In this document: positions 1-64,000 of the stretch, in pieces
How positions within the stretch are numbered: the stretch's first letter is position 1
Layout of the letters: each line of letters begins with the position of its first letter
Source of the DNA: an uncultured Veillonellaceae bacterium
GTDB lineage: Bacteria; Bacillota; Negativicutes; JARBTT01
Assembly (NCBI GenBank): GCA_963805085.1
Contig: CAWDTA010000003.1
Coordinates: 312,924 to 376,923, forward strand
Direction of reading: 5' to 3'
Length of the DNA: 64,000 nucleotides
Translations under genes and position numbers: made by a program
Notes under the pieces: generated by a model
What the model was told of the DNA's origin: nothing
Databases searched by the model: none
What the model saw: only the letters and a program-made list of their open reading frames with translations

Positions 1-2091
1 GAAATGATTTTTTATTTTATTGATACTGGTACTTTTAATCGGCTTGGTGAAACGGCTAGAACAAGAAAAGCCAAGGTGCTGATCATTTGTGCAACAACTG
101 AGGACCCAACCTCAGCATTAACGAGGACTTTTGTTCGACGTATTCCAAATATTATTACGATTAAACCATTGATTGAACGATCGCTACAAGAAAAAATTAC
201 AATTATTCGGTTATTATTATCCGATGAAGTGCAAAGAATCAATAAGCCCGTAAAGATTACAGTGGAATCTATTAAAGCATTAATTGGTAGTATTGGCTCA
301 GGCAATGTTGGACAGTTAAAGTCAAATATTAAGTTACTATGTGCCAAAGCATTTTTAAATGGTATCGATAACCCGAGTTATATAGAAATTGATTTTAAAA
401 TATTACCATCAAAAATAAAGACAGGACTACTGACGCTCAGTGCGAATCGTAAAGAACTTTCTGAACTTAGTACGTACATTGACGAACCATTGTTTATTAT
501 GCCAGAAGGTGAAAAATTGCTCGTCGATGAAGAAGTTGATAAAGATTCCTTTAACTTATATCAAGTAGTAGAAGATAAAGTTGATTTATTAAAAGGTGAA
601 GGTATCAGTAATGAACTGATTAAACAAATTGTGGCTACCGATGTGAACGTCTATATTAAATCATTTTATAATAAGCAAGATTCTCATATGACAGCGAGGC
701 AAAGGTTGCTCAAAATCGTTGATAAAGATTTGGTGGATTTTACGGAAGCAATCAACATCTTAGCACAAAAGCGTTTGAATAGAGAGTATCGTGACAGATT
801 TTTATATGCATTTAGTCTTCATTTAAGTGCGTTTTTAAAACGGGTAAAAGCAAAGCAAGAACTATCATATAGCAAAATAGAAGGGGCATTGCCTGCAGAT
901 TCGCTTGAATTTCAGGTGGCATTAGAGATTAAGGATAAGATCGAGGCACATTATCATATTGAAGTTCCCAAGGCGGAAATAGAATATTTTGCTTTGCTGC
1001 TAAGCTCAGTGAAGGAAGATGAAAAAGAAGAAAAAGTTGTGATCATTGTTGCAACGCATGGGAAAAGTACAGCCTCTTCGATGGTAGAGGTGGCACAAAA
1101 ATTGTTTAGTACCAATGATACAAATTTGATGGCGATTGATATGCCTTTAGATGTAAGCCCACAAGAGATCTTGGATAAAATGATTGAAAAATTGGAAGAT
1201 TTAAATTATCAAAAGGGTGCCTTATTACTTGTCGATATGGGATCATTGTGTAATTTTGGTACATTGATTATGGAAAGATTAAAAGTGCAAGTAAAAACAA
1301 TCGATATGGTATCGACACCGCTTATCTTGGAGGCGATGCGTAAAGCCGATATTGTTGGGATGGATTTGAATAGTATTTATGAGTCTCTCCTCAATTTTAA
1401 AGGGTATGAGGTTGCCCTTGTCGATGGGAAACATGTGAGAACAGCTCATGAAGTTATTGTCACGATTTGCACTTCGGGAGAAGGGGCAGCGCTGAAATTG
1501 AAAGAATTGGTCGAAGATATTTTGGCCAATGCCATCGATCGAGATATTGAAGTAGTCCCAGTCGGGGTTAAAGATCTTGATCATACCTTAGAAGAATTAT
1601 TAAAACAGCATACAATCGTTGCTACTGTCGGTATGATAAAACCCAAAATAGATGTTCCCTTTATCCCATTAGAGAAATTAATCAATGGTGAAGGTGAAAA
1701 TATTATTCGTAATATTATAAAATTAGATAATAAAATGATTGCAAAGGAAAAGAATGTTGTTGTTCGCAATCTTTGTGAAGAAAGTTTGCAAAAATTCTTA
1801 ACATATTTAAATCCAAGCAAGGTTATTAGTGTATTACTTGAATTTGAAAGTGTATTAGAAAAAGAATTAAATCGTAAATTGAGCAATCCAATTCAAATTC
1901 GTTTAATTGTACATTGTGGTTGTGCATTAGAACGAATGGTCATTAACAATCCACTTCACTACGAGGGAAAACCAGATGTAATTGATACAGAGAAGTTTGA
2001 AGCAGTGAAAAAAGCAACTAGTGTATTTAAAAATACGCTAAAAATTACTTTAACTGATGATGAAATGTTATTAATTACCGAAATGTTGTAA
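1..2091 (+). CDS. LevR-type sigma54-dependent transcriptional activator with PRD and PTS EIIA/EIIB-like domains (5' end outside window)
   Basis: Frame open from base 1 (EMIFYFIDTGTFNRLGET = end of AAA+ domain; GNVGQLKSNI); PRD histidines (FSLHLSAF, LIVHCGCA), EIIA-man motif ATHGKSTASSM, EIIB-like TICTSGEG; directly upstream of a sigma54 promoter and PTS operon. Confidence 0.9.
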   Translation, partial: EMIFYFIDTGTFNRLGETARTRKAKVLIICATTEDPTSALTRTFVRRIPNIITIKPLIERSLQEKITIIRLLLSDEVQRINKPVKITVESIKALIGSIGSGNVGQLKSNIKLLCAKAFLNGIDNPSYIEIDFKILPSKIKTGLLTLSANRKELSELSTYIDEPLFIMPEGEKLLVDEEVDKDSFNLYQVVEDKVDLLKGEGISNELIKQIVATDVNVYIKSFYNKQDSHMTARQRLLKIVDKDLVDFTEAINILAQKRLNREYRDRFLYAFSLHLSAFLKRVKAKQELSYSKIEGALPADSLEFQVALEIKDKIEAHYHIEVPKAEIEYFALLLSSVKEDEKEEKVVIIVATHGKSTASSMVEVAQKLFSTNDTNLMAIDMPLDVSPQEILDKMIEKLEDLNYQKGALLLVDMGSLCNFGTLIMERLKVQVKTIDMVSTPLILEAMRKADIVGMDLNSIYESLLNFKGYEVALVDGKHVRTAHEVIVTICTSGEGAALKLKELVEDILANAIDRDIEVVPVGVKDLDHTLEELLKQHTIVATVGMIKPKIDVPFIPLEKLINGEGENIIRNIIKLDNKMIAKEKNVVVRNLCEESLQKFLTYLNPSKVISVLLEFESVLEKELNRKLSNPIQIRLIVHCGCALERMVINNPLHYEGKPDVIDTEKFEAVKKATSVFKNTLKITLTDDEMLLITEML

Positions 2092-2265
2092 AATTTAAAA
2101 TACACTATTGTAACTTAGTTTACAATAGTGTATTTTTATTATTTGATAATTAGTGTATTAGATGAAATAAAATAGTGTATTGTTATGTGTAATAGTGTAT
2201 TTGAAATCTGGTGAATAGTAGAAAAATAATCGAAACTTATACTATTATAAACTGATACACATAAT

Positions 2266-2281
2266 TGGCACGCTGCTTGCA
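2266..2281 (+). promoter_or_regulatory. sigma54 -24/-12 promoter of the PTS operon
   Basis: TGGCACGCTGCTTGCA with exact GG-N10-GC spacing, 65 nt upstream of the EIIA start. Confidence 0.9.
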
Positions 2282-2345
2282 TATGAATATAGGCGAGTAA
2301 TGATCCCAGAGAAGAAGTTGAATTGATGTAAGAGGAGGTCAAAGG

Positions 2346-2783
2346 ATGTTAGCGATTATTGTTGGAACACATGGTAATTTTGCAAGTGAACTTGTTAAAA
2401 CTTGTGAAATGATTTGTGGAGCCACGACAAATGTAAAAGCAGTTACTTTAGTACCAGGTGAGGGAGCTGACGATTTGATGGTTAAATATAGCGCAGCTTT
2501 AAAAGAACTTGATACAAAAGATGGCGTTATATTTTTAAATGATCTATTTGGTGGTAGTCCTTATAATGCAGCTTGCCGTATTGCCATTCAAGAAGAGAAA
2601 TACGGAATTGTAACGGGTGTTAGCTTGCCAATGTTAATTGAGATGGTTAGCTATCAACTATGCAATCCAGAAGTTGGCGATATTAAAGAAGTGATGCAAA
2701 AAGCTGTTGAAGCAGGTCAAGCTGGAACACAAATATTTCATTTAAGTACTATAAATAATGACGAAGAGGAGGACGATCTATAA
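2346..2783 (+). CDS. PTS mannose/fructose/sorbose family EIIA
   Basis: IIVGTHG phospho-His motif, DLFGGSPYN; RBS GAGGAGG. Confidence 0.95.
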   Translation: MLAIIVGTHGNFASELVKTCEMICGATTNVKAVTLVPGEGADDLMVKYSAALKELDTKDGVIFLNDLFGGSPYNAACRIAIQEEKYGIVTGVSLPMLIEMVSYQLCNPEVGDIKEVMQKAVEAGQAGTQIFHLSTINNDEEEDDL

Positions 2784-3259
2784 TGAATATCGTATTAGCT
2801 AGAATTGATGATCGCTTAATCCATGGGCAAGTGGCAACGATCTGGGCAAAAGTAACAAACTGTGAACGCATTATCGTCTGTGATGATGAGGTGGCTGCTG
2901 ATTCAATTAGATCTACATTGTTAAAACAAGTAGCACCTCCAGGAATTAAATCAAGTGTAGTTGACATTGATAAAGCGGTGCGTGCTTACAATAGTCCAAA
3001 GTATGAAACAGCTAAATGTCTATTGTTATTTACCAACCCTACAAGCGTATTACGCATGGTAGAAGCTGGGGTAAACATCACGAGTGTTAACATTGGTGGT
3101 ATGAGTTTTAAAGAAGGTAAAAGACAACTTACGCAAGCTGTATCAGTAAATGATGCAGATGTAGAAGCTTTTAAAGCACTCAATGCAAAAGGTATCGAAC
3201 TTGAAATTAGAAAAGTTGATAGCGATTCAAAAGTAAATTTAATGAGTGTATTAAAGTAA
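2783..3259 (+). CDS. PTS mannose/fructose/sorbose family EIIB
   Basis: ARIDDRLIHGQV motif; overlaps EIIA stop (TAATG). Confidence 0.95.
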   Translation: MNIVLARIDDRLIHGQVATIWAKVTNCERIIVCDDEVAADSIRSTLLKQVAPPGIKSSVVDIDKAVRAYNSPKYETAKCLLLFTNPTSVLRMVEAGVNITSVNIGGMSFKEGKRQLTQAVSVNDADVEAFKALNAKGIELEIRKVDSDSKVNLMSVLK

Positions 3260-3350
3260 ATCATAGTTAGTGATAAGTTGAGATTTTTATTCATATTATT
3301 AAGGGTTATATAAAATGTAATCATAAATATCATAATTGGAGGGATGACTT

Positions 3351-4160
3351 ATGGAACTTAGTACTTTACAAATTATTGCGGTATTCCTAATGTCTTGCGT
3401 TTGTGGTATGGGTAGTATATTGGATGAATTCCAAACACATCGTCCATTGATCGCGTGTACTCTAACTGGTCTAATTTTAGGTGACATGACAACAGGTATT
3501 ATTATCGGTGGTACATTAGAAATGATTGCTCTTGGTTGGATGAATATTGGGGCAGCAGTTGCGCCAGATGCAGCGTTGGCATCCGTTATTTCCACAATCT
3601 TAGTAATCGCTGGTAAACAAAGTATTGGTGCTGGTATCGCAATTGCGATGCCGCTTGCAGCTGCAGGTCAAGTACTTACAATTATCGTGAGGACAATAAC
3701 AATTTTCTTCCAGCATAAAGCTGATGATTATGCAAGAGAAGGTAACTTAAATGGCATTGATATGTGTCATATATTGGCTTTATTTATCCAAGCATTACGT
3801 ATTTCCATTCCTGCTGTTTTAGTAGCAATGTTCGTTGGTACTGGCGCAGTTCAATCCATGCTTGCAGCAATTCCACCTGTAATCACTGGTGGTTTACAAG
3901 TAGCTGGTGGTTTCATCGTGGTTGTAGGGTATGCAATGGTTATTAACATGATGGGTGCGAAATATCTAATGCCTTTCTTCTTCTTAGGTTTTGTTTGCGC
4001 AGCATTTACAAACTTCAACTTGGTTGCATTTGGGGTAATTGGTGTTGTACTGGCAATTGTTTACATTCAATTAAATCCTAAATATCAAGCAGTAAGTATT
4101 GCAACAGCTGGTGTTGCTGCTACAAAAGCAGACGATTTAGACGACGATTTAGACGACTAA
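3351..4160 (+). CDS. manY: PTS mannose family EIIC
   Basis: LDEFQTHRPLIACTL, WMNIGAAVAPDAALAS motifs; hydrophobic. Confidence 0.92.
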   Translation: MELSTLQIIAVFLMSCVCGMGSILDEFQTHRPLIACTLTGLILGDMTTGIIIGGTLEMIALGWMNIGAAVAPDAALASVISTILVIAGKQSIGAGIAIAMPLAAAGQVLTIIVRTITIFFQHKADDYAREGNLNGIDMCHILALFIQALRISIPAVLVAMFVGTGAVQSMLAAIPPVITGGLQVAGGFIVVVGYAMVINMMGAKYLMPFFFLGFVCAAFTNFNLVAFGVIGVVLAIVYIQLNPKYQAVSIATAGVAATKADDLDDDLDD

Positions 4161-4188
4161 TAATTTAATTTGAAGGAGGAAGATTACA

Positions 4189-5016
4189 ATGGCAAATCAA
4201 ACGAAAAAATTAACCAAAGGTGACATGTTTAGTGCATTTATTCGCTCGAACTTCTTGCAAGGTTCTTGGAACTTTGAAAGAATGCAAGCGTTAGGATATT
4301 GTTTCGGTATGGTACCAATTATTAAAAGACTATATGAAGGTCAAGAACGTAAAGATGCGATTAAAAGACATTTAGAGTTCTATAACACACAGCCGTTCGT
4401 TACAGCACCGATCATTGGGATTACAGCTGCAATGGAAGAACAAAGAGCCAATGGTGCTGATATTCCAGATAGTGTTATCAATGGTATCAAGGTAGGTATG
4501 ATGGGACCTTTAGCTGGTGTTGGTGACCCGATTTTCTGGGGTACATTAAGACCAATGACAGCTGCACTTGGTGCTTCTATCGCTTTAACTGGTAGTTTAT
4601 TGGGACCAATTCTTTTCTTCGTACTATTTAATGTAATTCGTTTAGCTGTTAGATGGTATGGCATACAATATGGTTACAGCAAAGGTACTGACGTCGTTAA
4701 AGATGTTGCTGGTAATAAACTTCAAAAAATTACAGAAGGTGCTTCAATACTAGGGCTATTTGTAATGGGTGCTTTAGTTTGTAAATGGACATCAGTAAAT
4801 GTACCACTTGTAGTATCAACAATCACAATGCAAGATGGTAAAATTGCCGTAACAACTGTCCAAGATATTTTCAATCAATTGATGCCTGGTTTAATACCAT
4901 TGATCTTAACCTTTATTTGCATGGACTTACTCAAAAAGAAAGTCAATGCACTTTGGATTATCTTCGGCTTATTTGCTGTAGGGATTGCTGGTTTCGCAAT
5001 GGGAGTTTTAAAATAG
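4189..5016 (+). CDS. manZ: PTS mannose family EIID
   Basis: SWNFERMQALG, MMGPLAGVGDPIFWGT motifs. Confidence 0.92.
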   Translation: MANQTKKLTKGDMFSAFIRSNFLQGSWNFERMQALGYCFGMVPIIKRLYEGQERKDAIKRHLEFYNTQPFVTAPIIGITAAMEEQRANGADIPDSVINGIKVGMMGPLAGVGDPIFWGTLRPMTAALGASIALTGSLLGPILFFVLFNVIRLAVRWYGIQYGYSKGTDVVKDVAGNKLQKITEGASILGLFVMGALVCKWTSVNVPLVVSTITMQDGKIAVTTVQDIFNQLMPGLIPLILTFICMDLLKKKVNALWIIFGLFAVGIAGFAMGVLK

Positions 5017-5072
5017 TTTTTATATAGTATATGTAAAAACTATAACTGTAAAAATGGTTAGACTGTAAAAGA

Positions 5073-5109
5073 AACAGGCTATTAATACTTAAACTATTAA
5101 TAGCCTGTT
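5073..5109 (+). terminator. Intrinsic terminator after PTS operon
   Basis: AACAGGCTATTAATA-N7-TATTAATAGCCTGTT inverted repeat. Confidence 0.7.
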
Positions 5110-5297
5110 CTCTATTTGAATTGATATATTTATCACTGAATCAATATAAATGATTTTGTTAGGTTAATTTTATTAAAAATAAGCTATACTTATAATAAGT
5201 AGGACTTTACAATAATTGAAGTAATAGATAGAATAAGACTATAGTATATTGTTTTTATTTTCACAATTATATTTACTTGGTAAGGGGAAGTGACTGT

Positions 5298-6257
5298 ATG
5301 TTAAAATGTATTGCAGTAATGACTAGTGGTGGCGATAGCCCAGGAATGAACGCGGCAGCTCGTGCTGTTGTTAGAACAGCATTATATGAAGGTGCTGAAG
5401 TATATGGTATTTATAATGGTTACCAAGGTATTTTAGAGGATGATATGAAAAAATTGGCGTCTCGTGATGTTGGGGATATTATCCAACGTGGTGGTACTTT
5501 CCTTGGTACAGCGCGTTGTGATGAATTCAGAACGGAAGCGGGACGTAAAAAAGCATTAGAAAATTTAAAGAAACGTGGGATTCAAGGGGTCGTTATCATT
5601 GGTGGTGATGGTAGTTTAACTGGTGGTAAATTATTAAGTGAGATGGGTATGCCGGTTGTTGGTCTGCCTGGAACAATTGATAATGATGTATGGGGTACAG
5701 ATTATACGATTGGCTGTGATACTGCTGCCAATACGATCGTTGATGCAATTAACAAATTGCGTGATACCGCATCCGCACATCGCCGGATTATTATTATCGA
5801 AGTTATGGGACGTAAATCTGGCTGGCTTGCAATGCAGGCAGGTATTTCAGGTGGCGCTGAACATATACTAGTGCCAGAAGCGAAATTTGACATTGATGAA
5901 ATTTGTGAAGAATTGAAAGCAGCTTATGAACGCGGCAAACGTTACAGCATTGTAGTTGTTGCCGAAGGTGCAGGCAATGCGATTGATATTGGTAAACAAG
6001 TAGCTGAAAAAACTGGTATTGATACTAGAGTATCGGTATTGGGACATATTCAGCGTGGTGGCTCACCAAGTGTTGAAGATCGTATCAAAGCAAGTATGCT
6101 CGGCGAAAAAGCTGCGCTTGCGCTTCTTTCTGGTTTATCCAACGTAGTCTTTGGCTTTGAGGCTGGAAAACCAGTTAGTATTGATTTAGCAGATGCCGTA
6201 GGCAACACAAAAACATTGGATCCAGAACTGATTCGCTTAGCGAAAGTATTGGCATAA
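5298..6257 (+). CDS. pfkA: ATP-dependent 6-phosphofructokinase
   Basis: TSGGDSPGMNAA, GGDGS, PGTIDND, EVMGR, LGHIQRGG motifs; ATG at 5298 after AAGGGG. Confidence 0.97.
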   Translation: MLKCIAVMTSGGDSPGMNAAARAVVRTALYEGAEVYGIYNGYQGILEDDMKKLASRDVGDIIQRGGTFLGTARCDEFRTEAGRKKALENLKKRGIQGVVIIGGDGSLTGGKLLSEMGMPVVGLPGTIDNDVWGTDYTIGCDTAANTIVDAINKLRDTASAHRRIIIIEVMGRKSGWLAMQAGISGGAEHILVPEAKFDIDEICEELKAAYERGKRYSIVVVAEGAGNAIDIGKQVAEKTGIDTRVSVLGHIQRGGSPSVEDRIKASMLGEKAALALLSGLSNVVFGFEAGKPVSIDLADAVGNTKTLDPELIRLAKVLA

Positions 6258-6261
6258 AAAT

Positions 6262-6296
6262 AAAAATGACTGAGAATTTTATTCTCAGTCATTTTT
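6262..6296 (+). terminator. Intrinsic terminator after pfkA
   Basis: AAAAATGACTGAGAAT/ATTCTCAGTCATTTTT hairpin. Confidence 0.8.
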
Positions 6297-6547
6297 GTTA
6301 TCTATTATAATTTTACACCGTCTAAAGATGAGTAATTTTTAAAATCATATTTTCCCATTTTATCATAAAAATCGACAATGTAAATGGAGACTATATAGTC
6401 TCTTCTTCAGTTACTGAATTTTAGTATTCATTTATTTTTTTTTGTAACAATAAGATAATAAAAAGAAAAGTAGGAAATAGAGTGGCAATGACGAATGTTA
6501 TTAACTTGTCTAGTATAGTAAAGGAAAGTTGTTGGAGGAATTGTTTT

Positions 6548-7072
6548 ATGCAGAAAAAAAGAAAATTAGAATTGCGTGATATGGTTATGATTGGTATGCT
6601 AGCGGCAATTTGCGTAATTGCAACATTGATTAAAATACCATTTGGTGTTGGGGCTATGGTGCATTTAGGGACAGCGGCAGTGTTTATAATTGGTATTTTG
6701 TTTGGCGGGATTTATGCAGGTTTGGCTGCGGCAATCGGCTCCGCGTTTTTTGACTTATTGTTAGGTTTTTCACCCTATACGATTTGGTCTTTTGTAATCA
6801 AGGGGGCGGCTGGTTTCACCATAGGGGTTGTTGCCCGTGGATTATGGCCAGAACTTATTGTCGGTCCCAAATGGTTGTTTCGTTCATGTTTAGGGATGGC
6901 CTTAGCAGCATCTTGTACGCTTGGTGGCTATGTGATTGCTTGGTGGGCTGTAACTGGCAGTGTAAGTGTAGCGATCAGTAATATGCCTAGTTCGTTATTG
7001 ACTTCCGGCGTAGGATTTGTCGTAGCAATCATCATTGCGCCCAAATTACGTCAAATATTACATAAACAATAA
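6548..7072 (+). CDS. ECF transporter S component
   Basis: ~174 aa, multiple TM segments, N-terminal MLAAICVI and VHLG...GxxxAAIGSAFFDLL pattern; RBS GGAGG before ATG 6548. Confidence 0.8.
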   Translation: MQKKRKLELRDMVMIGMLAAICVIATLIKIPFGVGAMVHLGTAAVFIIGILFGGIYAGLAAAIGSAFFDLLLGFSPYTIWSFVIKGAAGFTIGVVARGLWPELIVGPKWLFRSCLGMALAASCTLGGYVIAWWAVTGSVSVAISNMPSSLLTSGVGFVVAIIIAPKLRQILHKQ

Positions 7073-7098
7073 ATGATGTTGATAAGGGGCTGACTAGA

Positions 7099-7614
7099 AT
7101 GAGAAAAGCTTTACTTGTTGTAGATATGTTAAAGGATTTTATCAACCCAGAGGGAGCGCTCTTTTGTGGGATGCAAGGTCAAGCGATTGTTCCGTTTATC
7201 AAAGAAAAAATTACGGAGTCCCGTTTGGCGGGAGACACCATTATTTTTATTTGTGATCGTCATGAATCAGATGATGTAGAATTTAATCGTTTCCCTGCGC
7301 ATTGTATTGCTGGTACGTCTGGCGCGGAAGTTGTCCAGGAATTACAATTTGACAGATATGATGAAAATATTACCGGCAAACAACGCTATAGTGGTTTTTA
7401 TAATACTGACTTAGATGAGCAACTTGAAATGATCGATGAAATCGCAGTTGTTGGCGTTTGCACGAATATTTGTGTGCTCTTTACAGTAGAAGAACTTTGC
7501 AACCGGAATAAAAAAGTCATTGTTTACCGTGATGGCGTGGCGAGCTTTGATAACGAAGCACACGAATACGCTCTGAAGCAAATGGAAACGGTACTTGGTG
7601 CTGAAATTAAATAA
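7099..7614 (+). CDS. Cysteine hydrolase, nicotinamidase/isochorismatase family
   Basis: LLVVDMLKDF, D-x-H metal ligands, FPAHCIAGT, K-x-RYSGF, GVCTNICV catalytic Cys. Confidence 0.88.
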   Translation: MRKALLVVDMLKDFINPEGALFCGMQGQAIVPFIKEKITESRLAGDTIIFICDRHESDDVEFNRFPAHCIAGTSGAEVVQELQFDRYDENITGKQRYSGFYNTDLDEQLEMIDEIAVVGVCTNICVLFTVEELCNRNKKVIVYRDGVASFDNEAHEYALKQMETVLGAEIK

Positions 7615-7714
7615 GCTGGATTTTAGATTAAAATATATGCATGGTTAAGTAAAATGAGGACAAACTAAATGTACATTTAGTTTGTCCTCATTTTTATGAA
7701 AAGGGTGATATAGA

Positions 7715-8512
7715 TTGGAAAAACGCGGGTATAAAAAGGCAAAAAATAAATATGGCAAGGTAATGGCCACATTGACAGGGGCAATGCTTGTATCTTCAGC
7801 AATGCTTTCACATGCACCAGTAGCAGCTGCAAGTCCAAGTCCAAATTCAATTGCGAAATCTTTACCAGATGAGGTAACAGATGCATTATTAACATCTAAA
7901 CAGCAGGTTAGTGATAAATTAAAAAATAGTATTAATGAAAAAATCGAAGATAGTATTAATGAAGCAATAAAAGATGGTGTTAATAGTAAAGTAAAAAATG
8001 GCATTGATGAAAAAATAAAAGAACATATTAACGAAAAAATAAAAGATAGTGTAAATGATAAATTACAAGACAACGTGAATGATAAAACCAAAACACGTAT
8101 TAATAAAAAGCTAAATGAAGCATTATTAGAAAGAGAAGACGAGCTGCAACAAGTGATTACTGACAGAGCAAACGTAAAGATAAGACAAAGTAGTGCCCAT
8201 AAAGTATTGGATATTGTTGCAACTGCTTACGCATCAGGTTATGAAGATAATGGCCCATGGAATGATAAAACTCATATCGGCACCAAAGTTCGTCCTGGCA
8301 TTATTGCAGTTGATCCAAGGGTGATACCACTAGGATCAAAAGTTTATATCGAATTCGGAGACGGCAGAGGCATGTACGCCGTTGCCGAAGATACTGGCGG
8401 AGCCATCAAAGGCAATCGCATTGACATCGTAATGAGCAGTCGTGAAAAAGCACAAGATTTTGGGATACAAGATGTGAAAGTATATGTGCTGGATAAAGTG
8501 CTAGATGTATAG
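7715..8512 (+). CDS. Secreted 3D (MltA-like) domain protein with N-terminal 8-residue repeats
   Basis: Signal-peptide-like N-terminus; C-terminal ATAY...IAVDPRVIPLGS...AEDTGGAIKGNRID; start codon uncertain (TTG 7715). Confidence 0.85.
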   Translation: MEKRGYKKAKNKYGKVMATLTGAMLVSSAMLSHAPVAAASPSPNSIAKSLPDEVTDALLTSKQQVSDKLKNSINEKIEDSINEAIKDGVNSKVKNGIDEKIKEHINEKIKDSVNDKLQDNVNDKTKTRINKKLNEALLEREDELQQVITDRANVKIRQSSAHKVLDIVATAYASGYEDNGPWNDKTHIGTKVRPGIIAVDPRVIPLGSKVYIEFGDGRGMYAVAEDTGGAIKGNRIDIVMSSREKAQDFGIQDVKVYVLDKVLDV

Positions 8513-8800
8513 TATAAAGTTAAGTTAGTTTAAAAAACAGAAAATAATCAAAAATAGCTGGCACCTTTTTAGGAAGCTAGCTATTTTTGATAAAGATAGT
8601 GCATATAGCTCAAATTATGGGCTACTAAAAATGTACACTAACGCTTTAATAACTTGCAGTCGATAATGATACAATACTAGATTGAAGAAGTTTTAAGTTA
8701 TTGCAGATGGGGCTAATATTGAAAAATCTATTTACTGAAAATGGGCTAGAATTCAATAAATTAAATTGTTAGAAAATTCTTTTAACAAGTCGAATTATTA

Positions 8801-8859
8801 TTGACAAACGATAAAGAGAAGTATAAAATCATTCTTGTAAACGTTTACAAGAATGATTT
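8801..8859 (+). promoter_or_regulatory. sigmaA promoter and LacI-type (RbsR) operator of the ribose operon
   Basis: TTGACA(8801)-N17-TAAAAT(8824); overlapping perfect palindrome centred on TGTAAACGTTTACA. Confidence 0.85.
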
Positions 8860-8903
8860 ATTAGAAAATTCTAATAAAATAAATTGAAAAAGAGATAATA
8901 CAT

Positions 8904-9920
8904 ATGAAGAATTCTACAGCGACAATTAAAGATGTTGCACGAAAAGCGGGCGTATCGATTGCGACGGTTTCTCGTATTTTAAATGGCAGCGGAGTGGTTT
9001 CGCCTAAGTTAATGGAAAATGTACAGTCCGCAATCAAAGAAATTGGTTACCAACCAAATGCTGTTGCAAGGGCGCTCAAAATAAAAGAATCCAAAAGTAT
9101 TGGACTCATTATTCCAGATATTGAAAATCCTTTTTTTCCTGCGTTGGTTCGTGGTGTAGAGGATACTGCTAGGGAATATGATTATGCTGTTATCCTTTGT
9201 AATTCTGATGGATATGCAGTGGAAGAAAAACGATATATCCGATTTTTGCATAGCAAGCAAGTCGATGGCGTTATTTTTACTGGTAGCATTGATAGTGAGG
9301 AAAATTTAACATTATTAACGGATTTAGATGTGCCTGTAGTTACCTTAGATAGGCAGTCAAAGTTAGAAAATATTAGCTCGGTTAGTGTAGATAATTATTA
9401 TGGAGCAATGCTGGCGGTAGAGCATTTGCTTGATCAAGGGGCGAAAAAAGTTGCCTTCTTAGGAGGAGCTCCCCGGTTATCTGTTGCAGCAGAACGTTTT
9501 CAAGGCTATCAAGATGTTTTGAAAAAACGAGGGATTACAATTTTAGATGATTTAATTTTACATGGTGAATTTACGTTTAACAGCGGTTATGGAAATACAG
9601 CACTGCTATTAGAAAGACGGGAAGAGTTTGATGCGGTATTTGCTGCGAATGATTTGATTGCATTTGGTGTGATTGATTGTCTTACGAAACATGGGATTGA
9701 AGTACCACGAGAGATTATCGTAGCTGGCTATGATGATATTCGTATGGCTGGCTGGTATACTCCTTCGCTTACTACGGTGCGACAGCCTGTTTATGAAATG
9801 GGACGAAAAACGGTGGAAATTTTGCTGACCTTGCTTTCTGCTACGGAAAGAGAAATACATACAGAAAGATTCCGCCCCGAGCTAATTATACGCAATTCAA
9901 CGAAGCGTTTAAATGACTAA
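8904..9920 (+). CDS. rbsR: LacI-family repressor of ribose operon
   Basis: TIKDVARKAGVSIATVSR HTH; first gene of rbs cluster. Confidence 0.9.
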   Translation: MKNSTATIKDVARKAGVSIATVSRILNGSGVVSPKLMENVQSAIKEIGYQPNAVARALKIKESKSIGLIIPDIENPFFPALVRGVEDTAREYDYAVILCNSDGYAVEEKRYIRFLHSKQVDGVIFTGSIDSEENLTLLTDLDVPVVTLDRQSKLENISSVSVDNYYGAMLAVEHLLDQGAKKVAFLGGAPRLSVAAERFQGYQDVLKKRGITILDDLILHGEFTFNSGYGNTALLLERREEFDAVFAANDLIAFGVIDCLTKHGIEVPREIIVAGYDDIRMAGWYTPSLTTVRQPVYEMGRKTVEILLTLLSATEREIHTERFRPELIIRNSTKRLND

Positions 9921-9933
9921 TGGAGGGATGGGC

Positions 9934-10887
9934 ATGAACACAGAGGGGTTGAAGGCAACGCATAGATTGCCGATATTAGTAGTAGGCAGCTTAAATATGG
10001 ATTTAGTCGTAAATTCCGAAAAGTTGCCACAATATGGTCAAACCATCTTTGGCGAAAATTTTGCAACTTTCCCAGGTGGAAAGGGCGCTAACCAAGCAGT
10101 TGCCGCAGCTAAATTGGGAGCCAATGTAATGATGGTCGGCTGTGTAGGAAAGGATGCATTTGCTAGTGAACTACTTGACGGTCTTAGTGAAATTGGTGTG
10201 GGTACCAATCATATTAGGAAAGTTGATAGAGCAACAGGCGTTGCATTAATTACTGTTGCGCAAGGTGGAGCGAATACCATTGTAGTTGTTGCCGGCGCTA
10301 ATCAAGAATGTAATCAAAATGATGTAGATTGTGCATTGAAAGTACATAAAAAGCCGGGAATTATTTTATTGCAAAATGAAGTGCCTGAATTGACCGTAGA
10401 ATATGCAATTGAACGTGCTAAAAAGGAGGAATGGCAGGTAATTTATAATCCAGCTCCAGCGAGAAAAATAGATGCCAAATTTTTAGCGATGGTGGATATT
10501 CTTACACCAAACGAAACTGAGCTTGGGATATTAACTGATATGCCTGTAAATTCACAGCAAGAGGCCATTCTAGCAGGGGAAAAGCTCATTTATATGGGGG
10601 TTAAAAAAGTTGTAGTCACAATGGGCGCGGAAGGATCAATTCTTATCGCGGATGGAAAAGTGAAAGTTGTCTCTGCAATTTCTGTACAAGCGGTAGATAG
10701 TACTGCTGCTGGGGATTGCTATAATGGAGCGATGGCAGTTGGACTCTCAGAGGGAAAAACACTCGATGAGTCACTAGAGCTTGCGAAAATAGCTGCTGGT
10801 TTGTCTGTAACCAAAAGCGGAGCACAAACAGCATTACCTATACGGCAAGAAGTAAATGACTATACAGAAAAGGCGGGGAGAACATGA
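9934..10887 (+). CDS. rbsK: Ribokinase
   Basis: GSLNMDLV, PGGKGANQAVAAA, DSTAAGDCY PfkB motifs; start 9934 chosen by RBS. Confidence 0.93.
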   Translation: MNTEGLKATHRLPILVVGSLNMDLVVNSEKLPQYGQTIFGENFATFPGGKGANQAVAAAKLGANVMMVGCVGKDAFASELLDGLSEIGVGTNHIRKVDRATGVALITVAQGGANTIVVVAGANQECNQNDVDCALKVHKKPGIILLQNEVPELTVEYAIERAKKEEWQVIYNPAPARKIDAKFLAMVDILTPNETELGILTDMPVNSQQEAILAGEKLIYMGVKKVVVTMGAEGSILIADGKVKVVSAISVQAVDSTAAGDCYNGAMAVGLSEGKTLDESLELAKIAAGLSVTKSGAQTALPIRQEVNDYTEKAGRT

Positions 10888-11279
10888 AAAAGCTAGGCGT
10901 ATTAAATAAAGAAATCAGTGAAGTAATAGCTGGAATGGGGCACTATGACATGCTAGTTATTGGCGATGCGGGTCTGCCAATTCCTCAAAGTGTAAAGCGG
11001 ATTGACTTAGCACTTACTAAAGGTGTACCTGAATTTTTGCAAACGCTACGTACTGTGCTCGAAGAACTTCAGGTGGAACGAGCTGTAATTGCAAGTGAAA
11101 TGGAAAATGTCAGCCCCGATCTTTATCAAGATGTGACAAAAATGATGGGGAATACGCCTATTAGGGCAGTATCGCATGAAGAATTTAAAAATATGACGCA
11201 ACGGTCGGTGGCAGTAATCCGCACTGGCGAATTTACGCCTTATGCCAATATTATTCTAGAATCTGGAGTCATTTTTTAG
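10884..11279 (+). CDS. rbsD: D-ribose pyranase
   Basis: GHYDMLVIGDAGLP, IRTGEFTPYANIIL motifs. Confidence 0.95.
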   Translation: MKKLGVLNKEISEVIAGMGHYDMLVIGDAGLPIPQSVKRIDLALTKGVPEFLQTLRTVLEELQVERAVIASEMENVSPDLYQDVTKMMGNTPIRAVSHEEFKNMTQRSVAVIRTGEFTPYANIILESGVIF

Positions 11280-11322
11280 TTCGCTGCATTGCATAAATGA
11301 AGTTTACTAAGGAGGTTGAGCT

Positions 11323-12840
11323 GTGGTGTATAATGTGCTTCTTGAGATGAAGGGAATTGTTAAGGAATTCCCCGGAGTAAAAGCATTGAAGAACGTTGAT
11401 TTTTCCCTTAGAGAAGGGGAAATACATGCTTTACTAGGTGAAAACGGTGCAGGCAAGTCAACATTAATGAAAGTTTTGAGCGGAGTCTATGCCAAGGATG
11501 CGGGTGAAATCATATTAGCTGGCCAATCGGTGGAATTCTCTGGGCCTCGTGAGGCACAGCAATTGGGCATAGGAATTATTCACCAAGAGTTGAATATGGT
11601 GCCGGAACTTACCGTTATGGAAAATATATTTTTAGGACGAGAGCCGCATCGTATGGGTTTTATTGATAAAAAAAGCATGAAGTTAGATGCGGCAGAAATT
11701 TTACATAGATTGGGGAGTGATATCAAGCCCGATACACTAATTTCTGAATTGAGTATTGGTGCACAGCAAATGGTCGAGATTGCTAAACAATTATCGCAAA
11801 AAACACGAATTTTAATTATGGATGAACCTACAGCGGCATTAACAGAAAAGGAAACCGAGAACCTATTTGTAATTATTCGTCAATTGGCAGCAAGTGGTGT
11901 AGGAATTGTATATATATCGCATCGGATGGAAGAATTATTCGCGCTGAGTAATCGTATTACGGTAATGCGTGATGGCAGTTATGTTGGAACAGTCAATACT
12001 CGTGAGGTAGTTTTTGATGATTTAGTAAAAATGATGGTTGGCCGAGAACTTACCGAACGTTTTCCAAAAGAAAACGTTGCTGTAGGTCAAGAAATTTTAC
12101 GGGTAGCAGGGGTAAATCGTACCGGTATATTACATAATATATCGCTGTCTGTTCGTTCTGGAGAAATCGTAGGTCTTGCCGGTTTAATGGGTGCAGGACG
12201 AACTGAACTGGCGCGTGCCATCTTTGGGGCAGATAAAATTGATAGCGGAGAAATATTTATTGATGGGGAGAAAAAAAACATTCAGTCGCCTGCTGATGGA
12301 ATTAAGGCTGGAATAGGCTTAATTACTGAAGATCGTAAGCATGAAGGATTAGTTTTGTCTATGTCGGTAGGAAAAAATATTTCTTTGGCGGCGCTAAAGT
12401 CAGTCTGTCGGCAAACTTTTATTAAGAATTCAATCGAGGATAAACTCATTGAACAGCATATTGCCAACTTGAAAATACGGACGCCAGATGCGGATAAAGA
12501 AGTAAAAGGACTCAGCGGAGGCAATCAGCAAAAAGTGGTCATTGCTAAATGGCTATCGAATAATCCGAAAATTTTGATTATGGATGAGCCTACTCGCGGG
12601 GTAGATGTTGGCGCGAAGGCAGAAATTTATCACATTATGAATATGCTGGTTAAAGAAGGCGTGGGGATATTGATGATATCCTCAGAATTACCAGAAATTT
12701 TAGGGTTGAGTGATCGAGTACTGGTAATGAGTAGAGGCAAAATTACGGGTGAACTTAATATAGATGAAGCAACACAGGAAAAAATTATGGCCTTTGCGGC
12801 TCGAACTGGAGGAGACGAAAGCGGTGTCACAGGCAAATGA
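11323..12840 (+). CDS. rbsA: Ribose ABC transporter ATP-binding protein
   Basis: Two ABC domains: GENGAGKST, MDEPT, LSGGNQQK. Confidence 0.93.
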   Translation: MVYNVLLEMKGIVKEFPGVKALKNVDFSLREGEIHALLGENGAGKSTLMKVLSGVYAKDAGEIILAGQSVEFSGPREAQQLGIGIIHQELNMVPELTVMENIFLGREPHRMGFIDKKSMKLDAAEILHRLGSDIKPDTLISELSIGAQQMVEIAKQLSQKTRILIMDEPTAALTEKETENLFVIIRQLAASGVGIVYISHRMEELFALSNRITVMRDGSYVGTVNTREVVFDDLVKMMVGRELTERFPKENVAVGQEILRVAGVNRTGILHNISLSVRSGEIVGLAGLMGAGRTELARAIFGADKIDSGEIFIDGEKKNIQSPADGIKAGIGLITEDRKHEGLVLSMSVGKNISLAALKSVCRQTFIKNSIEDKLIEQHIANLKIRTPDADKEVKGLSGGNQQKVVIAKWLSNNPKILIMDEPTRGVDVGAKAEIYHIMNMLVKEGVGILMISSELPEILGLSDRVLVMSRGKITGELNIDEATQEKIMAFAARTGGDESGVTGK

Positions 12841-13774
12841 ATTTTTAAAACAAAAAACGGCTATGATTAAGAAGTTGGGGCCTTTATTAGGATTACTTCT
12901 TCTAAGCATTGTGCTTGCTGTTATATCTGAGGATTTTTTGACAGTAAGTAATCTTTTAAATGTAGCAAGACAGATTTCACTAAATGCCATTATCAGTGTA
13001 GGGATGACTTTTATCTTGTTAACAGGTGGCATTGATTTGTCAGTGGGTTCCATCGTGGCGATATCTGGCAGTATTACGGCAGGACTACTTGTCCAAGGGA
13101 CAGGCAGCATTCTGGCAATTGGTGCCGGACTTTTATTAGGCGCCGTGCTTGGTGCTATCAATGGCTTGCTGATTACGCGGGGAAAATTGCCGCCGTTCAT
13201 TGCAACAATGGGGATGATGACCATTGCACGTGGCTATTGTTTAATTTATACAGAGGGACGTCCTATCACAGGATTTAGTGAAGCATTCCGCTGGTTAGGC
13301 GGCGGATATATTGCGGGTATTCCCGTTCCTGTATTTATCATGGCATTTCTTTTTATCGCTGCTTATATCTTTTTGAAACAAAACAGATTTGGTCGTTATA
13401 TTTATGCGATTGGTGGCAATGAAGAAGCGGCTCGCTTGTCGGGGATCAGCACTGAAAAAGTGTTAGTATCCATCTATGTTTTATCAGGTTTCCTGGCAGC
13501 ACTTAGCGGTATCATCTTAACCTCTCGTCTAAACTCAGCGCAGCCAACAGCGGGTGTTGGTTTTGAAATGGATGCAATTGCTGCGGTAGTTTTAGGAGGA
13601 ACGAGTCTTTCGGGCGGCGTTGGAACGATTGGTGGTACTGTTATAGGTGCAATGATTATTGGAGTATTGGATAACGGACTAAATTTACTTAATGTCTCAT
13701 CGTTTTATCAGCAAGTTGCTAAAGGGATTGTTATCTTGCTGGCAGTACTTTTAGATCGCAAGAAAAACAAATAA
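12824..13774 (+). CDS. rbsC: Ribose ABC transporter permease
   Basis: GGIDLSVGS, IGGNEEAARLSGI, AAVVLGGTSLSGG; GTG start 12824 after GGAGGA. Confidence 0.93.
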   Translation: MSQANEFLKQKTAMIKKLGPLLGLLLLSIVLAVISEDFLTVSNLLNVARQISLNAIISVGMTFILLTGGIDLSVGSIVAISGSITAGLLVQGTGSILAIGAGLLLGAVLGAINGLLITRGKLPPFIATMGMMTIARGYCLIYTEGRPITGFSEAFRWLGGGYIAGIPVPVFIMAFLFIAAYIFLKQNRFGRYIYAIGGNEEAARLSGISTEKVLVSIYVLSGFLAALSGIILTSRLNSAQPTAGVGFEMDAIAAVVLGGTSLSGGVGTIGGTVIGAMIIGVLDNGLNLLNVSSFYQQVAKGIVILLAVLLDRKKNK

Positions 13775-13864
13775 CTGTTTTTTATATAGAGATAGACAAT
13801 AAGGAGGCGGTGGGCAGAAATAAATTTGGTAAAACCAAGACACAAATAAAAAGGGGGAGAATTC

Positions 13865-14803
13865 ATGTTTTCTGGATTGCGTAAAAAGGGTACGTTAATT
13901 GTTTTGGTAGTGATGGTATCTATTATTAGTTTGCTAGTTGGTTGTGGCGGAAATAAAGCAACACAAGACCAAGAAAAGTCAGGTAAGAAAGTCATTGGTT
14001 TATCAATCTCTACATTGAATAATCCATTTTTCGTTGATTTAAAGGATGGTGCACAAGCAGCTGCTAAAGAGCTTGGTATTGAATTAGTGGTTATGGATGC
14101 ACAAAATGATGCTTCAAAGCAAATGGCTAATATTGAAAATCTTGTACAACAAAAGGTAAGTGTACTCATAGTAAATCCAGTTGACTCAAAAGCGGTTGTA
14201 CCGGCAATTGAAGCTGCCAATAAGGCAAATATTCCGGTAATTACTGTTGATAGAGGCGCAGATGGTGGCAAGATTGTAAGTGCGATCGCTTCCGATAATG
14301 TGGCTGGCGGAAAAATGGCGGCGCAACTTTTGATTGATAAACTAGGTGGCAAAGGAAAGGTCATTGAATTAGAAGGTATTCCTGGTAGCTCTGCGGCAAA
14401 TGATCGTGGTAAGGGTTTTGACGATGGAATCAAAGCGGCTACAGGCATTACTTTAGCTGCAAAACAACCTGCTGATTTTGACCGGGCAAAAGGCATGAAA
14501 GTAATGGAAAATATTCTTCAGGCTAATCCTGATATTCAGGCAGTGTTTGCTCAGAATGATGAAATGGCCTTAGGTGCTGTAGAAGCTATCAAAGCAGCGA
14601 AACGTAATAATGTGTTAGTTGTAGGTTTTGATGCTACAGCAGATGCGATTAAAGCAGTTGATAGTGGCGATATGTTAGCTACAGTAGCACAAAAACCAAA
14701 AGATATGGGTAAAGTTTCTATTGAAACAGCGCAAAAAATTATGAGTGGCGAGACAGTACCAGAGTCCATTCCGGTTGCATTAGAATTGATTGTTAAAAAA
14801 TAG
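13865..14803 (+). CDS. rbsB: Ribose ABC transporter substrate-binding lipoprotein
   Basis: Lipobox LVGC; STLNNPFF, AQNDEMALGA motifs. Confidence 0.93.
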   Translation: MFSGLRKKGTLIVLVVMVSIISLLVGCGGNKATQDQEKSGKKVIGLSISTLNNPFFVDLKDGAQAAAKELGIELVVMDAQNDASKQMANIENLVQQKVSVLIVNPVDSKAVVPAIEAANKANIPVITVDRGADGGKIVSAIASDNVAGGKMAAQLLIDKLGGKGKVIELEGIPGSSAANDRGKGFDDGIKAATGITLAAKQPADFDRAKGMKVMENILQANPDIQAVFAQNDEMALGAVEAIKAAKRNNVLVVGFDATADAIKAVDSGDMLATVAQKPKDMGKVSIETAQKIMSGETVPESIPVALELIVKK

Positions 14804-14849
14804 AATAAAACGATTCAATATGCGGTAAGTAAAAAGGAGCTATGTTTAT

Positions 14850-14945
14850 TGAGGTGACCACTATAAGTTAGACTTTATAGCGTAGCAGTTTTATCTGCTA
14901 CGCTATTTCTTTATGCAGCTAGGAGATTGAGTCTATATTAAACAG
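14850..14945 (-). mobile_element. Remnant right end of an IS3-family element
   Basis: Minus strand reads V-*-YRLNLLAA-stop (decayed IS3 transposase C-terminus, PVQYR...AA type), then a 12-bp hairpin, then ...AGTCTAACTTATAGTGGTCACCTCA ending in CA. Confidence 0.65.
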
Positions 14946-15006
14946 CACACTCCTACTCAAGCAACATATAATGAAGCAATAGTAGTTCAATGGGGAGAGG
15001 GTTATA

Positions 15007-15105
15007 TTGTTATGGGGTGACAGGAGTGTATTAGTCTGGCTAGTGATATTGTTGTTTTTCGTCGATAATGATTGCTGTGATACTTCTAGCGACTCTATAG
15101 ATTAA
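15007..15105 (+). CDS. Putative 32-aa small membrane protein (not in ORF track)
   Basis: RBS GGAGAGG, TTG start, MLWGDRSVLVWLVILLFFVDNDCCDTSSDSID*, followed by terminator; SigK-like CATATAATG upstream. Confidence 0.55.
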   Translation: MLWGDRSVLVWLVILLFFVDNDCCDTSSDSID

Positions 15106-15110
15106 TGGAC

Positions 15111-15147
15111 ATAAAAAGTGGACGTAGTCAGTACGCCCACTTTTTAT
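15111..15147. terminator. Bidirectional terminator
   Basis: ATAAAAAGTGGACGTA/TACGCCCACTTTTTAT hairpin between convergent ORFs. Confidence 0.75.
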
Positions 15148-15149
15148 GG

Positions 15150-15674
15150 TTATATTGTATTTTCATTCGTACAGACCATTAATGCTTTCCATAACTTAGC
15201 AAGATGGATTTTTTCATCATTTGCATTATCGCAAAATAGAATTTTTACATCCTTATGTTCAGCGACAGCATAGCTCTCTTGGTATTGATTGATTGCTGTT
15301 AATTCATCTGTAATCGAATGCGTAAGTAGTTCGATTGTTTCAAATGAGCAACAGGTTTTGCTTTTACGGAAGCTATCAACAGACGGTAAGTTAATCTCAC
15401 AATCATTGAAGGCACAGCCTTGAATCGGATCATAGCAGGCAAGAACAACCATCGTACGGCGAAAATGTATCATTTCATCATGGGCAAGTTCGGTAAATAA
15501 TTTGCTAAGATCGCCACTGGTTTGTTCGGCTGCACATAAGTAATGACAAATACTCATGCGCTCGCCGATTGCGTTTTTTCTAAGTAGTAACAGATCCGGA
15601 TCTGTTGGGCACATACAAGCAGGATCAGGTTGGTTTGGATAGAATCCTTTATGGGGAACATGTCTTTCATCCAT
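15150..15674 (-). CDS. Ferritin-like (rubrerythrin-type diiron four-helix) protein, Cys-rich
   Basis: Two E..(Y)..DExxH units (DEMIH, DEKIH); RBS GGGAGG. Confidence 0.8.
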   Translation of the reverse strand: MDERHVPHKGFYPNQPDPACMCPTDPDLLLLRKNAIGERMSICHYLCAAEQTSGDLSKLFTELAHDEMIHFRRTMVVLACYDPIQGCAFNDCEINLPSVDSFRKSKTCCSFETIELLTHSITDELTAINQYQESYAVAEHKDVKILFCDNANDEKIHLAKLWKALMVCTNENTI

Positions 15675-15702
15675 AATAAAAAGCCTCCCACATTCATTTT
15701 TA

Positions 15703-15730
15703 TATACTATGAATGGGGGAGACGATAGGT
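15703..15730 (-). promoter_or_regulatory. SigK-type promoter of ferritin-like gene
   Basis: Minus strand AC-N17-CATAGTATA. Confidence 0.55.
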
Positions 15731-15741
15731 TCCTGAATGAG

Positions 15742-16986
15742 TTAGAATTTCAATGTGGCAAAGTAATCCTCAATTGTTTCGGCACGGCGAATCATTTCTA
15801 CATCGCCATTTGGTTTTAATAATAATTCCGCAGAGCGAAGTTTTCCATTATAATTAAAGCCCATTGCATGTCCATGTGCACCAGCATCATGAATCACAAC
15901 GATATCACCAATATCAATTTTTGGTAAAGCACGATCAATGGCAAATTTATCGTTATTCTCACAAAGAGAACCGGTAATATCATATACGTGATCGCAAGGA
16001 GCAGTTTCTTTACCAACTATAGTAATATGATGGTAAGAGCCATATAGCGCAGGACGCATTAAGTTTGCCATGCAAGAATCTAAGCCAATATAGTTTTTAT
16101 AGATCTCTTTTTTATGCATTGCAGTAGAAACTAGGTAGCCATAAGGTCCAGTGATGGAGCGACCAAGTTCTAGCGCAATTGTAAGTGGAGCAATTCCGTT
16201 TGCGACAACAATTTTTTCGTAGGCTTTGCGAATGCCTTCGCCAACGTATTCTAAATCTACAGCAGTTTGTTCTGGGCGGTAAGGAATACCAACGCCACCA
16301 CCGAAGTTTACGAATTCTAATTTGATGCCAAGTTTTTCATGGATTTCAACGGCCAGATTAAACATAAGTTCTGCAGTACCAATGAAACAATCTGGATTTA
16401 ATTCGTTAGAGATAACCATCGTATGGAGACCAAAGCGTTTTACGCCTTTTTCTTTAGCGGTTTTATAAGCTTCAAAGATCTGCTCTCTAGTTAGTCCATA
16501 TTTTGCTTCTTCTGGTGTACCGATAATGGTATTGCCATTTTCCATTAAAGGACCAGGATTGTAGCGGAAAGATAGAATTTTAGGGAAACCAGCATTTTTT
16601 TCTAAATAATCAATGTGAGTAATATCATCAAGGTTGATGACTGCACCAAGTTCGATTGCCTTTTGGAACTCATTTGCCGGTGTATCATTGGAAGTAAGCA
16701 TGATTGCTTCGCCTTTGATGCCAGCCATATCAGATAATAATAGCTCAGCAAGTGAGCTACAGTCAGCACCAACGCCTTCTTCACGAAGAACTTTTAGGAG
16801 TGCAGGAGTTGGGGCTGCTTTTACTGCAAAATATTCTCTAAAGCAAGGTGCCCAAGCAAAGGCTTTGAATAATCTACGAACATTATTTCTAATTGCTTGT
16901 TCGTCATAAATATGAAAGGGAGTAGGATATTTTTTTATAATTTCTTGTAATTTCACACTATCAATAGGAAAAATTTTTTCTGCCAT
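15742..16986 (-). CDS. lysA: Diaminopimelate decarboxylase
   Basis: YFAVKA PLP lysine, GGGVG, GSLCENNDKF, AGAHG motifs; downstream of lysine riboswitch. Confidence 0.93.
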   Translation of the reverse strand: MAEKIFPIDSVKLQEIIKKYPTPFHIYDEQAIRNNVRRLFKAFAWAPCFREYFAVKAAPTPALLKVLREEGVGADCSSLAELLLSDMAGIKGEAIMLTSNDTPANEFQKAIELGAVINLDDITHIDYLEKNAGFPKILSFRYNPGPLMENGNTIIGTPEEAKYGLTREQIFEAYKTAKEKGVKRFGLHTMVISNELNPDCFIGTAELMFNLAVEIHEKLGIKLEFVNFGGGVGIPYRPEQTAVDLEYVGEGIRKAYEKIVVANGIAPLTIALELGRSITGPYGYLVSTAMHKKEIYKNYIGLDSCMANLMRPALYGSYHHITIVGKETAPCDHVYDITGSLCENNDKFAIDRALPKIDIGDIVVIHDAGAHGHAMGFNYNGKLRSAELLLKPNGDVEMIRRAETIEDYFATLKF

Positions 16987-17029
16987 TCGTAAAGTACCTC
17001 CATATATTTGATCAAGTTTTAAATCTAAA

Positions 17030-17071
17030 AATATAAAAAGCGATTTGGAAGTTACTACCTCGCAAATCGCT
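17030..17071 (-). terminator. Expression-platform terminator of lysine riboswitch
   Basis: Minus strand AGCGATTTG...CAAATCGC followed by T-run, between aptamer and lysA RBS. Confidence 0.8.
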
Positions 17072-17091
17072 AAAAAATCAAACTAGCAACG

Positions 17092-17256
17092 CAAGATAGC
17101 ACTCCACACTAAAGTATGACAGTCTTGCATCTATTAAATCCAAGACCAACAATATCTCTTTGCCTAAACATATTGTTTCGGCGACTATCCCTTTTGATAC
17201 GCATCTTTGCTGGCAGCTCCGCGTAGCTACTGTTGATAAATCGCAACCTCTATCTA
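17092..17256 (-). ncRNA. Lysine riboswitch
   Basis: Minus strand GATAGAGGTTGCG...AGTA...AAAGG...CGCCGAA...GACTGTCA...GGAGTGCTATC hallmarks upstream of lysA. Confidence 0.92.
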
Positions 17257-17275
17257 TATTTATTAATTTTGCAAC

Positions 17276-17304
17276 ATTATATCAATATTAGCGAAATGTG
17301 TCAA
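17276..17304 (-). promoter_or_regulatory. sigmaA promoter for lys riboswitch-lysA
   Basis: Perfect TTGACA-N17-TATAAT on minus strand. Confidence 0.85.
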
Positions 17305-17596
17305 TTGAAAAATATTATCAATTGACTAGGAAGTTAACATTTTAATAGCAAATACAAAATGTTAGTTTCTTATTTTGTATAGTTATTGCTTGGTGCAAGC
17401 GAAGAAATGTTTACCTGTATACTAAAAAGACAATAATTTATGAAAAAATGGCATAGCTAGATTCACTACGCTTTATCGCATGATGGTGTTTTTGTGCAAA
17501 TAATGTTGTAAAATAAATAATATTATGGAAGTAAGATATAATATGTTACAATAAAAGTTAATCAACTTTTGTATATTATGGGTAGGTGAAAATACT

Positions 17597-17968
17597 ATGT
17601 GGATTAGACTATGGTCGTTGTTTCGATTGCTCAGGGAAGATATTGTGCTTTTATTCTTTGCATGGCGCAATCCAAGAGCACCAAGGTATATTAAAATATT
17701 ACTATTTGCCGCAGTTGGATATCTAATCAGTCCGGTGGACTTGATTCCTGATTATTTGCCAGTCGTAGGAATGATGGATGACATGATTATTGTGCCAACT
17801 GCCCTACTTTATATCACTCGTCTATTACCAGTTGATATTCGTTTGGAGTGTGAGCGAGATACGGATCGATTAAAAAGAAAAATGCCATATATTTTAAGTG
17901 TGCTTGCGATCGTAGTCTTATTATGGGTAGCATTTTTAATCTGGGGTATCTATATGTTGTTAAAATGA
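17597..17968 (+). CDS. DUF1232/YkvA-family membrane protein
   Basis: YLISPVDLIPDYLPVVGMMDD motif. Confidence 0.88.
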   Translation: MWIRLWSLFRLLREDIVLLFFAWRNPRAPRYIKILLFAAVGYLISPVDLIPDYLPVVGMMDDMIIVPTALLYITRLLPVDIRLECERDTDRLKRKMPYILSVLAIVVLLWVAFLIWGIYMLLK

Positions 17969-17995
17969 TTTTTTAGTTAGTATGGGGTGTAAATT

Positions 17996-20125
17996 TTGAG
18001 ATTATATATTGCCGAAAAACCTAGTATGGGAGCGGAAATAGCCAAATGCTTAACAGGTCCGGTCACGAGAAAAGATGGGTATCTAGTAACGAAAGATGGC
18101 GTTGTGACTTGGGGCTTTGGCCATATTTTAAGACAAGCCGAGCCAAATGAGTATGACAGTAAATATCAGAAATGGCGGATGGAAGACTTGCCGATTATCC
18201 CTGAGGATTGGAAGCTACTGATTGATAAATCCTGCGAAAAGCAGTTTTATATTATAAAAGGTTTAATTGATCAAGCGACAGAAATCGTTCACGCAGGTGA
18301 CCCGGATAGAGAGGGTCAACTGTTAATCGATGAAGTATTGGACTATCTTGGCAATGCCAAACCAGTCAAACGTATTTTACTAAATGCGTTGGATGAAAAA
18401 AGTATCAAGAAAGCAATTGGTAGTTTACGTGATAATCAAGAATTTTTGAATTTGAAGCAATCCGCTTTAGCCAGAGCAAGGGCGGATTGGCTTATCGGGA
18501 TGAACTTATCGAGGGCGTATACCCTTGCGGCGCAACGCGCTGGACATCGAGTTACGTTGCCGATTGGCAGGGTAAAGACACCGACACTTGCTTTGGTCGT
18601 GAGACGTGAGCGCGAACTTGAAAATTTTGTGCCAGTTGATTATTTTACGATGAAAGCTGATTTTGAACATGTGAATGGGTCGGTAACTACCAATTGGAAG
18701 CCAAAGGATGAGCAAATCGGGCTGGACAGTGAAGGACGGTTGCTAGATAAAAGCATTGCTGAAAGCTTAGTGCAAAAATTTAGTGATGGCGATGAGCTTA
18801 GCGGTAAGGTTGTTTTATACGAAACAGTAGAGAAAAAAGAGCCACAACGGTTACCTTTTTCCTTATCAGCTCTGCAAGTGCTGGCAGGTAAACGATTTGG
18901 TTATGAACCACAACAAGTGCTCGATACCGCACAGAGATTATATGAGAAGAAAATAACGACATATCCTCGTTCTGATTGCGATTTTTTGCCACAAAATCAA
19001 TTTGAGGATGCAAACATCATCTTAACAAATTTAACGCAAATTGCGGATGCAAAACTTGCCCAATGGGCCACGCAAGCGAATCCAAAAATCAAAAGCAGAG
19101 CCTGGAATGATAAAAAGATTTCAGCCCATCATGCGATTATTCCTACGCAAGAAAAATGCAATATGCAAGCCTTGTCAGAGATAGAAAAGAATATTTACTT
19201 TTTAATTGCGCAAGCTTATATTACGCAATTTTATTCAGTTCATATTTATGATCAGACAAAAATTGAAATTAATTATAAGCAAGAGACCTTTGTAACGAGC
19301 GGGCGGGTATTGAAACAAGTAGGTTGGAAAGAAGTTTATGGTGCAGAGCCAGATGATAAGAAGGAAGAAGCACAAGAAGCTTTACCAGCGATGAAAAAAG
19401 GCGATACGGTTGATTACGTATCAGCCAAGATTGAAAATAAAGCAACCAAACCGCCAGTTAGATTTACGGCGGCAACGCTGCTCGCAGCAATGAAGGAAAT
19501 TCATAAATATGTGAAGAATCCCGAGTCAAAGAAGAAACTAAAAGATGTATATGGCATCGGTACTGAGGCGACACGGGCGACTATTATCAAAGAGTTGATG
19601 ACACGTGGGTTCTTAGTCAATGAAGCCAAGAAAAAAAATCTGATTCCAACGGAAGCTGCCTATCTGCTCATCGATGCTTTGCCAGATGAAATGACCTATC
19701 CAGATTCTACCGCGATTTGGGAGAATAACCTGCATTTAATGGTAGAAGGGGATGCCGAACTGGAACAGTTCCTAAGTGAACAAATTGCTTTTACAAAGTT
19801 ACTATGCCAAAAGGCGAATGATAGTAATTTACCACTCAATGGAGATCATCAATGTCCCCGTTGTCAAAAGGGTGTAATGCAACTGAAAAATGGCAAGAAT
19901 GGCGCCTTTTGGGGTTGTTCTAATTTTCCGCGTTGCCGTGCTACGAGTGATGATGATAATGGGAAACCAAAAGAAATGCCAAAACTCGAACTTTGCCCAC
20001 GTTGTAAACAAGGCAGTTTGCGGATGATTAACGGAAAAAATGGCGCTTTTTGGGGTTGTACGAATTATCCGTCTTGTATGGCTACGTTTAATGATCAAGA
20101 TGGCAAACCTAATTTGGGAAACTAA
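17996..20125 (+). CDS. topB: DNA topoisomerase III with two C-terminal Zn ribbons
   Basis: IAEKPS, AGDPDREGQ Toprim, GRVKTP, TYPRSD active Tyr; two CPRC...FWGC..(F/Y)P.C repeats; TTG start. Confidence 0.93.
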   Translation: MRLYIAEKPSMGAEIAKCLTGPVTRKDGYLVTKDGVVTWGFGHILRQAEPNEYDSKYQKWRMEDLPIIPEDWKLLIDKSCEKQFYIIKGLIDQATEIVHAGDPDREGQLLIDEVLDYLGNAKPVKRILLNALDEKSIKKAIGSLRDNQEFLNLKQSALARARADWLIGMNLSRAYTLAAQRAGHRVTLPIGRVKTPTLALVVRRERELENFVPVDYFTMKADFEHVNGSVTTNWKPKDEQIGLDSEGRLLDKSIAESLVQKFSDGDELSGKVVLYETVEKKEPQRLPFSLSALQVLAGKRFGYEPQQVLDTAQRLYEKKITTYPRSDCDFLPQNQFEDANIILTNLTQIADAKLAQWATQANPKIKSRAWNDKKISAHHAIIPTQEKCNMQALSEIEKNIYFLIAQAYITQFYSVHIYDQTKIEINYKQETFVTSGRVLKQVGWKEVYGAEPDDKKEEAQEALPAMKKGDTVDYVSAKIENKATKPPVRFTAATLLAAMKEIHKYVKNPESKKKLKDVYGIGTEATRATIIKELMTRGFLVNEAKKKNLIPTEAAYLLIDALPDEMTYPDSTAIWENNLHLMVEGDAELEQFLSEQIAFTKLLCQKANDSNLPLNGDHQCPRCQKGVMQLKNGKNGAFWGCSNFPRCRATSDDDNGKPKEMPKLELCPRCKQGSLRMINGKNGAFWGCTNYPSCMATFNDQDGKPNLGN

Positions 20126-20159
20126 AGAAGATCAATATAGGAATAAAAGGAGAAACAAC

Positions 20160-21392
20160 ATGAGCGAAAAATTTTTAAATCTAGGGATTCACGCTTACTT
20201 AGAACAATCCTTAGAGAAAATTGGTATCATCGAACCTACGCCGATTCAATATAAAGCGATTCCTGATGGTTTAGAAGGAAAAAATATCATTGGGCAATCA
20301 GCGACTGGGACTGGTAAAACTTTGGCGTATTTATTGCCAATTGTACAAAAAATAGATCTAACGAAACGTGATGTGCAAGCGGTAGTTATAGCACCGACCT
20401 ATGAACTTGCAATGCAAATTTATCATCAATTAGAAGTACTACTAAAAAATGCCGAGCTAAACATTACTTGCACTTCTTTAATTGGTGGTGCTAATATAGC
20501 AAGACAAATAGATAAATTAAAAACAAAACCACAGATTGTTGTTGGTTCTGCTGGGCGCATTGTTGAACTACAAAAAAAAGGTAAATTAAAATTACAAACC
20601 GTAAAATCGTTGGTATTAGATGAAGTCGATCGCTTATTGGATGATCAAAATTTAGCAACGGTAAGCAGTGTTGTGAAAAGTGTAGCGAGAGATTGTCAGC
20701 ATTTTTTGTTTTCAGCAACCATTTCGCCGCGTACGATTAATCGCGCAGAGTTTGTCAAAGAACCTAGTTTGATTAGCTTAAAAGATGATGTTGTGGCAAA
20801 GCCTAATATTGAACATTTGTATTTTATTGCTGATTATCGTGAAAAAATAGAGGTGCTACGCAAATTAACACGAATATTGAATGTAAATCGAGGTTTGGTT
20901 TTTGTGAATAAAAGTGATGATATTGTAACTACCTTAGAAAAATTGAAATTTCATGGCTTAAAAGTAGCTGGTTTAAATGGTAGTGCCAATAAACTAGAGC
21001 GTAAAAAAGCGATTGATGATTTTACCAAAGGTAAGGTACAACTCTTGGTTGCTTCCGATATTGCAGCGCGTGGACTAGATATTCCCGATATTGATTTTGT
21101 GATTAATATTGATTTGCCAGAGGATGAAAAAGTATACCTTCATCGCATCGGTCGTACTGGTAGGGCTGGTAAATTTGGCTGCGCCATTTCTTTGGTTGCG
21201 CCAAAAGAAGTGCTGAAATTGGGCGAGTATGCCAAGAAGATAAAAGTACAGCTATATCCGAAGAAAATGATCAATGGAAAAGTAATCGACTTTTTAAATA
21301 AACCAAATCCAACGCATAAAAATCCATTTATTAAGCCAAAGCAAGAAAAGAAAACGAATGAAAAAATAGTGCCAACGAATAAAAGGGTATAA
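20160..21392 (+). CDS. DEAD/DEAH-box RNA helicase
   Basis: PTPIQ, SATGTGKT, DEVD, SAT, ARGLD, HRIGRTGR; ATG 20160 after AAGGAG. Confidence 0.93.
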   Translation: MSEKFLNLGIHAYLEQSLEKIGIIEPTPIQYKAIPDGLEGKNIIGQSATGTGKTLAYLLPIVQKIDLTKRDVQAVVIAPTYELAMQIYHQLEVLLKNAELNITCTSLIGGANIARQIDKLKTKPQIVVGSAGRIVELQKKGKLKLQTVKSLVLDEVDRLLDDQNLATVSSVVKSVARDCQHFLFSATISPRTINRAEFVKEPSLISLKDDVVAKPNIEHLYFIADYREKIEVLRKLTRILNVNRGLVFVNKSDDIVTTLEKLKFHGLKVAGLNGSANKLERKKAIDDFTKGKVQLLVASDIAARGLDIPDIDFVINIDLPEDEKVYLHRIGRTGRAGKFGCAISLVAPKEVLKLGEYAKKIKVQLYPKKMINGKVIDFLNKPNPTHKNPFIKPKQEKKTNEKIVPTNKRV

Positions 21393-21441
21393 CAATAGTA
21401 GTGGTAACGATACTATAACTATATGGTAGTAGGAATTACTT

Positions 21442-21573
21442 TTGTCCGATGACTAACCCGCTCTAGAACTCCCGCTTATGCAAGCGGTGGGTAAAGAGCA
21501 GCTAAGTCCTTGGATAATTTCGACTAGAATTCAGGCAGCGTTAAAACGCTGTCTGAATTAAGTCTCCATTTAT
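21442..21573. repeat. Multi-hairpin intergenic element, probable non-autonomous palindromic repeat
   Basis: Nested stems GCTCT..CCCGCTT-ATGC-AAGCGG..AGAGC and ATTCAGGCAGCGTT-AA-AACGCTGTCTGAAT; GC-rich in AT-rich spacer; single copy in window. Confidence 0.5.
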
Positions 21574-21615
21574 GATGTTATTGAATTTAGGAGGTGAACT
21601 TATTATTCATTTTAT

Positions 21616-23028
21616 ATGAGTAATAAGAAGTTTTTGGAGTCTACATCAGTAGTGCTTAATTTATTTTTTGTTTTTATATTAGTATTACTTAACGGTTTTT
21701 TTGTTGCTACCGAATTTGCAATTGTAAAAGTGCGTTCTTCTCGTATAGATACATTAGTCCAAGAGGGGAATAATAAAGCGAAGTTTGCCAAAAAATTAGT
21801 AGATAATTTAGATGCATTTTTATCCGTAACGCAGCTTGGTATTACACTAGCATCGCTTGGCCTTGGCTGGATTGGTGAGCCGGCAGTCGCAAGATTAATC
21901 CATCCATTAATTATCGCTTCAGGAATATCAGCTGAGATTGGGCATACAATATCCTTTGCAATCGGCTTCTCTTTTATTACGGCCTTGCATATTATTTTAG
22001 GAGAATTGGCGCCGAAATCACTGGCGATTCAAAAAGCAGAGGCGGTAGTATTAATTACGGCAGTACCAATGATTACATTTTATAAAATTATGTATCCGAT
22101 TGTATGGTTCTTAAATCATATTGCGAGCTGGATTTTAGAATTGGCGGGGATTCGGGTTGCCAGTGGAGGCGAAATGGCGCATACAGAAGAAGAAATTCGT
22201 ATTTTAATGGAAGAAAGTCATAAACAAGGTTTTATAGATAAAACGGAATTGATGTTTGTAGACAATATTTTTGATTTTGCAGAACGTAACGTTCGTGAAG
22301 TTATGATTCCGCGTACCGATATGATTTGTTTATATGCCGAAGATTCCTTTGAGGATAATGTGAAAATTGCGTTAGAAGAACATTTGACCCGTTATCCGAT
22401 TTGTGATCAAGATAAAGATAATATTATTGGTTTTTTACACATCAAAGATTTGCTGCGTTCTTTTTCTAGCGGTCAAAAACCCGATATTCGTGCCTTAGCC
22501 AGAAAAGTAATTGCTGTACCAGAGTCGATGCCACTCAGTAACTTGTTAAAAATGCTGCAAAAACAGCGAGAACAGATTGCAATCGTTGTCGATGAATATG
22601 GCGGAACGGCAGGAATGGTAACGGTAGAGGATATCTTAGAAGAAATTGTAGGCGAAATTCAGGATGAATTTGATGAAGAGCGTCCATTTATAGAAAATCG
22701 ACCGGATAACATGTATTCCGTTGATGCACGTCTTCTATTAGAAGAAATTAATGATGTATTAGAAATGGATCTTGATTCGGAAAGTTTTGATACCATTGGT
22801 GGCTGGTTGTACTCACAAATAGAAATGCCACCATCCATCGATGAAAAGGTCGTTTATAAGGGTGATGAATTTATCGTTGAAGAGGTAGATAATGTCCGTA
22901 TCACTCGTGTTTTAATCAAAGTGAACCATCAATTATCGGAAGAACATGAAGAGTTAGAAGAACTTAAAGAGAAGAGTGCCGAGTTTATAAGAACAGAGCC
23001 TGAAAAAAATGATAAAGAAATAAGTTAG
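21616..23028 (+). CDS. Hemolysin-family CNNM/CBS/CorC protein (Mg/Co transport related)
   Basis: NGFFVATEFA, QLGITLASLGLGWIGEP, CBS pair, VDEYGGTAG, CorC_HlyC FDTIGGW. Confidence 0.93.
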   Translation: MSNKKFLESTSVVLNLFFVFILVLLNGFFVATEFAIVKVRSSRIDTLVQEGNNKAKFAKKLVDNLDAFLSVTQLGITLASLGLGWIGEPAVARLIHPLIIASGISAEIGHTISFAIGFSFITALHIILGELAPKSLAIQKAEAVVLITAVPMITFYKIMYPIVWFLNHIASWILELAGIRVASGGEMAHTEEEIRILMEESHKQGFIDKTELMFVDNIFDFAERNVREVMIPRTDMICLYAEDSFEDNVKIALEEHLTRYPICDQDKDNIIGFLHIKDLLRSFSSGQKPDIRALARKVIAVPESMPLSNLLKMLQKQREQIAIVVDEYGGTAGMVTVEDILEEIVGEIQDEFDEERPFIENRPDNMYSVDARLLLEEINDVLEMDLDSESFDTIGGWLYSQIEMPPSIDEKVVYKGDEFIVEEVDNVRITRVLIKVNHQLSEEHEELEELKEKSAEFIRTEPEKNDKEIS

Positions 23029-23067
23029 TGAATAAAAAGAAAACTAGACAACTACGTTTGTAGAAGT

Positions 23068-23259
23068 CTAGTTTTTTTTTGCATGTTGGATTTCAAGTTC
23101 GTTGATGAAATCGAGTGTTTTCATTCTGCTAGTGAGTTCATTTTTGGTAATGATTTTTTTTTCGCAAAGAAGTTCAACAAAACTTGCGAGTATCAACGTA
23201 GTTTTATAATCGACTTCTTTTAGGTCAGCAATTTGTCCGATCAAATCTATTTCTGTCAT
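23068..23259 (-). CDS. Small hypothetical protein (63 aa)
   Basis: MTEIDLIGQIADLKEVDYKTTL...ELLCEKKIITKNEL after RBS AAGGGGG; upstream extension in the ORF track is AT-rich and likely spurious. Confidence 0.7.
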   Translation of the reverse strand: MTEIDLIGQIADLKEVDYKTTLILASFVELLCEKKIITKNELTSRMKTLDFINELEIQHAKKN

Positions 23260-23917
23260 GATTGATAAGAGCCCCCTTTTGCTTTCATTATATCCAAAAA
23301 TTTCAGAAAGCATTCTTATTGTAACAGCGTACACAAAAAAACAATACAGATTATTTATGAAAAGATTAGTTATATTTATACATAATGCAACTGTTAAAAA
23401 AGAAAAAATAATGATTATGATACTATAATTATAATTAATAGTAATTGTTTCCATATATGTTCGGAATTTATTATATAACTATGTACTTTGTAGGAATTAA
23501 ATTGTATAATAGAGTCAAATAGTAGAGTGCAAATACTGGCAATGGTTATATTAACTATTGTAACTTCATAGGCCGAATTTAAGCATATTGATTTTGCTGA
23601 TGGGATATTTTATAGAATTGCTATGTATAAATATCCAAAATCAGCAGTTGTCTTAAATGATCAATGTGTTTAGTTTTATGCAATCTCCTAAATATTGCTA
23701 TTGTTTTCATAAAGATAGCATCGTGTATTGCAATCATAATTTTATATGAAACGGGAGTTGCTTTATGTAGTAGCAATATGATGTGCTAGTGGAATTTGGC
23801 TTAGTCAATTGTGCTAAACTATTAGGTGTACTAAGGTGTTTAAGTGAATCGTTGTTGTTTACAGGGTGGAAATTTCACTTTAGATTGCTTAACATTTAAT
23901 TTTATATGTATTAGAGA

Positions 23918-25192
23918 TTGGGGGAGATTACTATTAAAAGTTATCAAGCAAAAGAATTGAGTGAGATCATTCAGATCGACCCAAATGTTTGCAAAGGCTG
24001 CGATTCTTGTAAGTCTTTTTGTCCGACTGGTGCGATTACTGGCCAATATGGTGCTACTCACAAAATTGATGGTTCAAAATGTCTGCAATGTGGGCAATGT
24101 CTAGTGAACTGTCCATTTGGTGCGATTAAGGATACTGTTGATCCAGTAGAAGTGATTGAGCAAAAATTAAAAGACAAGAAAATAACAGTTGTTGCAACCA
24201 TGGCTCCTGCAGTACGTGTAGCTCTTGGTGAAGAGTTTGGTATGGAACCAGGTACGATTGTTACTGAGCAAATGTATGGTGCACTTAAAAAATTAGGTTT
24301 CAAAGTAATCGATACGAACTATGCGGCAGACAATACAATTATGGAAGAAGGCAGTGAGCTAATTGCTAAAATTAGACACTATGTTTTAGGAGAACCTACA
24401 GAACATCACTTAGGTGCGCTTCCACAATTCACTTCTTGCTGTCCAGCATGGGTACGTTTCGTTGAATTAGAGTACCCAGATTTGATTCCGAACTTATCTT
24501 CAGCAAAATCTCCAATGCAAATGGCTGGTCCAGTTGCAAAAACCTATGGTGCAACAAATGTTTGGAATACAGAACCTGAAAATATTTTTGTTGTTGGAAT
24601 TATGCCTTGTACAGCAAAAAAATTAGAGGCTTCTCGTCCAGAATTTAATAGTGCAGCTACTTATTGGAAGACCAAAGGTAGAACTGCTGACTATCCTGAT
24701 ATCGATACTGTAATTACAACAAGAGATCTAGCGCGTATGATCAAAAGAGCTGGGATTGATTTAAAAACAGTAGAACCATTTGCTGATAGTGATAATCCGT
24801 TAGCAGAATACACTGGTGCAGGTACGATCTTTGGTGTTACTGGTGGCGTTATGGAAGCGGCACTTAGAACGGCTTATTTTGTAATTACTGGTACAGAATT
24901 AGCAGGTATCGATTATAAACCAGCTCGTGGTCTGCAAGGTGTAAAAACCGCTGAGGTTCCAATGAAAGATGCGAAAACTGGTAAAGAAATCGTGCTTAAA
25001 ATTGCCATTGCTCATGGTACCAAGAATAATGTTAGACCACTTCTTGAAGAAATTAGAGCAGGCAAGTCTCCATACCATTTCATTGAAGTTATGAATTGTC
25101 CAGGTGGTTGCGTAAACGGCGGTGGACAACCGATTAATCCAATGGGAACATCTTGGCTTGGAAAAACAAAAGCTATATTCCCATGGTCGTAA
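23918..25192 (+). CDS. hydA: [FeFe]-hydrogenase large subunit (2x[4Fe-4S] plus H-cluster)
   Basis: CxxCxxCxxxCP twice; L1 FTSCCPAW, L2 MPCTAKKLE, L3 EVMNCPGGCVNGGGQP; start uncertain (TTG 23918 or ATT 23933). Confidence 0.93.
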   Translation: MGEITIKSYQAKELSEIIQIDPNVCKGCDSCKSFCPTGAITGQYGATHKIDGSKCLQCGQCLVNCPFGAIKDTVDPVEVIEQKLKDKKITVVATMAPAVRVALGEEFGMEPGTIVTEQMYGALKKLGFKVIDTNYAADNTIMEEGSELIAKIRHYVLGEPTEHHLGALPQFTSCCPAWVRFVELEYPDLIPNLSSAKSPMQMAGPVAKTYGATNVWNTEPENIFVVGIMPCTAKKLEASRPEFNSAATYWKTKGRTADYPDIDTVITTRDLARMIKRAGIDLKTVEPFADSDNPLAEYTGAGTIFGVTGGVMEAALRTAYFVITGTELAGIDYKPARGLQGVKTAEVPMKDAKTGKEIVLKIAIAHGTKNNVRPLLEEIRAGKSPYHFIEVMNCPGGCVNGGGQPINPMGTSWLGKTKAIFPWS

Positions 25193-25208
25193 GGAGGAGT
25201 AATAGATA

Positions 25209-25520
25209 ATGGCAAATTATAATTATGTTGAAAAAGCAGTTCAAGTTACTCGTCGTGAATTTGTTGCATTAACTGGTGTTGCTGCTGCGGTTCTTTGGAC
25301 AGGGGCTTATGCTGTTACAGATATGGTACAAGATCGTAACAAATATATTAAAATGCGTACAGCAGGTCTTTATAAAGACGATGTAAACTCTAAAAAACGT
25401 CAAAGCCATCAGAATGCAGGCTTACAAGATATGTATGATAAATTAGCTGGCAGACCACTTAGTGATGTGTCTGAACATTTATTCCATACAAAATACGTTG
25501 ATAGAACAAAAATTGGTTAA
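25209..25520 (+). CDS. hydB: [FeFe]-hydrogenase small subunit with Tat signal
   Basis: TRREFV twin-arginine plus hydrophobic stretch; RxxGLY..D, RQSHQN, HLFHTKY. Confidence 0.9.
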   Translation: MANYNYVEKAVQVTRREFVALTGVAAAVLWTGAYAVTDMVQDRNKYIKMRTAGLYKDDVNSKKRQSHQNAGLQDMYDKLAGRPLSDVSEHLFHTKYVDRTKIG

Positions 25521-25550
25521 TCTAAAAATGAAATAAAGGGGGCCGTCTTG

Positions 25551-26219
25551 ATGGCACATGATGGATATGATGACAATGCAATCGTGCTTAAACATAGTTT
25601 AAGTACCCGCATATTTCACTGGGGTTTGATTTTAGGCTTTTTGCCTGCTGCGTTAACGGGAATTATTATTTGGTTAAAACCAGGTAGTGAAGATTTAGTT
25701 GGCCTAGCGATGAAAATACACATCGTAGGTGCATGGATTTTATCGATCTCTTGCGTTTATTTCTTTCTGTTCTGTTATAAACGTGTCGTAGCATTTTGGC
25801 GAACCGCGTTTAACTGGACAGCGGATGATATTAAATGGATGTCAGTTTCAGGTGGTTATCCGCATAAAATTTTCTTAGGTAAAACAATTCCAGTACCGCC
25901 AATGGGCAAAATGAACTCTGGTCAAAAGATGCTTGGTATTATGGTGTTTTTTGGTACTCTTGTTGTAATTGTAAGTGGTTGGCTTTTATATGCGTTCCTT
26001 CCAATGGTTCCAAAGGAAATCGCACATTATGCAGATTTACTTCATTTATTTGTTGGCCTTTTCTTAACATTAGCAATTATCTGTGGACATATCGTTCTTA
26101 GTGTTTACAACTGGGGCGAATGTGTATGTATGTTTGGTGACGGAACAATGAAAGTTTCTGAAGCTGCACATCACAATGAATTATGGGTGAAAAACGAAAT
26201 CGAACCTGTAAAAAAATAA
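25551..26219 (+). CDS. Membrane cytochrome b subunit (FdnI/HydC type)
   Basis: RIFHW, KIH, KMNSGQK, LLH, GHI heme-ligand pattern over 4 TM helices. Confidence 0.88.
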   Translation: MAHDGYDDNAIVLKHSLSTRIFHWGLILGFLPAALTGIIIWLKPGSEDLVGLAMKIHIVGAWILSISCVYFFLFCYKRVVAFWRTAFNWTADDIKWMSVSGGYPHKIFLGKTIPVPPMGKMNSGQKMLGIMVFFGTLVVIVSGWLLYAFLPMVPKEIAHYADLLHLFVGLFLTLAIICGHIVLSVYNWGECVCMFGDGTMKVSEAAHHNELWVKNEIEPVKK

Positions 26220-26249
26220 GTTGAGCTAGTTGGCTTAACGCTAAATCGC

Positions 26250-26484
26250 CAGTAGACAAACAATGGACAGAAAGGCCGCGGGTCGGCGATAAGCACTCAT
26301 CTGCGTCGTTACAGTAAGGTACTGCTCGTCGACGTACGAAAGTACGACTCCTCGCACTCCCTTACTATGCCTAGCATCTGAGTACTTCTCACCAACCGGC
26401 AGCCTATCTTCGTACTAGTTTATAAGTGGAACGGATTTAGATGTTTTCTAAATCATTGACACAAATGTTTTATTTTGTCGACAG
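26250..26484 (-). repeat. Structured intergenic repeat/MITE-like element, copy 1
   Basis: 26252-26461 is a close reverse complement of 35965-36175; bounded by CAGTAGACAAA...TTTGTCGACAG imperfect inverted repeats. Confidence 0.85.
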
Positions 26485-26487
26485 CAT

Positions 26488-26537
26488 GAAATCGCCTGTT
26501 TATGAGTAGTATATTCATAAACAGGCGATTTCTTTTT
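26488..26537 (+). terminator. Intrinsic terminator after hydrogenase operon
   Basis: GAAATCGCCTGTTTATGA/TCATAAACAGGCGATTTC plus T-run. Confidence 0.75.
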
Positions 26538-26642
26538 ATCATATAAAGGGTTATTGCTTGCAAATGCTGAATAAGTAGAATAAAGAAGTTTATGATAAGA
26601 AATAGGCTCCTAGATGTAAATTTTAAAAATGGGGATACGGGT

Positions 26643-28535
26643 ATGATTTTATCAATTGAAAATTTAGCAAAGACTTATGGTGAAAAAACACTATTTGAAA
26701 ATATTAGTTTCGGTATTGAGGAAGGGGATAAAGTTGGGATCGTTGGCGTCAACGGTACTGGAAAATCTACTTTTATCAAAACTGTGGCAGGCTTTGTGCC
26801 AGCGGATCATGGTCAGCTAATCAAATCCAAGGGCATGCAAATCGAATACTTATCACAAGAAAGTGAATTGACGCCAGAGAATACTATACTTATGGAAGTA
26901 TTTAAGGGCAATTCACCGATTATGAATGTGCTTAGAGATTATGAATTATCCTTAGAAATCAATCAACGTGAACCAGAAAATAAAGAATGTCAGATGAAGT
27001 TATTACAATGTAGCCAAAAAATTGATGAACTAGATGGCTGGCAAATGGAAAGTGATGCAAAAACGATTCTGACGAAACTAGGAATTTATGATTTTTCTGC
27101 TAAAGTAGGTTCTTTGTCAGGTGGTCAACAAAAACGTTTGGCACTGGCAAGTGCACTCATACATCCATGTGATTTATTAATCTTAGATGAACCGACAAAT
27201 CACATTGACAGTGAAACAATTGCTTGGCTCGAAGAGTATCTGCACAAGGTAAAGGGTGCGCTTCTGATGGTGACGCATGATCGTTATTTCTTGGATACTG
27301 TTGCCACTAAAATTCTTGAGCTCGATAAGGGATCGGCATATGTCTACACGGGTAATTATACTAATTTCCTTGAATTAAAAGCAGCAAGGGAAGAACGTGA
27401 AGAAGCCAGTGAGCGGAAACGGCAAAATTTACTGCGCGGTGAATTGGCTTGGATGCGTCGTGGTGCGCAGGCTCGTTCGACTAAACAAAAAGCTCGGATT
27501 GAACGCTTTGAAGACCTTAGTAAACAAGAGGTTGATTTAAGTCAAAGCAAAGTTGAAATGGGCTTGGGCGCTACGCGCTTAGGTAGAACGGTTATTGAAC
27601 TAGAACATGTCAAGTATACGATTGATGATAAAACTATTATTCAGAACTTTGATTACGTTGTCCTTCGCAATGATCGTGTAGGGATTATCGGACCAAATGG
27701 TTCGGGGAAATCGACACTACTCAATTTGATTGCGGGTATCATAGAACCGACGTCAGGAAACATTATCATTGGTCAAACCGTAAAAATCGGCTACTTTAGT
27801 CAAAACAATGTTGATATGGATGAACGCATGCGGGTAGTCGAATATATTCGCGAAGTTGCCAATTTCATGACGATGGCCGATGGGAGTAAACTAAGTGCGA
27901 CGCAACTCTTAGATCTATTCTTATTTCCAGGCGATTTGCAGTGGACACCAATTGCTAAATTATCTGGTGGTGAAAAACGTCGTTTATTTTTGCTGCGCAT
28001 TTTGATGAGCGAACCAAACGTATTATTGTTAGATGAACCAACCAATGATCTTGATATTCAAACACTTTCTATTTTAGAAGAGTTTATCGACAATTTTAAC
28101 GGGGCGATTATTTTCGTATCTCATGACCGTTTCTTCGTTGATCGACTCGCACAAAAGGTCTTTGTCTATGAAGAAGGTGGGCAGTTGCGTCAATATGTAG
28201 GTGGCTATTCTGATTATCGAGCGATTGCTCAGATAGAACAAGAGCAGGCGAAAGAAATCGAAGAAAAAGCCATAGAAGCACCAGCGAAAGAGAAACCGCG
28301 CTTCGAAGCAAAACGTAAATTATCCTTCAAAGAACAAAGGGAATATGATGAAATTGAAGCTGTCATCGCTAGTGAGGAAAGTGAACTAGCAATTATCCGT
28401 AAACAAATTAATACCGCGGGTTCAAATTTTGAATTATTGCAAGAGTTAACCAAACAGGAACAAGCGCTAAGTATAAAACTAGATACCTTGATGGAACGTT
28501 GGGCTTACCTTGAAGAAGTTGCGCAGGGCTCGTAG
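26643..28535 (+). CDS. ABC-F family ATPase (Uup/YfmR-like)
   Basis: Two ABC domains without TM segments, linker ARSTKQKARI, C-terminal KRKLSFKEQRE coiled coil. Confidence 0.92.
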   Translation: MILSIENLAKTYGEKTLFENISFGIEEGDKVGIVGVNGTGKSTFIKTVAGFVPADHGQLIKSKGMQIEYLSQESELTPENTILMEVFKGNSPIMNVLRDYELSLEINQREPENKECQMKLLQCSQKIDELDGWQMESDAKTILTKLGIYDFSAKVGSLSGGQQKRLALASALIHPCDLLILDEPTNHIDSETIAWLEEYLHKVKGALLMVTHDRYFLDTVATKILELDKGSAYVYTGNYTNFLELKAAREEREEASERKRQNLLRGELAWMRRGAQARSTKQKARIERFEDLSKQEVDLSQSKVEMGLGATRLGRTVIELEHVKYTIDDKTIIQNFDYVVLRNDRVGIIGPNGSGKSTLLNLIAGIIEPTSGNIIIGQTVKIGYFSQNNVDMDERMRVVEYIREVANFMTMADGSKLSATQLLDLFLFPGDLQWTPIAKLSGGEKRRLFLLRILMSEPNVLLLDEPTNDLDIQTLSILEEFIDNFNGAIIFVSHDRFFVDRLAQKVFVYEEGGQLRQYVGGYSDYRAIAQIEQEQAKEIEEKAIEAPAKEKPRFEAKRKLSFKEQREYDEIEAVIASEESELAIIRKQINTAGSNFELLQELTKQEQALSIKLDTLMERWAYLEEVAQGS

Positions 28536-28608
28536 CAGGATATTTTGGTCATTTGTAGAATCATTTTAGGTAAATAGTAGCATTAATTATTTTGAAGGAG
28601 CGAAACAA

Positions 28609-28974
28609 ATGAAATTTAAATTTTTGCATAACAACTTAAACGTATTAGATCTTAAGAGAAGTTTAGCATTTTATAAACAAGCATTAGATCTTGATGAAGT
28701 GCGTCGTTTAGAAAAACCAGAATTTACGTTGGTTTATCTCGGCGATGGTATGACGCAGCATCAATTAGAATTAACTGAAATTAAAGGTCGTACGGAAACT
28801 TATAATTTAGGTGAGAATGAAATTCATCTTGCTTTTAGTGTAGAAGACTTTGCTGCAGCTTATAAACTACATGAAGAAATGGGTTGTATTTGCTACGAAA
28901 ATAAAAAAATGGGGATTTATTTTATTTCTGATCCAGATGGTTATTGGTTAGAAGTTTTACCAGCAAATAGATAA
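28609..28974 (+). CDS. VOC family protein, lactoylglutathione lyase-like
   Basis: HNNLNV, LELT, HLAF, DPDGYWLE. Confidence 0.88.
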   Translation: MKFKFLHNNLNVLDLKRSLAFYKQALDLDEVRRLEKPEFTLVYLGDGMTQHQLELTEIKGRTETYNLGENEIHLAFSVEDFAAAYKLHEEMGCICYENKKMGIYFISDPDGYWLEVLPANR

Positions 28975-28988
28975 GCTTTATGTGAAGG

Positions 28989-29031
28989 AATAAGAACTGC
29001 TATAACTATTCATAGCAGTTCTTATTTTTTT
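28989..29031 (+). terminator. Intrinsic terminator
   Basis: AATAAGAACTGCTAT/ATAGCAGTTCTTATT plus T-run. Confidence 0.75.
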
Positions 29032-29123
29032 ACTATTAGTTAGATAAATTGTATAATTAAACTAGTTTATGCGTCTGCGATTATGTGATACAATAACGAT
29101 GTATTGATAACAAAATGTAGGGA

Positions 29124-30401
29124 GTGATTACTATTTTTAATGAAAGTAAGCTTCAACGTATTATAGACTCATTTACTATAGATAAAATAGAATTGGAAAA
29201 AATTGCTGCAACATTTCGCCGCGATATTGTTTTAGGATTAGAAGGCGACTCGTTATCATCGTTTAAGATGCTTCAGTCTTATTTGGCATTACCGACGCGA
29301 GCTGAAAAAGGTCAATTCATTGCCCTTGATTTCGGCGGTACTAATGTACGAGCTTTACTGATTGAGCTATTAGGCGATGGCAAAGTAAATGTTATCAAGA
29401 AAGCGGTCAAGCAATTGGTAACCGCTGATTACAATTATATTTCAGCAGGTACAACTGCCGAAGGTTTGTTTGATTTTATTGCAAACTTAATTTTAGAAGT
29501 TGCGGGTACCGATAAAGAGTATTTACTTGGGCATACCTTTTCTTTCCCCTCAATGCAAACAGATTTGAACAATGCAAGATTGATTACTTGGACGAAAGAA
29601 TTTGCAACGACTGGTGTAGAAGGTGAAGTTGTCAATGATTTATTGAAAGCAGCACTTGAGCGGCGCGGTGCAAGTAATATTAAGCCGGTTGCGGTGATCA
29701 ATGATACGGTAGCGACGTTATTGGCAGCAGCTTATAAACGAGATCATACAGATATTGGCTCTATTTGTGGGACAGGCCATAATACAGCCTATTTAGAAAG
29801 CTATCATGGTTTAGCAAAACCGCGGATGATTATTAACCTGGAATCTGGTAATTTTGATAAATTATTTACGAATCCATACGATAAAATGATTGATGAACGC
29901 AGTGAAAAAACAGGCGAGCAGCGCATGGAAAAGATGGTTTCGGGAAAATACCTTGGGGTATTATTTTACCTTGCTATTTGCGATGCGCTTGAACTAGCAG
30001 ACAAAGCTGTTGATTTTGATGGCGCGGATTTATCGGTGATTCTTTCTGATCAAAGTCAAAACTTAAAGGCAGTTCGTCAGTTGATAAAAGATAAAATGGC
30101 GATTGAGCTAGACGAAGAAATGTGTGTATGGGTTAAGGCGATTGCAGAAAGTGTTGTTATCCGTTCGGCAAGACTCATAGCCACATCCTATATCGCGATT
30201 ATTTGGCATATCGATGGTGATGAATTCATCAACGAACATACCATTGCAATTGATGGTTCTTTATTTGAAAAAATGCCATTATATAAAGAATCAATGCAAA
30301 AGACTATGTATGAAATGATCGGTGAAGATGCGCAAAAAGTGCATTTGATGTTAGAAAATAGTGGTTCCGGTGTAGGCGCAGCAATCGCAGCAGCAATTTA
30401 G
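29124..30401 (+). CDS. Hexokinase (Hexokinase_1/2, eukaryote-type fold)
   Basis: ALDFGGTNVR, LGHTFSFP, WTKEF, INDTVATL, ICGTGHN, NLESGNF, EKMVSGKYLG, DGSLF, GSGVGAA. Confidence 0.92.
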   Translation: MITIFNESKLQRIIDSFTIDKIELEKIAATFRRDIVLGLEGDSLSSFKMLQSYLALPTRAEKGQFIALDFGGTNVRALLIELLGDGKVNVIKKAVKQLVTADYNYISAGTTAEGLFDFIANLILEVAGTDKEYLLGHTFSFPSMQTDLNNARLITWTKEFATTGVEGEVVNDLLKAALERRGASNIKPVAVINDTVATLLAAAYKRDHTDIGSICGTGHNTAYLESYHGLAKPRMIINLESGNFDKLFTNPYDKMIDERSEKTGEQRMEKMVSGKYLGVLFYLAICDALELADKAVDFDGADLSVILSDQSQNLKAVRQLIKDKMAIELDEEMCVWVKAIAESVVIRSARLIATSYIAIIWHIDGDEFINEHTIAIDGSLFEKMPLYKESMQKTMYEMIGEDAQKVHLMLENSGSGVGAAIAAAI

Positions 30402-30425
30402 GTTATTTAGTAAGGAGCGTTCTTT

Positions 30426-31790
30426 ATGGAACAAAGTTTAAGTCTCCAGCTGGGACAAAAATTAGCAATGACCATGCAACTCCAACAGGCAATTAGTATA
30501 TTACAATTGTCGGCGCAAGATTTGAGAACTTTGATTGATAATGAGTATTTGGAAAATCCAGCGCTTGAAATGGACGAAAATGATGTAGAAAGTGATACCA
30601 GAGAAAAAATTACTGACCAATTCAGTTTTGAGGATATCAGTGCATTGGCTCATTATCTTGGTGATGAAACAGCGTCGACAAATAGTGTCGTGCGCGATGA
30701 TGTACAACAAAGCTTTGAAGCGGTTGCTGTGATTAAGCAGACTTTGGAAGAAGCGTTAGAAGAACAAGTAAATATGACTTTTTCTAGCGACGATGAGCGG
30801 GAGATAGCAAAGTATATTGTAGGTTCAATTAATGACAAGGGGTATTTAACCTGCACAATACAAGAGATTGCCACTGCGTTAAATCGCAGTGAAAGCGAAA
30901 TTGAACAAGTTCTTCATATCATTCAAACTTTTGAACCGGATGGAATTGGTGCTCGTAATTTGCAGGAATGCTTAACGATTCAAGCAAAGCAACAAGAACT
31001 CTATCATGGAATAGTTGCTGAAATACTTGACCATTATTTAGATGAAATTGCCAATTTGCACTATAAAAATATTGCGGATAAACTAGGGTGTTCGCCTAGT
31101 GATATTCAGCTTGCTGTCGATATCATTCGCAGCTTAAATCCAAAGCCTGGTCTAGTCTTTGGCTCAGAACAGTCCGATTATATCGTACCTGATGTCGTAG
31201 TGAGAAAAATTGATGATGAATATATTGTATTGGTCAATGATTATGGAATCCCTCGCTTGAATATCAATAGTGCTTATAAAAATGCGAGTGATTTTGATAA
31301 TGAGACCAAAAAATATATTGAAGGACGCGTTAATTCAGCAGCATGGCTCATTAAGAGTATTGAACAACGTCGCAGTACGCTTTATAACGTAGTTTGTGAA
31401 ATTGTTCGATTGCAAACAGAGTTCTTTGATAAGGGTCAGAGATTTATTAAGCCAATGCTGATGAAGACGGTTGCAGATCACATCGAAGTGCATGAGTCAA
31501 CGGTTAGTAGAAGTGTTGCCAACAAGTATGTAGAGACACCACATGGTGTGATGAGCTTAAAGAGCTTCTTTAATGCGAATCTAAGTGCCAATGGCGAAGA
31601 ACTTGTTGCAAGTCAGGTGAAAGCAAAAATTAAGACGTTGATTGAGCAGGAAGATACGAAAAAACCTTTGAGTGACCAACAAATTAGTGAACTACTAAAA
31701 GCTGAGGATATGAATATATCACGGCGAACGGTAATGAAATATCGAGAGCAGTTGGGTTTTCTGTCTTCGGTAAAGCGAAAACGATACTAA
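30426..31790 (+). CDS. rpoN: RNA polymerase sigma-54 factor
   Basis: Q-rich region I, VHESTVSR HTH, RpoN box SRRTVMKYRE. Confidence 0.96.
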   Translation: MEQSLSLQLGQKLAMTMQLQQAISILQLSAQDLRTLIDNEYLENPALEMDENDVESDTREKITDQFSFEDISALAHYLGDETASTNSVVRDDVQQSFEAVAVIKQTLEEALEEQVNMTFSSDDEREIAKYIVGSINDKGYLTCTIQEIATALNRSESEIEQVLHIIQTFEPDGIGARNLQECLTIQAKQQELYHGIVAEILDHYLDEIANLHYKNIADKLGCSPSDIQLAVDIIRSLNPKPGLVFGSEQSDYIVPDVVVRKIDDEYIVLVNDYGIPRLNINSAYKNASDFDNETKKYIEGRVNSAAWLIKSIEQRRSTLYNVVCEIVRLQTEFFDKGQRFIKPMLMKTVADHIEVHESTVSRSVANKYVETPHGVMSLKSFFNANLSANGEELVASQVKAKIKTLIEQEDTKKPLSDQQISELLKAEDMNISRRTVMKYREQLGFLSSVKRKRY

Positions 31791-31831
31791 AAGAACGGCA
31801 AAATTGTCGTTCTTTTATTTTTTTGTAAAGA

Positions 31832-31940
31832 AAGTTAAAAAAATCACAAAAAAACATTGTTATTTTTTTAACTTTCTTATATAATAAAAATGTAAGCAAT
31901 AGAGAGTTTATTTTGGACTTAATAGTTAATAAATTCACAT
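31832..31940. promoter_or_regulatory. Cluster of Rex-like operator boxes upstream of ndh
   Basis: AAGTTAA-N4-ATCACAA (31832), TTGTTAT-N4-TTAACTT (31857), TAGTTAA-N4-TTCACAT (31923) vs consensus TTGTGAA-N4-TTCACAA; AT-rich background lowers certainty. Confidence 0.55.
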
Positions 31941-32204
31941 AATCAAATAATATGATAAAAGAATATATTATCATATTTCGTTTATGTGTTGTTTTCAGAA
32001 AAGTGAATTTTTTAAAAGCAGGTATCTATTTAAGGATATTTGTAATCATTTAACTAATGAAGTGACATAATAATAATTGATTGAATAATACAATAATTTA
32101 TGGCATGACATAGATAAAGTTGAATGAAAAAACTCTTTTGAATAGCTTAAGCTCTATGCGATTGGATTTATATTTAAAAATTATACTTGGGAGTGGATTA
32201 TTGA

Positions 32205-33458
32205 ATGAGTACTGTGAATAATGTAAAAAGACCTCATATAGTTGTTGTTGGAGCTGGGTTTGGTGGAGCTAAAGTTGCACAAAGTTTTGCTGATAAAAAT
32301 GTAGATGTTACTGTGGTTGATAGGCACAATTTTCATTTGTTTCAGCCGCTTCTATATCAAGTATCTACGGCGTGTTTATCTCCAGAGGAAATCGCTTATC
32401 CAATTAGAGCGTTTTTCCGCAAGCATAAAAATATAGACTTTCATTTAGGTGAAGTTGAAGATTTTGATTTAGATAATAAAACAATTATTACGACAACTGG
32501 AAATATAACATATGATTATTTAGTCATGGCTGCTGGAGCAACGACAAATTTCTTTGGTATGAAAACGGTAGAAGAAAATTCATTTGCAATGAAAACATTA
32601 GGCGAATCTATTATTATTCGTAATCATGTACTTAATATGGTTGAAGCAGCTTCTCGTGAAGCTGATCCTGAAAAGCGTAAACAATTATTAACTTTTGTTT
32701 GCGTAGGTGGTGGACCTACTGGTGTCGAAGAAGCGGGCTCTTTATCTGAGTTAATGTATAATGTAATGCGTCAAGAATATCACAATTTAGACTTTAATGA
32801 AATTGATATCAAATTAATCGAAGCAACAGATAAAGTATTACCGATGATGCCTGAAAGTCTTCGTGATTCAACTGTAAGAACTTTACGAAGTAAAAAAGTC
32901 GATGTTCGTTTAGAAACACAAGTTATGGACTACGATGGCAGCTTTTTAACTTTTAAAAGTGGTGAAGTTGTACCAACGAAAACAGTTATTTGGGCAGCTG
33001 GAGTTAAGGCAGTGCCAATTGCTGCGAAAATGGGAGCAGAAATGGATCGCGCTGGTCGTGTTATAATTAATGAATATTTACAATTGCCAAATCGTCCAGA
33101 AGTATATGCAATTGGTGATGTGGCACATTTTCTACAAGATGGACGCCCACTTGCAACGATTGCGCCAGTGGCAACACAACAAGCCGCTGTTTGCGTAAAT
33201 AATATCTTTAGTGATATTAGCGGTCAGCCAATGAAAACTTTCCATTATGAAGATGTTGGCAGCATGGCAACTATTGGTCGCGGTGATGCTGTTATGTGTA
33301 AAGGCGACATGAAATTTGATGGTTTTATTGCTTGGTTTGCTTGGATGCTAATCCATTTGTTACGTTTGGCTGGCTTCCATACCAATGTAACAGTAGTATT
33401 AAAATGGATTTGGAATTATTTTTCAGATACTCGTTTGGGAAGAATCATTACCCGTTAA
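32205..33458 (+). CDS. ndh: Type II NADH:quinone oxidoreductase
   Basis: VVGAGFGG, FQPLLYQV, VGGGPTGVE, WAAGV, AIGD, GSMATIGR. Confidence 0.9.
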   Translation: MSTVNNVKRPHIVVVGAGFGGAKVAQSFADKNVDVTVVDRHNFHLFQPLLYQVSTACLSPEEIAYPIRAFFRKHKNIDFHLGEVEDFDLDNKTIITTTGNITYDYLVMAAGATTNFFGMKTVEENSFAMKTLGESIIIRNHVLNMVEAASREADPEKRKQLLTFVCVGGGPTGVEEAGSLSELMYNVMRQEYHNLDFNEIDIKLIEATDKVLPMMPESLRDSTVRTLRSKKVDVRLETQVMDYDGSFLTFKSGEVVPTKTVIWAAGVKAVPIAAKMGAEMDRAGRVIINEYLQLPNRPEVYAIGDVAHFLQDGRPLATIAPVATQQAAVCVNNIFSDISGQPMKTFHYEDVGSMATIGRGDAVMCKGDMKFDGFIAWFAWMLIHLLRLAGFHTNVTVVLKWIWNYFSDTRLGRIITR

Positions 33459-33531
33459 GCAATAACTTGTAGTATAATATGAACTGAGTTTAAAAACTCG
33501 GTTTATATTATTTTATAGGGGTTTTTGTTTA

Positions 33532-34797
33532 ATGATTAAAAATTTTTTTAGGGTGACACTTTTTTTAGTAGTAGTTATGCTTGTACAAGGGGGATTGGTT
33601 ACACCAGTAGAAGCAACGCAAGTAACGCATATAGATAAAATTCGTGTTACTTGGAATTCTGTACCGAACGCAGTCATGTATGAGTTAGTTATTACTGATG
33701 GAAAATCAGCGAAAAAAAGTCACATAGTGACGACTAAAACAAATATTTATACGACTGGTTACGAGTTAGATGTTTCTTTTTTTAGTGTAGAATGTAATGG
33801 CTTGTATTGGAAAGTTAGAGGGCTTGATATCAATAAGCAGCCAATAACGAATTTTACGGAACCAAAACTCTTAATTGAAGCGGAAATCAATCCAGTTAGA
33901 CCAAAGACTACGACACAGTTTGATAAGTTGCCGTATGCTAAACTTTATCCAGTATATTCGTGGATACCAGTTTTAAGGGCAACTGGTTATGATTTACAGG
34001 TGTTTTATGATCCTGATAATAATCCACATACGCCAGATACGTTGTTTAAAACAGATTCTATAGCAGGACAGAGCTCTTATGATTATTATGACGGCACGTC
34101 ATATCGTCAAGAGGGCAGTTATTGGTGGCGGGTTAGAGCGACAAATTCTTTGCTGGAAACAGTAGGTGCTTGGTCAGAACCAGATCGTTTTAAAGTTGAA
34201 CATGATGGTGCGGCGGTGGCGGCGTTTGGCGATAGCATTACACATGGTGGGGGTGCTGTATCGACACCGCCAAGCGATACATTGTATGATTGGGAAACGT
34301 ATTCGAAGGTTCCGATTCGTAACTTAGGGTTGAGTGGAAACACTGTGGAGAATCTGGTTAATCGTTTTGATGATGATGTATTGCCGTTTCATCCCAAGAT
34401 CCTCGTTGTTTTTGGGGGTATCAATAATATTCGTGCAGGCGATAAAGCAACACAGGTGATCGCTGGTTTGAGTAGAATCAAATACAAATGCTTGTATCAC
34501 AACATCATCCCAGTGTTCGTCACGGTAGCGCCAATCAATCCAATAGCGATGAAAGCGGTGTCAAATATTGATGTTACACCAGGCTGGGAACGTGAACAAA
34601 TGCTCGTGAATTCGTGGATTAAATCACAACGGTATTATGTTGATATCACTGGAAAGTTTACGGATGATCGAGGCTGGTTGTTTACGACAATGGCAGTCGA
34701 TGGACTTCATCCTGATGTGGAAGGTAAGCGTATCATTGGAACAATGATCGGTGATTATTTAGAAGATACTTTTAGTGATTATTTAGAGCAGAAATAA
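33532..34797 (+). CDS. Secreted SGNH/GDSL hydrolase with N-terminal Fn3-like repeats
   Basis: Signal peptide; YWKVRG / YWWRVRA beta-sandwich motifs; FGDSIT, GINN, DGLHP. Confidence 0.85.
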   Translation: MIKNFFRVTLFLVVVMLVQGGLVTPVEATQVTHIDKIRVTWNSVPNAVMYELVITDGKSAKKSHIVTTKTNIYTTGYELDVSFFSVECNGLYWKVRGLDINKQPITNFTEPKLLIEAEINPVRPKTTTQFDKLPYAKLYPVYSWIPVLRATGYDLQVFYDPDNNPHTPDTLFKTDSIAGQSSYDYYDGTSYRQEGSYWWRVRATNSLLETVGAWSEPDRFKVEHDGAAVAAFGDSITHGGGAVSTPPSDTLYDWETYSKVPIRNLGLSGNTVENLVNRFDDDVLPFHPKILVVFGGINNIRAGDKATQVIAGLSRIKYKCLYHNIIPVFVTVAPINPIAMKAVSNIDVTPGWEREQMLVNSWIKSQRYYVDITGKFTDDRGWLFTTMAVDGLHPDVEGKRIIGTMIGDYLEDTFSDYLEQK

Positions 34798-34889
34798 AAA
34801 AACAATTGGCATATGCATACTTCTCTATTGAACGGTAATTATACCAAGTAGGAGTGGTGCATATGTCAATTGTTTTTCGTAGATTTATT

Positions 34890-35294
34890 TTACTTTCTAT
34901 GGTTGGCAATGACAAAGTCAAGTGATTTGGCTGCTGCTAGAATTATTTTCGAACATTGAAGTTCTGGCGTGCGATATTTTGCTTTTAATGGCGCACAGTT
35001 TATTTCACCTAATTCTTGGTGAAATAAAGAAAATAGTTCGTGGGTCAGTACTTTTATCATAGAACTTTCATGAGCATAATCGTTGACAAACATATGACTT
35101 AGCACCATAACACCGGCGCTTAGAGCCCCGCAAGTTGTTTCAACGCCCATGCCACCGCCAAAACCAGCAGATAATTTTAAAGCTGTTTTATCTAGGTTTA
35201 GTTGATAGGCCTGATTTGCACCATAAATAATTTTTTCCGCACAGTTATAATTTTCGCTATTACCAAAGCCTTGTTCCATTAATTCATATAACAT
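34890..35294 (-). CDS. C-GCAxxG-C-C family putative redox protein
   Basis: YNCAE, GFGGGMG..TCGALSAG, C..L...C. Confidence 0.88.
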   Translation of the reverse strand: MLYELMEQGFGNSENYNCAEKIIYGANQAYQLNLDKTALKLSAGFGGGMGVETTCGALSAGVMVLSHMFVNDYAHESSMIKVLTHELFSLFHQELGEINCAPLKAKYRTPELQCSKIILAAAKSLDFVIANHRK

Positions 35295-35489
35295 ATTATT
35301 TCTCCCCCCATATTTTTTACTATAGCTAGTATTTACTTTATTTTAAATTCGACACACGCATCTTATCACCTACTAAAAATAGGCTGATTTATGGAAAGAT
35401 TGGATTCTTCATTTGCGTATAGAAGGTATTTATATAAAAGTATCGAAGTAGATATAAATATTGTTTTATAACGATAGGAGTGAACTTTT

Positions 35490-35894
35490 ATGAAAATAAA
35501 GCGTATTGATACGACTTTTAGTACAGAAAAACTTCAAGAATCAAAAGATTTTTATATGGATCATTTTGGTTTTAAATTAGCTTATGAAAGCGATTGGTAT
35601 ATTGAGCTTGTAACGCCAACCGGAGACGCAGGTATTAGCTTTACACTTCCGCAAAGAGAAGAAGGCGAATTCTTCAATGGGAAAGGGATGATTTTATCCT
35701 TTGAAGTAGAAGATGTGGAAGCAGAATACAATCGATTAAAGGAACAGAATGTGACAATTTATCAAGATTTACAAGATAAGCCATGGGGCGAACGTAGTTT
35801 TGTAGTCGATGATCCAAATGGTGTACATGTTTATCTTTATAATTTGATTGAACAGACGGATGAGTATAAGGAATTGTATGCACCGTTCAAATAA
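35490..35894 (+). CDS. VOC/glyoxalase-bleomycin resistance family protein
   Basis: DFY..HFGF, LSFEVEDV, PWGERSF..DPNG. Confidence 0.88.
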   Translation: MKIKRIDTTFSTEKLQESKDFYMDHFGFKLAYESDWYIELVTPTGDAGISFTLPQREEGEFFNGKGMILSFEVEDVEAEYNRLKEQNVTIYQDLQDKPWGERSFVVDDPNGVHVYLYNLIEQTDEYKELYAPFK

Positions 35895-35964
35895 GCTAAG
35901 GTATATTGACATCGAGTAGATGAATTGCAACGAAAAGCAACGCATCTACTTCTATTTATATATT

Positions 35965-36176
35965 TGTCGATGATTTAGAAAATATCTAAATCCGTTCCAC
36001 TTATAAACTAGTACGAAGATAGGCTGCCGATTGGTGAGAAGTGCTCAGATGCTAGGCACAGTAAGGAGCTGCGAAGGAGTCGTACTTTCGTACGTCGACG
36101 AGCAGCTCTTTGCTGTAACGACGCAGATGAGTGCTTATCGCCGACCCGCGGTCTGTCTGTCCATAGTTTATCTACA
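35965..36176 (+). repeat. Structured intergenic repeat/MITE-like element, copy 2
   Basis: Reverse complement of copy 1; folds into a long interrupted stem with many G-U pairs in this orientation; ends TGTCGA...TCTACA. Confidence 0.85.
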
Positions 36177-36197
36177 TAAAAAAGGCTAAACTTGCGT

Positions 36198-37895
36198 TTA
36201 GCCTTTTTTTAGTATGTCTTGATAACGATACAATGCTTGTGTTTTAAATCTTGCCGTAATTTCGGCGTATGGCATTGGTTTACCAAATAGATAGCCTTGA
36301 ATATGGGAGCAGTTTTCCGCGCGTAAGAATTTTAACTGATCAATCGTTTCTACGCCTTCGGCTACAATTTCAAGTTTAAGATTTTTCCCAAGTCCTAAGA
36401 TTGCTTTTGCAATATGTGCACCATCGGAGTTATCACCGATATCACTAATAAAGGAACGATCAATTTTTAAAATATCAACAGGAAAACGTTTTAAGTAAAT
36501 AAAGGAAGAATACCCCATGCCGAAATCATCTAGTGATATTTTAATGCCCTTGTTTTTAAGATCCTGTAAAACGAGCATCGTATAATCAGCATCATTCATC
36601 GCTGCTGTTTCAGTAATTTCAACGGTTAACCATTCAGGTGCGAGGTTTGATTCGGTTAAACAATCAAAGATAACTTCTTTTAAATTCTTTTGTTGAAATT
36701 GTTTTGCTGATAAATTGACAGACATTGAAATTGGTGGGAGGCCCATTTCTTGCCATTCTTTATTATGTTTGCAGGCAGTTTTGATGACCCATTCACCAAT
36801 TGGGATGATTGTGCCGCAATCTTCGGCAACAGGGATGAAGTCTGCAGGTGAAATTAAGCCTTTACAAGGGTGGTTCCAACGAATCAATGCTTCTACGCCG
36901 ATGATAACGCCATTTACGTCAACTTGTGGTTGATAATAAAGTTCAAATTGATTTTCTTTTAGTCCGATGCGTAAATCATTTTCCATATCTAAGCGTTTTG
37001 CAATGTTAAGTTCCATTTCATCCATATAATATTGATATTTACCAGCACCTTGTTCACGTGAGCGGTGCATTGCAATTTCAGCCATTTTGATGAGTGTGTT
37101 GGTGTCATTGGCATCATCAGGAAATATAGCGATACCAGCGTTGGCATTGATATTAAAAGATTGATTATCAAATTTCCAAGATTTTTGAATTAGCTCGATC
37201 AGTGTACTTACTTGATCGGTAATCATATCTAAGGATTCAATATTAGATAATAATACAATAAAATCATCGCCGTTTAATCGACAGAGGTTATTAGGATTTT
37301 GTATATGTTCTTTTAGACGCTTTGCGACAATGATCAATAGGTTATCAGCAAAATCATGACCGAGTGTACTATTGATCATTTTAAAGCCGTCTAAATCAAT
37401 GAAGATTAATGCAGTTAGCTTGTTTTTCGATAGTGGTGAATTGATATAAGAAGTTAGTCTTTGGGTAAACAATATTCGGTTCGGTAATTTCGTTAATGGA
37501 TCATGGCTGGAAAGAAAAGCAACTTCTTCTAGATGCTTATTTTCCTCGGCCTTATAACGTTGAATTTCATTAGAATGGATCGTACTATAAGTAGTTAGTT
37601 CAAAATTTGCCAATTGTAAGGAATGCGTGCTCTTTTGATATTTTTTATATGTACGTACAATGCGCTTGGTTAATTTTTTTGATGAAATATAAATAAAGCC
37701 TGCTGTAGCTAACAGTAAAGTAATCGTTTGATAATAAGTGGTCATTGTATCTGATACGTTCAGCATTGGCAAGATCATTGTGGTTAGGCCAATAATCATA
37801 ATAGAATAAATACAATATATAGTAATCAACATCGTTGGTAATTTAGAAATATTACGACTCGTTAAAAAAGATCTTTTAAATTTGATTTTTGACAC
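36198..37895 (-). CDS. Membrane-anchored GGDEF-EAL protein (probable c-di-GMP phosphodiesterase)
   Basis: Two N-terminal TM segments; HDPLTKLPNR, degenerate NGDDF; intact EAL, EITE, DDFGMGYSS, KIDRSF, EGVE, QGY. Confidence 0.9.
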   Translation of the reverse strand: MSKIKFKRSFLTSRNISKLPTMLITIYCIYSIMIIGLTTMILPMLNVSDTMTTYYQTITLLLATAGFIYISSKKLTKRIVRTYKKYQKSTHSLQLANFELTTYSTIHSNEIQRYKAEENKHLEEVAFLSSHDPLTKLPNRILFTQRLTSYINSPLSKNKLTALIFIDLDGFKMINSTLGHDFADNLLIIVAKRLKEHIQNPNNLCRLNGDDFIVLLSNIESLDMITDQVSTLIELIQKSWKFDNQSFNINANAGIAIFPDDANDTNTLIKMAEIAMHRSREQGAGKYQYYMDEMELNIAKRLDMENDLRIGLKENQFELYYQPQVDVNGVIIGVEALIRWNHPCKGLISPADFIPVAEDCGTIIPIGEWVIKTACKHNKEWQEMGLPPISMSVNLSAKQFQQKNLKEVIFDCLTESNLAPEWLTVEITETAAMNDADYTMLVLQDLKNKGIKISLDDFGMGYSSFIYLKRFPVDILKIDRSFISDIGDNSDGAHIAKAILGLGKNLKLEIVAEGVETIDQLKFLRAENCSHIQGYLFGKPMPYAEITARFKTQALYRYQDILKKG

Positions 37896-37963
37896 AATCG
37901 TTACACCTTTTCGTTATATTTTTTTATGTTATTAAAATGCATAATCACGTTTTCTAGCTCATA

Positions 37964-38611
37964 TTAGTCTTGTGAATGATCAACCGGAATTTCTAAATAG
38001 AGGGTATCTAGTTCAGTTATTATACAATTGGAGGAGGTCCAATTGGTGACTGCCTCGATCAGACGATCCTCAAGACCCTTTTTGGCAAATGCTACAATGC
38101 GTACTTTATCAGTGAATATTTTGTCTTCAATCCCATAATGATGAAGACGTAAATTATTTTCGAGTGTGCCGAGTAGCGTATAATCAATCTCGATTGCAAT
38201 GCGAATATATTGTATTTTTTCAACCACTTGTGCAGCTACAAGTCCCAGACTGGCAGCCTTACCGTAAGCGCGAATCAAACCGCCAGCACCCAGCTTTATG
38301 CCACCGAAATATCGTGTGATTACGATGACGATATCTTTCACATCATTTTTTTTCAATACTTCAAGGATTGGTTTACCTGCTGTTCCACTTGGTTCCCCAT
38401 CGTCATCAGCTTTTTGAATTTGTCCGCGATCGCCGATGATATAAGCAGAACAATTGTGTCTTGCTTCCCAGTGAAGTTTTTTTATTTTGTTGATGAAGGC
38501 AGTGGCTTCCGCTTCCGTATTTACACGTTCTATAAAAGCTAAAAAGCGAGATTTACTAATCTCATACTCTGCTTCAGTATAACCTTTTATCGTTTTATAG
38601 TTTGTATTCAT
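37964..38611 (-). CDS. yigZ: YigZ/IMPACT family protein
   Basis: KSRF, ARHNCSAY, DDGEPSGTAGKP, RYFGGIKLGAGGLIRAY. Confidence 0.92.
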   Translation of the reverse strand: MNTNYKTIKGYTEAEYEISKSRFLAFIERVNTEAEATAFINKIKKLHWEARHNCSAYIIGDRGQIQKADDDGEPSGTAGKPILEVLKKNDVKDIVIVITRYFGGIKLGAGGLIRAYGKAASLGLVAAQVVEKIQYIRIAIEIDYTLLGTLENNLRLHHYGIEDKIFTDKVRIVAFAKKGLEDRLIEAVTNWTSSNCIITELDTLYLEIPVDHSQD

Positions 38612-38836
38612 TTCGTACCTCAAAATAATTTGTTCTATAAAATTATACATGAAAACTTAAAGCTTTGTAAGGACCTTTCTTCATAAAAATAGCAAAATTG
38701 AGATATTATAAGAAAAAAATTCATTTAACTAATTTTTTATAGTAATTTTATAGTAATATAAATGCATTTGTAGTATTCTGTATATGCTTATAAAATAAAT
38801 AGGATAAAATTACCGGAAGGGTGTGTTAAGAAGGAC

Positions 38837-40213
38837 ATGAAAGAACCATCAATGAACAGAGGCTTAAAGAACCGGCATTTGCAGCTTATTTCGCTCGGCG
38901 GCATTATTGGTAGTGGATACTTCTTGGGTACGGGCTATGTTTTAGAAAAGGCAGGACCAGCAGCGATATTGGCGTATTTATTGGGAGGTCTAATTGTGCT
39001 ATGCGTTATGTTATGTCTAGCAGAATTAGCGGTTGCCAAACCAATCTCAGGTTCGTTTGTTACCTATGCCAAAGAAAACATCTCGTCCACTTGGGCGTGT
39101 GGTGTAGGCTGGGCATATTGGTTGAATTGGATCGCTTATGTACCGTCGGAAATGATTGCGGCGGGAATTATTATGAATAAATTTGTCCCAGAGGTCAGTC
39201 AGGTTTGGTGGGCTGTTCTATTTGGTTTAATTGTGACGGTCATCAATCTTTTCCATGTTGAAAAATTTGGCGAAAGTGAATTTTGGCTAGCGATTATTAA
39301 AATTGTCGCTTTGATTATGTTTATAGGTGTAAGTACTTTGATTTGTTTAGGTTTTATTGGCGATCAAGGAGCACTCGGCACTAGTATATTATTAGGAAAT
39401 GGTGGATTTGCACCGAATGGTTATTGGTCCATTGTTTTGACGATGGTCATTATTTTGGTTAATTTTCAAGGATCGGAAATCATTGGGCTTGCAGCAGGGG
39501 AATGCAGGGAACCAGAAAAAAGCATTCCAATTGCCGTAAGGAATGTTACTTGGCGCATTATTGCGCTCTATATCATTCCAATATCCTTATTGATCTCTAT
39601 TTTACCTTGGAATAGAGCTTCCTTAGAAGAAAGTGTATTTGCTGTAGCGTTAGCTGAATATGGTTTTGGGTGGGCGGGCGAGTTGTTTGCATTTGTTGTA
39701 TTAACCGCAGCGATTTCTTGTTCAAACTCGGGACTTTATGGTAGTGGCCGTGCACTGCACGCATTAGCGAGAATGGATATGGCACCAAAATGGTTAGGTG
39801 CATTAAATAAAAATGGCATGCCGCAGAATTCGATTTTGGTATCGGTAATCGGTTGCTGGTTGGTCATTGCATTATATACCTTGGATGCCAGTGCGATGGC
39901 TTATACCTATTTACTTGCAGTATCTGGTTTTACAGGTGCAATGGCCTGGATTTCTATTTGCTGGAGTCAATACAATTTCCGCAAAAAAATAATTGCACAA
40001 AACTTAGAGCATACATTAAAATATAAAACCCCGTTTTTCCCTTATGTCACTTTATTCGGCATTTGGGTACAGGTAATCTGTTTACTAGTGATTGCTTTTA
40101 CAGAGGATCTAAGATCAACTTTGTATGTAGGTGTTCCGATGTTAGTTATTCCAATGATTTGGTATCAATGCAAAAAACATTGGGTTCATGAACCTGTTGC
40201 TGAAAATAGATAA
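38837..40213 (+). CDS. APC-family amino acid permease
   Basis: LKNRHLQLISLGGIIGSG, FGESEFW, GSEIIG; about 12 TM segments. Confidence 0.92.
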   Translation: MKEPSMNRGLKNRHLQLISLGGIIGSGYFLGTGYVLEKAGPAAILAYLLGGLIVLCVMLCLAELAVAKPISGSFVTYAKENISSTWACGVGWAYWLNWIAYVPSEMIAAGIIMNKFVPEVSQVWWAVLFGLIVTVINLFHVEKFGESEFWLAIIKIVALIMFIGVSTLICLGFIGDQGALGTSILLGNGGFAPNGYWSIVLTMVIILVNFQGSEIIGLAAGECREPEKSIPIAVRNVTWRIIALYIIPISLLISILPWNRASLEESVFAVALAEYGFGWAGELFAFVVLTAAISCSNSGLYGSGRALHALARMDMAPKWLGALNKNGMPQNSILVSVIGCWLVIALYTLDASAMAYTYLLAVSGFTGAMAWISICWSQYNFRKKIIAQNLEHTLKYKTPFFPYVTLFGIWVQVICLLVIAFTEDLRSTLYVGVPMLVIPMIWYQCKKHWVHEPVAENR

Positions 40214-40339
40214 TTTGTTTTTAAATAATATTATAAAAAGATGCATTTTATGATGAAGATAAAATGCATCATTTTTAGTAAAATACGTAGAAAAATCTAA
40301 AAGCCGATGCTAGATGGCATTAAAAGTAAGTAAAAAGCA

Positions 40340-40368
40340 TTGACAATTCATTAATAGTAATATAAAAT
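40340..40368 (+). promoter_or_regulatory. Stable-RNA sigmaA promoter of tRNA cluster
   Basis: TTGACA-N17-TAAAAT followed by ATAAATGTCGC, the same downstream segment as rrn P2. Confidence 0.8.
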
Positions 40369-40403
40369 ATATAAATGTCGCTAGAAGTAATTAGTGAGTA
40401 GAT

Positions 40404-40479
40404 GCGGAAATAGCTCAGTGGTAGAGCATCGCCTGTCCAAGGCGGGGGTCGCGTAGTTCGAATCTCGTTTTTCGCTCCA
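40404..40479 (+). tRNA. Aberrant tRNA-Gly (anticodon TCC; G33, extra base in T-stem), possibly pseudo-tRNA
   Basis: Near-identical to tRNA-Gly(GCC) at 58146 but loop TGTCCAA, T-stem GCGTAG/CTCGT, G4-U69; CCA encoded. Confidence 0.75.
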
Positions 40480-40490
40480 ATTTTATTTTC

Positions 40491-40565
40491 GGGCCTATAG
40501 CTCAGCGGTAGAGCAACCGGCTCATAACCGGTCGGTCCCTGGTTCGATCCCAGGTGGGCCCACCA
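40491..40565 (+). tRNA. tRNA with CAT anticodon, most likely Ile2 (lysidine)
   Basis: GGGCCTA acceptor, ACCGG-CTCATAA-CCGGT arm, Ile-like body, CCA end. Confidence 0.88.
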
Positions 40566-40577
40566 CTTAATTTATAT

Positions 40578-40654
40578 GACTCTGTAGCTCAGCTGGATAG
40601 AGTGTTTGACTTCGAATCAAAATGTCGCAGGTTCGACTCCTGTCAGGGTCACCA
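40578..40654 (+). tRNA. tRNA-Arg(TCG)
   Basis: TTTGA-CTTCGAA-TCAAA anticodon arm, A20 in D-loop GGATA, CCA end. Confidence 0.9.
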
Positions 40655-40666
40655 TAGGAAATAGAT

Positions 40667-40698
40667 AGGTTTTACGGTTTTTGCCGTGAAGCCTTTTT
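40667..40698 (+). terminator. Terminator after tRNA cluster
   Basis: AGGTTTTACGG/CCGTGAAGCCT hairpin plus T-run. Confidence 0.65.
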
Positions 40699-40788
40699 GT
40701 GTTTTTATAAAGATTATAGTCGCGTTCTGTTCATTTGGCAGAGCGCGATTGTTTTATTGCAATGTCTAGGTTATGATAAACGCATGAG

Positions 40789-41484
40789 GTGAAACGTATG
40801 AAAGTGTTAGTCGTTGATGATGATGAGAAAATTGTAAAAGTACTGACAGCGTACTTGAAAAAAGAAAATTATGTGGTATTTTCTGCAAAAGATGGTCGGG
40901 AAGCAGTCGAGAAAGCAGCAGAGCTCTTACCAGATATTATTTTATTAGATGTCATGCTACCTAGTCTGGATGGCTGGGGCGTATGCAAGGAAATTCGCCG
41001 TACCAGTAATGTGCCTATTATTATGCTGACCGCGAGAGATGGTGAGAATGACCGTATTATTGGGCTCGAACTAGGTGCGGATGATTATGTTGTAAAACCA
41101 TTTAGTCCCAAAGAAGTCATTGCGAGAATCCGGGCGATTCTGCGCCGCGTACAGTCAGTAGGAAATAAAGAACGGATTCTTCAGATTGGAAAAATTGTTT
41201 TACGGCCGAGCAGTCATAATGTCATGGTGGATAGAGTTTCAATAGAGCTAACACCTACGGAATATAAGCTACTAGAATTGTTTCTATCAAATCCCGGACA
41301 GGTATTCTCTCGTCTGCAGCTAGTTGAGAAGGTGCAGGGATACGCCTTTGACGGCTATGAGCGGACTGTCGATTCACATATTAAAAACCTACGTAAGAAG
41401 CTTAATTCTTCCCCAGAAGATCAAGAATATATCAAAACAATTTATGGCGTTGGTTACAAGTTGGCAGGTGAACAAGATGCGTAG
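40789..41484 (+). CDS. OmpR-family response regulator 1
   Basis: VVDDD, LDVMLP, GADDYVVKPF, winged helix RTVDSHIKNLRKKL; start 40789 (GTG) or 40798. Confidence 0.93.
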   Translation: MKRMKVLVVDDDEKIVKVLTAYLKKENYVVFSAKDGREAVEKAAELLPDIILLDVMLPSLDGWGVCKEIRRTSNVPIIMLTARDGENDRIIGLELGADDYVVKPFSPKEVIARIRAILRRVQSVGNKERILQIGKIVLRPSSHNVMVDRVSIELTPTEYKLLELFLSNPGQVFSRLQLVEKVQGYAFDGYERTVDSHIKNLRKKLNSSPEDQEYIKTIYGVGYKLAGEQDA

Positions 41485-42604
41485 TTTATTAGCTAGGGTG
41501 ACGATTACCGTATTTGTGACGACGGTTGTTGTCGTATTAGGACTGATGTTCGTGGTTAATTATCAGATATCGGAGAATTTTAGTTCCTATCTCGATATGC
41601 GAGGTATGCATGGTAATATGATGAATCATGGCAGGATGGCGGCAATGATGGAGGCACCAGAACAGCAGTTTATCCTATCACTTAGACATTCGCTAGTATT
41701 AGCAGGTGCGATGATGCTCGGAATCGGGGCAGCTGTTAGCTATTATTTAGCACGTAGTATTGCTGTTCCGGTGATTGAGCTCAACAAAGCGGTGAATAAC
41801 GTAGCAAAAGGAAATTTAGATTCGGCAGTGGTGGTAACAAGGCAGGATGAAGTAGGTCAATTAGCGGTAGCATTTAATGAGATGACTGCGAAACTAAAAT
41901 CTAGCACTGTTCTAAGACAACGTTTTTTGGCCGGAGTCGCACATGAACTTCGTACACCATTAACAATATTGAAGGCCAACTTAGAAGGCATAGCTGATGG
42001 TGTAATTGTGCCAGATCAGGAGCAAATACATTCCTTAACAGAAGAAGTTGATCGGCTAACAAAACTAGTGGGTGAATTGAGAGAGTTATCATTCCTTGAG
42101 GCTGGACAGTCAAGTCCAGAGTATACGGAAGTCGATGTTGTTACTACTTTGCGTCAGGTTATCCAAAAAAGTAGGCTATTAGCTGCTGAAAAAAATTTAT
42201 TACTTACGATCGAAGTTGATGAACCAATCGCGCCAATCTGGGCTGATATCACTATGCTGCAGCAGATGGTGTATAACTTGATTATGAATGGAATTCGTTA
42301 TACGACTGAAGGAAGTATCAAAGTGACGGTAATACAGGCTCTAGACGCTATTGCGATTGGTGTTAGTGATACTGGCATCGGGATTGCGCCTGAAGATATT
42401 GAACATATCTTTGATCACTTTTATCGCGTGGATCAAGCAAGGACAAAAAAAAGTGGTGGTACGGGTTTAGGCTTAGCGTTAGTCAAACAAATGGCTTTGG
42501 CACATGGTGGTCAGGTTCAGGTAACCAGTATTTTGGGGCAGGGTAGTACCTTTACGCTGAGGTTACCATTAAATATACATCAAAAACACATAGTTTCTCC
42601 ATAA
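41477..42604 (+). CDS. HAMP sensor histidine kinase 1 (Met/His-rich extracytoplasmic loop)
   Basis: 2 TM, HAMP, AHELRTPL, N box, DTGIGI, GGTGLGL; ATG overlaps RR stop. Confidence 0.93.
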   Translation: MRSLLARVTITVFVTTVVVVLGLMFVVNYQISENFSSYLDMRGMHGNMMNHGRMAAMMEAPEQQFILSLRHSLVLAGAMMLGIGAAVSYYLARSIAVPVIELNKAVNNVAKGNLDSAVVVTRQDEVGQLAVAFNEMTAKLKSSTVLRQRFLAGVAHELRTPLTILKANLEGIADGVIVPDQEQIHSLTEEVDRLTKLVGELRELSFLEAGQSSPEYTEVDVVTTLRQVIQKSRLLAAEKNLLLTIEVDEPIAPIWADITMLQQMVYNLIMNGIRYTTEGSIKVTVIQALDAIAIGVSDTGIGIAPEDIEHIFDHFYRVDQARTKKSGGTGLGLALVKQMALAHGGQVQVTSILGQGSTFTLRLPLNIHQKHIVSP

Positions 42605-42629
42605 AATCTCCACAATCTTCGGCTACAAT
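42596..42629 (+). promoter_or_regulatory. Response-regulator-dependent promoter 1
   Basis: TCTCCATAA/TCTCCACAA repeats 11 bp apart, 8 nt gap, then TACAAT. Confidence 0.65.
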
Positions 42630-42657
42630 AAGAGTAATAAAAGGAGGTGCATACATC

Positions 42658-42894
42658 ATGATGATGGGATATGGCGGTGGCTTTGGTGGATTTGGTATGA
42701 TGATTGGGATGATTACACATCTAGCATTTACCGCGATGATTATAATGGCAGTAATTTGGATGTTTAAAACAGTATTTCGTGGTGGGAAAGAAGTGCAGAT
42801 ACAAAATGGTGCATTAGAAATATTGAAGCAACGATACGCCAAAGGTGAAATCACTACAGAAGAATATCAAACGATGAAAAAAGAATTAGAATAA
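42658..42894 (+). CDS. Small membrane protein with SHOCT domain, Met/Gly-rich N-terminus
   Basis: ALEILKQRYAKGEITTEEY SHOCT motif; RBS AAGGAGG. Confidence 0.85.
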   Translation: MMMGYGGGFGGFGMMIGMITHLAFTAMIIMAVIWMFKTVFRGGKEVQIQNGALEILKQRYAKGEITTEEYQTMKKELE

Positions 42895-42963
42895 ATAACA
42901 TCAATGGTTTAAAAAATATATGAATTTTAATGTTTTTTGAATAAAAGTAGGGAGAAGATTGTG

Positions 42964-43290
42964 ATGAAAAAGAAAATTATAGTATTTGGTATTTTGGCAG
43001 CACTCATGGCTGTGCCAGTGTTTGCAGCTACCAATGATCAGGATCAAGAGCAAAATGAAAGTGTTAATCAGATGTTTAGCAATCACAAACAAATGGTGAA
43101 GCAAGCAGTTGACAATGGTACGATTACCGCTGAACAAGCGGCTCAAATGGATGAACATATGAATCAGATGGCTCCGATCATGCAAAAAATGATGCAAGAT
43201 CGACATCGTGGAAATGGAAAAATGATGCGTGGTGGTGATGGCAATCCCCCTTGCTGGACACAAGATAATGGAACGAACGATACCAAATAG
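42964..43290 (+). CDS. Secreted Met/His-rich small protein
   Basis: Signal peptide ending VFA; AVDNGTITAEQA motif; Met-rich helices. Confidence 0.75.
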   Translation: MKKKIIVFGILAALMAVPVFAATNDQDQEQNESVNQMFSNHKQMVKQAVDNGTITAEQAAQMDEHMNQMAPIMQKMMQDRHRGNGKMMRGGDGNPPCWTQDNGTNDTK

Positions 43291-43356
43291 TGCAGGAAAA
43301 GAACCAGGAGCGATCTTGGTTCTTTTTTTTGATTATTTGTGGAAAAAAGCAGAAGA

Positions 43357-43401
43357 TCTTCAATAGATCTTCACAACTTCTTCACAATCTCTTGATACAA
43401 T
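43357..43401 (+). promoter_or_regulatory. Response-regulator-dependent promoter 2
   Basis: TCTTCAATA/TCTTCACAA/TCTTCACAA at 11-bp period, 8 nt gap, TACAAT. Confidence 0.7.
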
Positions 43402-43467
43402 AAAAGCAAGTTAAGTGATGAAATAGATTCCTTAGCAATACGATCAGTTAAATTAGGAGGTTTTTTT

Positions 43468-43977
43468 ATGATGACAATGACACATTACATGGAATTATTG
43501 GCTACAAATCAGCCATGGAACCTTATTGTATATATGGTAATTCCTGTAGCGTTAGCGGAAGCGCTTACTATCACAGAACTTTTCACGGTATTTTTTCGTA
43601 ACTCCAATGCGGGGGCATGGAAAAATTGGAATAGATTCCTTGGTATTGTTTTAGGTTTCTATTTCTTAGGTATTTTTGTCAATCTTATGATTACAGTTGT
43701 TCCTAATATCCAGTGGCGTGGTGCGGCGGATATGCTCGCAGTGGGAGCATATCTCAGTGGTGTAATCCCATTGTTTAGCATCGCACTACTAGACCTTGGC
43801 GTGATTGGCAAAGATAAATCAGAAAACGAAAAAATGAAACTTCACTTCATTATTTTAGCCGTCTTCCTTGTTGTGACCCACATCGCTATGATTTTTGGCA
43901 TGGTTGATCCAACGATTATGGGATGGAACCCAAATTCAGCTGGAGAAAATATGCAACATATGCAGCACAAGATGTAA
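43468..43977 (+). CDS. 4-TM membrane protein with Met/His termini (DUF6803-like)
   Basis: MTHYMELLATNQPWNL, HIAMIFGM, C-terminal MQHMQHKM; family name from memory. Confidence 0.75.
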   Translation: MMTMTHYMELLATNQPWNLIVYMVIPVALAEALTITELFTVFFRNSNAGAWKNWNRFLGIVLGFYFLGIFVNLMITVVPNIQWRGAADMLAVGAYLSGVIPLFSIALLDLGVIGKDKSENEKMKLHFIILAVFLVVTHIAMIFGMVDPTIMGWNPNSAGENMQHMQHKM

Positions 43978-44159
43978 TTTTCGTAAACTATTCGTTTAAA
44001 GCGGCACTTTCTACAGGAAGGGTCGCTTTATTTTCTTAGTATAGGCACCAAGTGTCTGGAAAATATATTATGGAAAGCTGTAATTTACTAGTATTAGAAG
44101 GATTAAGTTGGTGGGGAAAGAACTATAAAGTATGAATATGCTTGAGAGGAGGGCTATAG

Positions 44160-44855
44160 ATGCCCCAATATTCGGTATTGATTGTGGATGATGATGCAAA
44201 ATTAGTACAATTATTAAAAACCTATTTTGATAAAGAAGGTTTTATTACCTATACAGCCAATGATGGGCTAGCTGCGTTGCAAGAAGTACGACAGAGAAAA
44301 CCGGATATTATGATTCTTGATTTGATGTTGCCTGGTCTTGATGGCTGGGATGTATGCCGGAGAATTCGACGTGATAATGATCTCCCGATTATTATGTTAA
44401 CCGCCAGGGATGAAGAGAGTGATCGTCTTGTCGGACTTGAAATTGGTGCTGATGATTATGTAAGCAAGCCATTTAGCCCGAAAGAAGTCGTTGCCAGGGC
44501 AAAGGTGATTTTGCGGCGAACGCATAGAGCAGTTGTCCAGCAGAAACTGATTAAAGCTGGAGGATTGGCCATCGATCTAGAACGTCACCAAGTGATGAAC
44601 GGGAGTCAATTGGTGGATTTGACACCGACGGAATTTAAACTACTGGAAGTTTTAGCGAGCAATACTGGTAAAGTATTTAGTCGTTTGCAAATTGTAGAAC
44701 AAACCCAGGGCTATACTTTTGAAGGGTATGAGCGAACCATTGATGCGCATATAAAAAATCTGCGACGGAAATTAGAAAACAATCCAAAGGAGCCAAAATA
44801 CATTTTAACAGTATACGGGATTGGTTATAAATTTGCTGGTGATGGCGATGAATAG
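44160..44855 (+). CDS. OmpR-family response regulator 2
   Basis: IVDDD, LDLMLP, GADDYVSKPF, RTIDAHIKNLRRKL. Confidence 0.93.
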   Translation: MPQYSVLIVDDDAKLVQLLKTYFDKEGFITYTANDGLAALQEVRQRKPDIMILDLMLPGLDGWDVCRRIRRDNDLPIIMLTARDEESDRLVGLEIGADDYVSKPFSPKEVVARAKVILRRTHRAVVQQKLIKAGGLAIDLERHQVMNGSQLVDLTPTEFKLLEVLASNTGKVFSRLQIVEQTQGYTFEGYERTIDAHIKNLRRKLENNPKEPKYILTVYGIGYKFAGDGDE

Positions 44856-45996
44856 TATTGCTTATCGGATTACGGGGCTTATGTTTCTTTCCATTGCGAT
44901 TACGGTCTTTTTACTGATTTATTTGGCCAATGAACAAATGGCCGGATTATTTCAAGAATATTTAGTTGTTCAGCACATGGCAGTAAATCATGGTTTGATG
45001 GGACAAGCCGCTAATTCTCCAGAGATGACAGTCGTTATGGGACCGCTGGAGGAAACCTTCCTTGCATCGGTTCATCAGTCACTGATTTGGGTAGGGATTG
45101 TGATTATGGTAGTTGGTTTGGCGGCTAGCTATGCCTTGGCACGCAGTATTACCATACCGCTTCGCAAATTAAGTCACGCCGCTGAACAAATGGAGCAAGG
45201 ACATTTGGGACAGACTGTGATAGCAGAAACAAATGATGAGGTCGGGCATTTAGTTGTTATTTTTAATCGGATGTCGCAGACACTAGCAACAAATACTAAG
45301 CTCAGAAGACAGCTATTGGCCAATATTGCACATGAACTGAGGACACCACTGGCTGTTATCCAGGGGCATTTGGAAGGAATGATTGACGGTGTCATTGAGA
45401 CAAGTAAAGAACAACTGAGTTCACTACATGAAGAGGCTGTGCGCTTAAATCGCTTGATTAAAGATTTGCGTGACTTATCCTTGGCTGAAGTTCGCCAATT
45501 GGCATTGGAGAAGCTGCCAACTGACATGAACCAACTCATTGCTCGGACGATCATGATGATGAAGCCACTGTCTGATGAAAAAAAAATTCAAATAAAATGC
45601 AACTTAGTAGAAAAATTGCCAGAAGTGCAGGTAGATGCTGATCGGATGAGTCAGGTGTTTTATAACATCTTGGTCAATGCCATCCGCTATTCGCCGAGTC
45701 AAGGGCGGGTTCTGGTAACTACATCTATCGTTGAAAAACAAGAACAACAATGGTTAAATATATCAATTGAAGATAATGGTCAGGGGATTTCTCATGAAGA
45801 TTTACCATATGTATTTGACCACTTTTACCGAGGTGATAAGTCTCGCGATCGTAAGAGCGGCGGCTCAGGAATCGGGCTAGCAATTGTTAAACAGTTAGTT
45901 GAAAACCATGGCGGGCAGGTTTCTGTCGAGAGTAATATAGGTGCAGGTACTGTTTTTCAGGTGTTGTTACCGATTACTAAAACAGCGAAAAAATAA
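44848..45996 (+). CDS. HAMP sensor histidine kinase 2
   Basis: 2 TM, HAMP, AHELRTPL, DNGQGI, GGSGIGL; ATG 44848 overlaps RR stop. Confidence 0.93.
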   Translation: MNSIAYRITGLMFLSIAITVFLLIYLANEQMAGLFQEYLVVQHMAVNHGLMGQAANSPEMTVVMGPLEETFLASVHQSLIWVGIVIMVVGLAASYALARSITIPLRKLSHAAEQMEQGHLGQTVIAETNDEVGHLVVIFNRMSQTLATNTKLRRQLLANIAHELRTPLAVIQGHLEGMIDGVIETSKEQLSSLHEEAVRLNRLIKDLRDLSLAEVRQLALEKLPTDMNQLIARTIMMMKPLSDEKKIQIKCNLVEKLPEVQVDADRMSQVFYNILVNAIRYSPSQGRVLVTTSIVEKQEQQWLNISIEDNGQGISHEDLPYVFDHFYRGDKSRDRKSGGSGIGLAIVKQLVENHGGQVSVESNIGAGTVFQVLLPITKTAKK

Positions 45997-46066
45997 ATTC
46001 ATATATAGTATAAAAGTATTTTCTAAATCACCCGAATTTTGGGTGATTTTTTTTATACAAATGAAA

Positions 46067-46122
46067 CCTTCACAACTTATTCAATCCGTCTTCATAACTT
46101 CTTCATATCAAATCTATATAGT
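46067..46122 (+). promoter_or_regulatory. Response-regulator-dependent promoter 3 (efflux operon)
   Basis: Four repeats (CCTTCACAA, TATTCAATC, TCTTCATAA, TCTTCATAT) at 11-bp period, 8 nt gap, TATAGT. Confidence 0.7.
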
Positions 46123-46204
46123 AATAAATATGAAAGGTATAAATACATAGCCGCCAAGAATGGTTAGTTATGTAGACTGAGATAAAAAGGAGGTACTATG
46201 AAGA

Positions 46205-47503
46205 ATGAACACGGCAAAGTGGTTAACCCAAAAGGCATTAGCGATGATGGCAGTTATGGTCATTGGTATTGCAGTACCAGGTATGGCGGCTGAAAGTCAA
46301 GAGACCATGACGCTTCGGCAAATTGTCGATACAGCGATAAATAGCAATCCAACGGTGGTAGAGAGCCAAAAACGCTGGGAAGAAAAACAAGCTCGCATTC
46401 CGCTATCGACAGCTTTGTCAAATCCACAGCTCGGGATTATGAAAGATGATATTCCAAAAGATAGCTTAAATCCGTTTGATGGTATGATGACTGAATATAG
46501 TTTAACTCAGGACGTTATGAATCCAGCTAAACGTAAGGCGATGGGGAAAATGGCCGGTAGTGATTCGAAAATGGCCAAAGCCAATTACAAAGATAAGCAA
46601 ATGGAAATCTATACATCTGTTAAAGTGGCTTATTATGATTTACTCTATGCCGATAAATCGCTAGAAATTGGCAAGGAAAGTCAGCAACTAATGGGACAAC
46701 TTGTCCAGATTGCCCAAGTGAATTATTCCACAGGGATGGTATCCCTACAAGATACTTTAAAAGCCCAGACTGAATTTTCCAAAATGACGACTGATTTATT
46801 GAGCATGGCTTCAATGGAAGCAGTAGCGAAAGCAAAGCTAAATACTATGATGGGACGTTCAGCGGATACTTCATTGACAGTCAAGGAAGAATTTAGTGCG
46901 CCAAATCCAGATTTTGATTTTGAGCAATTACTAAAAGAGGCACAAACTGGTAAGCCGTCTGTTTTGAGTATGGAGAATCAAGTTGAGATGGCAAAAGGCG
47001 GGGTAGAATTGGCGAATAAGCAGCAACTGCCGGACTATCAGTTTAGTGTTGCTTATAAAGAGAGAAAGCAAACTGAGATGCAGACAGAGCCTGATACGTG
47101 GAAGGCTAGTGTTATGGTTATGCTGCCAATTTGGCAGCATAAAAACAAAGCTGAAATTAAGGCTGCTACTGCTAACTTTGATGCGGCGCAAGCATCTCTA
47201 AGTAATATGAAAAATATGACTGGACTAGATCTTCAGATGGCACTGACTGAGGCACAGTCTGCTTGGCGTCGTATCGATTTATATAAAAATACGGTTATCC
47301 CTCAGGCAGAGCAAACTTATCAGGCAGGAATTGTTGGTTATACCAATGGCAAGGTCGATTTTATGGCAGTATTGGACAGCCTGAATGCTTTGAAAAATGC
47401 TAAGCTGGATTACTATAAAACTCAAGTCGATTATGAAAAAGCTGCTGCGAATGTAGAAAAATCAGTAGGAAAACCATTATTTACGAGTGGATTAGAACCG
47501 TAA
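46205..47503 (+). CDS. TolC-family outer membrane efflux protein
   Basis: Signal peptide, two OEP repeats (A..SNP, VKVAYYDL, Y..G.V...D.L), first gene of RND operon. Confidence 0.88.
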   Translation: MNTAKWLTQKALAMMAVMVIGIAVPGMAAESQETMTLRQIVDTAINSNPTVVESQKRWEEKQARIPLSTALSNPQLGIMKDDIPKDSLNPFDGMMTEYSLTQDVMNPAKRKAMGKMAGSDSKMAKANYKDKQMEIYTSVKVAYYDLLYADKSLEIGKESQQLMGQLVQIAQVNYSTGMVSLQDTLKAQTEFSKMTTDLLSMASMEAVAKAKLNTMMGRSADTSLTVKEEFSAPNPDFDFEQLLKEAQTGKPSVLSMENQVEMAKGGVELANKQQLPDYQFSVAYKERKQTEMQTEPDTWKASVMVMLPIWQHKNKAEIKAATANFDAAQASLSNMKNMTGLDLQMALTEAQSAWRRIDLYKNTVIPQAEQTYQAGIVGYTNGKVDFMAVLDSLNALKNAKLDYYKTQVDYEKAAANVEKSVGKPLFTSGLEP

Positions 47504-47534
47504 TGAATGATCTGGATGAAAGGAAGAATGTAGC

Positions 47535-48704
47535 ATGATAGAAAAATTTTTGCAAAAAAAGAAACTGATTATTGGAGTGACTACTGGGGTATTAGTCGCT
47601 GGTTCGATAGGCTATTATACTTATATTCAACAAAAACCAGCAGTGATGATGGATCATTCTGCTCATCAAATGGGCGACAGTTCTGTTATGGCAATGGGAG
47701 ATACCGTAACACTAGATGCGAAAGCTAGACAATTAGCAGGGGTGCAGACAGCACAAGTTGTAATGAAGGCTCTTAACAAAGATATAAAAACTACGGGTAA
47801 AATCGCGATGAATGAGAGCGGGCGGACGTATATTACTTCCAGGGTGGAAGGTAGGGTAGATCAATTGTTTGTATCTGCCGATGGTGAAACCATTGGGCAA
47901 GGACAGGCGATTGCCTCGGTGTATAGTCCCACTTATATAGCGGCGCAAGAAGAATATTTGCTCGCGGCGCAGAGTGTGGAGAAACTCAAAGGTGCTGGTA
48001 AAGATGTAGTGCAGATCAACAATCGATTATTAGAAGCAGCCCGGCGAAAACTGCAATTATTAGGTGTATCCGATGAGGCTGTTTCTCAGCTTGAACAGAC
48101 GGGTCAAGCGAATGATCATATGACGATTTATGCCCAATTTGGTGGTACGGTCTTGGAAAAACTGCTATTGCCAGGCGCTTATATCATGCCAGGAGAAAAA
48201 CTATACAGCCTGTCTGATTTATCGACTGTTTGGATGTATGCTGATATTTATGAAAAGGATTTAGCTGGGGTTCAGGTTGGACAACCGGTTACCGTAACAA
48301 GTAGCGCTTATCCGGGTGAAGTTTTTAATGGTCAGGTGACTTTTATCAATCCAATTGTAGATGATAGTAGCCGGACGGTAAAAGTTCGGGTAGCTATGGG
48401 AAACCCTGGCGGTAGGTTGAAACCCAATTTATTTGTGAATGCTGCCATTCGTGTACCATTAGGTGAAAAACTAGTTGTACCAGAATCTAGTCTGATTGAC
48501 ACTGGTGATCGCAAAGTGGTGTATGTGGTTCAAGGCGAGGATACTTTTGTGAAAAGAGATGTGGTAATTGGCCAAGAAGCGGATGGCTATATCCAAATAC
48601 TTTCAGGGCTTGCGCCTAGCGATGTGGTGGTTACAGCTGCGACATTCCTCATTGACTCTCAGACACAGTTGGGTAGCGGCAGTATGGCCGGCATGAAGAT
48701 GTAG
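47535..48704 (+). CDS. RND periplasmic adaptor (CusB-like)
   Basis: YSP...AQEEYL, DLSTVW, SRTVKVR, LKPNLF, FLIDS; MMDHSAHQM. Confidence 0.9.
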   Translation: MIEKFLQKKKLIIGVTTGVLVAGSIGYYTYIQQKPAVMMDHSAHQMGDSSVMAMGDTVTLDAKARQLAGVQTAQVVMKALNKDIKTTGKIAMNESGRTYITSRVEGRVDQLFVSADGETIGQGQAIASVYSPTYIAAQEEYLLAAQSVEKLKGAGKDVVQINNRLLEAARRKLQLLGVSDEAVSQLEQTGQANDHMTIYAQFGGTVLEKLLLPGAYIMPGEKLYSLSDLSTVWMYADIYEKDLAGVQVGQPVTVTSSAYPGEVFNGQVTFINPIVDDSSRTVKVRVAMGNPGGRLKPNLFVNAAIRVPLGEKLVVPESSLIDTGDRKVVYVVQGEDTFVKRDVVIGQEADGYIQILSGLAPSDVVVTAATFLIDSQTQLGSGSMAGMKM

Positions 48705-48717
48705 GGGGTGATGCATT

Positions 48718-51700
48718 ATGTTAGAGAAATTAATTGAGTTTTCTCTGAAGAACAGAGTTATTATTATTGCTTTATCAGTGCTCGTGATCCTCTGGGGAGC
48801 TTTTACTGCCCGAGATACGCCAATTGATGCATTCCCTGATTTGAGCGAAAATCAGGTGCTGGTGTATGCTGACTGGATGGGACGTGGTCCGCAGGAAGTG
48901 CAGGATCAGGTAACCTATCCTTTGGAAACGGCTTTGCGTGGGCTGCCACAAGTAAAAGAGGTACGATCAAATTCTTCCTTTGGCTTTTCTATGGTAACGG
49001 TCATTTTTGAAGATGGTGTCGATCCATACTTTGCCAGACAAGTGGTGAATGAAAAAGTACAACAAGCCATTCCTAAACTACCTACAGGAGTGCAACCTTC
49101 ATTAGGTCCTGTCAGTACGCCGATGGGGCAAGTTTTTATGTATACCATTGAAAGTGATCGGCACAACCTAGCGGATTTACGGACAGTGCAAGATTTTACA
49201 ATTAAGCAACAATTAAGTGCTGTACCTGGTGTAGCCGAGGTAGCTAGCATTGGTGGCTATGTTTTGCAGTATCAAGTGAATATAGATCCGAATTTAATGA
49301 AATCATATAGGGTTACCGTTGGACAGGTATTTAGTGCAATTGGGGCTAATAATGCCAACGTTGGTGCCAAAGTTGTGGAACAAAATGGTCAAGAATTTGT
49401 CATCCGCGGTCTTGGTCTCGTGCAATCTATTGAAGATATTAAAAATATTGTGATTATGCAGAACAATAACATCCCAATCTATGTAAAAGATGTGGCTAGG
49501 GTAACTGCTGGTCCGGATTTTCGCAGGGGTGTACTGACGAAGGATGGCTATGAGATAGCTGGTGGTATTGTCATTCAACGTATGGGCGAAAATACGCTGA
49601 ATGTCATTGAGCAAGTGAAAGCAAAAATTGCTGAAATTCAACCAACCTTACCTCAGGGAATGCGCATTGTTCCTTACTATGATCAGACAGAGCTGGTAAA
49701 CAATGCAGTCAATACTCTCAAACGAGCGTTGATTGAAGAATTCGTTCTGGTATCTATCATTGTTCTGGCCTTTTTAGGAAATTGGCGTTCTAGTATCATT
49801 GTGACTAGTGCGATTCCTATTGGTATTCTTATTGCTTTGATTGCGATGAAAGGAATTCACTTATCAGCCAATTTAATGTCCTTGGGAGGCATTGCCATTG
49901 GAATTGGTGTTATGACCGATGCGGCGATTGTTATGGTAGAAAATGTTTATCGCCATCTGGCTGAAAACGGTGGTCGACGAAATATTGTTGATGTGACCTT
50001 AGAAGCGGCGAAAGAAGTAGCTGTGCCGATTTTCTTCTCCATCACAATTATCATTGTAACCTTCCTTCCCGTGTTTACCATGACAGGGACAGAGGGAAAA
50101 ATGTATATGCCGATGGCCTTTGCAAAATCCTTTGCTATGACGGGTTCACTAATCCTGGCATTTACGTTGGTGCCAGTGTTATGTACCTTATTATTGAAGG
50201 GTAAAATCAAAGAAGAAGACACTTGGATCGTGGGAAAAATGCATAAATTATATGTGCCCTTGCTAAATAAAGTGTTGAAGTATAAAAAGGCAACAATTGG
50301 GATGGCGTTGGCGGTGATTATTGCGGGATTCTCTTTATTACCACTGATTGGAACTACCTTTATGCCTGAACTGGATGAAGGAACCATTTTGGTTATGCCG
50401 ACGATGCTTCCTAGCGTATCCTTGACGCAGGCAGTAGAAGCTGCAAAAACAATGGATAAGATCATCATGGAAATACCGGAAGTCGATATGTCGGTAGGAA
50501 AAGTGGGGCGAGCGGAGTCAGCTTTGGATCCAGCCCCAGTGAATATGATCGAGACGGTTGTTACTTTAAGGCCGAAAGAACAGTGGCGCCCTGGTATGAC
50601 TAAAGAAGCTATTAAACAGGAAATGACGGCTAAACTTTCTAGTCTTCCTGGCCTCAACTTAGCCCTTACGCAGCCGATTGCTGGTAGATTGTCAATGTTG
50701 ACAACGGGCGTACGGACAGAATTGGGTATCAAGTTGTATGGTGAAGACCTGAAGGTCTTACAGCAAAAAGCCTCTGAAATTGAAAAAGCTTTGGGAGATG
50801 TTCCTGGAGCGAGTGACTTATATGCTGAGCGAGTATTTGGAGCACCTTATCTAGAAATACAAATGGATCGGGAAAAAATAGCTCGTTATGGCCTTAATGT
50901 TGGTGATGTAGAAGATGCCATAGAACTGGCTGTAGGTGGTAAAACTGCCACCACAACAGTAGAAGGTAAAAAGCGGTTTGACGTGCTAGTGCGTTATAAT
51001 CGAGAGAATCGCGAACATATAGATGCAATGCAAAATATCTTGGTTCCAGTGGCCAGCGGTGGTGTGAAGACTGCTGGTAGTGGTATGGGCGGTGGTATGG
51101 CTAGTAGTGGGGCGGCTAAAACAGCTGCTGTTTCAACTGGTGGTGCTTACGTACCATTAGGCGATGTAGCCAGATTTCAAGTGGTTGATGGACCATCCAT
51201 GATCAGTAGTGAAAATGGCGTTTATCGTATCATCGTTCAGATGAATACCAAAGACAGGGATGTGGTCAGCTTTGTCGATGAAGCTTCTAAAGTCATCAAA
51301 GAGAAGGTTGATTTACCACCGGGCTATTCGATGAAGTGGACCGGACAGTACGAAAATCAGCAACGGGCGAAAACGCGCTTGGGAATGGTAGTTCCAGCGG
51401 TTATTGTCCTCACGTTCTTCTTATTATATATGAGTTTTAAATCAGTTGATGATGCTTTTCTCATTATGCTTAATATCCCATTCTCGCTAGTAGGAGGTAT
51501 TGTGGCCATTTATGCTACTGATACGTATTTGACGGTGGCGGCTGCCGTAGGCTTCATTGCACTTTGTGGTATTGCGGTGCAGAATGGTGTCATCATGATG
51601 ACGTATATTAAGCAACTTCGGGAAAGTAAATCTCTAGAAGAAGCAATTGTTGAAGGTGCCATTACCCGTCTTCGCCCAGTTATGATTACTGCCTTGGTGG

Positions 51701-51903
51701 CTAGTTTAGGTTTGTTTCCGCTCATTTTTTCTAATGGGACTGGGGCTGAAGTACAACGTCCAATGGCTACTGTAGTTGTTGGTGGCTTAGTTACATCGAC
51801 GATTCTGACGCTTTTTGTATTGCCTTGTATTTATTTAGTGTGGCATCAATGGCGTGAGCGTAAACACAAAGCTAAGGCAGCGGTAAATTCCATTGAAAAA
51901 TAA
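48718..51903 (+). CDS. cusA: CusA/CzcA family heavy-metal efflux RND transporter
   Basis: IDAFPDLSENQV, NLMSLGGIAIGIG..DAAIVMVEN, FMPELDEG..LVMP, DPAPVNMIET (Cu/Ag-type Met sites), RLRPVMIT. Confidence 0.9.
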   Translation: MLEKLIEFSLKNRVIIIALSVLVILWGAFTARDTPIDAFPDLSENQVLVYADWMGRGPQEVQDQVTYPLETALRGLPQVKEVRSNSSFGFSMVTVIFEDGVDPYFARQVVNEKVQQAIPKLPTGVQPSLGPVSTPMGQVFMYTIESDRHNLADLRTVQDFTIKQQLSAVPGVAEVASIGGYVLQYQVNIDPNLMKSYRVTVGQVFSAIGANNANVGAKVVEQNGQEFVIRGLGLVQSIEDIKNIVIMQNNNIPIYVKDVARVTAGPDFRRGVLTKDGYEIAGGIVIQRMGENTLNVIEQVKAKIAEIQPTLPQGMRIVPYYDQTELVNNAVNTLKRALIEEFVLVSIIVLAFLGNWRSSIIVTSAIPIGILIALIAMKGIHLSANLMSLGGIAIGIGVMTDAAIVMVENVYRHLAENGGRRNIVDVTLEAAKEVAVPIFFSITIIIVTFLPVFTMTGTEGKMYMPMAFAKSFAMTGSLILAFTLVPVLCTLLLKGKIKEEDTWIVGKMHKLYVPLLNKVLKYKKATIGMALAVIIAGFSLLPLIGTTFMPELDEGTILVMPTMLPSVSLTQAVEAAKTMDKIIMEIPEVDMSVGKVGRAESALDPAPVNMIETVVTLRPKEQWRPGMTKEAIKQEMTAKLSSLPGLNLALTQPIAGRLSMLTTGVRTELGIKLYGEDLKVLQQKASEIEKALGDVPGASDLYAERVFGAPYLEIQMDREKIARYGLNVGDVEDAIELAVGGKTATTTVEGKKRFDVLVRYNRENREHIDAMQNILVPVASGGVKTAGSGMGGGMASSGAAKTAAVSTGGAYVPLGDVARFQVVDGPSMISSENGVYRIIVQMNTKDRDVVSFVDEASKVIKEKVDLPPGYSMKWTGQYENQQRAKTRLGMVVPAVIVLTFFLLYMSFKSVDDAFLIMLNIPFSLVGGIVAIYATDTYLTVAAAVGFIALCGIAVQNGVIMMTYIKQLRESKSLEEAIVEGAITRLRPVMITALVASLGLFPLIFSNGTGAEVQRPMATVVVGGLVTSTILTLFVLPCIYLVWHQWRERKHKAKAAVNSIEK

Positions 51904-51930
51904 TTTATAAGAAGTAAGGAGAAATATAAA

Positions 51931-52410
51931 ATGAAAAAAAATAAATTAATAGTAGGGATTCTATTCATCACGGTGGCTTTGATATTGGTGACAGGATGCG
52001 GTTCAAGTGAAAAACAAGCGGCGTCTCAGCCGCCTGCTAGTCAACAAACATCTGGACATGAAGGTATGAATATGTCAGGACATGAAAACATGTCGATGCC
52101 TAAGGGCGATCCTATGCCGATGATGAAAGATATGGATAAAGGTTTGCAAGATGTAGTTAAACAAGTAAAAGATGGTAAAACGATGGATGCACAAAAAACT
52201 GCGATACAACTTGTAAGTACTACGGAAAAAATTATGCCCCATATGATGGATGCTGAATTAAAGGAAAAATTAAGTAAAGCCATAGCAGATCTTAAAGATA
52301 GTGTGAATTCTGGGAAAATTGATCCTGCTGCTTTAGATGTCAAAGTCAAAACTATGCAAGAACTTATGAAACAAGCAACTACTGATATACAAAGCATGAA
52401 TCATAATTAA
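51931..52410 (+). CDS. Met/His-rich lipoprotein, putative Cu/Ag-binding
   Basis: Lipobox VTGC; GHEGMNMSGHENMSM...MPMM. Confidence 0.75.
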   Translation: MKKNKLIVGILFITVALILVTGCGSSEKQAASQPPASQQTSGHEGMNMSGHENMSMPKGDPMPMMKDMDKGLQDVVKQVKDGKTMDAQKTAIQLVSTTEKIMPHMMDAELKEKLSKAIADLKDSVNSGKIDPAALDVKVKTMQELMKQATTDIQSMNHN

Positions 52411-52430
52411 TGGCGAGGGAGGAGCAGTTG

Positions 52431-52991
52431 ATGAAAAACTTGATTTTGATTACTATATTGACAGGAACACTTCTAAGTGGAGTGGTATTGGTTCAAGCCT
52501 CTGCTCCAACCTCTGGTTACAATCAGTTTCTCCTATCAATTGATTCCATTCAGTCGGGGGCTGTTATGCCAATTGTTGATCAAACACAAATCTCTGGTCG
52601 GGTTGCTTCATTGCCAAATGGACAGACCGCACAAATCTTAGCCATTGCTAAAGAAATGCTCGGTCAACCTGTAGTATGGGGCGGGGCTTCGCCTAGTAAT
52701 GGATTTGATTGCTCTGGTCTGGTCCAGTATGTTTACCGACAAGCGGGAATAAATCTGCCACGTACGGCAGATTTGCAATTTCTGGTTGGTCAGACGATAT
52801 CCATATCCTATCTCCAGCCAGGTGATTTGGTTTATTTCACCACTTATGAACCTGGGGCATCCCATGTAGGAATCTATATTGGAAATAGTAAATTCATTCA
52901 TACATCTTTTTCTAAAGGTATAGTAGCAATTGGCAACATGAATGACAGCTATTTTGTGCAGCGGTACTACGGAGCAAAAAGAGTATTGTAG
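52431..52991 (+). CDS. NlpC/P60 (C40) peptidoglycan endopeptidase
   Basis: WGG..GFDCSG, LPRTA..Q, PGDLVYF, HVGIY, FIH; signal peptide; RBS GGAGG. Confidence 0.9.
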   Translation: MKNLILITILTGTLLSGVVLVQASAPTSGYNQFLLSIDSIQSGAVMPIVDQTQISGRVASLPNGQTAQILAIAKEMLGQPVVWGGASPSNGFDCSGLVQYVYRQAGINLPRTADLQFLVGQTISISYLQPGDLVYFTTYEPGASHVGIYIGNSKFIHTSFSKGIVAIGNMNDSYFVQRYYGAKRVL

Positions 52992-53027
52992 AATATATTA
53001 TAGAAGGAAAAATTGCCAATTCATATA

Positions 53028-53120
53028 AAGCAACTCGTCGAAAACCATGGTGGGCAAGTTAGTGTCGAAAGTATTGTGGGTAGGGGCAGTAGTTTTCAGG
53101 TGCTGTTACCAATTGAATAA
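53028..53120 (+). pseudogene. Orphan 3' fragment of a histidine kinase
   Basis: KQLVENHGGQVSVESIVGRGSSFQVLLPIE* closely matches C-terminus of kinase 2 (45889-45975); no start or upstream coding part. Confidence 0.85.
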
Positions 53121-53149
53121 GTAAATAAATGATTGTATCTATCATAACT

Positions 53150-53187
53150 AAAGACGCCTATCTCAACTTTGAGATAGGCGTCTTTTT
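53150..53187. terminator. Bidirectional terminator
   Basis: AAAGACGCCTATCTCAA/TTGAGATAGGCGTCTTT. Confidence 0.8.
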
Positions 53188-53192
53188 ATGGA

Positions 53193-53819
53193 TTAAGCAT
53201 CATCAGAGCACCAATCATGATAATAGGTAGATGACGCGTCGGGAATAGGGGAACAACAGGGTTCTGGTTGATGTATGTCATTGGTACATAGAGGAATATC
53301 AGAGTCGTCACATGACGTTGATGAATTGCTATTACAGGAGTCTAATTCACATACTTCACTTTTTGATATTTGGGGGAATGTGCAACAATGAATTGTATTA
53401 GGGTGCGAAACATGTGATGGTAATTTTTTACAACTAGAGGTGACATTTAAAATACTTACCTTAACTACCGATATCGCTTCAATACATCGACAGTCATGGA
53501 TATCAACATGTTGATATTCAACAGTTGCCTTTAGTTGAACATTCATAGTGCGCTTTATCCGAGAGTTTTGAATTACGTTGCAATTGAACGGTAGTTCAAA
53601 ATGAACAAAATACACCGATTGGGTGCAGTCTGTTGTCCGAGATACATATTCTATACACAAATCAATATGACCGCAAAAAACAATTTTTTTATTAATGACT
53701 GAAGTATGGTCAATATGGGGAAACGCCGTTGTTCTTAGGATAAAATCAATACTAGGTGCTGATTCCGGCAACGTAAACATATCGTGTACATTAACCAGTA
53801 CGTTTTTTTTGTGACTCAT
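53193..53819 (-). CDS. SPOCS/DUF3794-like spore coat protein with Cys-rich tail
   Basis: LP...P.I..I, KKIVFCG.I.LCIEYV...QSVYFVHFELPF; RBS GGAGGT. Confidence 0.75.
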   Translation of the reverse strand: MSHKKNVLVNVHDMFTLPESAPSIDFILRTTAFPHIDHTSVINKKIVFCGHIDLCIEYVSRTTDCTQSVYFVHFELPFNCNVIQNSRIKRTMNVQLKATVEYQHVDIHDCRCIEAISVVKVSILNVTSSCKKLPSHVSHPNTIHCCTFPQISKSEVCELDSCNSNSSTSCDDSDIPLCTNDIHQPEPCCSPIPDASSTYYHDWCSDDA

Positions 53820-53866
53820 AAATACTTTACCTCCCCCAATTAGCATAGTTTATTTGTCGCTGGAGG

Positions 53867-54496
53867 TTATTGACCATAATAACCTGGAATTTCACTCTGG
53901 TTGTGATATATAGTGCTGCAATCAGATAATGGTGAATAAGTTTTTACTGTGCATAGATCCGTCTGGCAGGATGAAGTCTCGCAGGGGTCTAGTAACTCTT
54001 GACAACAACAATCCACGGGTTGGTCGCACGACGATTCGCATTGGCAGTTATGACAAGATTTTAATATAGGACAGGCAAAGATTAATGTAGATATAAGTAA
54101 GCAGCGGCAATCAAGTTTGTTAATTGATATATATTCTACGGCGATGCATATATCCGTAACTTCATGATGCGCTTTCTCAAATAAGACAAACATACAAAAT
54201 GGGATTTTGAAATGCGCTGTATGCACACTTTGACAATGCTCGGCCGCAGTATACATTACTTTAATGTTTTTAACGGCTTCGATGATAAGTTTTTTACCAA
54301 CTGGTGTGGGAATAATCTTGAAATTACTTAGCGATATCGTTACTGATACACTTAGTACATATAAAATATCAGGTTTTTTATTAGGAATAAACAGCCTGTC
54401 GGTTTTGCAGGTTTCGATGCAAAATTCCAAGGGTGGATTAGGTGGAAAAAGTGAAGGAGGGGTAATGCCAATAATTTCAACTTCATTTGAAAACAA
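53867..54496 (-). CDS. SPOCS/DUF3794-like spore coat protein with Cys-rich tail
   Basis: IPNKKPDI, TPVGKKLIIE, YTA..QSVHTAHFKIPF; TTG start inferred. Confidence 0.8.
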   Translation of the reverse strand: MFSNEVEIIGITPPSLFPPNPPLEFCIETCKTDRLFIPNKKPDILYVLSVSVTISLSNFKIIPTPVGKKLIIEAVKNIKVMYTAAEHCQSVHTAHFKIPFCMFVLFEKAHHEVTDICIAVEYISINKLDCRCLLISTLIFACPILKSCHNCQCESSCDQPVDCCCQELLDPCETSSCQTDLCTVKTYSPLSDCSTIYHNQSEIPGYYGQ

Positions 54497-54524
54497 AATA
54501 ATCACTTCCAAATCCATTTTTTTA

Positions 54525-54551
54525 TAGTTTATGATTTACATAAGAATTTGT
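54525..54551 (-). promoter_or_regulatory. SigK-type promoter for leftward SPOCS genes
   Basis: Minus strand AC-N16-CATAAACTA. Confidence 0.55.
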
Positions 54552-54701
54552 TTACTTGTTCATTTAAATAGTTAGAGAGAACTATTGGATGTAATTTCTT
54601 TTGATAAACAAGAAATGTGTTGTATTTTAAAATTATCAAAAGTTTTTTTATGTAACCTGTTTTATGTAAATGAATAGAATGTTATCAAAGGTGGTGAAAA
54701 C

Positions 54702-55063
54702 ATGGCGGGAAATATACTATATTATGGTAATAATCCTCGAAAAAAAGGAAATTGCCATATGGCAGAAGGAAAACATTACCCAGCTAGTTGACCTGTCAGT
54801 ACTTCCAGAGTGCGCCACTAGATATCAAAGTAATAGGTTATGATTTTGAATCTTATTGTTCTTTAGATGCTTGTTGTAAGTGTCGCCCGGGATTGTACAA
54901 AAGCAACACATTTTCCAAGTTAACCATTGTATTTATTGCTGATGAAGTTAACAATCCTAGTAAGGCTGCTCCGCGATTCGGTGGAGTATATGGTATATTG
55001 ACGATGTATTTTTGTTTTAAAAGTATAAATAGGTTCCATAAAAGAAAGGAGGCTTTACTATGA
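54702..55063 (+). pseudogene. Probable frameshifted gene heading rightward SPOCS operon
   Basis: RBS AAGGTGGTG + ATG 54702; three overlapping open segments in successive frames ending at the next gene start. Confidence 0.45.

Positions 55064-64000: not shown

What the first reader, a model, noticed from the sequence alone, without database searches (positions are those of the whole stretch)
35965..36176. Dispersed strand-specific structured RNA element with compensatory changes
Seen: copy 2 (+) and copy 1 (26252-26461, -) are ~210 nt near-copies. In this orientation the core folds as AGGCTGC/GCGGTCT, TTGGTGA/TCGCCGA, AAGTGCTCA/TGAGTGCTT, an internal loop (GATGCTAGGC / AACGACGCAGA), ACAGTAAGGAGCTGC/GCAGCTCTTTGCTGT and a CGTAC-TTTC-GTACG cap. 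Many pairs are G-U, which would be A-C mismatches on the other strand, and several differences between copies keep pairing (C-G to U-G, U-G to U-A, G-U to G-C, G-U to A-U). Inference: selection acts on a single-stranded fold, not a DNA palindrome: a mobile ncRNA, processing signal or ribozyme-like element I cannot name.
Basis: partly seen in the sequence, partly recalled or inferred. Interest (0 to 1): 0.75.

Follow-up and report, generated by a model that had tools for sequence, protein, structure and literature searches.

The report
Mobile hairpin repeat that duplicates terminators
A roughly 245-base non-coding repeat, present about 40 times in this bacterium, folds into a conserved hairpin on one strand only and inserts at transcription-terminator hairpins, copying the whole hairpin as it lands; neither the fold nor this insertion signature turned up in the catalogues and papers I could search.

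Summary
The two window copies belong to a family of 37-38 loci in this genome. Its 150-nt core is a long irregular hairpin that folds much better on one strand. Wobble pairs outnumber A-C mismatches 434 to 36, mutation bias does not explain this, and covariation is very strong in 43 diverged members. No Rfam family matches.

New here:
- **Insertion signature.** The element lands at intrinsic-terminator hairpins and duplicates the whole hairpin (18-33 bp). This is seen in 21 of 54 two-ended copies and proven by two filled/empty site pairs.
- **Distribution.** A covariance model finds the fold in 71 of 151 genomes of the class, usually in many copies, and in 9 of 150 others of the phylum.
- **Orientation.** Copies inside rRNA, tRNA and 5S operons, including a third diverged one at 60710-60840, always lie in the sense orientation. 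Next to protein genes, orientation is random and copies decay quickly.

Best reading: a selfish, non-autonomous mobile hairpin whose propagation needs a polarity-specific single-stranded fold. The enzyme that moves it, and whether RNA or ssDNA is the intermediate, are unknown.

The parts
35967..36176 (+). Copy 2 of the repeat. It matches reference positions 30-239 of 245, so both termini are missing.
   Evidence: BLAST to the full reference copy; alignment.
36012..36161 (+). 150-nt structured core of copy 2 (long irregular hairpin).
   Evidence: R1 169.4 bits, against 41.6 bits on the opposite strand; fold.
36184..36210 (.). Terminator hairpin with flanking A-run and T-run, directly right of copy 2, between convergent genes.
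   Evidence: Read; ORFs 35490-35894(+) and 36198-37895(-); a related hairpin sits at the same position in G004.
35915..35951 (+). Hairpin plus T-rich tail left of copy 2, in place of the lost left module.
   Evidence: Read; also present in the G001 positional counterpart L048.
26250..26488 (-). Copy 1 of the repeat. The left inverted terminus is intact and the right terminus is degenerate.
26266..26414 (-). 150-nt structured core of copy 1.
   Evidence: R1 169.4 bits, against 57.1 bits on the opposite strand.
26488..26532 (+). Terminator hairpin (20-pair stem plus T-run on the + strand) abutting the left end of copy 1. It serves the + strand gene 25548-26219, whose transcript would cross copy 1 in antisense.
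   Evidence: Terminator scan; ORFs.
26243..26249 (-). Short direct repeat of the last bases of that hairpin, at the other end of copy 1 (remnant or short target duplication).
   Evidence: 11-nt flank match, score 8.5, below the control threshold; read.
60710..60840 (+). Third, diverged member of the structural family, in the 16S-23S spacer about 10 nt upstream of the 23S rRNA, in the same orientation as the rRNA.
   Evidence: R1 44.6 bits, E 9e-11; 23S starts at 60850; 8 rRNA operons of the genome carry it, in two alleles with compensatory changes.

Best explanation
This is a family of selfish, non-coding, non-autonomous mobile elements built around one long irregular hairpin.

Shown:
- The element moves.
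- It lands at the feet of intrinsic-terminator hairpins, and the whole hairpin ends up on both sides of it.
- Its core is conserved as a fold of one strand only, with heavy compensatory change, across many genera.

Inferred:
- Integration uses breaks at both feet of an extruded hairpin or cruciform. The length of the target duplication therefore follows the length of the hairpin.
- The polarity-specific fold is needed for propagation through a single-stranded intermediate, RNA or ssDNA, acted on by an enzyme supplied in trans. Only lineages that keep the fold go on to multiply.
- Once inserted next to protein genes, copies are neutral passengers that decay.
- Inside highly transcribed rRNA and tRNA operons only sense-oriented copies persist, which points to the folded strand being seen as RNA there.
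For: **Mobility and duplication**
- G001 locus L050 carries the element between two copies of a 24-bp terminator hairpin. G000:C4:173090-173225 has that hairpin once, with otherwise matching flanks. The same holds for L034 against G000:C2:402870-403000.
- 21 of 54 two-ended copies have abutting 18-33 bp flank repeats scoring above the 99th percentile of mismatched-flank controls. Each repeat is a hairpin.
- The same pattern appears in distant genera: L144, L176, L177, L178.
- Copies with duplications are the youngest (0.860 against 0.793 similarity to the nearest neighbour, p 0.0035).
- None of the 37 loci lies between divergent genes.

**One-strand fold**
- The sense strand is more stable in 57 of 57 cores.
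- Wobble cells outnumber A-C cells 434 to 36.
- 95.1% of cells are paired against 75.5% when shuffled. The covariation score is 0.562 against 0.180, and 0 of 500 shuffles reach it.

**Selfish rather than host-serving**
- Orientation is 14 sense to 14 antisense relative to genes, and 17 to 20 relative to replication.
- 6 of 12 G000-G001 positional pairs differ by large internal deletions.
- A-C changes occur mostly on terminal branches: 32 terminal against 3 internal.

**Sense only in stable-RNA operons**
- 8 of 8 such loci among 20 best-hit loci.
- The window spacer copy.
- 4 more directly upstream of 23S genes.
Against: - No transposase, reverse transcriptase or integrase was found among 65 neighbouring ORFs.
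- No larger element shares the termini in G000, G001, G004 or G092.
- The intermediate was not observed and no usable RNA data exist.
- The spacer copies are kept in all 8 rRNA operons with compensatory change.
- Two insertions sit at matching positions in G000 and G004, whose one compared neighbour protein is 77% identical. Their cores are still 89-90% identical. This could mean a host function.
- 33 of 54 two-ended copies lack a detectable hairpin duplication.
- At two loci the element sits where the other genome has only a hairpin (L055, L060). The simple model explains this only through later deletions or excision.
Confidence: 0.6

Rival explanations
1. It is a host-serving structured RNA module, such as a processing or stability signal or a small RNA released from precursor transcripts. 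It has been copied around the genome, and the fold is maintained because the host uses the RNA.
For: - All 13 copies examined inside rRNA, tRNA and 5S operons are co-oriented with transcription and often abut the 5' end of the mature RNA.
- All 8 rRNA operons of G000 carry a spacer copy, with compensatory changes between the two alleles.
- Internal-loop motifs are conserved across genera.
- The core at two positionally matching G000/G004 loci is 89-90% identical although flanking non-coding DNA is scrambled.
Against: - Orientation next to protein genes is random, 14 to 14.
- Sense-oriented copies are not better preserved: 3 of 14 degraded against 2 of 14 (spans).
- 6 of 12 positional pairs differ by large deletions at about 2-3% flank divergence.
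- The spacer copy is missing from some rRNA operons of G004 and G128 and from those examined in G019 and G078.
- Each matched copy resembles paralogues in its own genome more than its positional counterpart. This fits gene conversion.
Confidence: 0.2
2. It is a REPIN-like element. A hairpin of single-stranded DNA is moved in trans by a Y1 (HUH) tyrosine transposase of the RAYT or IS200/IS605 kind.
For: - It shares the general shape of REPINs: a long extragenic hairpin, conserved blocks on both arms, and variable but complementary stems. REPIN spacers are described as conserved only as hairpins (passages of PMC3337134).
- G000 has 23 Y1_Tnp matches, and G004, G128 and G078 also have some.
- The sense strand is also the more stable one with DNA parameters, in 56 of 57 cores.
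Against: - G066 is 100% complete and has at least 20 model matches, but no Y1_Tnp match.
- Only 2 of 21 Y1 genes lie within 2 kb of a copy. This is my count, with about 0.7 expected by chance.
- From my own knowledge, IS200/IS605-type movement makes no target duplication and shows a replication-strand bias. Here duplications are the rule and orientation relative to replication is 17 to 20.
Confidence: 0.1
3. It is a retroposon of the SINE kind. The folded RNA is reverse-transcribed and integrated at nicked terminators, which gives target duplications of variable length.
For: - The fold is polarity-specific regardless of local transcription or replication.
- Duplications vary in length.
- The left side is missing or replaced far more often than the right: 32 against 7 of 97 copies.
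- The right terminus is conserved across subfamilies while left ends vary.
- Sense copies sit in the most highly transcribed operons.
- RVT_1 genes exist in G000, G004 and G066.
Against: - G078 (100% complete, 19 model matches) and G144 have no RVT_1 match.
- The window's subfamily has inverted termini like a DNA transposon.
- From my own knowledge, no retroposition of a non-intron RNA is established in bacteria.
- Duplication ends follow the hairpin feet, which suggests recognition of a DNA structure.
Confidence: 0.1
4. It is an ordinary palindromic DNA repeat. The strand asymmetry is only inherited from the founder copy or produced by biased mutation.
For: All copies descend from common ancestors, so many wobble pairs are shared by descent. 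Counts of cells overstate independent events.
Against: - Event-based counts still favour wobble over A-C, 73 to 35 overall and 23 to 3 on internal branches.
- In unpaired columns G>A (59) is at least as frequent as C>T (45), and T>C (55) exceeds A>G (29). This is the opposite of what would create wobble pairs.
- Distant members change both partners of 25 of 34 pairs and keep the same strand preference, for example 84 against 41 bits and 132 against 35 bits.
Confidence: 0.03

Closest known systems
REPINs (REP doublets forming hairpins) with RAYT transposases
   Same: They are extragenic, multi-copy, non-coding long hairpins. Both arms carry conserved blocks, and stems in between are variable but complementary. 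They are thought to act as a single-stranded fold and to move in trans (abstract and passages of PMC3337134).
   Different: - Here the element makes target duplications of a whole hairpin.
- It shows no consistent link with Y1 transposase genes.
- It is longer (150-nt core, 245-bp unit).
- The window's subfamily has inverted termini.
- It occurs in Negativicutes and relatives rather than in proteobacteria.
Structured bacterial MITEs (Correia/NEMIS, ERIC, BOX, RUP)
   Same: They are small, non-coding, intergenic, have inverted termini, are transcribed as part of neighbouring mRNAs and fold into hairpins. This comes from my own knowledge and from the review PMC10969869 (one section and passages).
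   Different: - From my own knowledge, those elements duplicate a short fixed target (often TA) and derive from known insertion sequences.
- Here the duplication is 18-33 bp and follows the target hairpin.
- No parent insertion sequence was found.
- The fold is polarity-specific and conserved across families of bacteria.
CRISPR repeat duplication by Cas1-Cas2, and casposons
   Same: It works alike in one respect. From my own knowledge, integration at both borders of a palindromic unit duplicates the whole unit.
   Different: No CRISPR array or Cas1 link was examined. Targets here are ordinary terminators, and the inserted DNA is a fixed element. This is an analogy only.
Bacterial class C group II introns
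   Same: From my own knowledge, they select intrinsic-terminator hairpins as insertion sites.
   Different: - They are ribozymes of more than 600 nt with a reverse-transcriptase gene.
- They insert after the hairpin without duplicating it.
- No intron family matched in Rfam.
SINEs of eukaryotes
   Same: They are non-autonomous and related to structured RNA found in highly transcribed RNA genes. Target duplications vary in length and the 5' side is often lost.
   Different: No reverse-transcriptase dependence is shown. The window's subfamily has inverted termini, and there is no A-rich tail.

Membership tests
Classical MITE | Small, non-coding, many copies. | tested here: met
   244-245 bp; 37-38 loci in G000; no ORF of 60 aa or more overlaps either window copy.
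Classical MITE | Terminal inverted repeats. | tested here: met
   The 15-nt inverted termini start with CAG and end with CTG. The terminus pattern has 19 matches in G000 and 0 for its reversed control. Distant subfamilies keep only the right terminus.
Classical MITE | Short target duplication of fixed length. | tested here: not met
   Duplications are 18-33 bp and coincide with the target hairpin.
Classical MITE | A parent insertion sequence with the same termini and a transposase gene. | tested here: inconclusive
   All end matches lie in the small copies. There are no +/- pairs of termini other than about 243 bp apart in G000, G001, G004 and G092. G000 is only 83% complete.
REPIN / RAYT system | A Y1 (RAYT) transposase gene in the genomes that carry the repeats. 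| tested here: not met
   Y1_Tnp is present in 4 of 5 high-copy genomes but absent from G066, which is 100% complete.
REPIN / RAYT system | Long hairpin with conserved arm blocks and a variable complementary spacer. | tested here: met
   Alignments A3 and A4 and the pair counts.
IS200/IS605-derived palindromic elements | No target duplication; orientation tied to the replication strand. | tested here: not met
   Duplications are present. Orientation relative to the leading strand is 17 co to 20 anti, with GC skew about 0.16.
Any Rfam 15 family | A match at or near the family's gathering score. | tested here: not met
   No match on the element at gathering score or at E up to 10. None for G004 composites or for distant members.
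Group II intron (class C) | Six-domain ribozyme, usually with a reverse-transcriptase ORF. | tested here: not met
   The unit is 245 bp with no ORF and no intron match in Rfam.
Structured RNA (generic) | Significant covariation supporting one fold. | tested here: met
   25 of 34 pairs change on both sides. The covariation score is 0.562 against 0.180 when shuffled (0 of 500 reach it) and 0.08-0.12 when slid.
Structured RNA (generic) | Transcription of the folding strand. | not testable with these tools
   Only one soil metatranscriptome held 7% of the words. Its contigs cannot show strand or source. There is indirect support only: sense orientation in stable-RNA operons.

The most novel reading that the evidence does not exclude
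This is a bacterial counterpart of a SINE. A structured RNA, produced in quantity from rRNA and tRNA operons or from its own left-end promoter, is copied back into DNA. It is integrated at nicked terminator hairpins, spreading through a whole bacterial class without any gene of its own.
Probability: 0.1. Interest if true: 0.95.

Novelty: new variant of a known kind. Interest (0 to 1): 0.72.

Why it matters
- **A new target-selection rule.** If the insertion rule is right, a mobile element reads DNA shape (an extruded hairpin) rather than sequence and duplicates the whole terminator. I did not find this signature in the review and papers I could search.
- **Effect on host genes.** Each flanking gene keeps a terminator after insertion. 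This may be why the element is tolerated in dozens of copies.
- **An uncatalogued fold.** The 150-nt core is a strongly covarying fold that Rfam lacks. It occurs in nearly half of the sampled genomes of the class and sits directly upstream of 23S rRNA and tRNA genes. It is therefore a ready candidate for studying RNA processing in a poorly studied group of bacteria.
- **An evolutionary model.** The family is a clean case for separating selection on propagation from selection on host function.

Tried and rejected
- **Rfam.** No family matched on the window copies, the G004 composites or distant members.
- **Parent element.** End motifs and the terminus pattern occur only in the small copies, plus one 33-bp two-terminus remnant at G000:C2:1985248.
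- **Neighbouring genes.** 0 of 65 ORFs next to distant members are transposases, reverse transcriptases or integrases.
- **Enzyme links.** Y1_Tnp and RVT_1 are each absent from at least one complete high-copy genome.
- **Plasmid and phage collections.** No match.
- **RNA evidence.** One soil metatranscriptome holds 7% of the words. Contigs 85-95% alike cover 35979-36158 at depth 2-5. This shows neither the strand nor this organism's own expression.
- **Promoter scan.** There is one 9-of-12 match in the left module of copy 1, pointing inward. The region as a whole is about 1.7 sd above its shuffles (47 found against 36.7 expected, sd 5.9).
- **Replication-strand bias.** None.
- **Empty sites in G001 for G000 insertions.** The flanks are not in that incomplete assembly, or synteny is broken. 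The reverse direction succeeded.
- **Literature.** Four full-text searches found nothing on such an element in Negativicutes or on hairpin-sized target duplications.
- **Strand folding batch.** The comparison was run in a script instead.

Full report
**1. The observation**

It scores -95.8 kcal/mol (z -9.0 against 200 shuffles). The opposite strand reaches only -64.6 (z -2.95). Reading the two copies side by side confirms three pair-keeping differences: C-G to U-G, U-G to U-A and G-U to G-C.

The pair is not isolated. BLAST of the 212-nt stretch finds 46 segments in the 4.2-Mb assembly, which merge into 38 loci. Of these, 25 are near full length, about nine lack the hairpin apex, and a few are fragments.

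**2. True extent**

Alignment with flanks shows that the unit is 244-245 bp. It starts with CAG and ends with CTG, and it has 15-nt inverted termini. The terminus pattern occurs 19 times in G000, and its reversed control occurs 0 times.

- Copy 1 spans 26250-26488(-). Its left terminus is intact and its right terminus is degenerate.
- Copy 2 (35967-36176) matches reference positions 30-239, so both termini are lost.
- No ORF of 60 aa or more overlaps either copy.

**3. Which organism**

An exact 20-nt core motif occurs in the named genome collection only in 15 loci of one MAG titled Massilibacillus sp.. NCBI files that genus under Anaerosinus, in Sporomusaceae, class Negativicutes. The window's genome is therefore probably of that genus or close to it.

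**4. Where it lands**

In the element's own orientation, many copies read A-run, hairpin, element, the same hairpin again, T-run.

- Of 54 copies from G000, G001 and G004 with both ends present, 21 have an abutting direct repeat of 18-33 bp. These score above the 99th percentile of 140 mismatched left/right flank pairs. The control maximum is 13.5, and observed scores reach 31. Each repeat is itself a hairpin.
- A hairpin abuts the left end in 39 of 54 copies and the right end in 26 of 54, against 66 of 400 random positions.
- Copies with the duplication are the youngest. Similarity to the nearest neighbour is 0.860 (n=21) against 0.793 (n=33), Mann-Whitney p 0.0035. Both most similar pairs, 0.98 and 0.96, carry duplications of different sequence.
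- None of the 37 G000 loci lies between divergent genes.

**5. Filled and empty sites**

Nine G001 insertions had no counterpart among the G000 copies. I laid their flanks on the G000 genome.

- At L050, G001 has a 24-bp terminator hairpin (AAACTACTGATTACTCAGTAGTTT), then the element, then the same 24 bp. G000:C4:173090-173225 has that hairpin once, between an A-run and a T-run, with otherwise matching flanks.
- At L034, a 21-bp hairpin flanks the element in G001 and occurs once at G000:C2:402870-403000.

Whether these pairs reflect insertion in one lineage or precise excision in the other, one hairpin corresponds to hairpin-element-hairpin. The other loci are less tidy:

- L067 has a partly deleted left copy.
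- L044 is an insertion just 3' of a hairpin, without hairpin duplication.
- At L055 and L060 the element sits where G000 has only a hairpin.
- At L038, G000 has an unrelated 35 bp.

Searches in the opposite direction failed, because G001 is incomplete or synteny is broken.

**6. The fold belongs to one strand**

I aligned 79 near-full copies (82 candidates; I left out L046, which is cut by a contig end, and L027 and L028, which have internal deletions). RNAalifold gives 44 pairs.

- In those pairs there are 2929 Watson-Crick, 434 wobble, 36 A-C and 51 other cells. That is 97.5% standard pairs on the sense strand against 85.9% on the other.
- Because cells are not independent events, I inferred changes by parsimony on a tree of the cores. 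Watson-Crick to wobble occurs 73 times and Watson-Crick to A-C 35 times (binomial p 3e-4). On internal branches the split is 23 to 3, and on terminal branches 50 to 32.
- In 81 unpaired columns the transitions are G>A 59, C>T 45, T>C 55 and A>G 29. Mutation would therefore favour A-C mismatches, not wobble pairs.
- The sense strand is the more stable one in 57 of 57 cores with RNA parameters, and in 56 of 57 with DNA parameters. The energies therefore do not tell RNA from ssDNA.

**7. A wide family**

By BLAST, the element is found in 5 of 401 genomes of the class. A covariance model of the 150-nt core (R1, from 57 sequences) finds far more.

- It matches at E up to 0.001 in 71 of 151 genomes of the class, covering 36 of 67 genera.
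- It matches at E up to 1e-6 in 9 of 150 further genomes of the phylum, again in multiple copies: 17, 12 and 10 in three of them.
- The model also scores the antisense strand of true copies at 41-61 bits, so I checked strand for the distant hits. They are strand-specific, for example 84 against 41 bits and 132 against 35 bits.

An independent MAFFT alignment of 43 sense cores from the distant loci, plus two close copies and the window spacer copy, shows conserved blocks separated by stems that covary freely.

- 25 of 34 pairs change on both sides.
- 95.1% of cells are paired, against 75.5% after shuffling.
- The covariation score is 0.562, against 0.180 shuffled (0 of 500 reach it) and 0.08-0.12 with the partners slid.
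- Wobble cells outnumber A-C cells 100 to 13.

By reading the alignment, one conserved helix (CAGAUGC with GCAGAUG) holds two adjacent G-A oppositions, and another holds one. What binds there is unknown. Out-of-class members keep these blocks with compensations. No Rfam family matches any of them.

Hairpin duplications also flank distant members: L144, L176, L177 and L178. These subfamilies share the right terminus but not the left one.

**8. Context and orientation**

Next to protein genes in G000, the element is co-oriented with tandem genes 14 times, antisense 14 times, between convergent genes 8 times, never between divergent genes, and once unclear. Degraded copies are no rarer in the sense class: 3 of 14 against 2 of 14 (spans). 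Relative to the leading strand, where GC skew is about 0.16, orientation is 17 co to 20 anti.

The picture differs inside stable-RNA operons.

- Among 20 loci that are the best hits of 20 genomes, 8 lie inside rRNA, tRNA or 5S operons, and all 8 are on the strand of the RNA genes. Three of these sit just upstream of 23S or in its spacer, two lie between tRNAs, one lies upstream of tRNAs, and two lie beside 5S genes.
- The window itself has such a copy at 60710-60840(+), about 10 nt before the 23S rRNA.
- All 8 rRNA operons of G000 carry it, as two identical copies and six copies of an allele 77% identical. Four consecutive pairs are exchanged between the two alleles.
- Among ten further rRNA loci of five genomes, four have a match directly upstream of 23S, all in sense orientation. 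Some operons of the same genomes, and those examined in G019 and G078, have none.
- One counter-case, by my reading, is L166, which faces the 3' end of a tRNA gene.

Several of these genomes are related, so the counts are not independent.

**9. Fate of copies**

Twelve G000-G001 pairs share flanks that are about 97-98% identical. Six of them differ by large internal deletions, which begin just inside the hairpin base at short direct repeats. Others differ by clustered patches that look like gene conversion.

Two insertions sit at matching positions in G000 and G004, whose one compared neighbour protein is 77% identical. One of them is window copy 2, between the same two genes. Their cores are still 90% and 89% identical, but each is closer to paralogues in its own genome, at up to 0.93-0.96.

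**10. What moves it**

This is not known.

- No larger element shares the termini.
- 0 of 65 neighbouring ORFs of distant members are mobility genes.
- Y1 transposase genes are frequent in G000 (23 matches) but absent from complete, high-copy G066.
- Reverse-transcriptase genes are absent from complete G078 and from G144.
- No plasmid or phage record carries the element.

**11. Reading**

Three things are shown: mobility, terminator targeting with duplication of the whole hairpin, and a polarity-specific, covarying fold conserved over a bacterial class.

Three things are inferred:
- The target is recognised as an extruded hairpin and cut at both feet.
- The fold is needed for propagation through a single-stranded intermediate.
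- In highly transcribed RNA operons the strand is seen as RNA, so only sense copies persist.

The main rival is a host-used RNA module. The spacer copies argue for it. Against it stand the random orientation, the quick decay next to protein genes, and the operon-to-operon polymorphism.

**12. Literature**

Four full-text searches returned nothing on this element or on hairpin-sized target duplications. I read passages and one section of a 2024 review of prokaryotic MITEs (PMC10969869) and found no such signature. I read the abstract and passages of a REPIN review (PMC3337134), which describes the nearest analogue. Subscription journals are outside the library, so prior description elsewhere cannot be excluded.

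Noticed in passing
window 58282-59950 (insertion near 58361-58473): The 16S rRNA gene is 1669 nt long against a 1533-position model. It carries a 112-nt insertion in the first variable hairpin region where the model has 3 nt. Model R1 does not match it.
   Followed up: partly
G004 loci L093, L098, L100, L101, L104, L106, L107, L113, L114, L115: In one G004 subfamily the element is preceded by a second conserved repeat of about 230 nt with its own covarying stems. Its left module holds a perfectly paired hairpin whose apex is conserved but whose 6-8 basal pairs differ in every copy. Point mutation alone cannot easily explain this.
   Followed up: partly
G000:C2:1985248-1985280 (outside the window): A 33-bp remnant made only of the two inverted termini lies next to a terminator hairpin and before a T-run. 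It may be the end point of the internal deletions, or a footprint.
   Followed up: no
G000:C2:236700 and G001 L040: The right copy of the duplicated hairpin has its loop inverted between the two genomes, while the stems are identical. This is a loop flip of the kind palindromes undergo.
   Followed up: no
G000:C2:1595132-1597737 and C2:799817-802102 (outside the window): Twice, a roughly 255-aa reading frame with a weak Y1 transposase match lies within 2 kb of a reverse-transcriptase match on the same strand. The genome has about 14 such Y1-like frames.
   Followed up: no
window 60561-60576: The 16S-23S spacer holds a stretch that I recall as the boxA antitermination motif of Firmicutes rRNA operons, about 130 nt upstream of the spacer copy of the element. 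The motif name is recalled, not tested.
   Followed up: no
window 17089-17260 (-): An ordinary lysine riboswitch (108.6 bits).
   Followed up: no
G001 L055 and L060 against G000:C5:156250-156520 and G000:C2:2021240-2021430: At two loci one genome has the element without flanking hairpins, exactly where the other has only a terminator hairpin. Either the hairpin copies were lost after insertion and the other lineage excised precisely, or the element can replace a hairpin.
   Followed up: partly
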